A stretch of DNA of 64,000 nt from Aplysia californica (lineage: Eukaryota). Shown here piece after piece: positions 1 to 64,000 of the stretch. Positions within the stretch are counted from its first letter, which is position 1; every line of letters begins with the position of its first letter. The position numbers and the translations under genes were made by a program. The stretch is taken from contig NW_004797808.1 of NCBI RefSeq assembly GCF_000002075.1, positions 260,102 to 324,101 on the forward strand, given 5' to 3'. Below the pieces are notes generated by a model. The model ran no database searches and had not been told where the DNA came from. It was given only the letters and a program-made list of their open reading frames with translations.

Positions 1-36
<36 letters not shown>
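1..36. repeat. (CT)n microsatellite
   Basis: Perfect CT dinucleotide run at the window start. Confidence 0.95.
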
Positions 37-39
<3 letters not shown>

Positions 40-279
40 CTTTTCTCTCTGTTTCGTGTGTTCCCACTCCCTTCCTCTGTTCATCACCGTACTCCTCTTT
101 CCTTCTCTATCACACATTACCTTTCACGACTCCCGGTATTAGTAGCGCAAGCCTATTATTACTCTTTCCCACTGATGAAACAACCATGAACAAAGATATC
201 AGTTGCAAGAAAGTGAGCACTTTTGCTCCTCAGTTCTTACTTTACTTTTCCCTTCCTCTGGTATCCATAGGGTGTCGAG

Positions 280-2640
280 GGGAGGTGCAGGTTTCGGTCC
301 TGTACTAGATGTGTAGCGTCTGTGATAGATGTGTTATGCTGTTCCAGGACCTTTTTAACCCCATCCAGTCAAGCTTTCTTGGTCTTGCTCTTTATTTGAA
401 GCCGGATTCACGGGCGAGTGGTAAGCTTTAGCCGCTAATTGTTTTTGGGCATTCGTGTTAGATGTGCGAACCATTGACTCTTTGACTTTCTAATCAATTT
501 ACTACTGGTTAGGTAGACGTATGGTCTCGTTCCTTATGCGGTCTCCTCTGGTGGTTTTGAGGCGACACCTCTTTTCGCATGCATTGGTATTTATTTCTTG
601 GGCCTTGTTTAGAGACCATGTTTCGCACTGCAGTGTTCAGGCTGGTATAAAGATTCTATTGATGAGTTGGGATTTCACTTCAGTTGGGGTGTTCTTGTTA
701 CTGAGCAGGGGTGCTAGCTGGTAGGTCACTGCATTTGCCTTCATAGTTCTTGTTTTTATTTCTTTGTCACTACCCCCATCTTGCGTGAAGATGCTTCCCA
801 AATATTTAAATCCCTCTGCTTGTTGGAGTTGTATCCCGTCAATATGAATAAAAGGACGTTGAGTTTCCCTGGGTTTCTGCTGACTTTCATAACTTCTAGT
901 TTTGAAATGGAGATTTTCATGTTTAGGTGTTTACATTCCTGATTTAGTTTTGTTGTGTGTGTATTTGTAATTCCTTTTCATGTGTATTTAATATCTGGTC
1001 ATCGGCGAATAGAAGTAGAAGCTCTTTCAGTTCATTGATGTCATTTGCTGCTTTCGTGATCTTATCAAAGTAAGTGATAAAGAGAAGCGTCGAGTGAACA
1101 CACCTTTGTCTTACCCCAGACCTGATTGGGAACCAGTCCGATAGTCCTTCTGTTGATCTTACGGCACACAGGCTGATTTTATAAAATGCCAAGATGTTCT
1201 CCAGCAATTGTCCTGTTATACCATATTCCTCTAAGACTTCCCAAAGTTGACTTCTATTTACGCAGTCGAACGCCTTTTCCTGGGCCACGAAGACGATATT
1301 GAGGTCCAATGGCAATCTCACACAACTGACTTAATTTTAAAATACCGTTAGTACAGGCCCTTCCTTTTCTGAAGCCTAACTGGGATTCATTGAGTTGAGT
1401 CTCAACAACTGGTCTCATTCTCATTTCCTGTATCTTGGCAAACGTTTTACTCACATGGCTGAGAAGGGATATTCCTCTGTAGGTTCCACAGTCTCTTTTG
1501 TTACCTTTCTTTTTCCAAATATGTACAATGACAGCCCAGTCATCGGGTGTTGTTTTTGTGCCCAGGCCAGGTTAAATATTCTCCATAGCCAGAGTTCACC
1601 GATACGGCGGCATAGTTTGATCTCTTCTGCTGCCATGTTATCAAAGCTTGGCGCTTTGTTTGTGGGGCTATTCTTTATATCATGCGGGTTTCACTCAGCA
1701 GTATGGATGGTTCTGGATTAGTTTCTTTCAATGAGAAGCTGTTTGGTGTTGTTTCTCCGGTAGGATTCAACAGCTCCTGGAAATATCGTTTCCTTTTTTC
1801 TTTGGCTTACTGAAAATAGGGTTTCGGTTATCATCATTGACTATTTCAGTCGGGTTGAATGATTCTTCCCGCATTCTCATGCTTTTAACTCTCTTGTAAA
1901 ACTCTCTGGGGTCTTCTTTACATGCTGTTGCCAGCTGTCCTCCATATATACTGTCCAGGATCTGTTCTTAGTTTCTTTTACTCCCCTTGTTGTTTGGCGA
2001 CGTTCCTTTCTGTATAGGATGTGATCTCCCTCTGTCTTTGATTTCTGCCACTTTTTAATGCCTTTTTCATCAGCTGGGTGGCTTCCTTCACTTGGTCATT
2101 CCACCTTATAGTGTTTTCCTTTTCTGCCCTCCTGTTTTCTTAGTGCCACACTCTTCTTTTAATACTCTATATACACATGCTTTGAAGCGGCTCCATTCCT
2201 CTTCAATGTCTCCCGGTTTTTGGGGCGAAGTGCATCTTCCAAACATTCATGTATCTTATCTTCGGTATCGTCATTTATACGAGCTGAGATGTACGACTTC
2301 TCGTCGTTTCTTTGCTTCTGGCCGTTTCCTGTTTGGTGTGTCAACAGTCATGATGACTAGTATGAGGTCAGTGTCTATGATGTAGTTGGGAATCACTCTT
2401 GAGTCTTTGATTTTTCTCAGTTTCGATCTTTTGGTCAGAATAAAATCAATTTGTGGTGCTTTTTAACCTTACTCATTTTGTGTTTGAAGAAGGTATTTGA
2501 TATGACGAGGTCATGTTCTGCGCACAACTGTAATAGCATTTCTCCATTGCTATTTTGATCTGTTTCTCTGTCACTGTGTGGTCCCATGTATCTCTCCCAC
2601 GTCGTCACATTATCTGTGCCATACACGGTGCTTAAAGATC
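280..2640 (-). mobile_element. Decayed RTE-clade LINE (endonuclease and reverse transcriptase remnants)
   Basis: Frameshifted minus-strand pieces: NSNGEMLLQLCAEHDLVISNTFFKHK (APE endonuclease), ESQLGFRKGRACT, EKAFDCVNR, SGVRQRCVHSTLLF, LLFADD (RT motifs). Boundaries approximate. Confidence 0.88.
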
Positions 2641-2811
2641 AGCCAGTTGATCATAGAACAGTTGTCACAGTTCTTCGGGGTATGAACCACAGCATGGTGC
2701 ATATATCTGTATTTGATGCTCCCCTGTAATCTATGGTGATTTTTGTATCAATCTCCGGCTTTATACAATACTCGTTAAATTTCATATTTTCTTCAAACTT
2801 GAGTTTGCTCT

Positions 2812-3170
2812 TTTAGTTTGTTTTAGCTAGGGTTTAACGGCACTTGCAACACAAATAGGTCATATAAGCGCCGGAGATTAGAGGTGTTACATGAGAGTAA
2901 CATACACATAAACATACACAAAAAAGAACGAGGACGGATAAGGACGGTTGACTTTTGATTGGAAAAAAGGAACAAACAACACCACAGTGCACCTACTAGA
3001 TCTAACCAGAGAGTTTACAGTAATACTATTACTGTAATACTATAATATTACTGTAAACCCTCTCTGATCTAACCCTGCTTGAGTTATGCATGTAAGATTG
3101 AAACTGCTTTCAATTCTAATCATGTTTCCCAATAGCAAGTTGAAGAACTCTTTAAAACAAAATGAGGGAT
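2812..3170 (-). mobile_element. 3' end of a LINE (tail family A, I/Nimb-like), 5'-truncated
   Basis: Reverse complement ends ggcgcttatatgacctatttgtgttgcaagtgccgttaaaccc followed by an (aaact)-like tail. Homologous to copies near 13560, 15415, 32480 and 42840. Clade assignment is tentative. Confidence 0.6.
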
Positions 3171-3668
3171 GTTTTTCTTTTGAAAATCCGGTCATTATTA
3201 TAGAAAGTGTGCTCGTTTCTTTTTTTTCCTTTTTTTTTTGGGGGGGGGGGATAAAAGGCATCGGACTCCTGACGTCCCGTAACGGTAAATAGAAATTTAC
3301 TCTTTTTAGTGTAGGCCTCTTGGGACCTACTAGATCTGGACCCTCTAAACTTTTATTGTTTGTACATTGACTCTACATAAAACAACAAACAAATTGATAC
3401 CTCAATGGTTACAACACAACTATTATTGTGGATTCTTTGACGTTTCGAAGCAAAATTTGGAAGTTTGGTGGCACAAAATGCAATGCAAAAATTTGGCCAA
3501 ATCAGCGCGAAAATCGATTCACAAAAATGGTCGACGCTTCTGAACTAACAAAGGTAGTACAAAAATTTCAAAAGTTCTGAAAACAGAAATCCAAGCTCTT
3601 TCCTATAATTCTAATTTCAGTGCCGTTGGAGAAGTCTGAAAATTTCACTGAAGTGCCTTGATCTAGAT

Positions 3669-4333
3669 CAGTGGTTTTCAAACTTTTTTCGCCCACCGCC
3701 CCCTTTTTCACCCAGCCGAGTCCCAGCACCCCCTACTCCGCCCCAACCACCAATCTAACATAATGACATGCATAATATAATAACAATCACAAATAAAGAG
3801 AGAGTTCAAACAGTAGGGTAGAAAGTAACGTGCCTAAATTCTAATGATTTAGTTCTGAATATTAGTTGGGTCACAAATCACCATCTTTACAGTCTTAAAT
3901 TAAGCGTGGACGAGAGATAATAAAACACATTTTCTTCAATCTTAAGCAAGGGCATTGAGAGCAAATTACTGTCATTTTATGCTTATAGTTGTCATCGGTA
4001 CTAAACGACCAGTGTTTTTACATCAATAAAAATAAAACATGTATTATCACATTTACAGAAGCAAAACGCCAAAAATAAATAAATAAATAAATAAATAAAA
4101 ACGCCCGTGATCATTGGTTTGAAAACAGATCGACATTATCTTTATGAAACGTTTTCTCCCATCAACGTGCTGCAATAAAGTGGCCTGAGATTTGTATCAA
4201 ATGTCTCTGTTGTAGAAAATAAACATATTATTAAGTTGTTCAAATGTGAGAAACCACACGAAAGAAAGTATGCATGGATCTTAGTCTGTAATTATCACCA
4301 TCATCGTAATCATTGTCATCATTATCATCATTG

Positions 4334-4387
<54 letters not shown>

Positions 4388-6254
4388 CCATCAGTTTCAT
4401 CAGCAGTGGCAGAACGTGCACATAAAAAACTCTGTTAAACAAGTGAATGTTTTGCTTTTTAAAAAAAGGAAGAAAAGAAAAAAAAAAAGACAAGACACAT
4501 TGAGATATCAAGTAAAGGTAAACTACGGAGTAAGTATGCACAAATAAGTTATTGACACTACCCTAATGGGAAGGATGGACCTGCTAAGATGGAACCAACT
4601 TATCAACATCAGGTTGCAGATTGGTCAGTAGCAGACGCAAATCACTACGCTTCGTCAGCATCCTTTTCACTGCACTGAATCCCCTCTCCTCTAGATAGGA
4701 GGCGGGAAAAGAGGTGAACAACAACTTGATCTTTTCCCACTTGGGGGGATATTTGTCTTGTACAACAGTTTTCAACCAGAATGACTGGTACGGCTTTTTG
4801 AGCAATGGTTTGATTTCAAAGTCACATTTTATCGTCAGAAGCTCTTCTTCAATTGCTACTTGCAAGTTATCATCTGTTTCAGTGTTCAATGGGTCCAGTA
4901 TCCAGTATGAAATTTCCAGTAAAAAAAAATCAGGAGGCTAAACCTTGTCTTCATATCAGCATGCAAATCTCTGAGGTGGTTGCTCTATATATATTTGTAG
5001 TTCCTCGTCAGAAACGCGCCCTTCTTTCAGTGTCTTCGTCAAGGAAAGTGAGAAATTTTCTTCTGCCAATGTTTCGGCGGATCATTTCCAATTTCGACCA
5101 GAATGATGAAAGCCTCGGTCAGGTTGGTGTCATCCCCCTGCAACTGAAAGTTGAACTGGTTGAACTTTGTGAAAAGATCTGTGAGGAGCGCAGTGTTGTT
5201 CTTGTGTTCTTTCAGTTTATTGCAGAGAGCACTGTCTGTTTTCTTGAAAAAAAAAACCTCCAGCACAGAGTCAAAAGCATTGAAAGTACTCGTCATTTTC
5301 AGTGCGCAGAAAAATAGTCTCGAGTTCAAAGCGTGGACTTGGATCTTGTTCACACACTTGATGACAATGGCCAGTGTGTTATGCAGACTTTCATTCAGGT
5401 TTTTTGCCACCAAATTCTGTCAGTGAATGACACAGTAAACAGTAAATACTCCATGGACTGATTTCTTCAAGAAGTTCATAAATCCACGTTTCCGACCTGC
5501 AATCGACGTTGCCCCATCTGTTGCACAGGCAACTGTATTGGTCAGAGGGATCTGTTTCTCCTAGAAAAATTCTTGGACCACTTTGAAAATGGACTCGCCT
5601 TTGGTATCTGTTTCCAACATTTTCGCAAATAACAATTCTTGCATTATTTCCTCATTCTCTATGAACTGATATCCAGTTAAAGGCTGAGCTCACGTCCTTT
5701 AAGCATTTTGCACTGTGATTCCTCAACATTTGCTGACATTTCATCAATACGTTTTTGAATGGTATTGTCGCTTAGTGGGAAAACTTTCAACACAGGCTCC
5801 GGGGCACATTGCAGGACGTGCTGACCACCTCTCTTATGGCAGGCAATATGAGGTCCTCACCAATAACATGGTGTTTGTAATTAGCTGAGATAAACTATAT
5901 GTTGCTCGTAAGCCTTCATCAGCTTGATCGACGTGGGCTGCAAACATCGGTTTAACTGATTTTCATTTCTGAAAATTGATCTTTAGAGTGTTGAAGTATG
6001 CCAGATCTTTGTCAGATTTGTCGTGATGAATCTGCTTTATATGGGATTGGCGGGCTGGGAAAGAAAGTTCTTAGCTATAAGTAGTATTGTAAACGATGCC
6101 TAAGCTATCAATTAAAAAAAAATAATTATGTGGCTCTCACACCGCCCCCTTAGCGCCCACCAGCGCCCCCCAATTGCCCAATTTCGTCACAGCGCCCCCC
6201 ACACTCTCGCCACCGCCCCCTTGGGGACGGTAGCGCCCACTTTGAAAACCACTG
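3669..6254 (-). mobile_element. Decayed hAT DNA transposon, Buster/Charlie (SCAND3/ZBED-like) clade
   Basis: TIRs cagtggttttcaaa (3669) and tttgaaaaccactg (6254). Left flank atctagat matches the Charlie NTCTAGAN target. Minus-strand transposase remnants include PLSDNTIQKRIDEM, CATDGA, LQGDDTNL and FPASYLEERGFSAV...DLRLLLTNLQPD. Subterminal cgccccc repeats. Confidence 0.92.
4295..4392. repeat. (CAT)n microsatellite inside the hAT element
   Basis: catcatcat run; produces the spurious poly-His and poly-Met ORFs. Confidence 0.95.
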
Positions 6255-6279
6255 AAGATTTAATGCTTTGAACCAAACT

Positions 6280-6520
6280 TAGGCCTACGCACTTGCGCGA
6301 CCAAACAGAACAAAACAACAAAAAATGGAAGAGAGACAACTCTCTTTATTCGTTCCACCGGAAGTACTATTTTCGTTTTCCAAGCGTCTGTCCGCCATTT
6401 GTTCCTATTTGTTTACGTTTTCAACGTCTTCAAGGGTCCCGATTCAATCCATGAAATCGACTGTGCTTTGAAAGTTTTTTGCTTGTGATTGAGATCCTGT
6501 GTCAACGTTGATTTTTCAAG
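6280..6520 (+). promoter_or_regulatory. Putative SmD3 core promoter and 5' UTR
   Basis: ETS-type ACCGGAAGT at 6357-6365, YY1-type CCGCCATTT at 6392-6400 and an NRF1-like cgcacttgcgc near 6288, all directly upstream of the ATG. Confidence 0.55.
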
Positions 6521-6833
6521 ATGTCGATTGGAGTGCCGATTAAGGTGCTTCATGAAGCTGAGGGTCACATAGTTACATGTGAAACGTCGACCGGCGAAGT
6601 GTACAGGGGCAAACTGATTGAAGCAGAAGACAACATGAACTGTCAAATGGCCAATATTACCGTAACGTATAGGGATGGCCGAGTTGCGCAACTGGAAAAT
6701 GTATATATTAGAGGCAGCAAGATCAGATTCTTTGTTTTACCTGACATGCTGAAGAATGCTCCTATGTTCAAGAAAGTACAAGGAAAAGGTGGTGGCGCTG
6801 GGAGAGGAAAATCTGCGATTCTTAGGGCGCAAG
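6521..6833 (+). CDS. SNRPD3: Small nuclear ribonucleoprotein Sm D3, coding exon 1
   Basis: [43 protein letters not shown]...[11 protein letters not shown] is near-identical to metazoan SmD3. Donor G|gtgag at 6833/6834, phase 1. Confidence 0.98.
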
Positions 6834-6882
6834 GTGAGCAGAACTTTCAACTTTACTTTAGCTTTATCTAAACATCCAGATT

Positions 6883-6978
6883 TCTAGATCTAGAAATCTA
6901 GATATCTAGATCTCTGTGCTTTTTCGGTAGTTCCCACCCCCCTTATTTGAGCCTGACCTACTTCTAGATCTAGATCTA
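6883..6978. repeat. (TAGATC)n-type palindromic array, SmD3 intron 1
   Basis: tctagatctagaaatctagatatctagatct (6883-6913) and tctagatctagatcta (6963-6978). Confidence 0.9.
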
Positions 6979-7131
6979 TGACGTTTGATTCGCGGTGAGC
7001 TAAGCTAAGATATCAAACCTAACACAACAGCAAAACATTAAATTGTGGTAAAATTCAGGGGGGCATGCCCCCCTGAAATCCCCCTTCCTATTTTTGTTAG
7101 GTCAGGGGGGCAAGCCCCCCTGAAACCCCCC
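6976..7131 (+). repeat. Interspersed repeat with two GC hairpins (gggggcatgccccc and ggggggcaagcccccc)
   Basis: Homologous copies at about 25908-26026 (+), 56851-56957 (-) and 61155-61259 (+). Probably an old DNA-transposon fragment. Confidence 0.75.
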
Positions 7132-7254
7132 TACTCTTGGGGCCAAAACCAGTGAATATAACAATTGCGGAGTGGGAACTACCGAAAAAGCGCCTAGATC
7201 TCTTGTGAGGGAAGACTTTGGACTATTGTGTACATATGCTTGGGTTGGGATGTG

Positions 7255-7447
7255 GGAAGGACTTCCGTAACGAGCGACCACCCCATCAAACACAATAAAG
7301 AAGAGGCCTAGATCTAGATCTAGACCTAGATCTAGATTAACCCTACCCCTATCCGTAACCCTAACCCTACCCTTACCCTTACCCTTACCCCTACCCAAGC
7401 CCTCAATTCTGCTCTCTCATAGTGGTCGCTCGTTACGGAAGTCCTCC
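7255..7447. mobile_element. MITE with 9-bp TSD (MULE-like) and telomere-like core
   Basis: TIR aggacttccgtaacgagcgaccac / gtggtcgctcgttacggaagtcct. TSD tgggatgtg at 7246-7254 and 7448-7456. Internal taaccct/taccct repeats. Confidence 0.88.
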
Positions 7448-7745
7448 TGGGATGTGTGTATCCAGTTTCAATTGTGATATCTAGATCTACATATGATCAC
7501 TATTAGATCTATTGGTAGTTTTGCTGATGTACTTTCAAAACAAGCTTTACTTTGTCCGAGGCCCATCCTCGAGACCTGGCAGTTAAACTGTTTCAATCGC
7601 GCGTTTGCATCACTTGACATGACTTCAGTGTGTGTTCCTCCTGTGTCGAGGACCATCAGTTGAAGAGGTTTTTGGGTAGGCCTACCTTGGGGGGGGGGGG
7701 GGGTGTTAGACACCTGGACTAAGTGTAGTAGTGCTTGACGTGATA

Positions 7746-8536
7746 CAGTCCGTGCCGGCTTTAAGCACGCCGGCATAAAGCACGTTTCGGACTCAAGCAC
7801 GCTTACCGGCTCTTACCGAATTTTTGCTATATAAGTCACATGCCTTTAAACACGGTAACTTCGGCTTCAGGCACGCTTCATTTACAAGACAGCCAATACT
7901 TTCAAGATGACCCATCGAAGTTCGAACACAGTCTACACTGCAGCAGTGAAGTGTGTTAAGAGAAACACACAAAGTGAAAGAACGCAAGTGATGGAGACAC
8001 ACACTCACATGGGCGGAGAGGAAGGCAGAGAGATGCACACAGCCGCGCACCTGGACATAGGATCTATCCTAGGGCAAAGCTACACACATGTAAAAAGAAT
8101 ACAAAGAGTCGGGGAGACGAGAAAGGGAGGCTGGCTGCAATCTCACCTTTGACCCTCCATTAATCCTCCTGATTATGAATCACGCGCGAGGTGGGATGAA
8201 GGCGGTGTTATGAATGTGGCGGGCAGTGGTACGCACAGGCTGTGGTGTAGGCCTAATGTGCTGTATCGTGACTGGCTGTCTAAATGAAGTTTTCCTTTCC
8301 GATTCGACCACAAGACAAAAACAAACAAGCAAACAAAAACTACCCTGGCGGGTAAAAATAACAGTGCACACTTTTGCGGGACCACTATAGGCCTACTTAC
8401 AAACAAAGGGAAATAGCACAGGAAATTTTGTACATGAAAATCTCTGGATTATATCTACTTCGCACTCTAGCACGCTTCAGCATTAAGCACGCTTAAGCTT
8501 TCTCCCGATGACCGTGGTTAAAGCCGGCATGGACTG
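7746..8536. mobile_element. pogo/Tigger-type MITE
   Basis: TA|cagtccgtgccggctttaagcacg ... cgtggttaaagccggcatggactg|TA. Confidence 0.88.
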
Positions 8537-8598
8537 TACCTCAGGATGAAAAAAAATACTGATCTTACTTACACACGCACGCACTGAAGGCATATATA

Positions 8599-9268
8599 CA
8601 GTCGAACCTGCCCTGACGGCCACCTGTAAAAACGGCCAATTTCCATTTCCCCCCTTGCGTTTTTTCTATATAATTTAACTGTGTAAAACGGGCACCTGTC
8701 CAACGCTGCCGCGGCCACCATAATTTAACACACAACCCCTATAATATTAAGCAATAATACCTGTCTAAGACGGTCACCTTAGTGACTCCATTACGTTTTG
8801 TTCCTAAATTGTGCATTGGCCCTTGGCGTTGTGGGCGAGCCGTCATAATTCAATCACCTGTCGTTGTTGTTAGTAGTCCCTCCAACCGATCGTGTTGCGT
8901 AGGCCCCTCCCACTGTTGACCAATAGCTACCAATTTTCAGCTGCTGGTGAGTTAAGCGTGTGATCCCTCATAACCCATAAGCCCCACCCAGAACTCATAC
9001 ACAAATCGTGAAATGAGTGGTTACTGTTTACCCAGTCTGTAACAAAGTAACAAAGGACGTCAATATGAACTGTTACAGAAGCGTCCCTCGTTCTCCGGGT
9101 GGTGGCAACCCATGTGTTTGTTTTAACATGGCACTCGGTCTTCCTTGTCTGATACATTTCGTTTTATTGTCACCATTGTGCAAAATCAGCGACAAAATAA
9201 AAATTACAAATGAAATACAAACCAACAGCAAGAACACCAGCAAAGACAACAACAATGGGGCTTCTTTC
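8599..9268. mobile_element. pogo/Tigger-type MITE, truncated copy of the 53239-54017 family
   Basis: Starts TA|cagtcgaacctgccctgacggccacc. Colinear with the 53239 copy for about 670 bp; right TIR missing. Confidence 0.85.
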
Positions 9269-9834
9269 AAGTCAGCTTGGCAGGCACCTTGGTGATTTGA
9301 CGTTGATCACATTTTTTCCCCACTAGGTCCTGATTTTTAGATTTCATGGAGTGGCAGGTCTACAATTCAATAGGCCGGCGTGCCATCATGCGACTGCAAA
9401 TCCCCCACTGTCACACCCAACTTGGAGTGTGCAGAGTCCCACAGAACACCTTGGCTTATTATGGCTTATAGAGGGGTTGTCTTTTGAACTCGGTACTCAC
9501 TCGTATCATGCCTGCTCTCTCTCTCTCTCTCTCTCTTTTTTTTTTTTGGTGAGCGAAATTCGTGATTGTGTTTTAATAAGACCACCTTCCCTGATGCCAT
9601 TTTTTATCACTATATTTATGAAGGCTACAAATTGTTTACAATGGGAGAATTTATGCCTCTTCGTAACATAGCTAATGTAAGGGAAATAATCAAAGAACAA
9701 TTTCTGAATTTGACTATTTAAATATCAGATACAAGACTTTTTTCCTTTGACCATTGCTGTATTGGTGAACTGTGGCCCTGGTATTCCCCGTTTTAAGGCC
9801 ACAGTGATGCAACAATAAGGCACAGAAAGAGTTA

Positions 9835-10632
9835 CAGTGGAATCTTGTTATAACGAGAGGGAAGGAACCGGAGCAAAATGTCCGTTATAGCAGGATTCTC
9901 GCTTTAAGGGATCCAGTAATAAATTCAAGGGAAACTGTAAAGGAGGCCTTATCTTTGAGTTTGGTGTTCTGTTTATTTCCTTTTGCTATCTCCCCTTATG
10001 ATGATTTTGTCAACAAGACCTCTTGGTCTTACTTGATCAAAAATTGAATCAGGTTTCTTTCTTTAGCGATGTGGACTGACAGCTCAGCGTTGGCGATCAG
10101 AAGGAAAGGGCCCTGGGCTAACTCCCCCGCTGTGTTTTCCCCCACCCCACCCCACCCTGTGATGCATTCTATCTGCTTGCGCACGTCACACATTCGCTCC
10201 GTCCATCACATTGATGTGACCTTTCCATCTCCGCATCGGAGAAGTGAGAGGCATGGTAGGCCTTGGTAATCTGAACTAGGCTTACGCTGGCCTATCCCGC
10301 GATGCGTTCTGCTTGTCTGCATATGCCACACCCTCCCTACTCAGTTGCCCCGGCCTTCATTGTTGACACACATGGGCTCTCCTATTCTTTATTTCGTAAG
10401 ATCACCAACAAATTTCTTTACTGGCGAGGGTTTGCATGATGTATAATTGGCCTATCCACTGTTCACAGCAGCAGCAATATTCCGCTATAACCGACTCGCA
10501 TGTTTGTCTGATAGCGCTATAACAGTATTTTATTTACAAAGGTAAAGAGGAGAAAAAAACGGGGTTTTAGAATTGTATCTTTATAACAGACTTCTCGTTT
10601 TTTTCCGGACTCGTTATAAGTGGGCTCCATTG
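9835..10632. mobile_element. pogo/Tigger-type MITE (about 800 bp)
   Basis: TA|cagtggaatcttgttataacgag ... ctcgttataagtgggctccattg|TA. Second full copy at 30720-31517. Confidence 0.9.
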
Positions 10633-11747
10633 TACTAAACTATGTTGTTAATTTGCTCTGTTTTTAGTATTATAATACATGAGGTATACATTACACGTGC
10701 ATTCATAGCTCTGCGAGGCGAGCTAGTAATCACAATGTATGAAAAGTGGCCAATATATGAGGGCTATCTCATTAAGGTTTTGGGCTTGGACGAAGGGTTT
10801 ATAACTCATTATGATATTGTCCATTATCTGGTCATGGCTGAATCGTTTCCCTTGACGTTGGGCAGCTAGTACCATTTTTCAGAAGATGGCTGTTAAATAA
10901 TATATATTTATATAAATTAACCCTGTCCCAAGGTTGGTAGTGTGTAAGGGGGTTTGATTGTAACTTCTTAATTTAAATGCTTATTGTTTTGATCTTATTA
11001 TAATTTTACTGTTTACCTTTTTAAATTAATTTGACTGTGATAATAATGATAATATTTATTTTCGGTCAAGATTCTGGTCATTTTGTTTATATTTGAATCC
11101 TTCAAATTTAATCTGTTTTGTAGATTATGACTATGAATTGACAGTGCCTTGTCAAACTTTGTGCTAATACGCACAACCACACCCATCTTTTAACTTGTGA
11201 AGTTGTGTTATTAGCCTAGTTACTGTTACATGTATATATCTAGTTCCCAGTTGTACATATTTGTGCTGTTTTACTGGACACAATTGGGCGCTAAAAATAA
11301 AAAGGGGCTTGATACTAATGGGAGAACATTTGTAACCAAAGACAAACTGAAATAACTTTTGTCACAGGGAGTATGATCAACAGTTGACCTGCTCGATTAT
11401 GTGAGCCGTTGCCATGGAAACAGCAGCCATCTTGAAAACTGGATAAAACTTTTTTCTTCACCATATTTTCAGTTTTTAACTTTTTAAAATTCTGTAACTT
11501 GCAAAATGCCACAAATAAAGAGGTATTTGAATTTTAGCGCAAAATATTTAAAAAAGAAACAGCCCGCAAGTACAAACCACTTGTAAAAAAAAGTGGTGAA
11601 AAAGTGCTTTTTGAGAAAAACAAGGTTAAACATCGGAACTTGTAGTACACAACGTAACTCAATCAAATTGCATTCTGTTAATGTTAATCAATCGACGACT
11701 ACTGTCAATATAATCTAGACTGAATGAGGGATCGGGGGGGTGGGTTT

Positions 11748-11887
11748 GACAGACTGCTATGCAAAAATCTGCTAAGACTAAAAGCGTACGGATAGGATTA
11801 TCGAGTAAGTTTTCTCTTTGGAAAGTGGTGGCACAGAGTTCTCCTCGTCGTATGGATACGATAGTAAAACACAACGTACGGATAGGG
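11748..11887. mobile_element. Partial piggyBac-type MITE
   Basis: Ends ...ggataggg|TTAA. Homologous to the 15034 and 33132 copies. Confidence 0.7.
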
Positions 11888-12436
11888 TTAAACTTGGATG
11901 AATTGATGGAGGGAGGGGCAAGTTTGTGGCAGTGTACATGATATACGCGAAAGAGAGAGTTGAATTTGTTTACAGGTATATGTTTACTGTTTGTTTGGGT
12001 TTGTGTTCCTTTTTGTACAATGTCAAAACCTGGCAGTGAGCAGCACGGAGGTGTTTTGTTGGGTTGGGGTGGGTTTTTTAAAATAGAAAACGCAAAAAAA
12101 TAATCTTAATGCGAGGGCCTTGGGGTTCCGTGAGTTAGTGCCCAAACTCTTCCTCTATGAATGCTGCTGTTTTTCTTATTATTCTATAGAGCTCTATTTT
12201 GGAGCCAAATTTATAAGTTAAACAGTCTAACATGCAAATTGAAATCGGCGGGACAAGGAAATCTTTTCATTTTTAAAATGAATTTTGTTACTCGCTTGTT
12301 TTAAATTTAAATACAAAGAAAAATTTCTGGTCCTGAAAATCTACACCTGTGCTCTGTTATTGTGTTTGTTGTGCATGTGCTAGACTAATTATTGGATTGA
12401 TCCTTACTAACTTTTTGTTGTCTTTGTTGCCCACAG

Positions 12437-12498
12437 CTGCGAGAGGCAGAGGTCAGCGTGGTAGAGGAGGAGGCAACATTTTCCAAAAACGCCGCTGA
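12437..12498 (+). CDS. SNRPD3: Sm D3 coding exon 2 (RG-rich tail and stop)
   Basis: Acceptor ...ttgcccacag. Phase-1 continuation gives AARGRGQRGRGGGNIFQKRR*, the canonical SmD3 C-terminus. Confidence 0.97.
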
Positions 12499-12935
12499 GA
12501 ACACCCAAGTTTTCATCCATTCATCTTTACATATACGCTGGACCATTGATGCTGTTGTTTAGTGTTTTTTTTAATGAACAGTTGTGTTCACTGACTGGGA
12601 AGGGAAACTGCAGTCGTTTTTGCCGTTTCAAGTGCTGTAGAAAGGGAAGTATGCGTGCAAGTGAAAGTATTGCTTGGGTGTTTAAATGAAAGAAGAGTGT
12701 GAGATGTTAGTGGAGTGATTGGCAGAATTTGATGTTACTATTTTTATCTTGTAGAATTGTATTCCATTGTTTTTGCATCAGTGACATTGCCATAGTTTTG
12801 CATCATTTTGAAAAGCTCTGTTTCATATGAGGAGACGAATATTTTCTGTTGAGAAGAGCATTTAGACACATTTGTCTGAAAAAAATATTTTCATTTTTCT
12901 GAAATTGTCCTCATTGCTCATTTATTTTCCTGTCG

Positions 12936-12941
12936 AATAAA
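12936..12941 (+). terminator. Candidate SmD3 polyadenylation signal
   Basis: AATAAA about 440 nt after the stop, followed by GT/T-rich sequence. Confidence 0.6.
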
Positions 12942-13016
12942 TGGTTTGTCACTGTTGAACATGTAAAGTGACTTTGCTGTCTTTGAAATATTTTTGTTAT
13001 TGTCTTTAGAGACTCA

Positions 13017-13146
13017 AATTGTCCCTATAGTCTGCTTTATCTGACAAATTATCCCTTTAGTCTACTTCATCTGTAAAATTGTCCGTATAGTCTACTTTAT
13101 CTATAAGATTGTCCCTATAGTCTATTTTATTTGTCGTATTGTCTGT
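13017..13146. repeat. About 30-bp tandem repeat, roughly 4 copies
   Basis: Unit resembles aaattgtccctatagtctactttatctg. Confidence 0.8.
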
Positions 13147-13225
13147 ATCTCAATCTCAGGAGACTAAGTGGTTGCCAACCGAGACATCTTTTTTCTAATA
13201 CTTTTATCTTATACAATTTTATAAT

Positions 13226-13318
13226 GGGAGTGCTTATTTAGGCCACATATGGCCTAAATAAGGTAAGGGAGGGGGGTTTAGCTTATTTAGGCCATATGTG
13301 GCCTAAATAAGGTCACCC
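13226..13318. mobile_element. 93-bp double-palindrome micro-MITE with 9-bp TSD
   Basis: TSD ttttataat at 13217-13225 and 13319-13327. Two cttatttaggcca-N-tggcctaaataag hairpins; GGG...CCC termini. Confidence 0.85.
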
Positions 13319-13559
13319 TTTTATAATAATTTAATTGAAATAGGAAAATGACACTTTCAGAATCTCAGAGTGATTATTATTATTGATAAAAGGAGATCTG
13401 ATCCATCAGTGAAAGGGTTGTCCTTCAAATTGTCAGTGTTTTTCGAACCTTCTCACTACCTTTTTTTCTCAGTCTGTTCTAGTGTTTTCTGTGCCCTTGT
13501 CATGTTGAAATTGGTGGGTTGTCTGCACATCAAAAGTCCTATTCTTTGTTTTGATCAAA

Positions 13560-13780
13560 GTGTTGTTGGCTGGTGCTGTGGTGTGGTCTGCTCCTTTTTC
13601 CCTATCAAACACCTATCATCTTAATCACCCTTTTTTGTGTTATTACTCTCTTGTAATACCTTTAATTCAGAGCGAAATGCTTGCAGCTAAAGGGATTTGA
13701 AAACAACACCTCTAGTCTTCGGCACTTATGACCTTATTATGTTGCAAGTGCCGTAAAACTCTTACGAAAACTTTAAAAAA
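13560..13780 (+). mobile_element. LINE 3' tail family A copy
   Basis: Ends ggcacttatgaccttattatgttgcaagtgccgtaaaactc. Homologous to the 2812 copy. Confidence 0.65.
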
Positions 13781-13844
13781 CGAAAGTGTTGTTGTCCATT
13801 GTCAGGTGTGTGTGAGTTTATGGTACCTGACTTTTTTTTTTCAG

Positions 13845-14045
13845 TGTTAGTGTTTTTACACCCTCTTCAACTTCAACACTATTTAGATGCCGGTAATTTA
13901 AGATTAGAAGACAGGCAGGGCCAGCCTGAACTGAGAGAGATACGTCTTAGCACAAAGACTGGGGTATTTGATAAAAATTCTCACCACATAGGAATCGAAC
14001 TTGGGCCTTGTTCGTGCAGAGTGAAGCGTCAACCGCCACCCCACT
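13845..14045 (-). mobile_element. tRNA-derived SINE
   Basis: Minus strand has an A-box-like gtggcggttgacg and a B-box agttcgattcc. Homologous to 27310-27506; a more decayed relative lies at about 14224-14472. Confidence 0.65.
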
Positions 14046-15033
14046 GGTGCAGGTGTACACCTGACTTGACCCCACTGAGTAAAGTTGGTTATTGGAGAAG
14101 GAGTGGGGTGTAAATGTTATTTGACTTAACAAAGTTGCTACTTCATATATGAATTAAGTTGGACCTGCTTATGCACAGCTCGCCTCTTTTTCTTCTTTTT
14201 TTTTTTTAAAGTACCGATATAATAGAGGTGTTTTACGACGCCCCCATTGACACAATTTTGATTTATACTTAGGAGGCGGGCTTCACAATTACTTTTCAGG
14301 GCCAACCGGGGAGGAGGGGGGGGGTCTTGGCTCGAGAATTAACATCCTAAATAGAATGCAACATGTACTGAGATACATATATATATATATACTCGTTCAA
14401 AATTTTCCCTTCAGGGGAATTGAACTCTGTTGTGTGATGAAGAAGGGTCTAACCACTACACTACAGCGACTCCATTGGCTTACCTCCACCATAACTGCCA
14501 TTTTATAACTGCTGGATTAAAAAAATTTTATTTTCCTTTCCTTCTCTGGTGTGTTCTCTTGAAAGTGAAAGACTAGTGTTTTGGGCAGTTGGTTTTAATA
14601 GTTAACATATATGGTGTGCATTGTGCAAGCGCTCGAGCTCGTGTTAAATCCAAAGGTGGTTTTATAATTTTTCTTAACTCTGGTACTGGTATGTTACCTG
14701 AGGCTGAGGGTTATTCCTTCTAGTTCTAACAACAGGCCAAACTTAGAGTCAGGATATTAAATTCGATTGATGTGACAGCGGCAGACAAAGAGAAAAGTAA
14801 GCCTATCGGTGGCCCACTACTTCAACTTCAACTACTCACAATGTTTTGCAAATTTTAAAGCCAAGTTCGGATTCAACTGAATCTTAAGAATTTAGAGGGC
14901 AGCTTCATTTTGCCTTGACAGGGGAGTTAAGCTTAAGATTGGAAATAACAATAACAGTGGAGTCTGTTGATTGAAATCTGTAGGTGTTGGATTTTCTTTA
15001 GTCTAAGTTTTGTGTTTTTAAGAGGTTCTTTAA

Positions 15034-15288
15034 GCCCATCCGTATGCCCTGGGGTCATTTTGTACCCCTGGGGTTGTATTCTTCACATTTTAGAATATTT
15101 CTAGGGCGAAGGTCTGTGAAACTTTCAGTATTTCTCATAAAAATCATTTTGACAGACTGCTATTAGTGCTATGCAAAGTGTACGGATCGGATTAAAGTTA
15201 AAGAGTAAATTTCCTCTTGGGAAAGTGGTGGCACAGAGTTCCCCACGTCATGGATATGATAGTAGGAAAACACGACGTATGGATAGGG
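15034..15288. mobile_element. piggyBac-type MITE
   Basis: TTAA flanks with ...ccatccgtatg / cgtatggataggg ends. Inverted copy at 33132-33348. Confidence 0.8.
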
Positions 15289-15414
15289 TTAAAAGAGAAG
15301 AAAAAGAATTGAGTAGGGCCTACCGTATTTAAATTCCTTTGGTTTACTGGTTTCCTGCTTTTTACGGATTAAATGTATACGTTCAAGTGGACTCCACTGT
15401 AATTTTAACTAAGA

Positions 15415-15600
15415 ATGATGCAGTGTGGGTGGTTGGCTCCTTTTTTCCTATCAAACCTGATCTATTGTCCTTAAATCTCTCCTTTTTTTGTGTTTGTGAC
15501 TCCCTTGTAACACCTCAAATCTTCTGCATTTGTATGACTATTGACTGAGACCTAATTGTGTTGCTAGTGCCATAAAACTAACTTACTTGAAACAAACAAA
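15415..15600 (+). mobile_element. LINE 3' tail family A copy
   Basis: gctccttttttcctatcaaac...cttgtaacacctc...gacctaattgtgttgctagtgccataaaac. Confidence 0.6.
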
Positions 15601-16390
15601 AAATGATTCATTAATTAGTACATGTAGCCTATGTAGATTAGTCCGCTACAGGTAAAAAGGGTGAAAAACTTATTTTGATCCTTTTCACACTCAAAAAAAG
15701 ACACTTTGGTAATTGGAAGTCGAAGACTAAGCCTGTACAGGGAAGATGCTAACTGAAAAAAAAGTGAAGAAACTCGTCTATTGCCTATTCATGACCCCAG
15801 TTTATAAGCCTAATTAATGTGTATATATATGATTTAAAACGAAAAAAGATGCATCATAATGTGCAATTGTACACTGTGAGCTATCGTCATAAACAGTATT
15901 GATAGAATCTACACTTAATAAATTTGGCTTAAATTTAAATCTGCCTGGCACTGAAGAAAGTACATCATGTAGTGAAAATCGGTCAAGCTGCTACATCTGA
16001 ATATCTGGAGAATGAAGTGAAGCGTTCCCAAACTTCAGTGAACAATCATTGGGATTCTGCTGATCTGATCTGAGACAAAGGCCTTATTCCTGGCGCACAA
16101 ATTGACTCAAACCCCTGTAGGCTACCTCAAAAAGGTAACATCCTAGTCCTAGTTTGAAAATGAAAGAGTTCAGAAAAGGAATTTACCTTTTAGCATGCTA
16201 TATTTTATAAGAACCTGTGGTGGCAGCACTTTAATGACAAGTAGCCTAAAAGCACGGGTCCACGCCACTTTACAAAATATTACAGAGTAGGCCTACGTCG
16301 AGCATCGGGAAAAAGTATAGTATAACAACATTGCTACATGTATTAACAAGTGTTATTTCCCTTGGCTCGTCTTGCAATGATTACTCCCCT

Positions 16391-16760
16391 TGGGTTTGAA
16401 ACTCGCAAAGATCACCGAATTAGGTGTAGTAAAATGGAGCTGGAGTCTGCTCGATTAATCGAAGGCTTGCGAGCAGACTTCTTACTGCTGTCTTTCAGCC
16501 ACACCCATGATCTTCTGGTAGGAAAGATCTACACTTAGCCTTCTCGGACAAGGGCGAAAAATCTCAGAGGGCCCATGTGCAAGTTGCGCTCGTTAAAGAT
16601 CCCTTGGTGGTCTAAAATCGGGGTAGGCTTCGGCCGCCACCCGGGCCAAATTCAACATTTCCTACCAATGGAAAATATAAGGTGTGTCCCGCGCGCTCAT
16701 ATGACCTTATCATGCATTTGCGAGCGCCGTAAAAACACTTACAAAAACAAAAAACACACA
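16391..16760 (+). mobile_element. SINE with V-domain-like core and shared LINE-derived 3' tail
   Basis: ccttctcggacaagggcgaaaaatc..gagggccc...cgttaaagatccc...ggggtagg...ccgggccaaattc resembles the V-SINE core as recalled from memory. Tail gcgctcatatgaccttat...gcgagcgccgtaaaaac. Confidence 0.6.
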
Positions 16761-17131
16761 TGCGCGCAAAATAAAGTTCTACGTATAAAATACATCATGT
16801 GATGTATGTATGCTGGTACAATGTACATGTATGTATTATGTGCAGCATAATAAGTAATTTGTAATTTGCTGTAGCCCAGACTGTTCTGTATTCAATGAGG
16901 TTAAAAGTATAAGTTATAAAACTGTAAGTGTAAGGTCCTTGGTTACATTGTATGGGGCCTATGAACTAAATTAACATNNNNNNNNNNNNNNNNNNNNNNN
17001 NNNNNNNNNNNNNNNNNNNNNNNNNNNNNNNNNNNNNNNNNNNNNNNNNNNNNNNNNNNNNNNNNNNNNNNNNNNNNNNNNNNNNNNNNNNNNNNNNNNN
17101 NNNNNNNNCTGACGACCGTCAATATAACGAC

Positions 17132-17979
17132 CAGTGGCGGTGGGGGGACCAAATTTGGGCGGGGCTTAGGTTGCTTCCAGTTTTTTACCGCCAAATAACA
17201 AGCAATAAGAATTAATAAACAGTGATGATTTTTCTATACTCACGGTGAGCCACGGCAGTTTGAGAACCATTCAAACAAGAAGAGTTGCCTTTGTTTTCCA
17301 TCTCTTTGTTCTTAGTTAAATTCTTGTTGATGGAGGGGACGAAGCCGATTCACCTCCAAATTTCCTCTAATTAGATCTAGTTTTCGTGTAATGAAAAAGT
17401 TGCCTTACAAGTAGTTCGACCTGATTTATATTAACTCTTAAATCTCTGCGGCATAAACACAAACATGCACACACTGCACTTCAAACATAATACTTCTATT
17501 TCTACGAGCTGGATTAGATTAGGCCATGTAGTCGAGAAAGTTGAATGCACCCAACAAAGAACCAATGAGCGCATAGGTAGGTATCTGTGTCAGTGGGGGA
17601 AAGTGTGTCGTAAACTTTCACCCCATTGTCAGGGCTAGGAGCGCGTGAGCCCTCGGTACAGTGTTATTTTTTCCCAGTCTTGTACCTTTTTACAAAAGTG
17701 GGAAAATGGCTCATCTTTGCTGAGCCCTAAAGACATTTGATTGGCTGCTGGGTTAATATAGTTGTAAGCGGTGACAACGGTGATAAAAGCGAGTAGGCCG
17801 CCATGTTAGACACTCTGTGTTTTTTTGGTGTTTTTTTGCGTGCGGTCATAACGGTTTTAACTGCTTATTATTTCATTTTATGAAGAAAAGTTCATTTACT
17901 TTGGGATAGAGTTGGGGGTGGTGGGTGGGGAGGGGGTAGGGGCTCAAGCCCGTGAGCCCTTCCCTACCTACCGCCTCTG
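17132..17979. mobile_element. hAT-type MITE nested in a pogo-type MITE
   Basis: Termini cagtggcggt / accgcctctg with ataacgac duplicated on both sides (one extra base on the right). Host pogo-like sequence resumes and ends ...ctgcactg|TA near 18132. Confidence 0.7.
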
Positions 17980-18558
17980 AATAACGACATCCTCTATGGT
18001 ATAGCGACATGGTGCCCAGGTTCCGAATTTCCCCTTTTATATCATTAGTAATAGTAATATTATTTTTGATAGCTATAACGACATATTTTCTGGTCCCGGC
18101 GATATTGTTAGAGTTAGAGAGAGGCTGCACTGTATGTAAATGTACGCCAATGTTTTATAGCCCAGCTGTCCTGACAACTTGTATGCCAAGTGAGATATTC
18201 AGAAAAAGGTTTGCCAGGTACAGGAGTCCAGGAGCAGTCTGGCGGGGTATGCCAGACAGGTGGACGAACGAGTGCAGGAAGCGGGTGGCGACGAAGCCCC
18301 GGAAGTGGAAGGACGCCGCCCACTCGGACGGGCCTGTCTGTGGCCTCGTACAGCAGTCCCAGGAGAGCGAAGGGGATCACGTTTTCGAGATCGTTCCTAT
18401 GGCAATTGAGATCAGAAAAGTTAGATTCTATCTAGTCAGAAAAAAAAAATATTCTTGATCATAGAAAATAATCGGATATTTAATAGATCTAGGCGAATCA
18501 TGTTTATCTTAGCAATTTTAACATAACGTATTTTATAAAAAATACCTATGATCTCGAT

Positions 18559-18930
18559 GTTTATCTTTGTCAAGATAACAACTGATAAAACAACAAAATA
18601 ACGACAATAAATATCAACACAAACGTCCTAATTTAGTTGCTTTTACTTTTACTTGTTTTTTAAGGTAGCCTCACGTCAGTATTTTTATCTTTGTCAAGAT
18701 AACTGATAGCAACAAAACAACGGCAAATATCAACACAAACGTCCTACATGTAATTTATTTGCTTTTACTTTTACTTTAGTCTGCTTACGTTGGTAGGCCT
18801 GGGCTACGTAACATAGGCCCTTCATATTTATCTTTGTCGAGATAACAACTGATAACGACAAATAACAACTGGTAACAACAAAACAACAAATTAAATATCA
18901 ACAAAAACGTCCTAATTTAGTTGTTGTTTT
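18559..18930. repeat. Three imperfect tandem units of about 125-150 bp
   Basis: Each unit contains tttatctttgtc(a/g)agataac...atatcaaca(c/a)aaacgtccta. Confidence 0.8.
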
Positions 18931-19090
18931 TTTTTCTCGGATAAATTGTTACTTTCGATTTGAATGTAAACAAAAAGGGAACGCAACTCCGTCGGCCATC
19001 GCTAAAGAATAGTCTACTTCCAGTAGTTGCACGGAGTTAAGCACTACCACATGAATAATAATTACATACCATATATATATATGATCTTAT

Positions 19091-19307
19091 CTGTCCCCGT
19101 GGTTTTAATTTTATGCACTCTGCATAATTTAGCAAAATTTGATCATTTTTTTGCATAATTTCTGACTATTTTCCTTTATCATTCTTTGTTAACATTAACT
19201 TAATGTTAACAAAGAATGAATTAACAGAATCGCATAATTTCACATTTTTCGGCTCATTTTGCATAATTCCAGAATTTTTTTGTGTGTGCATAAAACGACG
19301 GGGACAG
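19091..19307. mobile_element. Unclassified MITE with 6-bp TSD
   Basis: TIR ctgtccccgt / acggggacag. TSD tcttat at 19085-19090 and 19308-19313. Central palindrome ttctttgttaacattaa-c-ttaatgttaacaaagaa. Confidence 0.85.
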
Positions 19308-19765
19308 TCTTATGCAGTTGCGAGCGTTGTTAACTACTTTAACCAAAGTTAACTACACGATTTGAATACATGTTATTAGTTACTCATTCGTAAGTCACCA
19401 GTCACGGCAACACCTGTACTGTATGCATGTTACCATTGTTCCTCTTCATAAAATATTGTTTATAGATATAATTTAGATTATAGGCCAATATTTGTAATAT
19501 AATAAAACAAATTGTCGAGGAGAATACGCCACCCTTCGCACACAGACGTGGCAGAATGTGGCTCCCCTCGAGAGAAAGCTCTATGGCAGTCTCTCAGAGT
19601 TGAAGCGAACTGCACAGTTTGTGCGCGACATCGGACTGACTCTCTAGCTGCTGTGTCATCGAGAACGAGGAAGAAGAAAGTCGAGGAGAAAAGTGGCCGC
19701 CTAAAATCTTATTAGAAAGCGTGGCTGTTCTTTTGTTTTAAACTATACTATACAACTATACAGGG

Positions 19766-19839
19766 GGCTCTCGTGGCCTAGAGATTAAGGTGTTCGCCTC
19801 TCATTCAAAGGTCGCGGGTTCGAATCCGGGTAGCGACCA
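19766..19839 (+). pseudogene. tRNA-like sequence (pseudo-tRNA or SINE head)
   Basis: A-box tggcctagagatt, B-box ggttcgaatcc, 3' CCA and a T-run after it. Acceptor and anticodon stems pair poorly. Confidence 0.6.
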
Positions 19840-21069
19840 AAAACTTTTCTTCTCTAAAAGTGTCTCCTTTCAACCCCTTTTTTCTCTCTTTTCTCTNNNN
19901 NNNNNNNNNNNNNNNNNNNNNNNNNNNNNNNNNNNNNNNNNNNNNNNNNNNNNNNNNNNNNNNNNNNNNNNNNNNNNNNNNNNNNNNNNNNNNNNNNNNN
20001 NNNNNNNNNNNNNNNNNNNNNNNNNNNNNNNNNNNNNNNNNNNNNNNNNNNATCTGTTTTTGAGGGAATTCCACATTTCAGGGGCATAGAAGGAAACATA
20101 GCTCTTCCACCCAACTTAGAAATTATAAGATTTTGCTGTGGGCACTTTCATATTATATGGGTGCCAGCCCTCTTGACCGTAGGCCTACTTGACAGTCAAC
20201 AGCGACGTCTCCTTTTTTTCTCCTCTTGACGGTCTACCAACGNNNNNNNNNNNNNNNNNNNNNNNNNNNNNNNNNNNNNNNNNNNNNNNNNNNNNNNNNN
20301 NNNNNNNNNNNNNNNNNNNNNNNNNNNNNNNNNNNNNNNNNNNNNNNNNNNNNNNNNNNNNNNNNNNNNNNNNNNNNNNNNNNTATAACTGGTGGTGTAC
20401 TACATGTAGTACTAGTCTACTACCGTGCGAGTGCGCGTGTGTGTGTATGTGTGTCGGAAGGGGGGGGGGGGGGGGCATGCATTTCCTTGAATTTTCTTTT
20501 AATGATTTAAGTACACATGTCACGTGCATCCTACAATCCCATCCACCCTGACCTCCCCTAACCCCAATTTTTAAAAAATAGCGTTTACGTGTAGAATATA
20601 AATTAAATGCCATTTTAACGTGTACTTACTTTTTGGTCACTGCGGGAATTCCTGAGCCTTCTTTTTCTGAGATTTTCTCTCTCTCGTCTTTTTGGGAAAC
20701 CGACTGGAACAGAAATGAGAAGAAACTACGTGTACCAATTTCTTTCGTTCTAGCTGGAAGTGACCGTTGCAGCACTACATGACAACTGCAAAACTACAAG
20801 TACAAGAAAAAATGAGGATGGGATCTTCTCTGCCTCCAATTGGGCATAGAATTTAATTGGNNNNNNNNNNNNNNNNNNNNNNNNNNNNNNNNNNNNNNNN
20901 NNNNNNNNNNNNNNNNNNNNNNNNNNNNNNNNNNNNNNNNNNNNNNNNNNNNNNNNNNNNNNNNNNNNNNNNNNNNNNNNNNNNNNNNNNNNNNNACTCT
21001 CTGATCCCATAATCCACGAGGATCGTACGGGTACGATAGACAGCCTCGTCAGGTGCCTCCACTTTTCAC

Positions 21070-22975
21070 TTTAAAACACTTTTTTTCTTCTTTTTCGAGC
21101 GCTTGAGTTTGGGCGAAAGAATTCAAAGAATGCCCTGTCCACTCCGCAATGTTATCGGTCCTCCTCTTTCTTTGCCTTCCTCTCCTTCTCCTCCCCTGCA
21201 CAGTTCCCTGAAAAATAGTCTTGGATAGGCCACACGATCTTGTTACATGGCCGCACTATTTCAGTTTTCTTCGACTTCACAGTAGACAGCAAGTCTAAAT
21301 AGTGGATCATGTGTTGTTTCACTCTACTGCGCACTTCCTCATTTGTGATGTGGTCATTGTATCTATTTTATGAGATGCCAAAGAGTCGTCAAAAGCATTT
21401 CATTTCGGCTGCTTGGATCTTCCTCAGAAGCTCTACCGTCAAAGTCCAAGTATACAGAAGGATGGACGCGGGCATAGGGTAGTCTGATTTTGTAGTTGAC
21501 CGAGGTGTTTCTATTTTTCCATGTATTGATCCTAGGTTTGTAAGCGCCGCTGTTGTTTGTGCAATTCTTGCTTTGCTTGGATCCTTCTTGGCTGATGATA
21601 GCACGAAGGTACTTGAACTGGTAGACTGTTTCAAGCTGTTGACCTTTGATCGTAATTTTGCTTTTAATGGGTTGGTCACCATTTCCCATTATCTTTATTT
21701 CTCGGCATTAATTTCCATGCCGTATCTGATTGATGTTTCATCCAGTCATTTCACCAGTCTGGCGAGCTCTTCTTCATTTCCTGCAAGTCCGTCAATGTCA
21801 TGGGAAATCCTGAGATTAGTAATACATGTAGTAGCTATTCGTCCTCCGTTACAAAGTGGGCTCGTGTAATCTTCAAGGGCACCAGTCATGATTTGTTCAA
21901 GGAAGATGTTGAACAGGGTAGGTGATAGCAGGCAACCTTGGCGTACACCGACGGTAGTGAGGAACCATTCTTCAATTTTCCTTTGGGCGAGGACTGCACT
22001 GGTGGCTTTGTTGTATAGCTGTTGGATCAACTCTATCAGCTTTCGGCCCATGTTGAGGTTCTTCATTGTTGCCCATAATGCATCATACCACACACGATCA
22101 AATGCCTTTTTGAAATCAATGAACACATGGAAAATTTCTTGCTGGTGTTTACAGTACAGTATTTCTTGCACAGAACTCCAAGGTTGAATATCTGTTGTAT
22201 TGTACTTTTTCCATCTGAACCCGCTTGCTCTTCAGCAATTATTTCTTCTGCCTGAGGTCTCAAGCGGTTCGTGATAACTTTCAGCATCACTTTGCATGCA
22301 TGGCTTATCAAGGCTAATAGTTCGATAATTGTGTCATAACTGTAGATTGCCTTTCTCTTGGGGAGAGTGATGGTAAGAGATTGCATCCAGAGTGTGGGCT
22401 ATTCAGCTGTCTTAAAGATTTTAATTGCAGATGTTAGTTAGGATGTCCTCTGCTGTCTCTCCTCCATGCTTAATTACTTCTGCAGGGATATTGTCAACTC
22501 CTCCTGCCTTTCCATTTTCAGTGATATAATGGCTGTCTCTACTCCTTCTTTAAGGGTTGGAAAGTATTACAAAATATATTTGTATGTTGATTCATGGCAA
22601 GATGTTACATGGGGTCATCTTTGGATTGGTAGTTATAAAGGTCTGAACAGTACTCAGTCCATCTTTTCAGGATGTCCTCTTCTTCTGTAAGGCAGTTCCC
22701 AGCTTTGTGTTGGATGATGCTAACTCGTGATTGCCTTGGTTTTGTTAGTTTCTTTACTGTTTGGAATGCTTGTTTGCTGCTGTTCTTCTCCAAATGTTCC
22801 CCAATTTCCTTACGCTGTTTCTCAATCCAATCTTCTTTGGTTTTATTCATGCTCTTCCTAATCTTTTCATTGGCTTCCCTGTAGTCTTTAGCTACCGAGG
22901 GCGTGTGCTTGCTTTTCTCTAGATCCCTCCTTTTATCACATTTTGAGGATTTTCCTGTGTACCTTTCCAAACAAC
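21070..22975 (-). mobile_element. Decayed RTE-clade LINE (RT region to C-terminus)
   Basis: FIDFKKAFDRVW, TTVGVRQGCLLSPTLFNIFLE, ILKRWTEYCSDLY, IQAAEMKC. Frameshifted. A different family from the 280-2640 copy. Confidence 0.93.
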
Positions 22976-23111
22976 TCGTTTGCTGACTCTGTGATGACGT
23001 TTTAAAACTTTATTAAAATAAATGTCCCCCTAAAAAATAACGAACACACTCACACACAAAACACACACATACACACAAAACACACTCACACACAAAACAC
23101 ACTCTCACACA

Positions 23112-24007
23112 NNNNNNNNNNNNNNNNNNNNNNNNNNNNNNNNNNNNNNNNNNNNNNNNNNNNNNNNNNNNNNNNNNNNNNNNNNNNNNNNNNNNNNNNN
23201 NNNNNNNNNNNNNNNNNNNNNNNNNNNNNNNNNNNNNNNNNNNNNNNNNNNNNNNNNNNNNNNNNNNNNNNNNNNNNNNNNNNNNNNNNNNNNNNNNNNN
23301 NNNNNNNNNNNNNNNNNNNNNNNNNNNNNNNNNNNNNNNNNNNNNNNNNNNNNNNNNNNNNNNNNNNNNNNNNNNNNNNNNNNNNNNNNNNNNNNNNNNN
23401 NNNNNNNNNNNNNNNNNNNNNNNNNNNNNNNNNNNNNNNNNNNNNNNNNNNNNNNNNNNNNNNNNNNNNNNNNNNNNNNNNNNNNNNNNNNNNNNNNNNN
23501 NNNNNNNNNNNNNNNNNNNNNNNNNNNNNNNNNNNNNNNNNNNNNNNNNNNNNNNNNNNNNNNNNNNNNNNNNNNNNNNNNNNNNNNNNNNNNNNNNNNN
23601 NNNNNNNNNNNNNNNNNNNNNNNNNNNNNNNNNNNNNNNNNNNNNNNNNNNNNNNNNNNNNNNNNNNNNNNNNNNNNNNNNNNNNNNNNNNNNNNNNNNN
23701 NNNNNNNNNNNNNNNNNNNNNNNNNNNNNNNNNNNNNNNNNNNNNNNNNNNNNNNNNNNNNNNNNNNNNNNNNNNNNNNNNNNNNNNNNNNNNNNNNNNN
23801 NNNNNNNNNNNNNNNNNNNNNNNNNNNNNNNNNNNNNNNNNNNNNNNNNNNNNNNNNNNNNNNNNNNNNNNNNNNNNNNNNNNNNNNNNNNNNNNNNNNN
23901 NNNNNNNNNNNNNNNNNNNNNNNNNNNNNNNNNNNNNNNNNNNNNNNNNNNNNNNNNNNNNNNNNNNNNNNNNNNNNNNNNNNNNNNNNNNNNNNNNNNN
24001 NNNNNNN
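23112..24007. other. Largest assembly gap (N run)
   Basis: Other gaps at about 16978-17108, 19897-20051, 20243-20382, 20861-20995 and 24812-24948. Confidence 0.99.
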
Positions 24008-36044: not shown

Positions 36045-37248
36045 CTGAAGAAAAAACACAAAACACAGACAATCACTGGTTAGGTCCTTACATTTTTCCA
36101 AATTGACAACTTTACATAGACGTAATCATGAATTCTACAATGGCAATCTGTTGACTGGATTTTGAGAAAATGTTGCACAAAAAAAAAAAAAAGCGAAAAA
36201 AACACAACAACACCCAGTTAACAGACACAACTAGTATGGGGTTAAATAATTTTACAGATGCTTTGAATAATAAATATTTTCCAAGTGAAATAATGAAAAT
36301 AAGGGGGCGGGGGGTGGGTGGTGTAATGGAAAAACAGCATCCCAGCTAGATGTAGCACTTACAGCAGAGCAAATGGACATTCTATTTGAACACCATGCAT
36401 TATTACACAAGCAGAGACAACTGCGGTGTCATATCGGTCCAACAAAATCAAATGATGTGTTCAAATTTCAGCTAATTGATACAGGCGTTTCCACTAGAGT
36501 TGAATCTGTTCAATATGAAAATCTCTTTCATGAAAGTTAAGCATTTTATAAAAGCAACTCAAGCAGTCACGTGTTAGGTCTATTTAAAACTTCATCTAAG
36601 CTGTCAATTTTTTCTGAGCAAAAAACAACCCCAACCACTCACTATATTTGTGGGTCAACGTGATAGAATCATGTACTGTTCAAAATTTAAGGAACGGAGA
36701 AACCAGTGTTTTTGCGATTGTCGTGCAATTTTTATTGAAATGTTTTTTTTAGCATAGAAACCTCCATTAATTTCATTTTACAGAACACATTTCAGGGTGA
36801 ATTTTGCTGAAAAATTTTGCTTAAGGCCAAAGTATGTTATTTTGGAGAATAAGTATCTGAATTCAGTATCAAAAGTTATCAAACTTTGGTAGCAATTTTC
36901 TCATTAATTTCACATGTAACATCAGTTAACCCCTGCATTCTTAAATCACATGTGTGTGTGCCTGAAGAAAGGTACCAAAAGTCGGATTTTGACCATTTTG
37001 AGTTAAGGGTTGTACCTTGTAGAAAATTCAAAGCTGAACACTGATTTTTGAATTTTTGAGAAATTTCAAGAAGTATTTGAGATATTGGACATTTTGTGAG
37101 GTATGGTATAAAGATAAAATTTTAAGAAAATGAGCTTTTAAGTTTAACAAATTTGAGAACACATACAAACTTGAAAAAAACCAACAACTTAAACTGTATT
37201 CATGGAAAACTCATTTCCAATTTGGCATTTAGTTTACATTAATATGAT

Positions 37249-37362
37249 GATTAGAATTCAATGTTAAAACATAGCAGGGAAGAGAAAACATGCTTTAAGA
37301 ATAGATTAGAATTCAATGTTAAAACATAGCAGGGAAGAGAAAACATGCTTTAAGAATAGATT
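37249..37362. repeat. Exact tandem duplication of about 55 bp
   Basis: gattagaattcaatgttaaaacatagcagggaagagaaaacatgctttaagaata occurs twice. Confidence 0.9.
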
Positions 37363-37377
37363 TTTAACACCTTTTAA

Positions 37378-37622
37378 CTCTTTATCTCCGACGGGGTAAA
37401 CCTACTCAAGGCCCTTTTTTGGTGCTAAATCTAAAAATGACTCATTAAACTTCATTAAATGGAAACTAGCAAGAGTATTTTGATAGTTCATTCTTCATCT
37501 AATGAATGAACTTCTTGTATAAGAGATCTGTTAGTCGGCAATGCCGAAAAGTACTTTGATGCCGAAGTCGTCGTAAAGGAATGTGCCCGAGCCGCTGTTA
37601 GCGGATTGTCGGAGATAAAGAG
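37378..37622. mobile_element. TTAA-specific (piggyBac-like) MITE
   Basis: TTAA|ctctttatctccgac ... gtcggagataaagag|TTAA. Confidence 0.85.
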
Positions 37623-38028
37623 TTAAAAGCTGTTTTCATTATATTCATTTTTTTATACTATACCCTCAAAATAAAATACTGAGAAGTCTAGTCAATTAAA
37701 ACCCTTTTAATATCTTGTTACAAAATGGTGGAGCTATCTATTTTTTATGGAAACACATTTTCATTAAAAAAACCAAACGATTCTTTGTCATTATCAGCCT
37801 GTAGCTCGAAACAGTCTGTAGTGACTTTTGGTACCTTTCTCCAGGCACACACACATATCTCAACTTCTGTGCTACATAGACAAATAATTTTTTCACCAAG
37901 TACAAGAAAAATAAACATATGCTTTAATTTGATAGCAACGACTCAACATTCTCAAAAATCGTCAAGTGCCCATTTCCACCAAATACTGTGACACATTTCA
38001 AGTAAAGAATGCTGGTGATATAAAATTA

Positions 38029-38869
38029 CAGTGGAACTCGGATTCAACGAGATGAGATAGATTCCCCGCGTTTTTTTCTTCTTTAAAATCAATAAAAATA
38101 ACCCGGATTCAACGAGCACTTAAATCAGCGAGTTCGGATTCAACGAGCACTTAAATCAGCGAGTTCGGATTCAACGAGGTCGCTTCCAGGGTGAACTGCC
38201 CCCGCAGACGTGGCTTCGCTCATTTTTCTCCCAGAACGAACTTTATCTATTCCCAGAAACCATCCATTGCAACTGCATTGTCAACCATTATTCACTTAGC
38301 CGATTGCATGCGACCAATCAGCGGCCTTTTTTTTTCATACCAGCTACCAACACATGCGTTGTTGGCTCGCGCACGTGTCTACTCTGGCGTGTGTCGGGAT
38401 CAGATGGGCGGCCTGCACACATGTAACTGTGTGTGTGTGTCAGGGAGGGAGGGGGCGCACTAGCGATCCGGGCGTTGAACGTCGCACAAACGCGTCAGTC
38501 TTTTTTTCCCCTTGGCAACTGATCATTATTAGAATGATAAACTAGTCTTGACGTAGATCTTCGTAATGAATTGTGCGCTTATCTATGAAATCAAAAGTTG
38601 CCGTTATGCTAGGATGTACACAGCAACACAACTTTGTGGTAAACAATCGAGATGACACAGGAATGCATTTGAACGAATCGTTCTTTTTTTTTTTTACACA
38701 GCTCATAATATGCGGGCATTTCAGGCACTATTTGTGACTTCTCTTTATACACAACTTGCTCAGCGCTTGTAATTATCTACACAAAACCTCATGTTTGCTA
38801 TAACGAACACTCGGATTCAACGAGATTTTAGGTCAGGCCCGGCGACCTTGTTGAATCCGAGTTCCACTG
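38029..38869. mobile_element. pogo/Tigger-type MITE
   Basis: TA|cagtggaactcggattcaac ... gttgaatccgagttccactg|TA. Internal 31-bp tandem repeat. Confidence 0.9.
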
Positions 38870-38884
38870 TATATTTCGAGTTAC

Positions 38885-38967
38885 CTGAAGCTCCCACAGA
38901 CAGCTGTCTAAAGCTCGGCATTTTGACATATCTTCTTCATCTTCCAGGTATGGGTCACTGTCAAGAA
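38885..38967 (-). CDS. NOC4L: NOC4L exon 12: VLDSDPYLEDEEDMSKCRALDSCLWELQ
   Basis: Matches DPYDPGEEDPAQSRALESSLWELQ (CBF/Mak21 domain). Phase 1-0. Confidence 0.96.
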
Positions 38968-39047
38968 CTGTGTAAGAAAGCAAAAGTAATTTGGACACAA
39001 TCTCACTCAGGGCTTTGTATATATGCAATTAACAGTAGGCCTACTCC

Positions 39048-39413
39048 TTTAGTCTTAGTAGAGGTTTTTATGGTGCTCGCAACTGCATACATAAGGTCAT
39101 ATGAGTGCCAAGGGGTGGATGTCAACAGAGAAGTCCTTACAGGGAATCAGACTTACTATGCTTACCTCTCTAGCTTCAACAGCACAAAGTCTGCTTCAAC
39201 TATCAAGGCACCCTGGAAATAGCGGGTCACAAACATACAAAAGAAGTAGAGGCAAATGACGATAGGATTAGGAAAGAAAAAGCAGCAGTTCCCTGTTGTA
39301 GTTCAGGCACAGTTATGAGCATGACATTGTGGGATCAGCCCATTTACAATTCTACTTTGCATTAGAACGAGAAATGTCCCTCCTTCGGGAATGGCCTAAA
39401 GACACTTCAGTCA
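39048..39413 (-). mobile_element. Retroposon 3' fragment family B copy
   Basis: Colinear with the 31785 and 43288 copies; same 3' tail. Confidence 0.75.
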
Positions 39414-40807
39414 ACCGCCCATTTTAAGACACCCCCCCCCCCCGAAAGAATATATTTAAAACAAATTACCAATTAAAAAACCAGCAACCAGACATGACAA
39501 AAATATGAAATAAACAGGAAAAGATAGAATATGGGTTAAAAGTATTTAAAATTAGCAGTGAACGTCTCTATGCCTGTGCTCATTTCCAACTTGATCAAGG
39601 AAGGACCACTGATACTGATATTACTGATACATTCAAGTTCTAGACCAGTATGTGAGCCTCAACCAGATTGTCTGAAAATTTATATGATCTTGTAGAACAA
39701 GTGAATAATAGGCCTATTAATGAAATCCGTCAATGAATTGCACTTTTACCAACTTTAACATTACAGTGCAACTTAAAATAGGGCTTGGCACAATAACACA
39801 ATAGAATTGGAATAGGAATCCTCCATCATTATAATGATCTATAAAGATATAGATCTAGTAAAACATGTGAGTAGACCTAGGCCTTGAATTTGAATAAATC
39901 CACATCAGAACAATCGGTTGATAGACAAAATTCAAAATGGCCACTCGAGCACGAAATGAAACTGAAGAAAGTAATTTACGCCGTTGTCCTTCTCCGTATT
40001 TTTCTTGGGTTCCGACAATTTATTATGTCGAAAACACCAACCTTAGCATGAAAACGAAAGTGCAGACTAAGCCGACCGGAGAAAAATGGGGCGCTGGCGA
40101 TTGGCAAGGCCTCTCACATAGACCATGCAGGAGGGCCTGGCGATAGCATCGGCTGAGTCGTGGTTGTTGGACTTCAGATGATTGTCAGCAAACATGTAGG
40201 TCTATTCTATTTCTAATTCTACTGTCTTTTTCGTCCTTGCCGTCTCCACAACTACATCCTTATTAAAGTCCCATTCCACATTCTGACCAGATATTGGCTG
40301 CACTTCATTCCATTTTCTCCATATTGTATTGATAACCAGACAGATTGTCACTGTGAAAAGTACCAGTTACATCACAGAAGATTTGGGAGAAAAGAATTAG
40401 GTAACTCAGCACAACTTGTTCCCTAGAGAAATGAAACTAAAAATATTGACAGAAACCAGAAAAATTTGTCAAACAGAAAATCATACTGACAAATGACAGT
40501 AGATAAGTGAGGTTTGTTTCATACGCAGCTGGGAAATCTCCAAAAATGCAACCAGTAATGAAAGAGAATCTACTCAACAATAAATGTAATTATATATGGC
40601 TCACTGCATGTAACAAGCTATTTAGGAGGGATTGACTTTAAAAATTCCTCACGGGTGATAAAAAAAAAGTAATGCCCACTAACAAAACAACTACACCTAA
40701 ACTTCAGAGAATAACTTACCCTGTCCACGGAGGACCACAAAATAGCTGAATTTGAATCAACCCCTCCCTCTGTACTGATCCAATCAAGGAAAAAAGCGTC
40801 AACTTAC

Positions 40808-40971
40808 CTTCAGCGCCAGAGACTCGGTGCAGAAGTACTTCACACGCTGGATGCCGGCTGATCAGGTTCAGGACAAAAGGAACGGCAATGTGAGCCCCTG
40901 AGGCAGGAGCATGCAGGCACATACGAGACAGACGCTTGGCGAAAGCTGCTATCAGGTATGAGGGAAGATGT
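40808..40971 (-). CDS. NOC4L: NOC4L exon 11: HLPSYLIAAFAKRLSRMCLHAP...NLISRHPACEVLLHR
   Basis: Highly conserved NOC4 block. Phase 2-1. Confidence 0.97.
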
Positions 40972-41631
40972 CTGTAACAAAGCGGAGGAACAAAAAAAAG
41001 GAGCGTGACCAATTTGTGTGACAGAAATAAAGAATTTCAAACTATGAGGAAAGAACTTTTCTCCTCAAACCCAAATTCATTCAATAAATGATTCCACAAT
41101 GCCACCCCCTCAAATGAATAAACTCGTTTTATTCATCTTTATGAAAACCAACTGTCTTTGCGACCTCGGATGCTAAAGTCACACTGATTATTGTAACCCT
41201 CATTGTTTTTGTAAAATGCACTTTCTTCATCGTTGACAGCTTTGGGTATTATTGTCTTAAACACTCTTATCATGAAACATAAGTTCGGAAAAAATCATCA
41301 ATATCTTGTAAATGCTATCATTTACTACATTCATTAAGAAATTCAAGACAAGAAAAAAAGTCCCTCTGATTGCAGTAATGGTTCAGTGTGGAAGATGCAA
41401 AGATACAACATCTCACCCGGAAAAAGAAAGAAAAAAAAAAATTAATAAATAAAAATTACAATAAAAACAAATATATCCAATAACATACTTAAGGAAATCA
41501 CTGTTAAAAAAACCCAAAATTTTACCAATCAGCTGAGTTGAAAAATACATTAATCTAAAATTCTTTCCATGATAAAGGTGAAAACCATGAGTCAATAAGT
41601 TACTATCACAATCACACGCTTCAGCACTCAC

Positions 41632-41742
41632 GTGGATGATAAAAATGTGTCTGCCAAGTGGAAGAACCTTGCTCTGTATTTCGCACCAAACACTTGGGGC
41701 TCAAACATTGAATACATTTTCTTGTAAAAGTCAGGGTAGTCT
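41632..41742 (-). CDS. NOC4L: NOC4L exon 10: DYPDFYKKMYSMFEPQVFGAKYRARFFHLADTFLSS
   Basis: Matches EYPDFYRKLY...KYRARFFHLADLFLSS. Phase 2-2. Confidence 0.97.
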
Positions 41743-41922
41743 CTGCAGAAGTCCAAGTAAAAACTTTACAAGTAAATGTACATTAAAGACAAAAAAGAAA
41801 TAATTGAAACAACATGCCAACTATGAAAAATATATCCATTTTAAAGACAGTTTTACTTCATGAGAAAAAATGAGCATGCCAGTGATGACATCCAACTGAG
41901 AAACATCCATAAAATAAATATA

Positions 41923-42552
41923 CAGTCGAACCTGAGTAAGACGGAATCGCAAGGGAGCCTGAAAAAAGTTCTGTCTTTGACAGGGGAATTTAGTGGAGAG
42001 ATGTAAAGGGCGGTGGGGGTCCAAAGACCCAGTCGGTGGGATTAAGGGTCATTTGTCCGATCGGCAAGCAACCACAAGTGGTCAAAACTTTACACCTCAC
42101 AACCGCTATCCTCTCTGATAATGACATGTGTCAGTCTTATTTATCCAATTACCACCAGTGCTTGCATTTCATAGGACCACTGTTCGACCTATTAAAAACA
42201 GAAATGTTTGAACATCTCCTTTGCTTCCATCCTAAGCTCCACCCATAAGCACAGTCAACCAATGCCACCTCTCACTGCCAAGTAACAACGATTAGAGGAA
42301 CTTTTTTCTCGGCTGGCAGTACAATCATCACAGCAGGCATTGTTCAAACTACTTTCACACTTCTGGCCACCAATGAAAGTTTCAATGCTGGAGCGCCACT
42401 CAATCATTTTCACAGGCACTCGTGAGATTTCACACCCACATCGCTCAGGGCTCACATCTACCCTCAAAATGCACCCCTACTCCCCTTTCTCGCCCGGCAG
42501 CATGGTGTTAAGATTAGAGCCGGTGGACAGAACCAAACTTGCGAGTTTTGTT
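41923..42552. mobile_element. pogo/Tigger-type MITE, partial inverted copy of the 54026-54772 family
   Basis: Starts TA|cagtcgaacctgagtaagacggaatcgcaaggg. Reverse complement of the 54026 and 55665 copies. Confidence 0.85.
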
Positions 42553-42839
42553 TCAATTCAGGACTGAACTGGCAAAACATCCTGAATTTAATATGCTCTC
42601 TAAATCTATAAAAATGTCTAATTTCTGAGACAATATGATTCTCCAATCTTCAATTGACAAACTTGAATTAAGCAAGGACGTGATGCTGCTACGTGTTTGC
42701 AAGTACAAATCCCTGTAATCAGGATTAGAGTTCTTGCACATTCCAAGGATAACAACAAAAAAACGTTTAAAACAAGAGATATAAATAGAACACAAAAAGC
42801 ATTTAACAAATGACTCACAGTGGCAGTGCCACAATAATA

Positions 42840-43012
42840 CTTAGTTTAGCTTTAGTAAGAGCTTTACGGCACCTACAACACAATAAAGTCATATGTGCCG
42901 AACATTTTCGAGGTGTTACAAGATAGTAACAAATTTACATAAGCAGAAGGACTGATAAATATTTGAGAGAAAAGAAGGAGTAAATCACAACAGGGAACGT
43001 GCCAACCACCCA
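42840..43012 (-). mobile_element. LINE 3' tail family A copy
   Basis: gctttacggcacctacaacacaataaagtcatatgtgccg...gaggtgttacaagatagtaaca. Confidence 0.6.
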
Positions 43013-43027
43013 CACAGAAATACTTAC

Positions 43028-43088
43028 AAGTTAAACTTGTGCATGAGAATGAAGAGCCCGTGTAAACTCATCAGACTGATAGCGCCAC
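43028..43088 (-). CDS. NOC4L: NOC4L exon 9: GGAISLMSLHGLFILMHKFNL
   Basis: Matches GGALSLLALNGLFILIHKHNL. Phase 1-2. Confidence 0.97.
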
Positions 43089-43287
43089 CTGCCAGAAAAA
43101 TGACAAATTTATTGTTAACATCTCACAGAGGACATGGATGGTAGTAAAGATAAAAAATACTTCAGTGGTATGAGTACAGTACACCCACGGAATAATAAAG
43201 ACCCAAAAAAAAAATGCGTTCAAAGGTGATACCTGGCTTCTCAGATCCCTCTGAACAGATAGCAAACGCAAGGACTCAAAATTTATA

Positions 43288-43670
43288 TTAGTTATAGTAA
43301 AGGGTTTTACGGCGCTCGCAACTGCATAAGGTCATATGAGCGCCAAGGGGTGGGTGTCAACAGAGAAGTCTTTACAGGGAATCAGACTTAGACTGCTCAC
43401 CTCTCTAGCTTCAACAGCCCAAGGTCTGCTTCGACTATCAAGGCATCCTAAAATAGCAGGCCACAACATACAAAAGAAGTAGAGGGAAATGACAATAGTA
43501 AGGATCAGGAAAGAAAAAGCAGCAGTTCCCTGTTGTAGATCAGGCACAGTTGTGAGCGTGACATGAGTCAGCCCATTTACAATTCTACTATGCTTGAACG
43601 AGAAATGTCCCTCCTCCTTTGGGAATGGTATAAAGACACTTCAGTCAGTGGCACTGCCCCGGGAGGGGGG
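43288..43670 (-). mobile_element. Retroposon 3' fragment family B copy
   Basis: Colinear with the 31785 and 39048 copies. Confidence 0.75.
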
Positions 43671-44172
43671 GTGGCCTCAAAATTTACGGTTTGGAAAATG
43701 CAAAATGTGGACAATTTCAGAAATCTGTATTTCTGGATCTATCCCCAAAATTTGCACCCCAGCTGTGTACGTCATTATATTTTCCACTTCATTGTGTACG
43801 GTAGGCCTGAATAGATGTACATCCATCAATGTCAATATTCACTTTTGATATCAGAGGTGAGCAATGCGACTATAATCTGACCAAACACCCCCCCCCACCC
43901 AAAGGTCAACATCGCAGGCAAGCCAGAGACTTGATGATAGCTTATTATCTTTCCCTCCACAGAAACAAACTGGCTGTATTTCATTATCAGAAAACATGGC
44001 CATATATTTTGAGGTTTAGGTGACAGGGAAGCAGCAGCATGAGACTATTATCATTTCAGGACTTTCCTTCTGACTCCCGACACTTTTCAAAGCGTAAAAA
44101 GAAGGAAACTTTTATATATGACAAATAAATATGGAGAAAGAGGTATCCATTATTCTAAAACCCTACAATATA

Positions 44173-44710
44173 CGAGGGGCATACCAAAAGTTTTTTACTT
44201 GACCATGAAGGAATAAAGGTAGAAGGCTGAAATTTGGGGTGAAAGCCAATAATCATCTTCCTAGAATGCATGTCAATTTTAGGGAATTTCCAATAACTGA
44301 TTATACCATCAGCACACTGTGAGTGAATGGGGGTATGTTGTTCTCAATTTTCAACATAAAAATGAAGAAAATTGAGCACAGTGCAGTAATGAGATTTTTG
44401 TTCTTGCAAGGCAAGCAACAGCATGATATTTTTACGATGCATGCCGCATATGGAACTGATTGCCCATCCTATTCTGTGATGAAATTTTGGGGTAAACAAT
44501 TCAAATGCAGATTCGTGGGCATTAAAGGGCTGGTCTCCTTACAGAGAGAGGACCTCTATTCTCAAGGTCTTTCCAAGGTCATACACTGATGGCAAAAATG
44601 TGTAACTGTGGGAGGCGACTACATTGAGAAAGACTAAGCTTAGTATTAAATTTCAGCTTTGTACCTTTATTCCTTCATGGTCAGGTTATAAACTTTTGGT
44701 ATGCCCCTCG
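44173..44710 (+). mobile_element. Internally deleted mariner element
   Basis: TA|cgaggggcataccaaaagttt ... aaacttttggtatgcccctcg|TA. Transposase N-terminus MKKIEHSAVMRFLFLQGK...AYGTDCPSYSVMKFW is fused to the C-terminus WQKCVTVGGDYIEK. Confidence 0.92.
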
Positions 44711-44859
44711 TAGAGAGCTTATTAGGGAGCAAGATGAGCTTTCAGAGTGACACAAAATTATAAATAATATAAGCACTTTAGCTACTGCCTTTAGTCTAAC
44801 ATAGCCAGAGACAAAAAAGAAGAAAAGAGCTTCAAAGGAGAAGCCACATAAACAAATAC

Positions 44860-44968
44860 CTATGTTGAAAGACTCCGACAGGAAGTCAGCCAGTCGTATG
44901 GGAGTCGACATTTTCTCCATTATTGATGAAATCCCAGTCAAGATTTCTCTGTACAAACCCGTTGGCAT
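44860..44968 (-). CDS. NOC4L: NOC4L exon 8: MPTGLYREILTGISSIMEKMSTPIRLADFLSESFNI
   Basis: Matches LPLSLYKKVL...PTLMIDFLTRACDL. Phase 0-1. Confidence 0.94.
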
Positions 44969-45179
44969 CTGAAAGAAAGTTAAAAAAAAAGAAAACAATG
45001 GAAATAGATGCTCTGCAATTGTCTAGACAAAAGGGACCATTTGCTCAAAAAATGTACAGAAGTTTTTTTTAACAAAACATTCTAATCAAGTTAAAATTAC
45101 AGGCAATGTATACGAGGAAAGAAACAAGAAATAATGTTTTGCATAACGAGTAACTGATAAATTTACAGATATTTCATAC

Positions 45180-45235
45180 CTTATGCTTCAGGAACTGACA
45201 GACAACAGCAGTGAGCATTTTCTTTGACTTGTCAT
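45180..45235 (-). CDS. NOC4L: NOC4L exon 7: DDKSKKMLTAVVCQFLKHK
   Basis: Ends FLKHK as in vertebrate NOC4L. Phase 1-0. Confidence 0.88.
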
Positions 45236-46408
45236 CTGTAGAAAAAACCCAAACAAAACATGTCTGTAGTTAGAATAGCTAAAGATAATTCATCACCAAG
45301 AGAGGCATCAGAGAAAGAAAAGCATGTTGACACATAAACTTCCGTTCATTGCTGTGAAAATCAACATGAATAGAACTAAGAACTAACGTAGCAAAGAAAT
45401 GGGATGCACAAGTAGCGTCTTGCAACTACTCGGCCAGGTACTTCATATTTCTTAAACGTTCCTTGGACAATATTTTCCCTTTTCAATGGATATTACACAA
45501 ATATTTTGTGACGTTGTGTAATTCGTCAGAAGGTAATACTTGAATACCGGTATTAAAAAACTTCAAATGGATGTTATTACTGTTAAGAACTTTGAAATCA
45601 AAGATTCTATCAACGAAGATATATGCACTGAATTTTCCTCTCTCTATATTCTTTGAACTTACTAAAACCAAAGAGACCAAGATTTCTAAGATCACCTACA
45701 AGTGAATTAATAGTTACCATCATAGCCTAGATTAAGGACATACTGTAACAAGTGAATTGTGTGTTTGAACCAAGGACCAGAAAATATGAATATTTCAACA
45801 AAAAAATAAACGTATACATTGGGAATTGTGATTTGAACATACTTTCACAAACCAAAACATATTACTCAAAGTAAAAAAAAAGTGACCCTGAAGATACGGT
45901 TCAGACAAGGACCCAGTTATGCATCTAAACTACATAATTGCAATAGTCGGAATTGTTTTAAACTGCCATCCACTGTCCAGAAGAAAAAAGGGCCATCTTA
46001 ACTCTTTCAGGACGAAACGGACACATCTGTCCGACCAGCAGCAGAACAAAGTCAATGTTCAACACATTTCGAACAACCACACTCAAATCAGAAACACACA
46101 TTTGCCAAGTTTTTCACAAGCATGATGTTGCAGACCGTTTAAAGTTTCAGATAAATTAAACGAAAAAGTCTACATGATTAACGAAGTTAGGCTCTTCTTT
46201 AAGTGCCTTCAAAACAGCTTGTTTGCTTACATTGTCGAAAATGCGTCCTCAAAGAGTATAACAGGTGTCATTTTACTGTAAAAAAACCCCCCAACAACTA
46301 AAGGGCCAAAGTGGAAGTGGCTATTTGTACAGGTTATTGTCTTAAACAGGTAGCACTGGAGCAGGTTCGACTGTATACTGCACAATATATAAAACACAAA
46401 AGCCATAC

Positions 46409-46475
46409 CTATTTCTTGTTCTGCGATCTGCTTAATTATCCTCCAGCAGTTGAAAAGAAAGATGTCAGATGGCGT
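46409..46475 (-). CDS. NOC4L: NOC4L exon 6: TPSDIFLFNCWRIIKQIAEQEI
   Basis: Strong acceptor and donor, phase 0-1 fits neighbours. Weak similarity to VPPAFWNNAFTLL. Confidence 0.75.
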
Positions 46476-46877
46476 CTGAAAAGAAAAAGACCACCAAAAA
46501 ATTTTTTTTCTTCGAATTTGTCAACTTGTAGATCCACTTATATCTAGCATACAGTCAACAACCTGTAACAGTTCTTCTCCCCAAACAACTTGATATTTGC
46601 AGATCAACTTTGCCCATCCTTCCATATAAAACTGCATGCATTCATAAATTTAGCCTAAAAGATTCAGGCATAATGTAAACTGAGAAGAAATAAAAATCAA
46701 TATACCCCCCAATACAGAGAAGAAAACCTTCCTTGCTAAAACTTAAAAAGACCATGGAGACCCCCCCCCCCCCCCCCCCAAAAAAAAAGAACCATATAGA
46801 AAGAATATAATAGGTAAAAAGGTAGGAAACTGCTGCTCTGATAAAAATGCAAGCTCACAAACTCCCTTTTCACTTAC

Positions 46878-47027
46878 CGAGTCCAGTGTCTTTATGCAAG
46901 CCTTCAAGTGTGCCAGACAACATGCTGTGACCTCCGTGCTGCCCTCCCAGACACTCAGAAGAAGTGGGAGTAGTTCAATCAGCTGGGCCTGGTCCTGCTC
47001 AGTGCTGAGTAGTTGATTCATTACATT
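46878..47027 (-). CDS. NOC4L: NOC4L exon 5: NVMNQLLSTEQDQAQLIELL...
   Basis: Matches LVVGGLLSPEEDQSLLL. Donor gtaagt, phase 0-0. Confidence 0.88.
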
Positions 47028-47437
47028 CTGGGAGGACACATAAATAATATGGATCTAGCCACATATATAAACCTAGCTTTATCTATCATTCTGTATAAAT
47101 ATATATATATATAGATACATATTTACACATACATATACATTATATATGTGCGGTCTAGATTGAACATAGTAAACATAGGATATCTAAGAACTTCGGTCAA
47201 TATCAAAAGAGGTAGACAAGGTTGGACAAACTGGTCAAAATTTTATATGAATTATGTTCCCTGTGACACTCTGGGGTCATTGTCTTGCGCTGTTTTTTTT
47301 AAACGATTAAAATATATTTGCAAACAACAAAATAAAAACAATGTCAGGATATTATAAGTTAAAAAATGTATTAAATTTAGAGCCTCTATAAACATGTTAT
47401 TATTAGGATATTATATTCATAATTTCTTTCATCAAAC

Positions 47438-47521
47438 CTGAATAAGTTTGCCACATAAGCCTTGTGTAGAGTGACTTTTCTCCGCTTGAAGGGTGGTAAC
47501 AAGAGCGTCCATCGCAGAAAT
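47438..47521 (-). CDS. NOC4L: NOC4L exon 4: ISAMDALVTTLQAEKSHSTQGLCGKLIQ
   Basis: Resembles ELALSALLKFVQLEG. Phase 0-0. Confidence 0.75.
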
Positions 47522-47884
47522 CTGATGATGTACATAATACAGCATAAAATTAAGCATAAATCAAATAGGAATGAATACAATTTGCAGTACAGTAGTTGTC
47601 TACAGGTGTAAGACAGGGGAAAACACTGAAACTTCTAACATCTTTCAAGTTAATACATTAGGTTTACAGATTAGTTGTGCTAATCATCACAAGTATTCCT
47701 TTGAATTAAATTTTTTTTAAAAGAAGAAAACTTTAGTTTCAATGATAGAATTGTACTCATTCAGAAGCTAATCATCATTATGAACTATTTCATATTTCAT
47801 TTATAATCGAGAGGCTGCGAAAGTACCAACAGAGTGAACAGTACATTCATAAGACTCAGTCACGATAAGTCAAAAGGTCCAGAC

Positions 47885-47988
47885 CTGTACTGTAGATTGA
47901 TCATGGTTCAAATTGTCACACAGAACATCACACGTTGTTGTGAACTGCTCCTGTAGCCATGATGAGAACTGGTCCTCTTTGCTTAAAT
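47885..47988 (-). CDS. NOC4L: NOC4L exon 3: DLSKEDQFSSWLQEQFTTTCDVLCDNLNHDQSTVQ
   Basis: Resembles KYKVWMRHRYHSCCNRLGELLGHPSFQVK. Phase 1-0. Confidence 0.85.
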
Positions 47989-48440
47989 CTGGCGACAAAG
48001 AACAGATAAAACAAGATACACTCTATTGACTTCATAATGGAGAGGAAGAAATAAAGTGTGTTTACACCTGCTTCTGTATCAATATTCACAGCATCACATC
48101 AACACAAAAGATACCTCCCCCCCACCCCCACCAAAACAAAACAGAAAGAAACCCAGCAGATTAAACTGACATGTCATAAATCTAGAATAATTCAATTAAG
48201 CACTTTCAAAGTTGACTCTTTATGTCTTGCCCCCATGAGCTACTGGATCTGTGCATCAGAGAGCTTTTGGGTCAACTGCCTGATATTTACAAAATCCTAC
48301 CCTTAAGACAGGCATTTAGTGCATTATAAAAGGAAAGGAAGTATCATTTAGGCATGTACTCAGTATGCATGTGGTAAATCCTGCAGTAAATTCAAACTTC
48401 ACATACGGTAATAAAAAAAAAAAAAAAAGAGGATATATAT

Positions 48441-51400
48441 CGTCTGCCTTGTGATATAACTGACCAACCCACAAAATTTGAAATTTTTTAAAATTGTCCC
48501 GTTCGATAGTAAATTGTCCATTTCATATGCCCACTCAAAGGCAGATCTGAATTTTGTCAAGAAATGTCTTTAAAACATTAGAAATAAAACCACACAACCC
48601 GGCACTGATTGGATAGCTTGATAATTCCAACTATCCCACATACGAGGGAGGGAATGAGGGTTGGATGTTTTTGTCGAGCTAACAACGAGGGGCCACGTGT
48701 TACGTTACCGACTAACCCAGACTTCGACTCGTCTCCGGACTTCGTTTGACATCCCATTCAGACCTGTGATAGTCCAGAATTCGCTAACGTAAATGTGAGA
48801 GCTCTCCAAAAAGGAATACCTGTTGTTGTTTCATTGGGGAGTTATATAGATCTAGTTGTTTCCTCTTTATAATGCTGCTGATAATGGTATTGATGACTAA
48901 AACTACCCACTGTTCCCACAGAGATGTTTATCTCTTGACCATGCCGGTATTTAAAATGCATCTTTTTGGATTTTTTTAATATGACACTTTTTTTCGTTAC
49001 AGACTAACCCCGACTTCGACTCGTCCCCGGACTTCGTTTGACATCATATTCAGACCTGTGATAGTCCAGAATTCGCTCACGTAAACGTGAGAGCTCTCCA
49101 AAAAGGAATAATTTGTGGTTTCACTGGGGAGTTACATAGATCTAGTCGTTTCCTCCTTTTTTCTTCGTTTTTAATGCTGCTGATAATGTTATTGATGACT
49201 ACAACTACCCACTGTTCTCATAGAACTGTTTATCTCTTGACCATGCCGGTATTTAAAATGCATCTTTTTGGATTTTTATTTTATATGACACTTTTTTTCC
49301 TGTCCATGTGCTCTTCCTTGCCTTTGTACTGGAAAGTCACCAAATTGCGAAGGCATTTTCCCCTATTCAGACTACTGTCTCTTCTCCTAATCAATCTTTT
49401 TCTTAGCAAATGAATTGGCGAAGTTGAAAGCATTTCATTCCTTGCTAACTCACTCAGAAAAAAAATTGTGTGACCTGTCTAGCACATCGCCTGCCTCCAA
49501 CAATCATTGTTGTTTTAAGTGCTTCTTCCTTTTTTTTCATTTGCATTGTTTATTGAAGTCATTTTTTTATAATACCTTCTGAAACATCTTTCGACTTTCT
49601 TTGATAGTTTATTTCGTTTGTGTTTTGTATAGATTATTTTCTCAGTGTCATATAATGCTCTATCCTTAAATCAAACCCTAACTTACAAAACCATATAACA
49701 TTCCATGACATGATGCCACTCTTCCTGCGTCACCGCTGACCCTCCGCGCAGTAGAAAGTGATCAACAAGACCAGGCTAATGTCACACCAGCTGATGATAC
49801 AACCGTTATATCACCCTTGATCTCTGCAAAAAGGACACGCGATGAAAACGGTTGGAAGGGTAACAAAAGGAAGATATTGAAAGAACTGGGGATGCCTCTA
49901 CGCATGTCAAGTCACAAGAGAGCAGGGTGTGAACTTAACGACCGTTGCAGTTGTCAACTGGTTAGTACAAAAAGCAATGACATCGCTGGTCACTCTCTTG
50001 GAAGATAAAGAGAGCCTACGTATATATGCCATGATAAACAGTCTGACCAACTGGGTCAGAAAAAAAAACCAAAAGCCCCCCAAGAACACATCATGCCCAC
50101 CACGAGAGAGCCAAGGATTATATGTCTTTCCATAAAGAGGATTTTTTAAACAAACTTTCGAAGATACCCTCCTATATGCAGATGTCAATCCAGAACACGT
50201 CAGATCTGCATCAAGTGTCAATGGAGAAATTTGCAGAGAGGCTGAAAGCAACATTGAGCTGTCAAGTGTTCTGCCAAAAGTTCAAGAAAAACAATTTTAG
50301 TTTACTTCCAACCAAGAAGTACCAGTGCGACATTTGTACCAGCTTCAAATCTGGAAACCTCAAAGAAACAGAATATGCAGCTTATGAAATATGAATATGA
50401 TTAACGCTGCATCTCGAGCAGAAAAGGAGAAGGACAGGGGGGCTGCACTGAACCCAGAGAACAAAGTGTGTGTCTTTTGTATGGAGACCCAGTGCGTCCT
50501 TCTGGCACCATTTCCAAAGACATTTGCCTTATATTATAAAACAAAACTGGCAGTACACAATTTTACGATTTAGGATCTTGCTACCAGAGACGCCAGTTGA
50601 TACGCCAGGGATGAAAGTGACACTGGTCTGAGCTCCAACAGTTTTCATCATGTCTGACTCACTACCTAAGATTGCGAGCGAATGACTTCAACCACTTCAT
50701 CATCTACAGTGATGAGTGCAAACACCAAAAAAGAAATGCCACTCTAGATAGTGCAATGGCGTCGCTGGCCAAAGAGATTGACATCACAGTTGAGCAATAA
50801 TTCTCGCCGAGGGCCATACCCAAATGGAGGTTGATTCAGTCAATGGCACTATAGAGCGATCGCTAAGAAACCGCACTGATTTACATCCCAGTGGACTACG
50901 TGAACATCCTGCTCCAAGCCAGACGCATCCCCAGGCCCTATGAAGTTATGTATCTGGACCACAGCTTTCTCAAAGATTTCCCAAAGGCCAGAGAGTACTA
51001 AACGATTCGCCCCGCCCGGGGAGAAAAGCAGGCGACCCTACTGTCACTGACTTGCAGGCATCAAAGTACACTCCAGTCTTTAAAATTCAGTACAAGTTGA
51101 ACTTTGATGATGAATGGCAGGTGCTGCAGGGACCAACAAAGCTGAACACCCTGTGAACCACAATTACTGCTGGACCTCTCTACAAAGAGAGTGAAGATAG
51201 CAGCTAGGCAGTATAAGCATCTACAAGAGTTGAAGGCTGTTGTACCACAATGCTACCACAATTACTATGACACTTTGCCTCAGTAAGAAGCTTTGAAAGC
51301 GATCAAGTCAAATTTGATTATTGTAGAGTCTGTCAAAACAATGGTGGCTTTTTGTTGTATTGCTTTGTTATGGCCATAGGGCACAGAGAGAGTGAGACAG

Positions 51401-52367
51401 ACATGCTCTTCTATTGTTGAGAAAACTCAATAAAGTAGTTGTTGTCAAGCCACACACCTTGAAGAAAGTTGGCGCATTCTTCTTTGATACTTACAAAGTT
51501 TTTTTGCATAATAATATTATAGTATTACTATTACGTAACCAGCTTCCCTCAAACCATTGCAGAGGTAGCTGAGCTTTTGTGTGGCTTTCTGCTTTCATTT
51601 CTTTCTAAGTATTACTTTTCCCCCCATCATTTGAATGACCTGCCAGTGTCAATAGTAGCGTGTCAGACACTGTCATAAATTCTAAAGGCCTGCTGCTGCT
51701 GCTACTACTGTAGTTGTTGCTGCTGTAGCTGCTCTCCCTTACCCGTTGAACCTCCTGCTCTTCTAATTCAAATGTAGTTAATAGACCCATTACTGTGTTC
51801 TGCTTCTGGTAAATGGTCAACCTTGTGACTGCTGTTTTTGCCTGAATTGACTCCATGGCACTGAAAATACAGCAGCTGACAGCATGGTGGTAGCGACAAA
51901 ATTGTCGTCCTCCTCTTCCTTTTTCTTCTTCTCCTCCACTTACCCCTCTTTTTTTTCTTCCCTTCCTCCTCCCCCTCCTCCTTCTGATGATGATGAAACA
52001 TGTAACACAAAAGATCACGACAATTGAAACAATAGATCAAATTATATGTTACCGACAAGTGCGGCTTGGCTGCACTTAAGCCCAGCAGTGGCTTCCTGAT
52101 AAAAAAGGCCAACCCACAAAATTGAGGATTGGTCGGTTTTATCCGGAAAAATTTGAGCGCCATAACCGTCCAACCAACACAGTTTCATTAAAAGCAATTT
52201 TTAAAGTAAAAAAAGGTCTACAGTTTTTCGGTATAGTAAAGTGTTTTTATAGGTGTTTACAGCACTGATTTATCGTTAGACACCTCTGTTTTGAAATAAA
52301 ACAGTTTTTTCCTTCTCCTGTAACATTTACCCTGCTGGGATTAGTTGATTTTATCACAAGGCTGAAG
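48441..52367 (+). mobile_element. Decayed Sola1-like DNA transposon (about 3.9 kb)
   Basis: TIRs cgtctgccttgtgata / tatcacaaggctgaag with ATAT on both sides (4-bp AWWT-like TSD). Transposase remnants at about 50050-51290: KYQCDIC, QCVLLAP...LYYKTKLAVHNFTI, YSDEC, GHTQMEVDSV..TIER. Internal duplication of about 280 bp (48712-48990 vs 49004-49296). Confidence 0.85.
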
Positions 52368-52752
52368 ATATATATATCGATCGACATGCGGTTTTCACCA
52401 AAAAATTCTTTAAGATATTCTCCAGATCATGATGCCCTTGGTTTTTTCAGTTTTGAGACGATTTTGTTGCAAAAAGATAAATTTCTTTATTTCGCCGATC
52501 GCTTTTTTGTAGGCCGACGCTTCTGTCTCTGAAATTTTAGAAACTCCGGAAGTGATATTCCGCTAGGCGCATTTTGTTTTGAGAGTATAGATCTAGACCT
52601 TTTCATTTTTTGAATCTCATGATTTATTTCCCCATTCCAGTAAAGTGTAAATATAGTAGGTCAATTACTTTTAGTTGATATTAATGCACCGATCATTCCT
52701 TTCATCGAAAGGGGGCCCAGCTAGTATATATATACTATATATATATATATGT

Positions 52753-53180
52753 GAGGCAGCGTGGTGGAATCAGGCTCTCGTCAAAATAATCAAAGTGAAG
52801 AAACTTGCATTTTTACGCAGATTTGTGAATTTTTATCAAATTTTTGTTTTTTGGCTCAACACCTTTCAAGCCCATTTAACAACTAATTTCTGTGTGGATT
52901 TTTCTGAAAAACGTTGATTAAAGGCACAAAAAATGTAAATTTTCAGTTACCACGGACTCTTAAGCTAAGGAAATAACTAAACTTTGGCGGTCATTTTCTC
53001 ACTAATTTTACCTCTGAAAACAGGTGACCCCCACCTCCTTCTTTCATAAATATCTGAACTTGTATTCAAGATAAATGGATATTGTTTTCATCCAAATAAA
53101 GACAAGTGAACAAGCTTTAAGAAGATACCAATAACTCTACAGGCCCAAAAATTGACGAGAGCCTGATTCCACCACGCTGC

Positions 53181-53183
<3 letters not shown>
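52753..53183. mobile_element. MITE with 32-bp TIRs and GAG...CTC termini (Sola-like)
   Basis: gaggcagcgtggtggaatcaggctctcgtcaa / ttgacgagagcctgattccaccacgctgcctc, inserted in an (AT)n run. Confidence 0.85.
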
Positions 53184-53238
<55 letters not shown>

Positions 53239-53240
<2 letters not shown>

Positions 53241-54017
53241 GTCAAACCTGCCCTGACGGCCACCTCTATAAGACGGCCACTTTCCATTTCCCCCCTTGCG
53301 TTTTTTCTATATAATTTAACTGTGTAAAACGGGCACCTGTCCAACGCGGCCACCCTATTTTAACACACAACCCCTATTACACTAAGCAATAACACCTGTC
53401 TTTGACGGCAACCTTAGTGACTCCATTACGTTTTGTCACAAATTGTGCATTGGCCCCTGGCGTTGTGGGCGAGTCGTCATAATTCAATCACCTGTTGTTG
53501 TTAGGTAGTCCTGCAACCGATCATGTTGTGTAGGCCCTTCCCACTGTTGACCAACAGCTACCAATTTTCAGCTGCTGGTGAGGTAAGCGTTTGATCCCTC
53601 ATTACCCATAAGCCCCGCCCAGAACTCAAACACAAATCGTAAGTGAGATGAGTGGTCACTGTTTACCCAATCTGTAACAAAGTAACATTGGATGTCAACA
53701 TGAACATGTGACAGAAGCGTCGCTCGTTCTCCGAGTGGTGGCGACCCATGTGTTTGTTTTAACATTGCACTCGGTCTTCCTTGTCTGATACATTTTGTTT
53801 TATTGTCACCCTTGCGCAAAATCAGCAACAAAATAAAAATTACAAACAAAATGCAAACCAACAACAACAACAACAACAAAATCAACAACAACAGTGCGGC
53901 TACTTTCGATTAGGACCTCAGATGGGAATGGTTTGTTTTCTTCATCTGTATCAGAACTGCCTAAGACGGCCACTTTTCTCCTTGACAATGGGTGGCCGTC
54001 TTACACAGGTTTGACTG
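53239..54017. mobile_element. pogo/Tigger-type MITE, full copy
   Basis: cagtcaaacctgccctgacggccacc ... ggtggccgtcttacacaggtttgactg|TA. Confidence 0.9.
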
Positions 54018-54025
54018 TATATATA

Positions 54026-54772
54026 TTGTCGAACCTGCCATAATGGAAACCTGTCTCAACAGGAATCTCCCCCCCCCCCCGGTATATTTCTCTTTAATTA
54101 CCAGTATAACAAAAACTCGCAAGTTTGGTTCTGCCGGCTCTATAAACGCCATGGCCATGCCGCTGGGCGAGGAAGGGGAGTAGGGGTGCAATTTGGGAGT
54201 AGATACTACCCCATCATGTGAGCCCTGAGCGATGCAGACGGCCAGGGTAGTGTGGGCGTGAAATCTCACGATTGCCCTAGAGAGTGCTCGAGTAGCGAGC
54301 CACTATGGAAACTTTCTTGGGTAGCCAGAAGCCAATGGTGTGAAATTAGTTTGACCAATGCCTGCCACCCTGATCGTACGCCATCCGAGAAAAGAGTCGA
54401 ATCGTTGTTACATGATGGCAGTGAGGGGTGGCATTGGTTGACAGTGCTTGTTACACCGATGGGTGGGGCTAAGAGTGGAAGCAAAGGAGACGTTCAAACG
54501 TTTCTGCTTTTAATAGGTCAAACAGTGGTCTTATGAAAGGCAAGCACTGGTGGTAATTGGATAAGTAAGAGTGAAGCATGTCATTATCAGACAGGATGGC
54601 AGTTGAGAGGTGTGAAGTTTTGACCAGAGCTTGCCGATCGGACAAGCCATCCTTCATCCCACCGGCAGGGCCTTTGAATCTCCCCCCACTTCCATCTTCC
54701 CCATAATTCCCCTGTCTAAGACGGAATTTTTTTCTGGCTCCCTTGCGATTCCGTCTTACACAGGTTCGACTG
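54026..54772. mobile_element. pogo/Tigger-type MITE, full copy
   Basis: ..gtcgaacctgcc ... caggttcgactg|TA. Relatives at 41923 and 55665. Confidence 0.88.
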
Positions 54773-54908
54773 TATACAAAACAGAAGCGTACAAGATCAA
54801 TGTGGCTGGACACAAATATCCTTTAAAAATGGTTAAGTACAAATTATACGTCTCAAACATTAATATATTTAGCATATATTCTATCAGATTGTAAACTGAG
54901 CCTTTTAC

Positions 54909-55023
54909 CTTCCTCAGCTACAGTCGTCTTTCCGGGATCCAAAAACTGTTTTTGAGACAAGAAGTGTGCGAAAATGTCCCCCAGGGCTTTGCAGCTGGCA
55001 CTTATCACCACACTGTCATCACT
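54909..55023 (-). CDS. NOC4L: NOC4L exon 2: SDDSVVISASCKALGDIFAHFLSQKQFLDPGKTTVAEE
   Basis: Resembles SEDQEEIQEAVRTCSRLFGALL. Phase 0-1. Confidence 0.82.
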
Positions 55024-55664
55024 CTGATAAAAAAGAAGTATGAAAATTAGTTACTGGTAACGTATTAAGTTAAAGAGCATCTTTAACATGTGTGCAATAA
55101 ATAATAAGTCAATAACTCAGGTCAATTAGATGAGAAAAAAAAGTGTATTCAATTACAGCATTAAAATTGGCAGTGATAAACTTGTAGAAAATGGGCGCTA
55201 TGTCCTTGAACTTTCATCCCGAGATTGCCTAATGCCAAATAACAGCTGTTCTGTGTTTGCCATCGGCAGAAACGGGAGCCATCTTTTCAATAAAAATATA
55301 TCAGATGGCAGGACATTATTGAGCTTTTGTATTAGTCAGTCATAGGGAGGAGCAGGACATTCAAAAAATCATCTGAAAGTTTCGGGTTTTGAACAGTAGA
55401 TTACTTAAGCATCTGTGAATGATTCTCCCTCGCGCCCCGGAATAATTTGTTTTGTGAAAGTCACATTCATTTCACAGTGCTCATTTCCAGGCTTTGTTTA
55501 TAAGGAAATTCCTTTTTCAGAATATCTTAATGAAGAATACATAGGACCACGCTTTTCAGAAACTTTTCAACCAGACACTATCAATAGACATGTTCTTGTT
55601 CTTAAAGAATTAAAGTTGTTTCAAGGGCTCCATTGTTTGGAAAGGCATCCATATCTCTAAACTT

Positions 55665-56301
55665 AACGCCATGGCCATGCCGCTAGGTGAGGAAAGGGAG
55701 AAGGGGTGCAATTTGGGGGTAGATGTTACCCCAAAATGTGAGCCCTGAGCGATGCAGATGGTCAGTGTAGTGTGGATGTGAAATCTCACGATTGCCCGTG
55801 AGAGTGCTCGAGTAGCGAGCCACTACGGAAACTTTCCTGGGTAGCCAGAAGCCAGAGGTGTGAAATTAGATTGACCAATGCCTGAAACCCTGATTGTACG
55901 CCAGCCGAGATGGCGAGAAAAGAGCTCCTCGAATCGTTGTTACATGATGGCAGTGAGGGGTGGCATTGGTTGACTGCTTGTTACACCAATGGGTGGAGCT
56001 AAGGGTGGAAGTAAAGGATATGTTCAAATGTTTCTGTTTTCAATAGGTCAAACAGTGGTCCTATCATGAAAGGCAAGCACTGGTGGTAATTGGCTAAGTA
56101 AGAGTGACGTATGTCATTACCAGACAGGATAGCAGTTGACAGGTGTGAAGTTTTGACCACTGGTAACCGATCAGACAAGCTATCCTTGATCCCACTGGCA
56201 AGGCCTTTGACCCCCCCCCCTCTCCATCTCCCCCTAAATTCCCCTGTCTAAGACGGATTTTTCTGGTCCCCTTGGAATTCCGTCTTATACAGGTTCGACT
56301 G
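55665..56301. mobile_element. pogo/Tigger-type MITE, left-truncated copy
   Basis: Colinear with 54145-54772. Ends caggttcgactg|TA. Confidence 0.85.
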
Positions 56302-57955
56302 TATTTAATAAACATATTTCTGCTTGAGTTTGGGTGCATTTGCGGCATACTTCTAGAGTCGCCTGCGTAGGTACTACACAGAAGCGTAGGCTTGCCTACC
56401 CTCATTCAAAACACGTCAAGTTGAAGTTGGTAGCTCTAGGGGTTCGTTCAATAAAATTAGGAACAAATTGACCCACTTAGACATGAGGAGCTTGGAAGGA
56501 TAACCAGGAAACCACTCATTTTACTGTACATAATCTTTCAAATGAGTTTGAATTTATGAAAAATGATATTACCTAATAAAGTTTATAGATAGTTTTGAAT
56601 ACCATTTTGTGCAGGTAAAAAGAAGAATTAGAATGCAAAACATTCGCAAATTGACCTATACTATTTCTTTTCGACCCCCGGAATGTGTGTAACTACTTGT
56701 GACTTATCAACCTATGAGAGGGGATTGGATCTTGATCTATAACTTATTAATGTGTTCATAACACATTATGAATAGAAAGCTAAAGATAAAGTGTTGTTTT
56801 CAGACTTGGCATCGTTTCACTCGGTGGCAATTGACGCTACCTAAAAATATGGGGGGTTTCAGGGGGCATGCCCTTGTGTATGTAACCAGAATTTGATGTT
56901 TTGCAATTAGGTTTCATATTTTGCTTTGCTCACAGCGATCCAAACATCATATCGTCATGGGCAGCAAAAAGTAGTAATTTCCAACCATATAGAAAACACA
57001 TGTAATCAGTAATTGTATCGTTTAGTCAAATTTGACAGTCTAAGTAGATCTAGTCTAGATCTAGATGTAGAACTAATAATTGTTGAGGCCAAAACTGAAT
57101 TTCGCGGTTAAGTAGATTCAATAGTAGATCAAATGTAAGTCTCAACAGGGAGTCATATATAATATAGGCCCTTTAACTATTTCGAAGTGGCTATGGGTAC
57201 GGCCCTCCCGTACGCATAGCATCGAGGCTATGTGTACGCCCCTCCACTTCACATAATAAGCTAGGCTGTGTATGTGGCACATAATAAACCTGACACTTCA
57301 ACTACAAGTAGACAAACTTAAACCCAGGAAGTGCGCAGGCCCTTTATAAAGGGCGTAAGCCGGGCTACCCGGGAAGCCTTCTATATAGGGATGACCTACT
57401 TCGATTGGGAAGCGCGCAGCTATAAAGGGCATAGACGCTGACCATTTTTCAATGGAAAATTTCAGCATTCCTTATATGGAAAATGACATAGTATATTACA
57501 GGTCAATGTTATAAATAGTGACCAATGACTTTGCAAGTTATCTTGACCTCGTAGAGTGTCTCTTGACCAAAGATTGTACATAACAAAATAGTTCACTAAG
57601 CCAAAAAGGTGTCCACGGAAGAGGGCACCGCCGAATATTGAGGACACTTTTTTTAATTGGCCAAATTATAGAGGAGTGAACTATCTTGTTATACACGATC
57701 TTTGTCTTGGCCAAGATATTGATCGATAAAGTCACGCAGTCCAGCTGAGCGATTATCAAGGCCGTGAGCATACTTCTATCTAAATCTAAGGGCCTTTCCG
57801 TGCCTACGCAAAACATGCGATTAAACGTAGAAGGACGCAAGCTATTTTTAGGTGTAGTGCCCATCTTGTTTGACGTCAGACCAGGATACCCCTCCGATCA
57901 TGTGACTACATCTAAGTATAGGCAACCGCATGGCACCAAAGATGGAAATGTATTA

Positions 57956-58855
57956 CAGTAGTCTCCGCCTAAGATCCCACCTCCTACAATCCCGGTTCGC
58001 TTAAGATCCCGTTGTTTTAAGAAAACAGAATTTTTACTATACAAAAGTCACCCCTAAGATCCCGCTCTGATTCACTCTGAAGGTCTACATTCGGCTAAGA
58101 TCCCGCATTTCAGATCATAATTTGAGGAAAAAATAGTTGAGATAAATAAACAGTCCGTCGCGTCAAAGATCAACCACTATCGTGAATGTGATCACATACA
58201 CGTTGTACAACTCGATGAAGCGATACAATGTTAGCCCCAGACCGGATCACACCGTTTTTCTGAACATCGCACTCACACCTGAGCTCTCCACCTAAACTTA
58301 CATCACTCGCTGGGTGGGCAGGGCCTACACGTTCGCTCCAGACGGGATCACATTGAATGTCCCAGTGAACTCTTCCCTGACCATTGCAGAAGTTGTCTCT
58401 ACTCCCGAATTTTCGAGACAGGCTGAATTTAAATCGGTGTGTTCACAACGTAATGGTGTGTAACGACAAAGGCGGTTGGGGGGTAGGGGGGGGGACTCAG
58501 TCAGAGATGGAAAGCTATAAATTTTCAACAGGTAAGAGGGAGGGGCAACTGGTTACGCGTAGATCTTGAGACTCATGATAGGATAAAAAGCGAAAATGGC
58601 ACGCCTCATCCCACTATGCACTGTAATAGATAAGTCATCAAGGTTAACCACTCTTTGCTCGCAATATGCCATAAACCCACCAAGAGGTCATGTCAGTTCA
58701 TTTTAGAGTGGAGGGAGACAATTGTACCTATTGTGAGCCTTAACATGGATCACCATAGATTCTTCCCTGGGTTCATCGGTTAAGATCCCGGTTCGCCTTA
58801 GAAGATCCCGCATTTCCTTGCTCCCGATCACCGGGATCTTAGGCAGAGACTACTG
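57956..58855. mobile_element. pogo/Tigger-type MITE (900 bp)
   Basis: TA|cagtagtctccgcctaagatccc ... gggatcttaggcagagactactg|TA. Repeated taagatccc motifs. Confidence 0.9.
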
Positions 58856-58889
58856 TATATTAAGCTTAATCTACCTCTCGCTGTCAGAA

Positions 58890-58971
58890 GTTCTGATGGC
58901 CGAATAGACAGCGCGTCTGTGTTCAAAGTCATGCAAAGATTTTATGAGCGGTTCGATCCCGGTCCCGGCCA
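58890..58971 (+). pseudogene. tRNA-like sequence (degenerate)
   Basis: A-box-like tggccgaatag, B-box ggttcgatccc, ends ...ggcca followed by ttttt. Confidence 0.45.
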
Positions 58972-59107
58972 GTTTTTCTTTCTCTTCTCCTCCGCCCGAC
59001 TGACCAACAGTTTGTCCCATAAATTATAATTTGTTACTTTTAGTTTGAAATTTTAAAATGTATTAGTGATTAAAAATGCAGGGGGGGGGGGGGGGGGGTT
59101 AGTGTAG

Positions 59108-59864
59108 TAGATCTAAATTTAGATATCTAGATCTAGATATTATCTAGTCCTCCTGCGTCTTTACGGCAATTTTCGTGCGGTCTTCCATCATGTCCAGGTA
59201 GGCCTAATAGATCTAGATCTAGAATTTAGATCTAGATCTAATCTAGAATCTAGATTTAGAGATCTAATCTAGAATCTAGATCTAGATCTAATCTAGAATC
59301 TAGATTCTAGATCTAGATCTAGAAAATCCGAAATGTTACCGAAAACACGTCGTTCCATGTTTGGGTATCCCAGGAAGTGATGACATCAAATTACTAAAAT
59401 AAGCAGCCAATCAGAAAGATGCGTCATTTCTAAGTTTAACGGCATGTCAAAGCAACAGGCTATTTTAAGTCAAGACACAGACAGTCACAATCAACCACTA
59501 GAATTAGGGAAAAACTTCCGTAACGAGCAACCACCCCATCAAACACAATAAAGAAGAGGCCTAGACCTAACCCTACCCTTACCCCAAGCCCTCCCCCAAG
59601 CCCTCAATTCTGCTCTGTCTCATAGTGGTCGCTCTTTACTGAAGTCCTCCCAGAATTGGAATCTAGATCTATATCTAGATTCTAGATCTATATCTATGAT
59701 AACAATGATGGCAATGAGGACTACCTTCTACATCTAGACTCTAGATTTAGATCTAGATCTATGCGTGTAGATCTATTCCAGACTCTATATAATGTGACGA
59801 GTCTCGTGTCGATATTTTAGTTATCTTGCACAAATTCTACTTGCAGCCAGACAGTAGATCTAGA
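59108..59864. repeat. Cluster of (TAGATC)n-type arrays in NOC4L intron 1
   Basis: Arrays at 59108-59147, 59207-59323, 59661-59697, 59733-59775 and 59856-59864. Confidence 0.93.
59508..59650. mobile_element. Second copy of the 7255 MITE (9-bp TSD)
   Basis: Same TIRs and body. Flanks tagaattag / cagaattgg (7 of 9 match). Confidence 0.85.
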
Positions 59865-59921
59865 CTTATCCAACTATCATAGCATGGGTGCAAATGAAAA
59901 TCAGTGGACGAAATTGTTTAC

Positions 59922-60041
59922 CTGATTAAAACTCAAAATGTCCAGCAACAAATTGGCATTTTTATGATCACTCAGGATGGCTGCTGTTTTCTTCCGAATT
60001 GATTTCTCGGTGGTAGTGGAATTTTTCGTGCCTGCCATCAT
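59922..60041 (-). CDS. NOC4L: NOC4L (nucleolar complex protein 4 homolog) exon 1: MMAGTKNSTTTEKSIRKKTAAILSDHKNANLLLDILSFNQ
   Basis: Resembles AVLASRSEANAVFDILAVLQ. Donor CAG|gtaaac. The 14 exons sum to 1422 nt, i.e. 473 aa plus stop. Confidence 0.85.
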
Positions 60042-60064
60042 TGAATGTTGACTGAATTTATACC

Positions 60065-60410
60065 ATGCTGCTTCCGGTCCAGTTATAACTGTGAGGAAAA
60101 TGTCTAATAATAACCACCAATGAAAAAGTATCACTTCGAAAAGAAGCTTGAGAAGAGGTTGGTGCGCATGCGCTAATCGCGAAGACGTTCTCTTTGGAGG
60201 GAGAACCCTCGAGCACTCCACGTCTGAAAATATTTCATTTTTTGATAATTTCTTCCATGTGCAAAGTGGCCACTGGGTAAAAATGTTTAGCTAAGTGTCT
60301 GGTTCGGTTGGAATTGGGCTTTTTGGCCATGATGGAGGGCGAATGTGAGAGCATTTTGTAAAAACTATAGGTATGTATGACCAAATTCTCTTACTCAAAA
60401 TGGCGTCAGT
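60065..60410. promoter_or_regulatory. Putative NOC4L promoter (possibly bidirectional)
   Basis: ETS-type cttccggt at 60071-60078, NRF1-type tgcgcatgcgc at 60163-60173, and YY1-type caaaatggcg at 60396-60405 pointing away from NOC4L. Confidence 0.6.
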
Positions 60411-61471
60411 GTGAAATGTCGAACTCGTGCGCAGACAGGGTGCGCACACAAAACTACTACGTTCACTGGCAATGCAATGAGGCAGCTTTGCCTAGCCTAG
60501 GCTAAAGCAAGAAACTGGTTGTTGGATCGTGAACATTTTTTACAGATTCCGTGAAATAAATGATGACTAATGCATTTGTATCCTCAGTTAATGCGTTGGC
60601 AATGCTTTTGAGTCACTGTGTTCATGCATAGAAAATATTTTGTTTTGTAACTGACGTATTCGCGATTTTATTTTTTTTGGTCGCAGTCGCAGATCACCCC
60701 CACTGGCCTTTATTTCGCAGCATCATGCATGTTATCCACCATACATTGCCGCCCAGATCAGGCCCCGGCGCCAAGAAGCAAAGCAAAAGTTTATGCGAAA
60801 CTTTTAGCCCTTGAAGTTATACAATGGGATTCGCTTCCTGGGACTGGGTATTTACATATCTAGATCTAGATTAGAATCTAGAACTTACCTTCTATGTTTT
60901 CAGTGACTCATCCTTTTTTCTTCTTTTTTTTGTAAGAGACTTTCAAAGGTGAGATTGGGTTACATGTCTCAGTCAGGGTTTTACTTGTACAACAGAGTGG
61001 TTATCCAGGTAAATTTTTACTTTCACTCCCGCACACAGATACACTGCTTCAGGGGTCAAACTGCTGTACACTGTTTGCTGCAGATCACACATAAATAATA
61101 AAGTCACTAAAACTGTCGCAAATCAATCATTTTCAGGAAAATTTCAAATCTAGGCCTAACTGTAAAATATCAAATTATGGGTTAAAACAGGGGGCATGCC
61201 CCCTGTAACCCCCCAGATTTTCTTTTACACCAGGTGGGCAGGCCCCCCTGGAACCCCCGATTGGTCCACAGCACGTCTGTCTCGATTAAGAACAATAAAT
61301 TATTTCAAAAACTATTAATTTGCGACGGAAAAGAAGTTGATATTTGTGTTCAGCGCATCAATATCTAGTAGAAAATGGACAACTGGTAGCCTATTGTGAG
61401 ACGGGAGGGAAAGTAAAAAAATACCGTTATCCGTACAATTGTGCGAACAACTCTGTCTAGATCTAGTTATC

Positions 61472-61662
61472 GGGAAGATTGAAGAATACCGGACCACCCA
61501 TACATCATACAGTATTGTTCTCCTGACAAATTATTAATGAATAGATCTACTGGTCCGAGATTCTCCATTGAGAGATCATTAAAAAAACTGGGGGAAATCA
61601 TGAATTCCTAAGGTTGAGACAGGCAAAGTCAGTCCGCTGGTCCGGTATTTTTCAATCTTACC
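61472..61662. mobile_element. MITE with 8-bp TSD and GG termini (Merlin/MULE-like)
   Basis: gggaagattgaagaataccggacca / tggtccggtatttttcaatcttacc. TSD tagttatc at 61464-61471 and 61663-61670. Confidence 0.82.
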
Positions 61663-61839
61663 TAGTTATCCGTATAAGTGTCCCCACTATTGCTACACCA
61701 TTGTACGAATAATTGCTTCAGGTATCCGTACAATAATAGGCCTACGCCTAGGCTTTCTCAGTTCCAGGCCATACAGTACAGCCCGCACGACTGGCCTCAG
61801 CATTGGAGGCCTAGCAACCGCGTTCCCAAAGGGTCAATG

Positions 61840-62515
61840 CAGAGATGCCAACCAGTACGATTTTACGTATTTTAGTACGATTTTTGGCCGAAAATACGCG
61901 AATACGACTTTTCATGAAAAAATACGCATCCTGGAATGCGAAAACTACGAGATTCAGCTTGGGCGAGTAAACTTAATTATCTCAGGTCCCATCTTTTGTC
62001 AAAATAGTATCAGTATCGCAGAACTGGAATATTTGAAAGGGAGTGTATACAGACCCGGTAACCGGGAATAAAGTCGCAAAGTATACAGACCCGGTAGGGG
62101 AACTCTTTGTGATTTCGGAAAGTTTCAGTATTCAGTACCCTCTTGGCTCAGGGTAGAACTAGGTTCTTCTAGATCTATACAGACAGATATAAATCATTGA
62201 TCTAGTTTCGAGGCTAGCCTAGATCTAGATAGATCTAAATCTAAATGAAGATTGTGGATGTCTTTTCGTTGAACGATGGTTTTTCACCCATTTTGGAGTT
62301 GGAGGAATCACAGTTTGAAGAAAAGGACATGTCATAATTTCAATCGAGCAGTCACCCTCTCTACTTCTCTCTCTCTCTCTCTCTTTCTCCCTCTCTCTCT
62401 CTGTGTATCGCTCGCATTCTCTTTTTCTTTGTTTGTCTCTGTCTTTCTTTCTCCCCACCTATTTCCCACTCCATCTTTCTCTCGTTCCCCCCTGCCCCTG
62501 CTCTCTTTCTCTCTC

Positions 62516-62547
<32 letters not shown>

Positions 62548-63000
62548 AACACACACACACACACACACTACCGGGTCTGGGCGCTGAAATTTTCCGAAAC
62601 CACAAAAGAGTTCCCCTACCGGGTCTGTATACTTCGTGACTTTGTTCCCGGTTACCGGGTCTGTATACACTTCGTATTTGAAAACCAAGTCCGATGTGGT
62701 CAGTAAGTTTTTTTGCCGGTCGCGATCGTGATATTATATTTATTTGTTCATCTTTTCCCCGTCTGGAGAGTACGTTTCACTTTCACGCGAAATGGCGGCA
62801 GGCGGAAGCGTATGCGACACCGAGGCTCGATCGGGAAAATCAAGATCAACTTTCGCTTTCGTTACCACCGAGAAGTTGTCTGATAACGCAACATTTGTGG
62901 CATGCAGATTGTGCAGAAAAACGCAATGTCGCCGTTCAAATAAAATGTAATAAATACTCTGACTCGTCGCTGTGCTGTCACTTGTGGGAAAAAAAGAAAA
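61840..63000 (+). mobile_element. 5' part of a hAT-like element with a BED-finger remnant, interrupted by a MITE
   Basis: Terminus cagagatgccaac with tacga/aatacg subterminal repeats. Downstream MAAGG...FVACRLCRK...CHL resembles a decayed BED zinc finger. Confidence 0.5.
62039..62674. mobile_element. MULE-like MITE with TIRs of about 90 bp and 9-bp TSD
   Basis: agtgtatacagacccggtaaccggga... inverted at the right end. TSD tatttgaaa at 62030-62038 and 62675-62683. Contains a (CT)n/(CA)n run and TAGATC units. Confidence 0.9.
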
Positions 63001-64000
63001 GAAAAAACAAGCATCGTCCGATTTTTAGATTGTCTGGCTCGCCATCGTGACTGGTCACTGAACCTGCGCGCATTCTCGCCATAAATAAATGCGGCATCGT
63101 AGTGAGTAAACACCGTCTTTGGTGGGAGTAACGACGTTGCGAAGTATAGGACTACGGAATAGGGAAGGAGATTATTGATTTTTTGGGGGTTTAAGATACT
63201 ATCGGGGGTTTAAGGCAACACCAGAGGACAAAAACTTGGAAGCACTTTTCAGAATTTTGATTAGAGCTTTCTGCAAAAGGCGCGTTGGTGCAGGCCGTGT
63301 GCGGAATCGGGACCCCTCATACTTTGCAAGTCTGTGTTATTGAAATAAAGTGTTCGCGTTTCATTGGATGGGTGATAGTAAATTATACCTACTTGGATTG
63401 GTGATAGTAAATTATACCTACAGAGTATGTTGTAGCTTTCTGTTCAAGACTGGCAGATTTTCAGTGTCACAGCATCTTACCCTACCACAGTTGTTACAAT
63501 TCTCACAGTGCATGGGTCTACTTGAGCCATTCAAGTTATTGCTTTTCTCTGAGTTTGAGCAATAATTTGAGTCTGTCAGTTCATAATATGAATCAAGACA
63601 CCCAGACTGGTTCTTGATAGTCGAAATTCTTGTTCTAGGCCCTTCCGAACTCTCAAAGCAGGATTTATTTTTTATATAATAATGAGAGGAAAATATTATA
63701 TAATAGACTGAAATACGTAAGTCGAACAAGACCCCAGTACAACATTGACCACTGACATGTTGTTGACTGGATACATGTATATTGTACGCGTGTGTGCTCC
63801 CTTTTTCAAGCTGGTGAGCTAGTAATTTTTTTGCTGGACACCCTGAACATTTTACTATATCTGATTGGTCGACCATCAATGATTTATTTATAGAGGCACC
63901 AGCCATCCATGTCCAGGTGCTGGTTTAGCCTACTGGTTAGTCGGTCGGTCGTGGGGAATACACATTTTCACCTGAAAATACACATTTTCATATTTCCCAA

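Follow-up and report, generated by a model that had tools for sequence, protein, structure and literature searches.

Likely transposon scars crowd the starts of many housekeeping genes in Aplysia californica

Introduction

Why do short palindromes gather beside gene starts in Aplysia californica? The window (the whole 64-kb stretch of DNA that was analysed) contains 54 copies of TAGATCTA, against 0.72 +/- 0.79 in shuffles, and a perfect 22-nt array gives 4708 forward hits genome-wide. The arrays parse as chains of TA-linker-TA units. The preliminary description confined them to promoter-proximal first introns and saw in them a possible record of germline open chromatin. As set out below, arrays crowd within ~2 kb of many housekeeping gene starts, likely as the scars of jumping genes, and nearness to a start, not intron rank, is the rule.

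Arrays and genes in the window

The coding part of SmD3 exon 1 (6521-6833, + strand; Pfam LSM, 6e-17) contains no TAGATCTA, and exon 2 is placed near 12450 by translation. The exon-1 donor GT occupies 6834-6835 and the first unit starts ~48 nt further on, in agreement with the ~50 nt originally described. The array at 6882-6914 has the linkers GATC, GAAATC, GATATC and GATC, its final 8 nt forming the left target duplication of a miniature transposon at 6915-7194. Additional units lie at 7478-7511, in sequence without a repeat match in the 2-Mb sample. Intron 1 (5.6 kb) has 8 units in its first 700 nt (11.4/kb) and none in the remaining 4.9 kb. Gene labels below the family level are, here and throughout, our presumption. 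Just upstream of SmD3, positions 4584-5900 (- strand) hold broken reading frames that we take to resemble Buster/Charlie-type hAT transposase; two of these frames, scanned against Pfam, gave no hit.

A long (TAGATC)n array at 25644-25766 lies ~1.9 kb before the ATG of a C2H2 zinc-finger gene (27603-29408) and matches the third array of the preliminary description. It contains a recurring TATATC variant and was thus amplified by slippage. Unit density before this gene is 11.7/kb. The acceptor at 27602 implies an unseen exon further upstream; RNA from three polyA runs and a contig run, placed over 24950-44900, was dominated by repeats and left that exon undefined.

The third gene is NOC4L-like, as suggested by a CBF domain and a weak PDB match (E 0.43). 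Its exon 1 (59922-60207, - strand; the extent is the reach of an X7 contig) contains no TAGATCTA. The donor at 59921 is backed by the contig of run X7, which fits only 59922-60207, and exon 2 (55023-54909) was placed by eye. Arrays and single units, mostly without a repeat match, adjoin the donor at 59659-59862. A multi-unit array had been placed ~60 nt past the donor; there is a single unit at ~57 nt, and multi-unit arrays begin from ~150 nt. Unit density in intron 1 is 17.4/kb proximally and 0.5/kb distally. The later introns had been credited with single units only, and the region after exon 2 (29409-54908) indeed holds five singles in 25.5 kb (0.2/kb). The segment 60266-60372 (+ strand) is probably exon 1 of a divergent transcript, as one 1360-nt X7 contig fits only there, and the two transcripts probably share a bidirectional promoter. 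The 451-nt core between NOC4L and the probable divergent exon has no units, and six lie beyond that exon in 60373-62400 (3.0/kb), probably in intron 1 of the divergent transcript. Exons and core promoter, which the preliminary description held to be purged, are both free of units in the window.

An Rfam scan of the window returned no matches. The last exon of a MAPEG (MGST/PTGES-like) gene lies at 18118-18396 (- strand); its halves match Pfam weakly and in different frames, with an ACAG tandem duplication near 18340 at the frame change, which represents a null allele, a pseudogene or an assembly error. Exons upstream of it were not found. Around 52588, in NOC4L intron 2, a single TAGATCTAGA lies in a repeat; its 1-kb bin has a CpG o/e of 0.94 and one CCGGAAGTG word.

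Position relative to gene starts

For other genes, starts were inferred from coding exons and expression class was assumed from gene family; a cluster was defined as three units within 700 nt, and the region tested comprised 7 kb upstream of the earliest coding exon detected. Twenty fixed-position stretches (79 kb in total) served as background, replacing two contiguous 100-kb stretches that were biased, one having been picked around known arrays. They contain 18 units (0.23/kb), with a cluster in 2 of the 20; since these stretches are shorter (4.5 kb versus 7 kb), densities are the proper comparison. The 5' regions of Sm/LSm genes have a cluster in 12 of 16 cases and 1.39 units/kb (~sixfold over fixed positions), those of Ras-family genes in 13 of 42 (0.54/kb) and those of P450 genes in 2 of 18 (0.33/kb). 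Sm/LSm regions differ from P450 regions (Fisher, p=3e-4) and from Ras regions (p=0.003); four of the 16 Sm/LSm regions have no cluster. Of 20 LSM hits, 16 entered the set after removal of SmD3 itself and of three exons lying downstream. Among N-terminal hits, 3 of the 45 to Ras and 6 of the 24 to P450 were left out, as were 18 of the 30 DnaJ loci for want of a usable Met; coverage of DnaJ genes was +/-1.5 kb only.

In the Ras and DnaJ sets, 23 ATGs are without an upstream acceptor and thus candidates for first-exon ATGs; 8 of them have at least three units within ~1.5 kb, and the other 15 have no cluster. ATGs with an acceptor are unit-rich in 1 of 24 cases (p=0.010 versus acceptor-free) and fixed windows in 1 of 17 (p=0.054). 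The profile around candidate ATGs peaks on either side and dips at 0 to +250 nt, and clusters are found on both sides of the first exon. SmG resembles SmD3, with four units between +984 and +1105, inside an intron of 5.3 kb, and one at -734. Uniform distribution, which would have spoken against the original proposal, is not what is seen, as units follow the starts of ubiquitously used genes. Confinement to first introns does not hold: units also lie upstream of ATG exons (loci L189, L197 and L347), past exon 2 in a DNAJC21-like gene (L351; 8 units ~2 kb in), 3' of a single-exon CDS (L327) and across the NOC4L start. Those upstream of ATG exons could lie in first introns of unseen exons or of divergent genes.

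A start motif, which we take to be YY1-like, was rejected as an annotation-free promoter proxy because 13 of 30 loci belonged to one transposon family; these 13 loci were reused as a negative control. Members of this family (L239, L245, L247 and ten more) carry TCAAGATGGCGGC followed by TTTCCATAGCAAC and show no enrichment in array zones.

Origin of units at lone TA dinucleotides

The sampled DNA (2.04 of 927 Mb, 0.2%) was aligned to itself, and an indel was kept if a single copy had it and two or more copies lacked it. This gave 330 polarised indels in repeat copies, 248 of which are not exact duplications. Twenty-five create a TA-G[AG]..[TC]C-TA word. In 20 of them (two rows being one site) the TA is duplicated, a lone TA having become TA-GATC-TA or TA-GGCC-TA; the remaining five are without that form. 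No template was present within 30 nt in any of the 20 TA-form rows. Several events place two or three units at a single TA, and 10 of 42 non-duplicating 6-nt insertions consist of TA plus G[AG][TC]C or TA plus CATG. Two such changes occur in the window: TA to TAGATCTA at 26386-26393, in the repeat copy 26237-27014 (absent from the five aligned copies shown), and TA to TAGGCCTA at 61151-61158, in a repeat copy with five empty counterparts. The DNA around unit-creating events is somewhat richer in units (median 3 per 2 kb) than that around other indels (median 1; p=0.04). Across 264 contiguous kb, partly chosen near arrays, TAGATCTA (30x) and TAGGCCTA (24x) are the two most enriched 8-mers.

The empty sites dispose of three candidate sources. 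The flanks of the target TA differ (aTAt, gTAc, tTAg, cTAa), so a CTAG seed is not needed and cannot be obligatory. Fold-back or template switching from neighbouring DNA is ruled out by the absence of a template within 30 nt, and hAT/Buster target-site duplication by empty sites of 2 bp, not 8.

Miniature transposons and their cargo

Two miniature inverted-repeat transposons occupy most of the interval 6834-7511. The one at 6915-7194 has GG...CC-type ends and an 8-bp target duplication (TAGATCTC), and its units at 6963-6978 are common to other copies. The other, at 7255-7448, has a 27-bp TIR, an 8-bp target duplication (GGGATGTG) and an internal CCCTAA/CCCTAC repeat; within its family, 28 of the 36 copies that could be measured have a target duplication agreeing at 7 or all 8 of its 8 bases. 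The array inside it (7307-7338) was gained in place, given that 117 copies have the unexpanded and 15 the expanded pattern at this one internal site. A second window copy (59516-59650) is unexpanded. Flanks are unit-rich in 36 of 45 copies, and flanking density is alike for expanded and unexpanded copies (p 0.19, 0.06 and 0.66), which speaks against an effect of location on a finer scale.

Near NOC4L, the inverted-repeat element at 57812-59447 carries the largest array of that gene (59108-59323) as cargo, and copies of the element near two Sm/LSm genes carry similar arrays. It has a 9-bp target duplication in two other copies, and a TA-flanked CAG...CTG element is nested in it at ~57953-58854. 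For another such element, at 62038-62675, the family majority sequence already has a TAGATCTA cluster (62168-62237). Units common to another repeat copy number 45 of 160 near Sm/LSm genes and 40 of 162 near Ras-family genes, both lower bounds; for the window the number is up to 29 of 54, six of which may be array-to-array matches. At DnaJ loci, 64 of 66 units have no repeat match. At least a quarter of units arrive as miniature-transposon cargo. In long arrays, slippage is apparent as periods of 6, 24 and 50 nt.

Repeat-masked flanks of three miniature-transposon families contain 1.5-3.7 units/kb versus 0.14-0.55 in six control sets, among them Tc1 loci (0.35), another transposon family (0.43) and exon flanks (0.14-0.24). 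The array zones are therefore landing sites of several independent heritable insertions. A further family of ~1-kb miniature elements (L297-L326), with related window copies at 26237-27014 and 38141-38697, has ACTTCCG and AAAATGGCG in its majority sequence, words that we take to be typical of housekeeping promoters; this suggests captured promoter DNA, Pack-MULE-like.

Linker grammar and the predicted parent element

In the GA family, enrichment is 24x for GATC, 13x for GA[A/T]TC, 17x for GATATC and 1.5x for GAATTC; in the GG family it is 13.5x for GGCC, 6.6x for GGGCC/GGCCC and 3.3x for GGC/GCC (400 contexts), all in a hot-zone-rich sample in which oversampled repeat families may inflate the GGC/GCC counts. 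The 3-nt form for GAT is not common (1.0x). In hot bins the 3-nt form is ~1.8 times the 4-nt form in the GG family and 0.1 times in the GA family, although GAT/ATC is itself 3.5x higher in hot than in cold bins. The linker variants read as prefixes and suffixes of a single fixed end. Enrichment of GATC, GA[A/T]TC and GATATC, but not of GAATTC, suits a predicted GAT end, and the second family fits GGC; the linker families are compatible with 3-nt overhangs GAT and GGC. TAGGCCTA is enriched in the same hot bins (4.1x per TA). As an internal control, TACATGTA (0.6x) and TAC[AT]GTA (0.9x), which the CA-ended elements of the sampled DNA should leave behind as scars, show no hot-bin enrichment.

With modest confidence, the units are most likely excision scars of a predicted TA-targeting element, amplified by re-hits, slippage and transposon cargo. 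This cut-and-paste element would end in GAT (a sister family in GGC), target TA and favour insertion in open chromatin around germline-active gene starts. Insertion would duplicate the TA and excision would leave two 3-nt 3' overhangs, which end-joining via their self-complementary last two bases (AT/AT or GC/GC) would convert to GATC or GGCC, and looser joining to GA[A/T]TC and GATATC. Two GAT overhangs would pair only through AT/AT, giving GATC, whereas two GGC overhangs could pair through GC/GC (GGCC) or around one mismatch (GGC/GCC), as in Sleeping Beauty. Each footprint would offer two new TA targets, so that arrays could grow by repeated hits. Selection would clear exons and core promoter, leaving units in the flanks at ~0.05-3 kb, often but not always in intron 1.

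The 2.04 Mb, a zone-rich sample with more than 1100 distinct units, yielded no multi-copy TA-flanked element whose ends read GA...TC or GG...CC, and wherever ends could be made out among the best 30 Tc1-type transposase loci, they are different ones. The parent may be extinct or absent altogether; it may also be rare, if most insertions that persist close to essential promoters are revertants. A 1069-bp element with TAGACC...GGTCTA ends (L064:794-1862) was rejected as parent, since its 6-bp direct repeat, a target duplication, lies outside the TA, which therefore belongs to the element end. Partial copies of this element, presumably IS3EU- or hAT-like, occur in the window and at other loci. 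An abundant Tc1-like family (L088-L116; ~1.65 kb, with open DDE frames in many copies) has TA-flanked AACTAG/AACTCG ends, unlike the usual CAG.

Alternative explanations

A nuclease or domesticated transposase might cut TA in open chromatin, with repair writing a fixed palindrome that is templated in trans or added by a polymerase, so that no transposon ever passes through. To our knowledge, no enzyme of this kind has been described. The empty sites are equally compatible with such a process, two or three units enter one TA in several events, and no parent appears in 2 Mb, although 18 units in 79 kb extrapolate to ~2x10^5 across the genome. We nonetheless regard it as unlikely: the contrasting 3-nt behaviour of the GAT and GGC families is a prediction of fixed transposon ends, and TACATGTA likewise arises at TA in a genome in which TA-flanked CAG-ended elements are present.

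That the arrays are ordinary microsatellites, spread as cargo of promoter-seeking miniature transposons and lengthened by slippage with no special process, is improbable as an account of their origin. Units arise de novo at a lone TA without a template within 30 nt, the enrichment persists in non-repeat flanks, and almost all DnaJ-locus units lack a repeat match. The route itself is a real contributor, to judge by the units common to repeat copies (45/160, 40/162 and up to 29/54), the cargo nature of the largest NOC4L array and the slippage periods given above. Selected functional DNA at housekeeping promoters (factor binding, a cruciform or a nucleosome-linker signal) would also explain why units are enriched near gene starts. 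Short motifs do mark accessible linkers in teleost hypomethylated domains, according to the excerpted text of PMC5607494, and DNA folding gives hairpins of -35 to -38 kcal/mol for the long arrays, as it would for any palindromic repeat. Yet position, side, spacing and unit number vary widely, many housekeeping starts have no units, units arise within passenger repeats and the zones are common to two different palindromes, which leaves this reading little credence.

A record of germline open chromatin?

The proposal that arrays record germline open chromatin is plausible and partly supported, with heritability and gene class standing in for germline accessibility. Units are enriched at the starts of genes taken, from their family, to be ubiquitously expressed. 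CpG o/e is higher at clusters than in the adjacent gene body (0.66 versus 0.51; 12 pairs, p=0.003) but not above that of fixed-position DNA (0.67). It is a tentative and rather doubtful extension that a TA-cutting element or nuclease wrote ~10^5 scars at germline-open promoters, leaving a fossil map of accessibility, and that promoter palindromes of other animals arose alike; TAGGCCTA clusters and teleost TAGC-type motifs would then stem from other element ends. If true, the map would amount to a natural ATAC-seq track readable from sequence alone, and in the poorly annotated molluscs raw sequence could reveal where germline-active promoters and 5' exons lie. One common type of k-mer-enriched "promoter motif" would then be a mutational by-product and not a binding site. 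A direct search is possible, as the model predicts the ends (TA|GAT, TA|GGC), the 3-nt overhang and the promoter bias of a prolific element.

Comparison with known systems

No description of the motifs as footprints or promoter marks was found in open-licence papers and preprints, and the known systems below are compared on the basis of excerpts from the papers cited. The periodic An/Tn clusters (PATCs) of Caenorhabditis elegans are likewise a non-coding feature in introns, tied to germline expression, but they are 10-bp-periodic A/T tracts with an anti-silencing function, whereas the units are palindromic insertions at TA (PMC4947018). Teleost hypomethylated promoter domains hold short motifs such as GCTAAC (PMC5607494). 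These resemble the units as short TA-containing words in accessible promoter DNA, mostly unlike known factor motifs; the words and the phylum differ, however, and the excerpted text reads them as nucleosome-linker preference.

Among transposons, ISL2EU (PHIS) has inverted repeats starting with GG and a 2-bp target duplication, AT within A|AT|T, while Pangu, Nuwa and Harbinger duplicate 3 bp (PMC4482050). A PHIS footprint was rejected as the source of the units, since it needs an AT duplication and the empty sites are TA. Maize Mu inserts near transcription starts and open-chromatin marks (PMC2774946). The miniature elements that reside with the units, which have inverted repeats and 8-10-bp target duplications, similarly crowd gene starts; however, the 9-bp duplication of Mu leaves TA-linker-TA units unexplained, and no transposase was matched to the miniature elements.

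The closest parallel is with Tc1/mariner elements, whose footprints comprise TA, 2-4 terminal bases and TA and derive from 3-nt 3' overhangs, as in the TACAGTA/TACTGTA of Sleeping Beauty (PMC6943129; for the excision mechanism, PMC2874221). The Tc1 footprint TACATGTA is quoted in PMC3520976, where the abundance of TACATGTA in Phytophthora promoters is read as a binding site. In contrast to Tc1/mariner scars, the linkers GATC and GGCC imply G-ended elements, which were not found in 2.04 Mb. The units are also very abundant (~0.2/kb at fixed positions), are built into tandem arrays and focus near gene starts, whereas CA-type scars in the sampled DNA do not. The units share with Tc1/mariner footprints the TA target, the TA duplication and 2-6 extra bases that fit end-joined short 3' overhangs.

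Follow-up and report, generated by a model that had tools for sequence, protein, structure and literature searches.

Excision of Tc1/mariner transposons leaves short footprints in the donor DNA. Examples are the TA-CATG-TA footprint of Tc1, the 6-bp footprint of Minos and the canonical footprint of Sleeping Beauty. Excision scars are normally regarded as rare, isolated marks. We know of no description of scars that stack into arrays like those considered here, and literature searches for (TAGATC)n arrays or for stacked footprints did not find one.

Several other described elements are close to the present case. MITEs that bear microsatellites or other tandem repeats are reported, in the excerpted accounts, from pineapple (PMC8449440) and from a clam (DTC84, PMC3879986). 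hAT elements with the target NTCTAGAN are given in Table 1 of PMC3014272. MuTAnT elements are Mutator-like elements that target TA microsatellites, according to the excerpted part of their description (PMC4486113).

The DNA analyzed in this work, called the window below, is a stretch of 64,000 nucleotides of Aplysia californica (positions 260102-324101 of its contig). It was compared with the genome, which was searched as 927 Mb in 4,332 contigs. Our main reading is a composite one, and we assign it a probability of roughly 0.58: the TAGATC arrays of this DNA are mostly carried by mobile elements and resized by slippage, while their units are scars of TA-duplicating transposons of at least two kinds.

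A previous reading of the window, made without database searches (the sequence-only reading), had described irregular TAGATC arrays, and all of them are present where it placed them. It had also claimed that the arrays, if split at TA, yield a closed set of spacers. We defined this set as {G, GA, GAT} combined with {none, C, TC, ATC}, plus {C, TC, ATC}. The claim holds for 62 of the 85 TA-to-TA spacers (73%): GATC 37, TC 7, GA 5, GAATC 4, GATTC 3, ATC 3, GAT 2, and GTC 1. The pattern is far above chance and extends over the whole genome, and the closed set is no artefact of splitting at TA. On the forward strand of the genome (TAGATC)3 occurs 8,369 times and (TAGATC)4 occurs 2,352 times. TRF gives a period of 6 at every array site of the window, i.e., the copies are arranged head-to-tail with a unit in the range of 1-6 bp. 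Apart from the arrays assigned below to the two MITEs, M725 and M145, the window has the following ones (arrays are given without strand):

6883-6978: two short arrays, 6883-6915 and 6963-6978
25648-25773: the largest array of the window, abutting a further interspersed repeat that matches 25676-26061
57045-57066: short array with a GTC unit
59661-59696: array outside both MITEs, directly 3' of M145
59727-59761: array outside both MITEs, with units GACTC and GATT included
59855-59866: two-unit patch within a single-copy stretch
60858-60882: short array bordering on single-copy DNA
62212-62243: short array with a GCC unit, within repeated sequence

Array 6963-6978 is embedded in another interspersed repeat, which continues on either side of it, and array 6883-6915 lies just upstream of the same repeat. 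Besides the arrays in and next to M725 and M145 at 59108-59761, those at 6883-6978, 7309-7339, 25648-25773, and 62212-62243 also touch repeats. Elsewhere in the genome, several array-bearing stretches with flanks 90-98% identical occur within 35 kb (G000:C1:2.51-2.55 Mb, L123-L127); they go back to a local duplication or else belong to one more family of repeats that carry arrays. The window also has an open frame of 592 aa with several C2H2 zinc fingers (27630-29408, + strand; Pfam PF00096, E = 3.6e-15).

The arrays at 59108-59140 and 59208-59323 belong to a mobile element with the following parts:

57813-59448, + strand: copy of the MITE family M725, with near-identical copies elsewhere and high read depth
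59081-59098, no strand: poly-G tract internal to M725, just upstream of array 1
59108-59140, no strand: array 1, internal to M725
59141-59207, + strand: 67-bp M725 spacer, with a TAGGCCTA octamer at 59199-59206
59208-59323, no strand: array 2, internal to M725
59325-59448, + strand: 124-bp M725 3' terminus, recurrent in the genome

The consensus of M725 is about 725 bp long, its imperfect terminal inverted repeats start with ACATGC, and 9-bp target duplications were found in all five copies read. M725 and M145 both have inverted repeats, a target duplication and a high copy number, and both are non-coding, as expected of MITEs. The internal order of M725 is a poly-G, a short array, the 67-bp spacer, a second array, and the 124-bp terminus; the poly-G varies from 7 to about 18 G between copies. 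In the window copy the 5' part has diverged, some 900 additional bases are present at 57952-58855, and no clean target duplication was seen at the borders (57813-59448). At least 65 bases of the spacer recur with 100% identity in 34 places, and there are about 150 candidate copies of it. Of 40 scored copies of the terminus, 28 show an identity of 93-99%, and for 24 of the 40 it is 97-99%; the genome has more than 2,000 first-look candidates. The skeleton of array 1 is common to more than 20 other copies, where variation is confined to the middle part. Over 57443-59795 and 60882-62300 the reads of four other runs are thousands deep, owing to the piling up of paralogous contigs inside repeats; nearly the whole region is therefore repeated DNA.

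M725 is a young, high-copy MITE, and its two arrays arrived along with it. The sequence-only reading had interpreted the arrays as excision scars stacked one upon another. For 59108-59323 the in-place part of this idea fails: these arrays are internal parts of M725 and therefore cargo, which slippage has resized, and they were not built where they now stand. The idea that all arrays are MITE cargo was rejected as well: of six pure arrays and 20 variant sites taken at random, none is part of M725. A tRNA-derived SINE identity of M725 had been considered on account of a GGTTCGATCCC-like box; it was discarded in view of the inverted ends, the 9-bp duplications and a negative ARAGORN search for tRNA. 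A very abundant repeat that ends in ...GGGTGAGAATAGCCACTTTC was met at L007, L054, L066 and many other loci, and at L066 one copy of it is inserted into an M725 terminus.

The second MITE, M145, is represented in the window by two copies:

59508-59651, + strand: M145 copy of 144 bp, with terminal repeats GGAAGGACTTCCGTAACGAGCGACCAC and an internal CCCTAA-like run
7246-7450, + strand: second M145 copy, which holds array 7309-7339

The first copy begins fifty-nine bases past the end of M725. Its inverted ends are of the perfect type, and it is flanked by an 8-bp duplication (59500-59507, AGAATTAG; 59652-59659, AGAATTGG). Duplications of 8 bp were found in about 25 of 32 copies of the family. A telomere-like CCCTAA/CCCCTA run is internal to M145 (59508-59651, 7246-7450; L072-L111) and is in register with a TA every six bases (GGCC-TA-GACC-TA-ACCC-TA). 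Most arrays of the window are cargo: two lie inside M725, and others are beside M145 or in or beside further repeats.

The present-day length change of the arrays is ordinary, as seen from whole-unit differences among copies. In 29 distinct M725 copies the flanks of array 2 are 99-100% identical, and the array spans 10-116 bp (116 bp in the window; 10-102 bp in 22 other distinct copies). All 29 copies have one ordered skeleton, in which GAATC is followed by ATC plus GAATC and these by GATTC. Between these landmarks the count of pure TAGATC units varies from copy to copy, and there are also block duplications, one of which is 24 bp long. Across single-copy arrays, the contigs of two other runs, made from separate samples, deviate by 12 and by 6 letters from the reference. 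Existing arrays grow and shrink by whole units and blocks, through slippage during replication or repair synthesis.

These facts are also what a plain hexanucleotide microsatellite would show. Such a repeat would have arisen a few times, would have been spread by mobile elements, and would have changed by slippage, substitutions and small indels only, with no scars involved. It fits the differences among MITE copies, which are mainly of whole units, and the length differences of 6 and 12 nt seen in other runs. It is further favored by the embedding of arrays in at least three repeat families, by the private changes in M725 copies, which are mostly substitutions or 2-nt duplications, and by the excess of substitutions at G/C positions, which fits the common GC-to-AT bias. 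Nevertheless, we consider this explanation unlikely, since it does not account for the unit spectrum.

The spectrum was counted genome-wide on the forward strand, in the context of a pure unit, a variant x, and a pure unit. One additional base at the center of GA^TC was found 3,482 times (about 90% A or T), whereas the counts were 28 for T^A and 27 for TA^G. In +1 insertions the center thus exceeds the other tested positions more than 100-fold. The center +1 variant, a 7-mer unit, reaches 0.42 of the count of the pure triple (8,369) and outnumbers every substitution class counted in the same context (G, 896; central A, 198; T of TA, 112). A microsatellite would have its indels evenly spread and its interruptions mainly due to substitutions; instead, center +1 insertions dominate. 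In a unit without a homopolymer run, a positional bias of this size that exceeds substitutions should not result from slippage. The probability that three pure units are followed by a fourth one is only 0.28. The bias persists in 146 kb with M725 masked, and 20 of 20 center-insertion sites taken at random on contig 1 lie outside M725, so it was not inherited from this MITE. TA itself is not invariant, because the central A/T is substituted only about twice as often. Arrays break off after TA, TAG, TAGA, and TAGAT in 27, 26, 23, and 16 cases, and after C or the next T in 4 cases each; therefore arrays start and stop on whole CTAG cores.

Slippage and substitution together fail to account for the units, as the sequence-only reading had argued on the basis of the closed set, although long pure runs still need slippage. 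Units other than those of the GATC series also speak against a plain microsatellite. TA+GGCC units inside GATC arrays are about as frequent as TA+GGTC units, which need a single substitution. This is about 70-100 times the number predicted from two independent substitutions, by our own estimate. Among the 16 palindromic tetramers, TA..TA is the commonest flank pair in the window for three only: GATC (54 of 236 occurrences), GGCC (12 of 157), and CATG (11 of 268). The other tetramers have 0-6 occurrences with such flanks. In a second sample (125 kb of fetched loci, with M725 unmasked) GGCC was strongly enriched and CATG weakly.

The window has isolated octamers of both kinds in unrelated contexts, 12 of TAGGCCTA and 11 of TACATGTA; the latter is the classical Tc1 scar. 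The 12 sites of TAGGCCTA are distributed over 6280-61744 (e.g., 7677, 16288, 39036) at about 20 times the Markov expectation; C is the next letter in 8 of the 12, and G precedes in 6 of the 12. The 11 sites of TACATGTA within 11227-63772 amount to about 7 times the expectation in the window.

The most direct evidence on the origin of units comes from lone TA sites of old repeat copies, where hundreds of copies reveal the ancestral state. At site 1 of M145 (C-TA-G), 17 loci have gained TAGATC alone and 9 have longer arrays. Another four have a unit of the +7 class (three with GAATC, one with GATTC). In two copies units are present at the next TA too. One of these is the window copy at 7246-7450, where units are inserted at the internal lone site GGCC-TAGA-CC and at the TA that follows; site 1 is bare in about 30 of 32 other copies examined. 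At site 2 (CA-TA-GT) 390 copies are bare, and 35 have an insert between duplicated TAs. Eight of these inserts are of the GATC/GATTC type, three are of the GGCC type, and 24 are others (about 18 plain tandem duplications and about 6 garbled local repeats). The G-TA-A site in the terminal repeat of M145 has GGCC+TA in two copies and GATC in none. Inserts at an A-TA-A site are confined to local repeats and expansions rich in A/T. A lone C-TA-T site of an abundant repeat unrelated to M145 gained GATC+TA once and duplications seven times, and a comparison of two M725 subfamilies gave one further GGCC+TA at a TA.

Thus letters appear between two copies of a formerly single TA, as in Tc1/mariner footprints. 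They are palindromic and do not depend on the local flank, with GATC, GATTC, and GGCC recurring unchanged across sites. The sequence-only reading had expected such insertions at lone TA sites, and untemplated GATC, GATTC, GAATC, and GGCC, each followed by a second TA, are indeed found in old repeat copies. Untemplated GATC+TA and GGCC+TA at lone sites are not expected of a plain microsatellite.

Not all of these cases are independent. Three of the site-2 cases belong to a subfamily. The site-1 copies with inserts have no diagnostic substitutions in common, and a single variant master copy may be the source of their insertions. At least five or six independent insertion events remain. GATC insertions were seen only where C precedes TA or G follows it, and none was seen at GTAA, TTAC, or ATAA sites. 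Two CTA sites in the terminus of M725, which is young, and one CTAG site in another repeat were free of insertions, and the scar-forming process may be old or rare.

The restriction of GATC insertions to sites that have three letters (TAG or CTA) in common with the unit suggests another, transposon-free process. Breaks at TAG-like sites would be repaired by short copying from one of the many arrays already present (microhomology-mediated template switching), and arrays would in this way seed new units. Array-like patches lie within about 200 bp in 5 of the 8 site-2 copies of the GATC type, and within 40 bp in roughly one fourth to one third of the M145 copies sampled without bias. However, at least one derived copy (L135) has no array nearby, and GGCC+TA at the G-TA-A site has only two letters of homology. 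The isolated TAGGCCTA and TACATGTA octamers in unrelated contexts do not fit either, and such repair leaves it unexplained why palindromic tetramers only are inserted. We regard templated patching as improbable.

The lone sites also bear on hAT elements, which the sequence-only reading had named as its own alternative, with TCTAGA targets. Insertion into NTCTAGAN with an 8-bp duplication and hairpin repair would produce TCTAGA cores joined by 0-2 A/T. This scheme predicts an identical spacer set between the cores, and NTCTAGAN is the published duplication consensus of lizard hAT MITEs (PMC3014272). In addition, the hAT-like M145 often adjoins arrays. The scheme fails at the inserted letters, which are not duplicates of the local 8-bp target: CC-TAGA-CC becomes TAGATC-TAGACC, and CA-TA-GT gains GATC+TA. 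M145 duplications have no preference for TCTAGA, and a CAG-type end is absent among the 25 commonest starts tabulated, which cover under half of 370 array boundaries. The same letters at different sites, not copied from the flanks, match scars derived from transposon ends rather than the hAT model, and we consider the latter very improbable.

We return to the composite reading and to the scar origin of units, which we infer, whereas cargo and slippage are shown. The proposed source would be a cut-and-paste transposon that duplicates TA on insertion and has ends 5'-GA(T)...(A)TC-3'. Its excision would leave TA, 2-3 end bases per side, and TA, and the spacers GATC, GAATC, GATTC, GATATC, GAT, and ATC would result. 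The TA+GGCC+TA scar would be left by another type of element, whose ends are GG(C)...(G)CC. At a lone TA such scars would be seen as insertions of +5 to +8 (GATTA, GATCTA, GAATCTA, GATATCTA, GGCCTA), preferentially at TA flanked by C and/or G.

Every scar of this kind would create new C/G-flanked TA sites, and existing patches would draw further events. Such preferred targets would explain both the stacking and the GGCC units mixed into GATC arrays, which a plain microsatellite does not predict. In a stronger version, scar stacks would be self-reinforcing, re-hit by more than one element type through the new C-TA-G targets, and a microsatellite would be born without slippage. We propose this version tentatively and find it somewhat less probable than its negation.

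The location of the arrays may be informative too. Array hits and all 12 TAGGCCTA octamers fall only in 2-kb bins with a CpG observed/expected ratio of at least 0.66, which are 15 of the 32 bins of the window. The low-CpG stretches at 28-36 kb and 40-48 kb have zero array hits and zero TAGGCCTA octamers. The arrays and octamers may therefore record where the germline genome was open to transposons.

The element itself was sought through its predicted ends. No element with TA/GAT...ATC/TA ends, as predicted by the sequence-only reading, or with TA/GGC...GCC/TA ends was found in about 400 kb, and no parent that duplicates TA and ends in the fitting bases turned up in this sample. The genome does have transposases of this superfamily: a search with the PF13358 profile gave 1,159 Tc1-type candidates. 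Each of the 150 candidates that were scored passed the cut-off, and some of them have open frames. The ends of the one Tc1-like family examined are TA/AACTAGTC, unlike those predicted for the source of scars. The Tc1-like family at L143:360-2122, L144 and L145, about 1.76 kb long, has TA/AACTAGTCAAC ends, copies 96-97% identical, and 288-aa open frames with zero internal stops at many loci.

Three candidate parent ends were tried and rejected. The GATCTTGCGAGAAC motif lies within an abundant repeat, which really ends in ...GCCACTTTC. The pair TA/GACTG...CAGTC is an internal 33-nt palindrome of another repeat. Identical ATCTAGAT word pairs with inverted neighbors proved to be array-to-array matches. 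A repeat built around the 33-nt perfect palindrome AAGTACGGCTAGACTG-G-CAGTCTAGCCGTACTT has several of these per element (L067:1880-2480, L123:470-800).

The idea of stacked excision scars thus stands in part. Untemplated units at lone TA sites, a GGCC series that behaves alike, and more than 1,100 Tc1-type transposase candidates agree with it, whereas the limitation of GATC to C-TA or TA-G sites, the bare young repeats, and the failure to find a parent in about 400 kb do not.

If the scar origin is true, tens to hundreds of thousands of short palindromes would be scars, by rough extrapolation from the window, and scars would underlie a whole class of irregular simple repeats. Transposons would then be a driving force in the birth of microsatellites, and their past cut-and-paste activity could be read from the scars, which possibly show where the germline genome was accessible. 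On the practical side, the arrays lie in or beside mobile elements and are therefore poor single-locus markers. Microsatellite marker development in molluscs is known to be difficult, and the poor marker value of these arrays fits this experience.

The units resemble Tc1/mariner footprints in the duplicated TA around 2-3 terminal bases per end and in the short palindrome with +5 to +8 bp variants; additionally, the classical TACATGTA octamer is enriched in the window. To our knowledge, no known Tc1/mariner terminus has the letters GA(T)/(A)TC or GG(C)/(G)CC. Unlike the known footprints, the scars proposed here have no parent in the about 400 kb searched and are stacked, up to about 20 units, with (TAGATC)>=3 arrays in the thousands.

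M725 is like the MITEs of pineapple and clam, as far as the excerpted accounts describe them, in being a non-autonomous element with inverted ends and an internal simple repeat that varies in length by copy and spreads together with it (PMC8449440, PMC3879986). It differs from those accounts in that the repeat also occurs in several unrelated elements and free-standing, and in that its units are irregular in length with a fixed TA anchor. With hAT elements of the NTCTAGAN target (PMC3014272) the locus shares the TCTAGA core, which is the repeating palindrome here, and the presence of a hAT-like MITE in the region; unlike them, the local M145 has no TCTAGA preference, and the units are not target duplications. 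Finally, in the excerpted description of MuTAnT (PMC4486113), as in our case, a simple AT-rich palindromic repeat is associated with insertion of a DNA transposon. There, the repeat is the target, whereas here it is apparently also the product.
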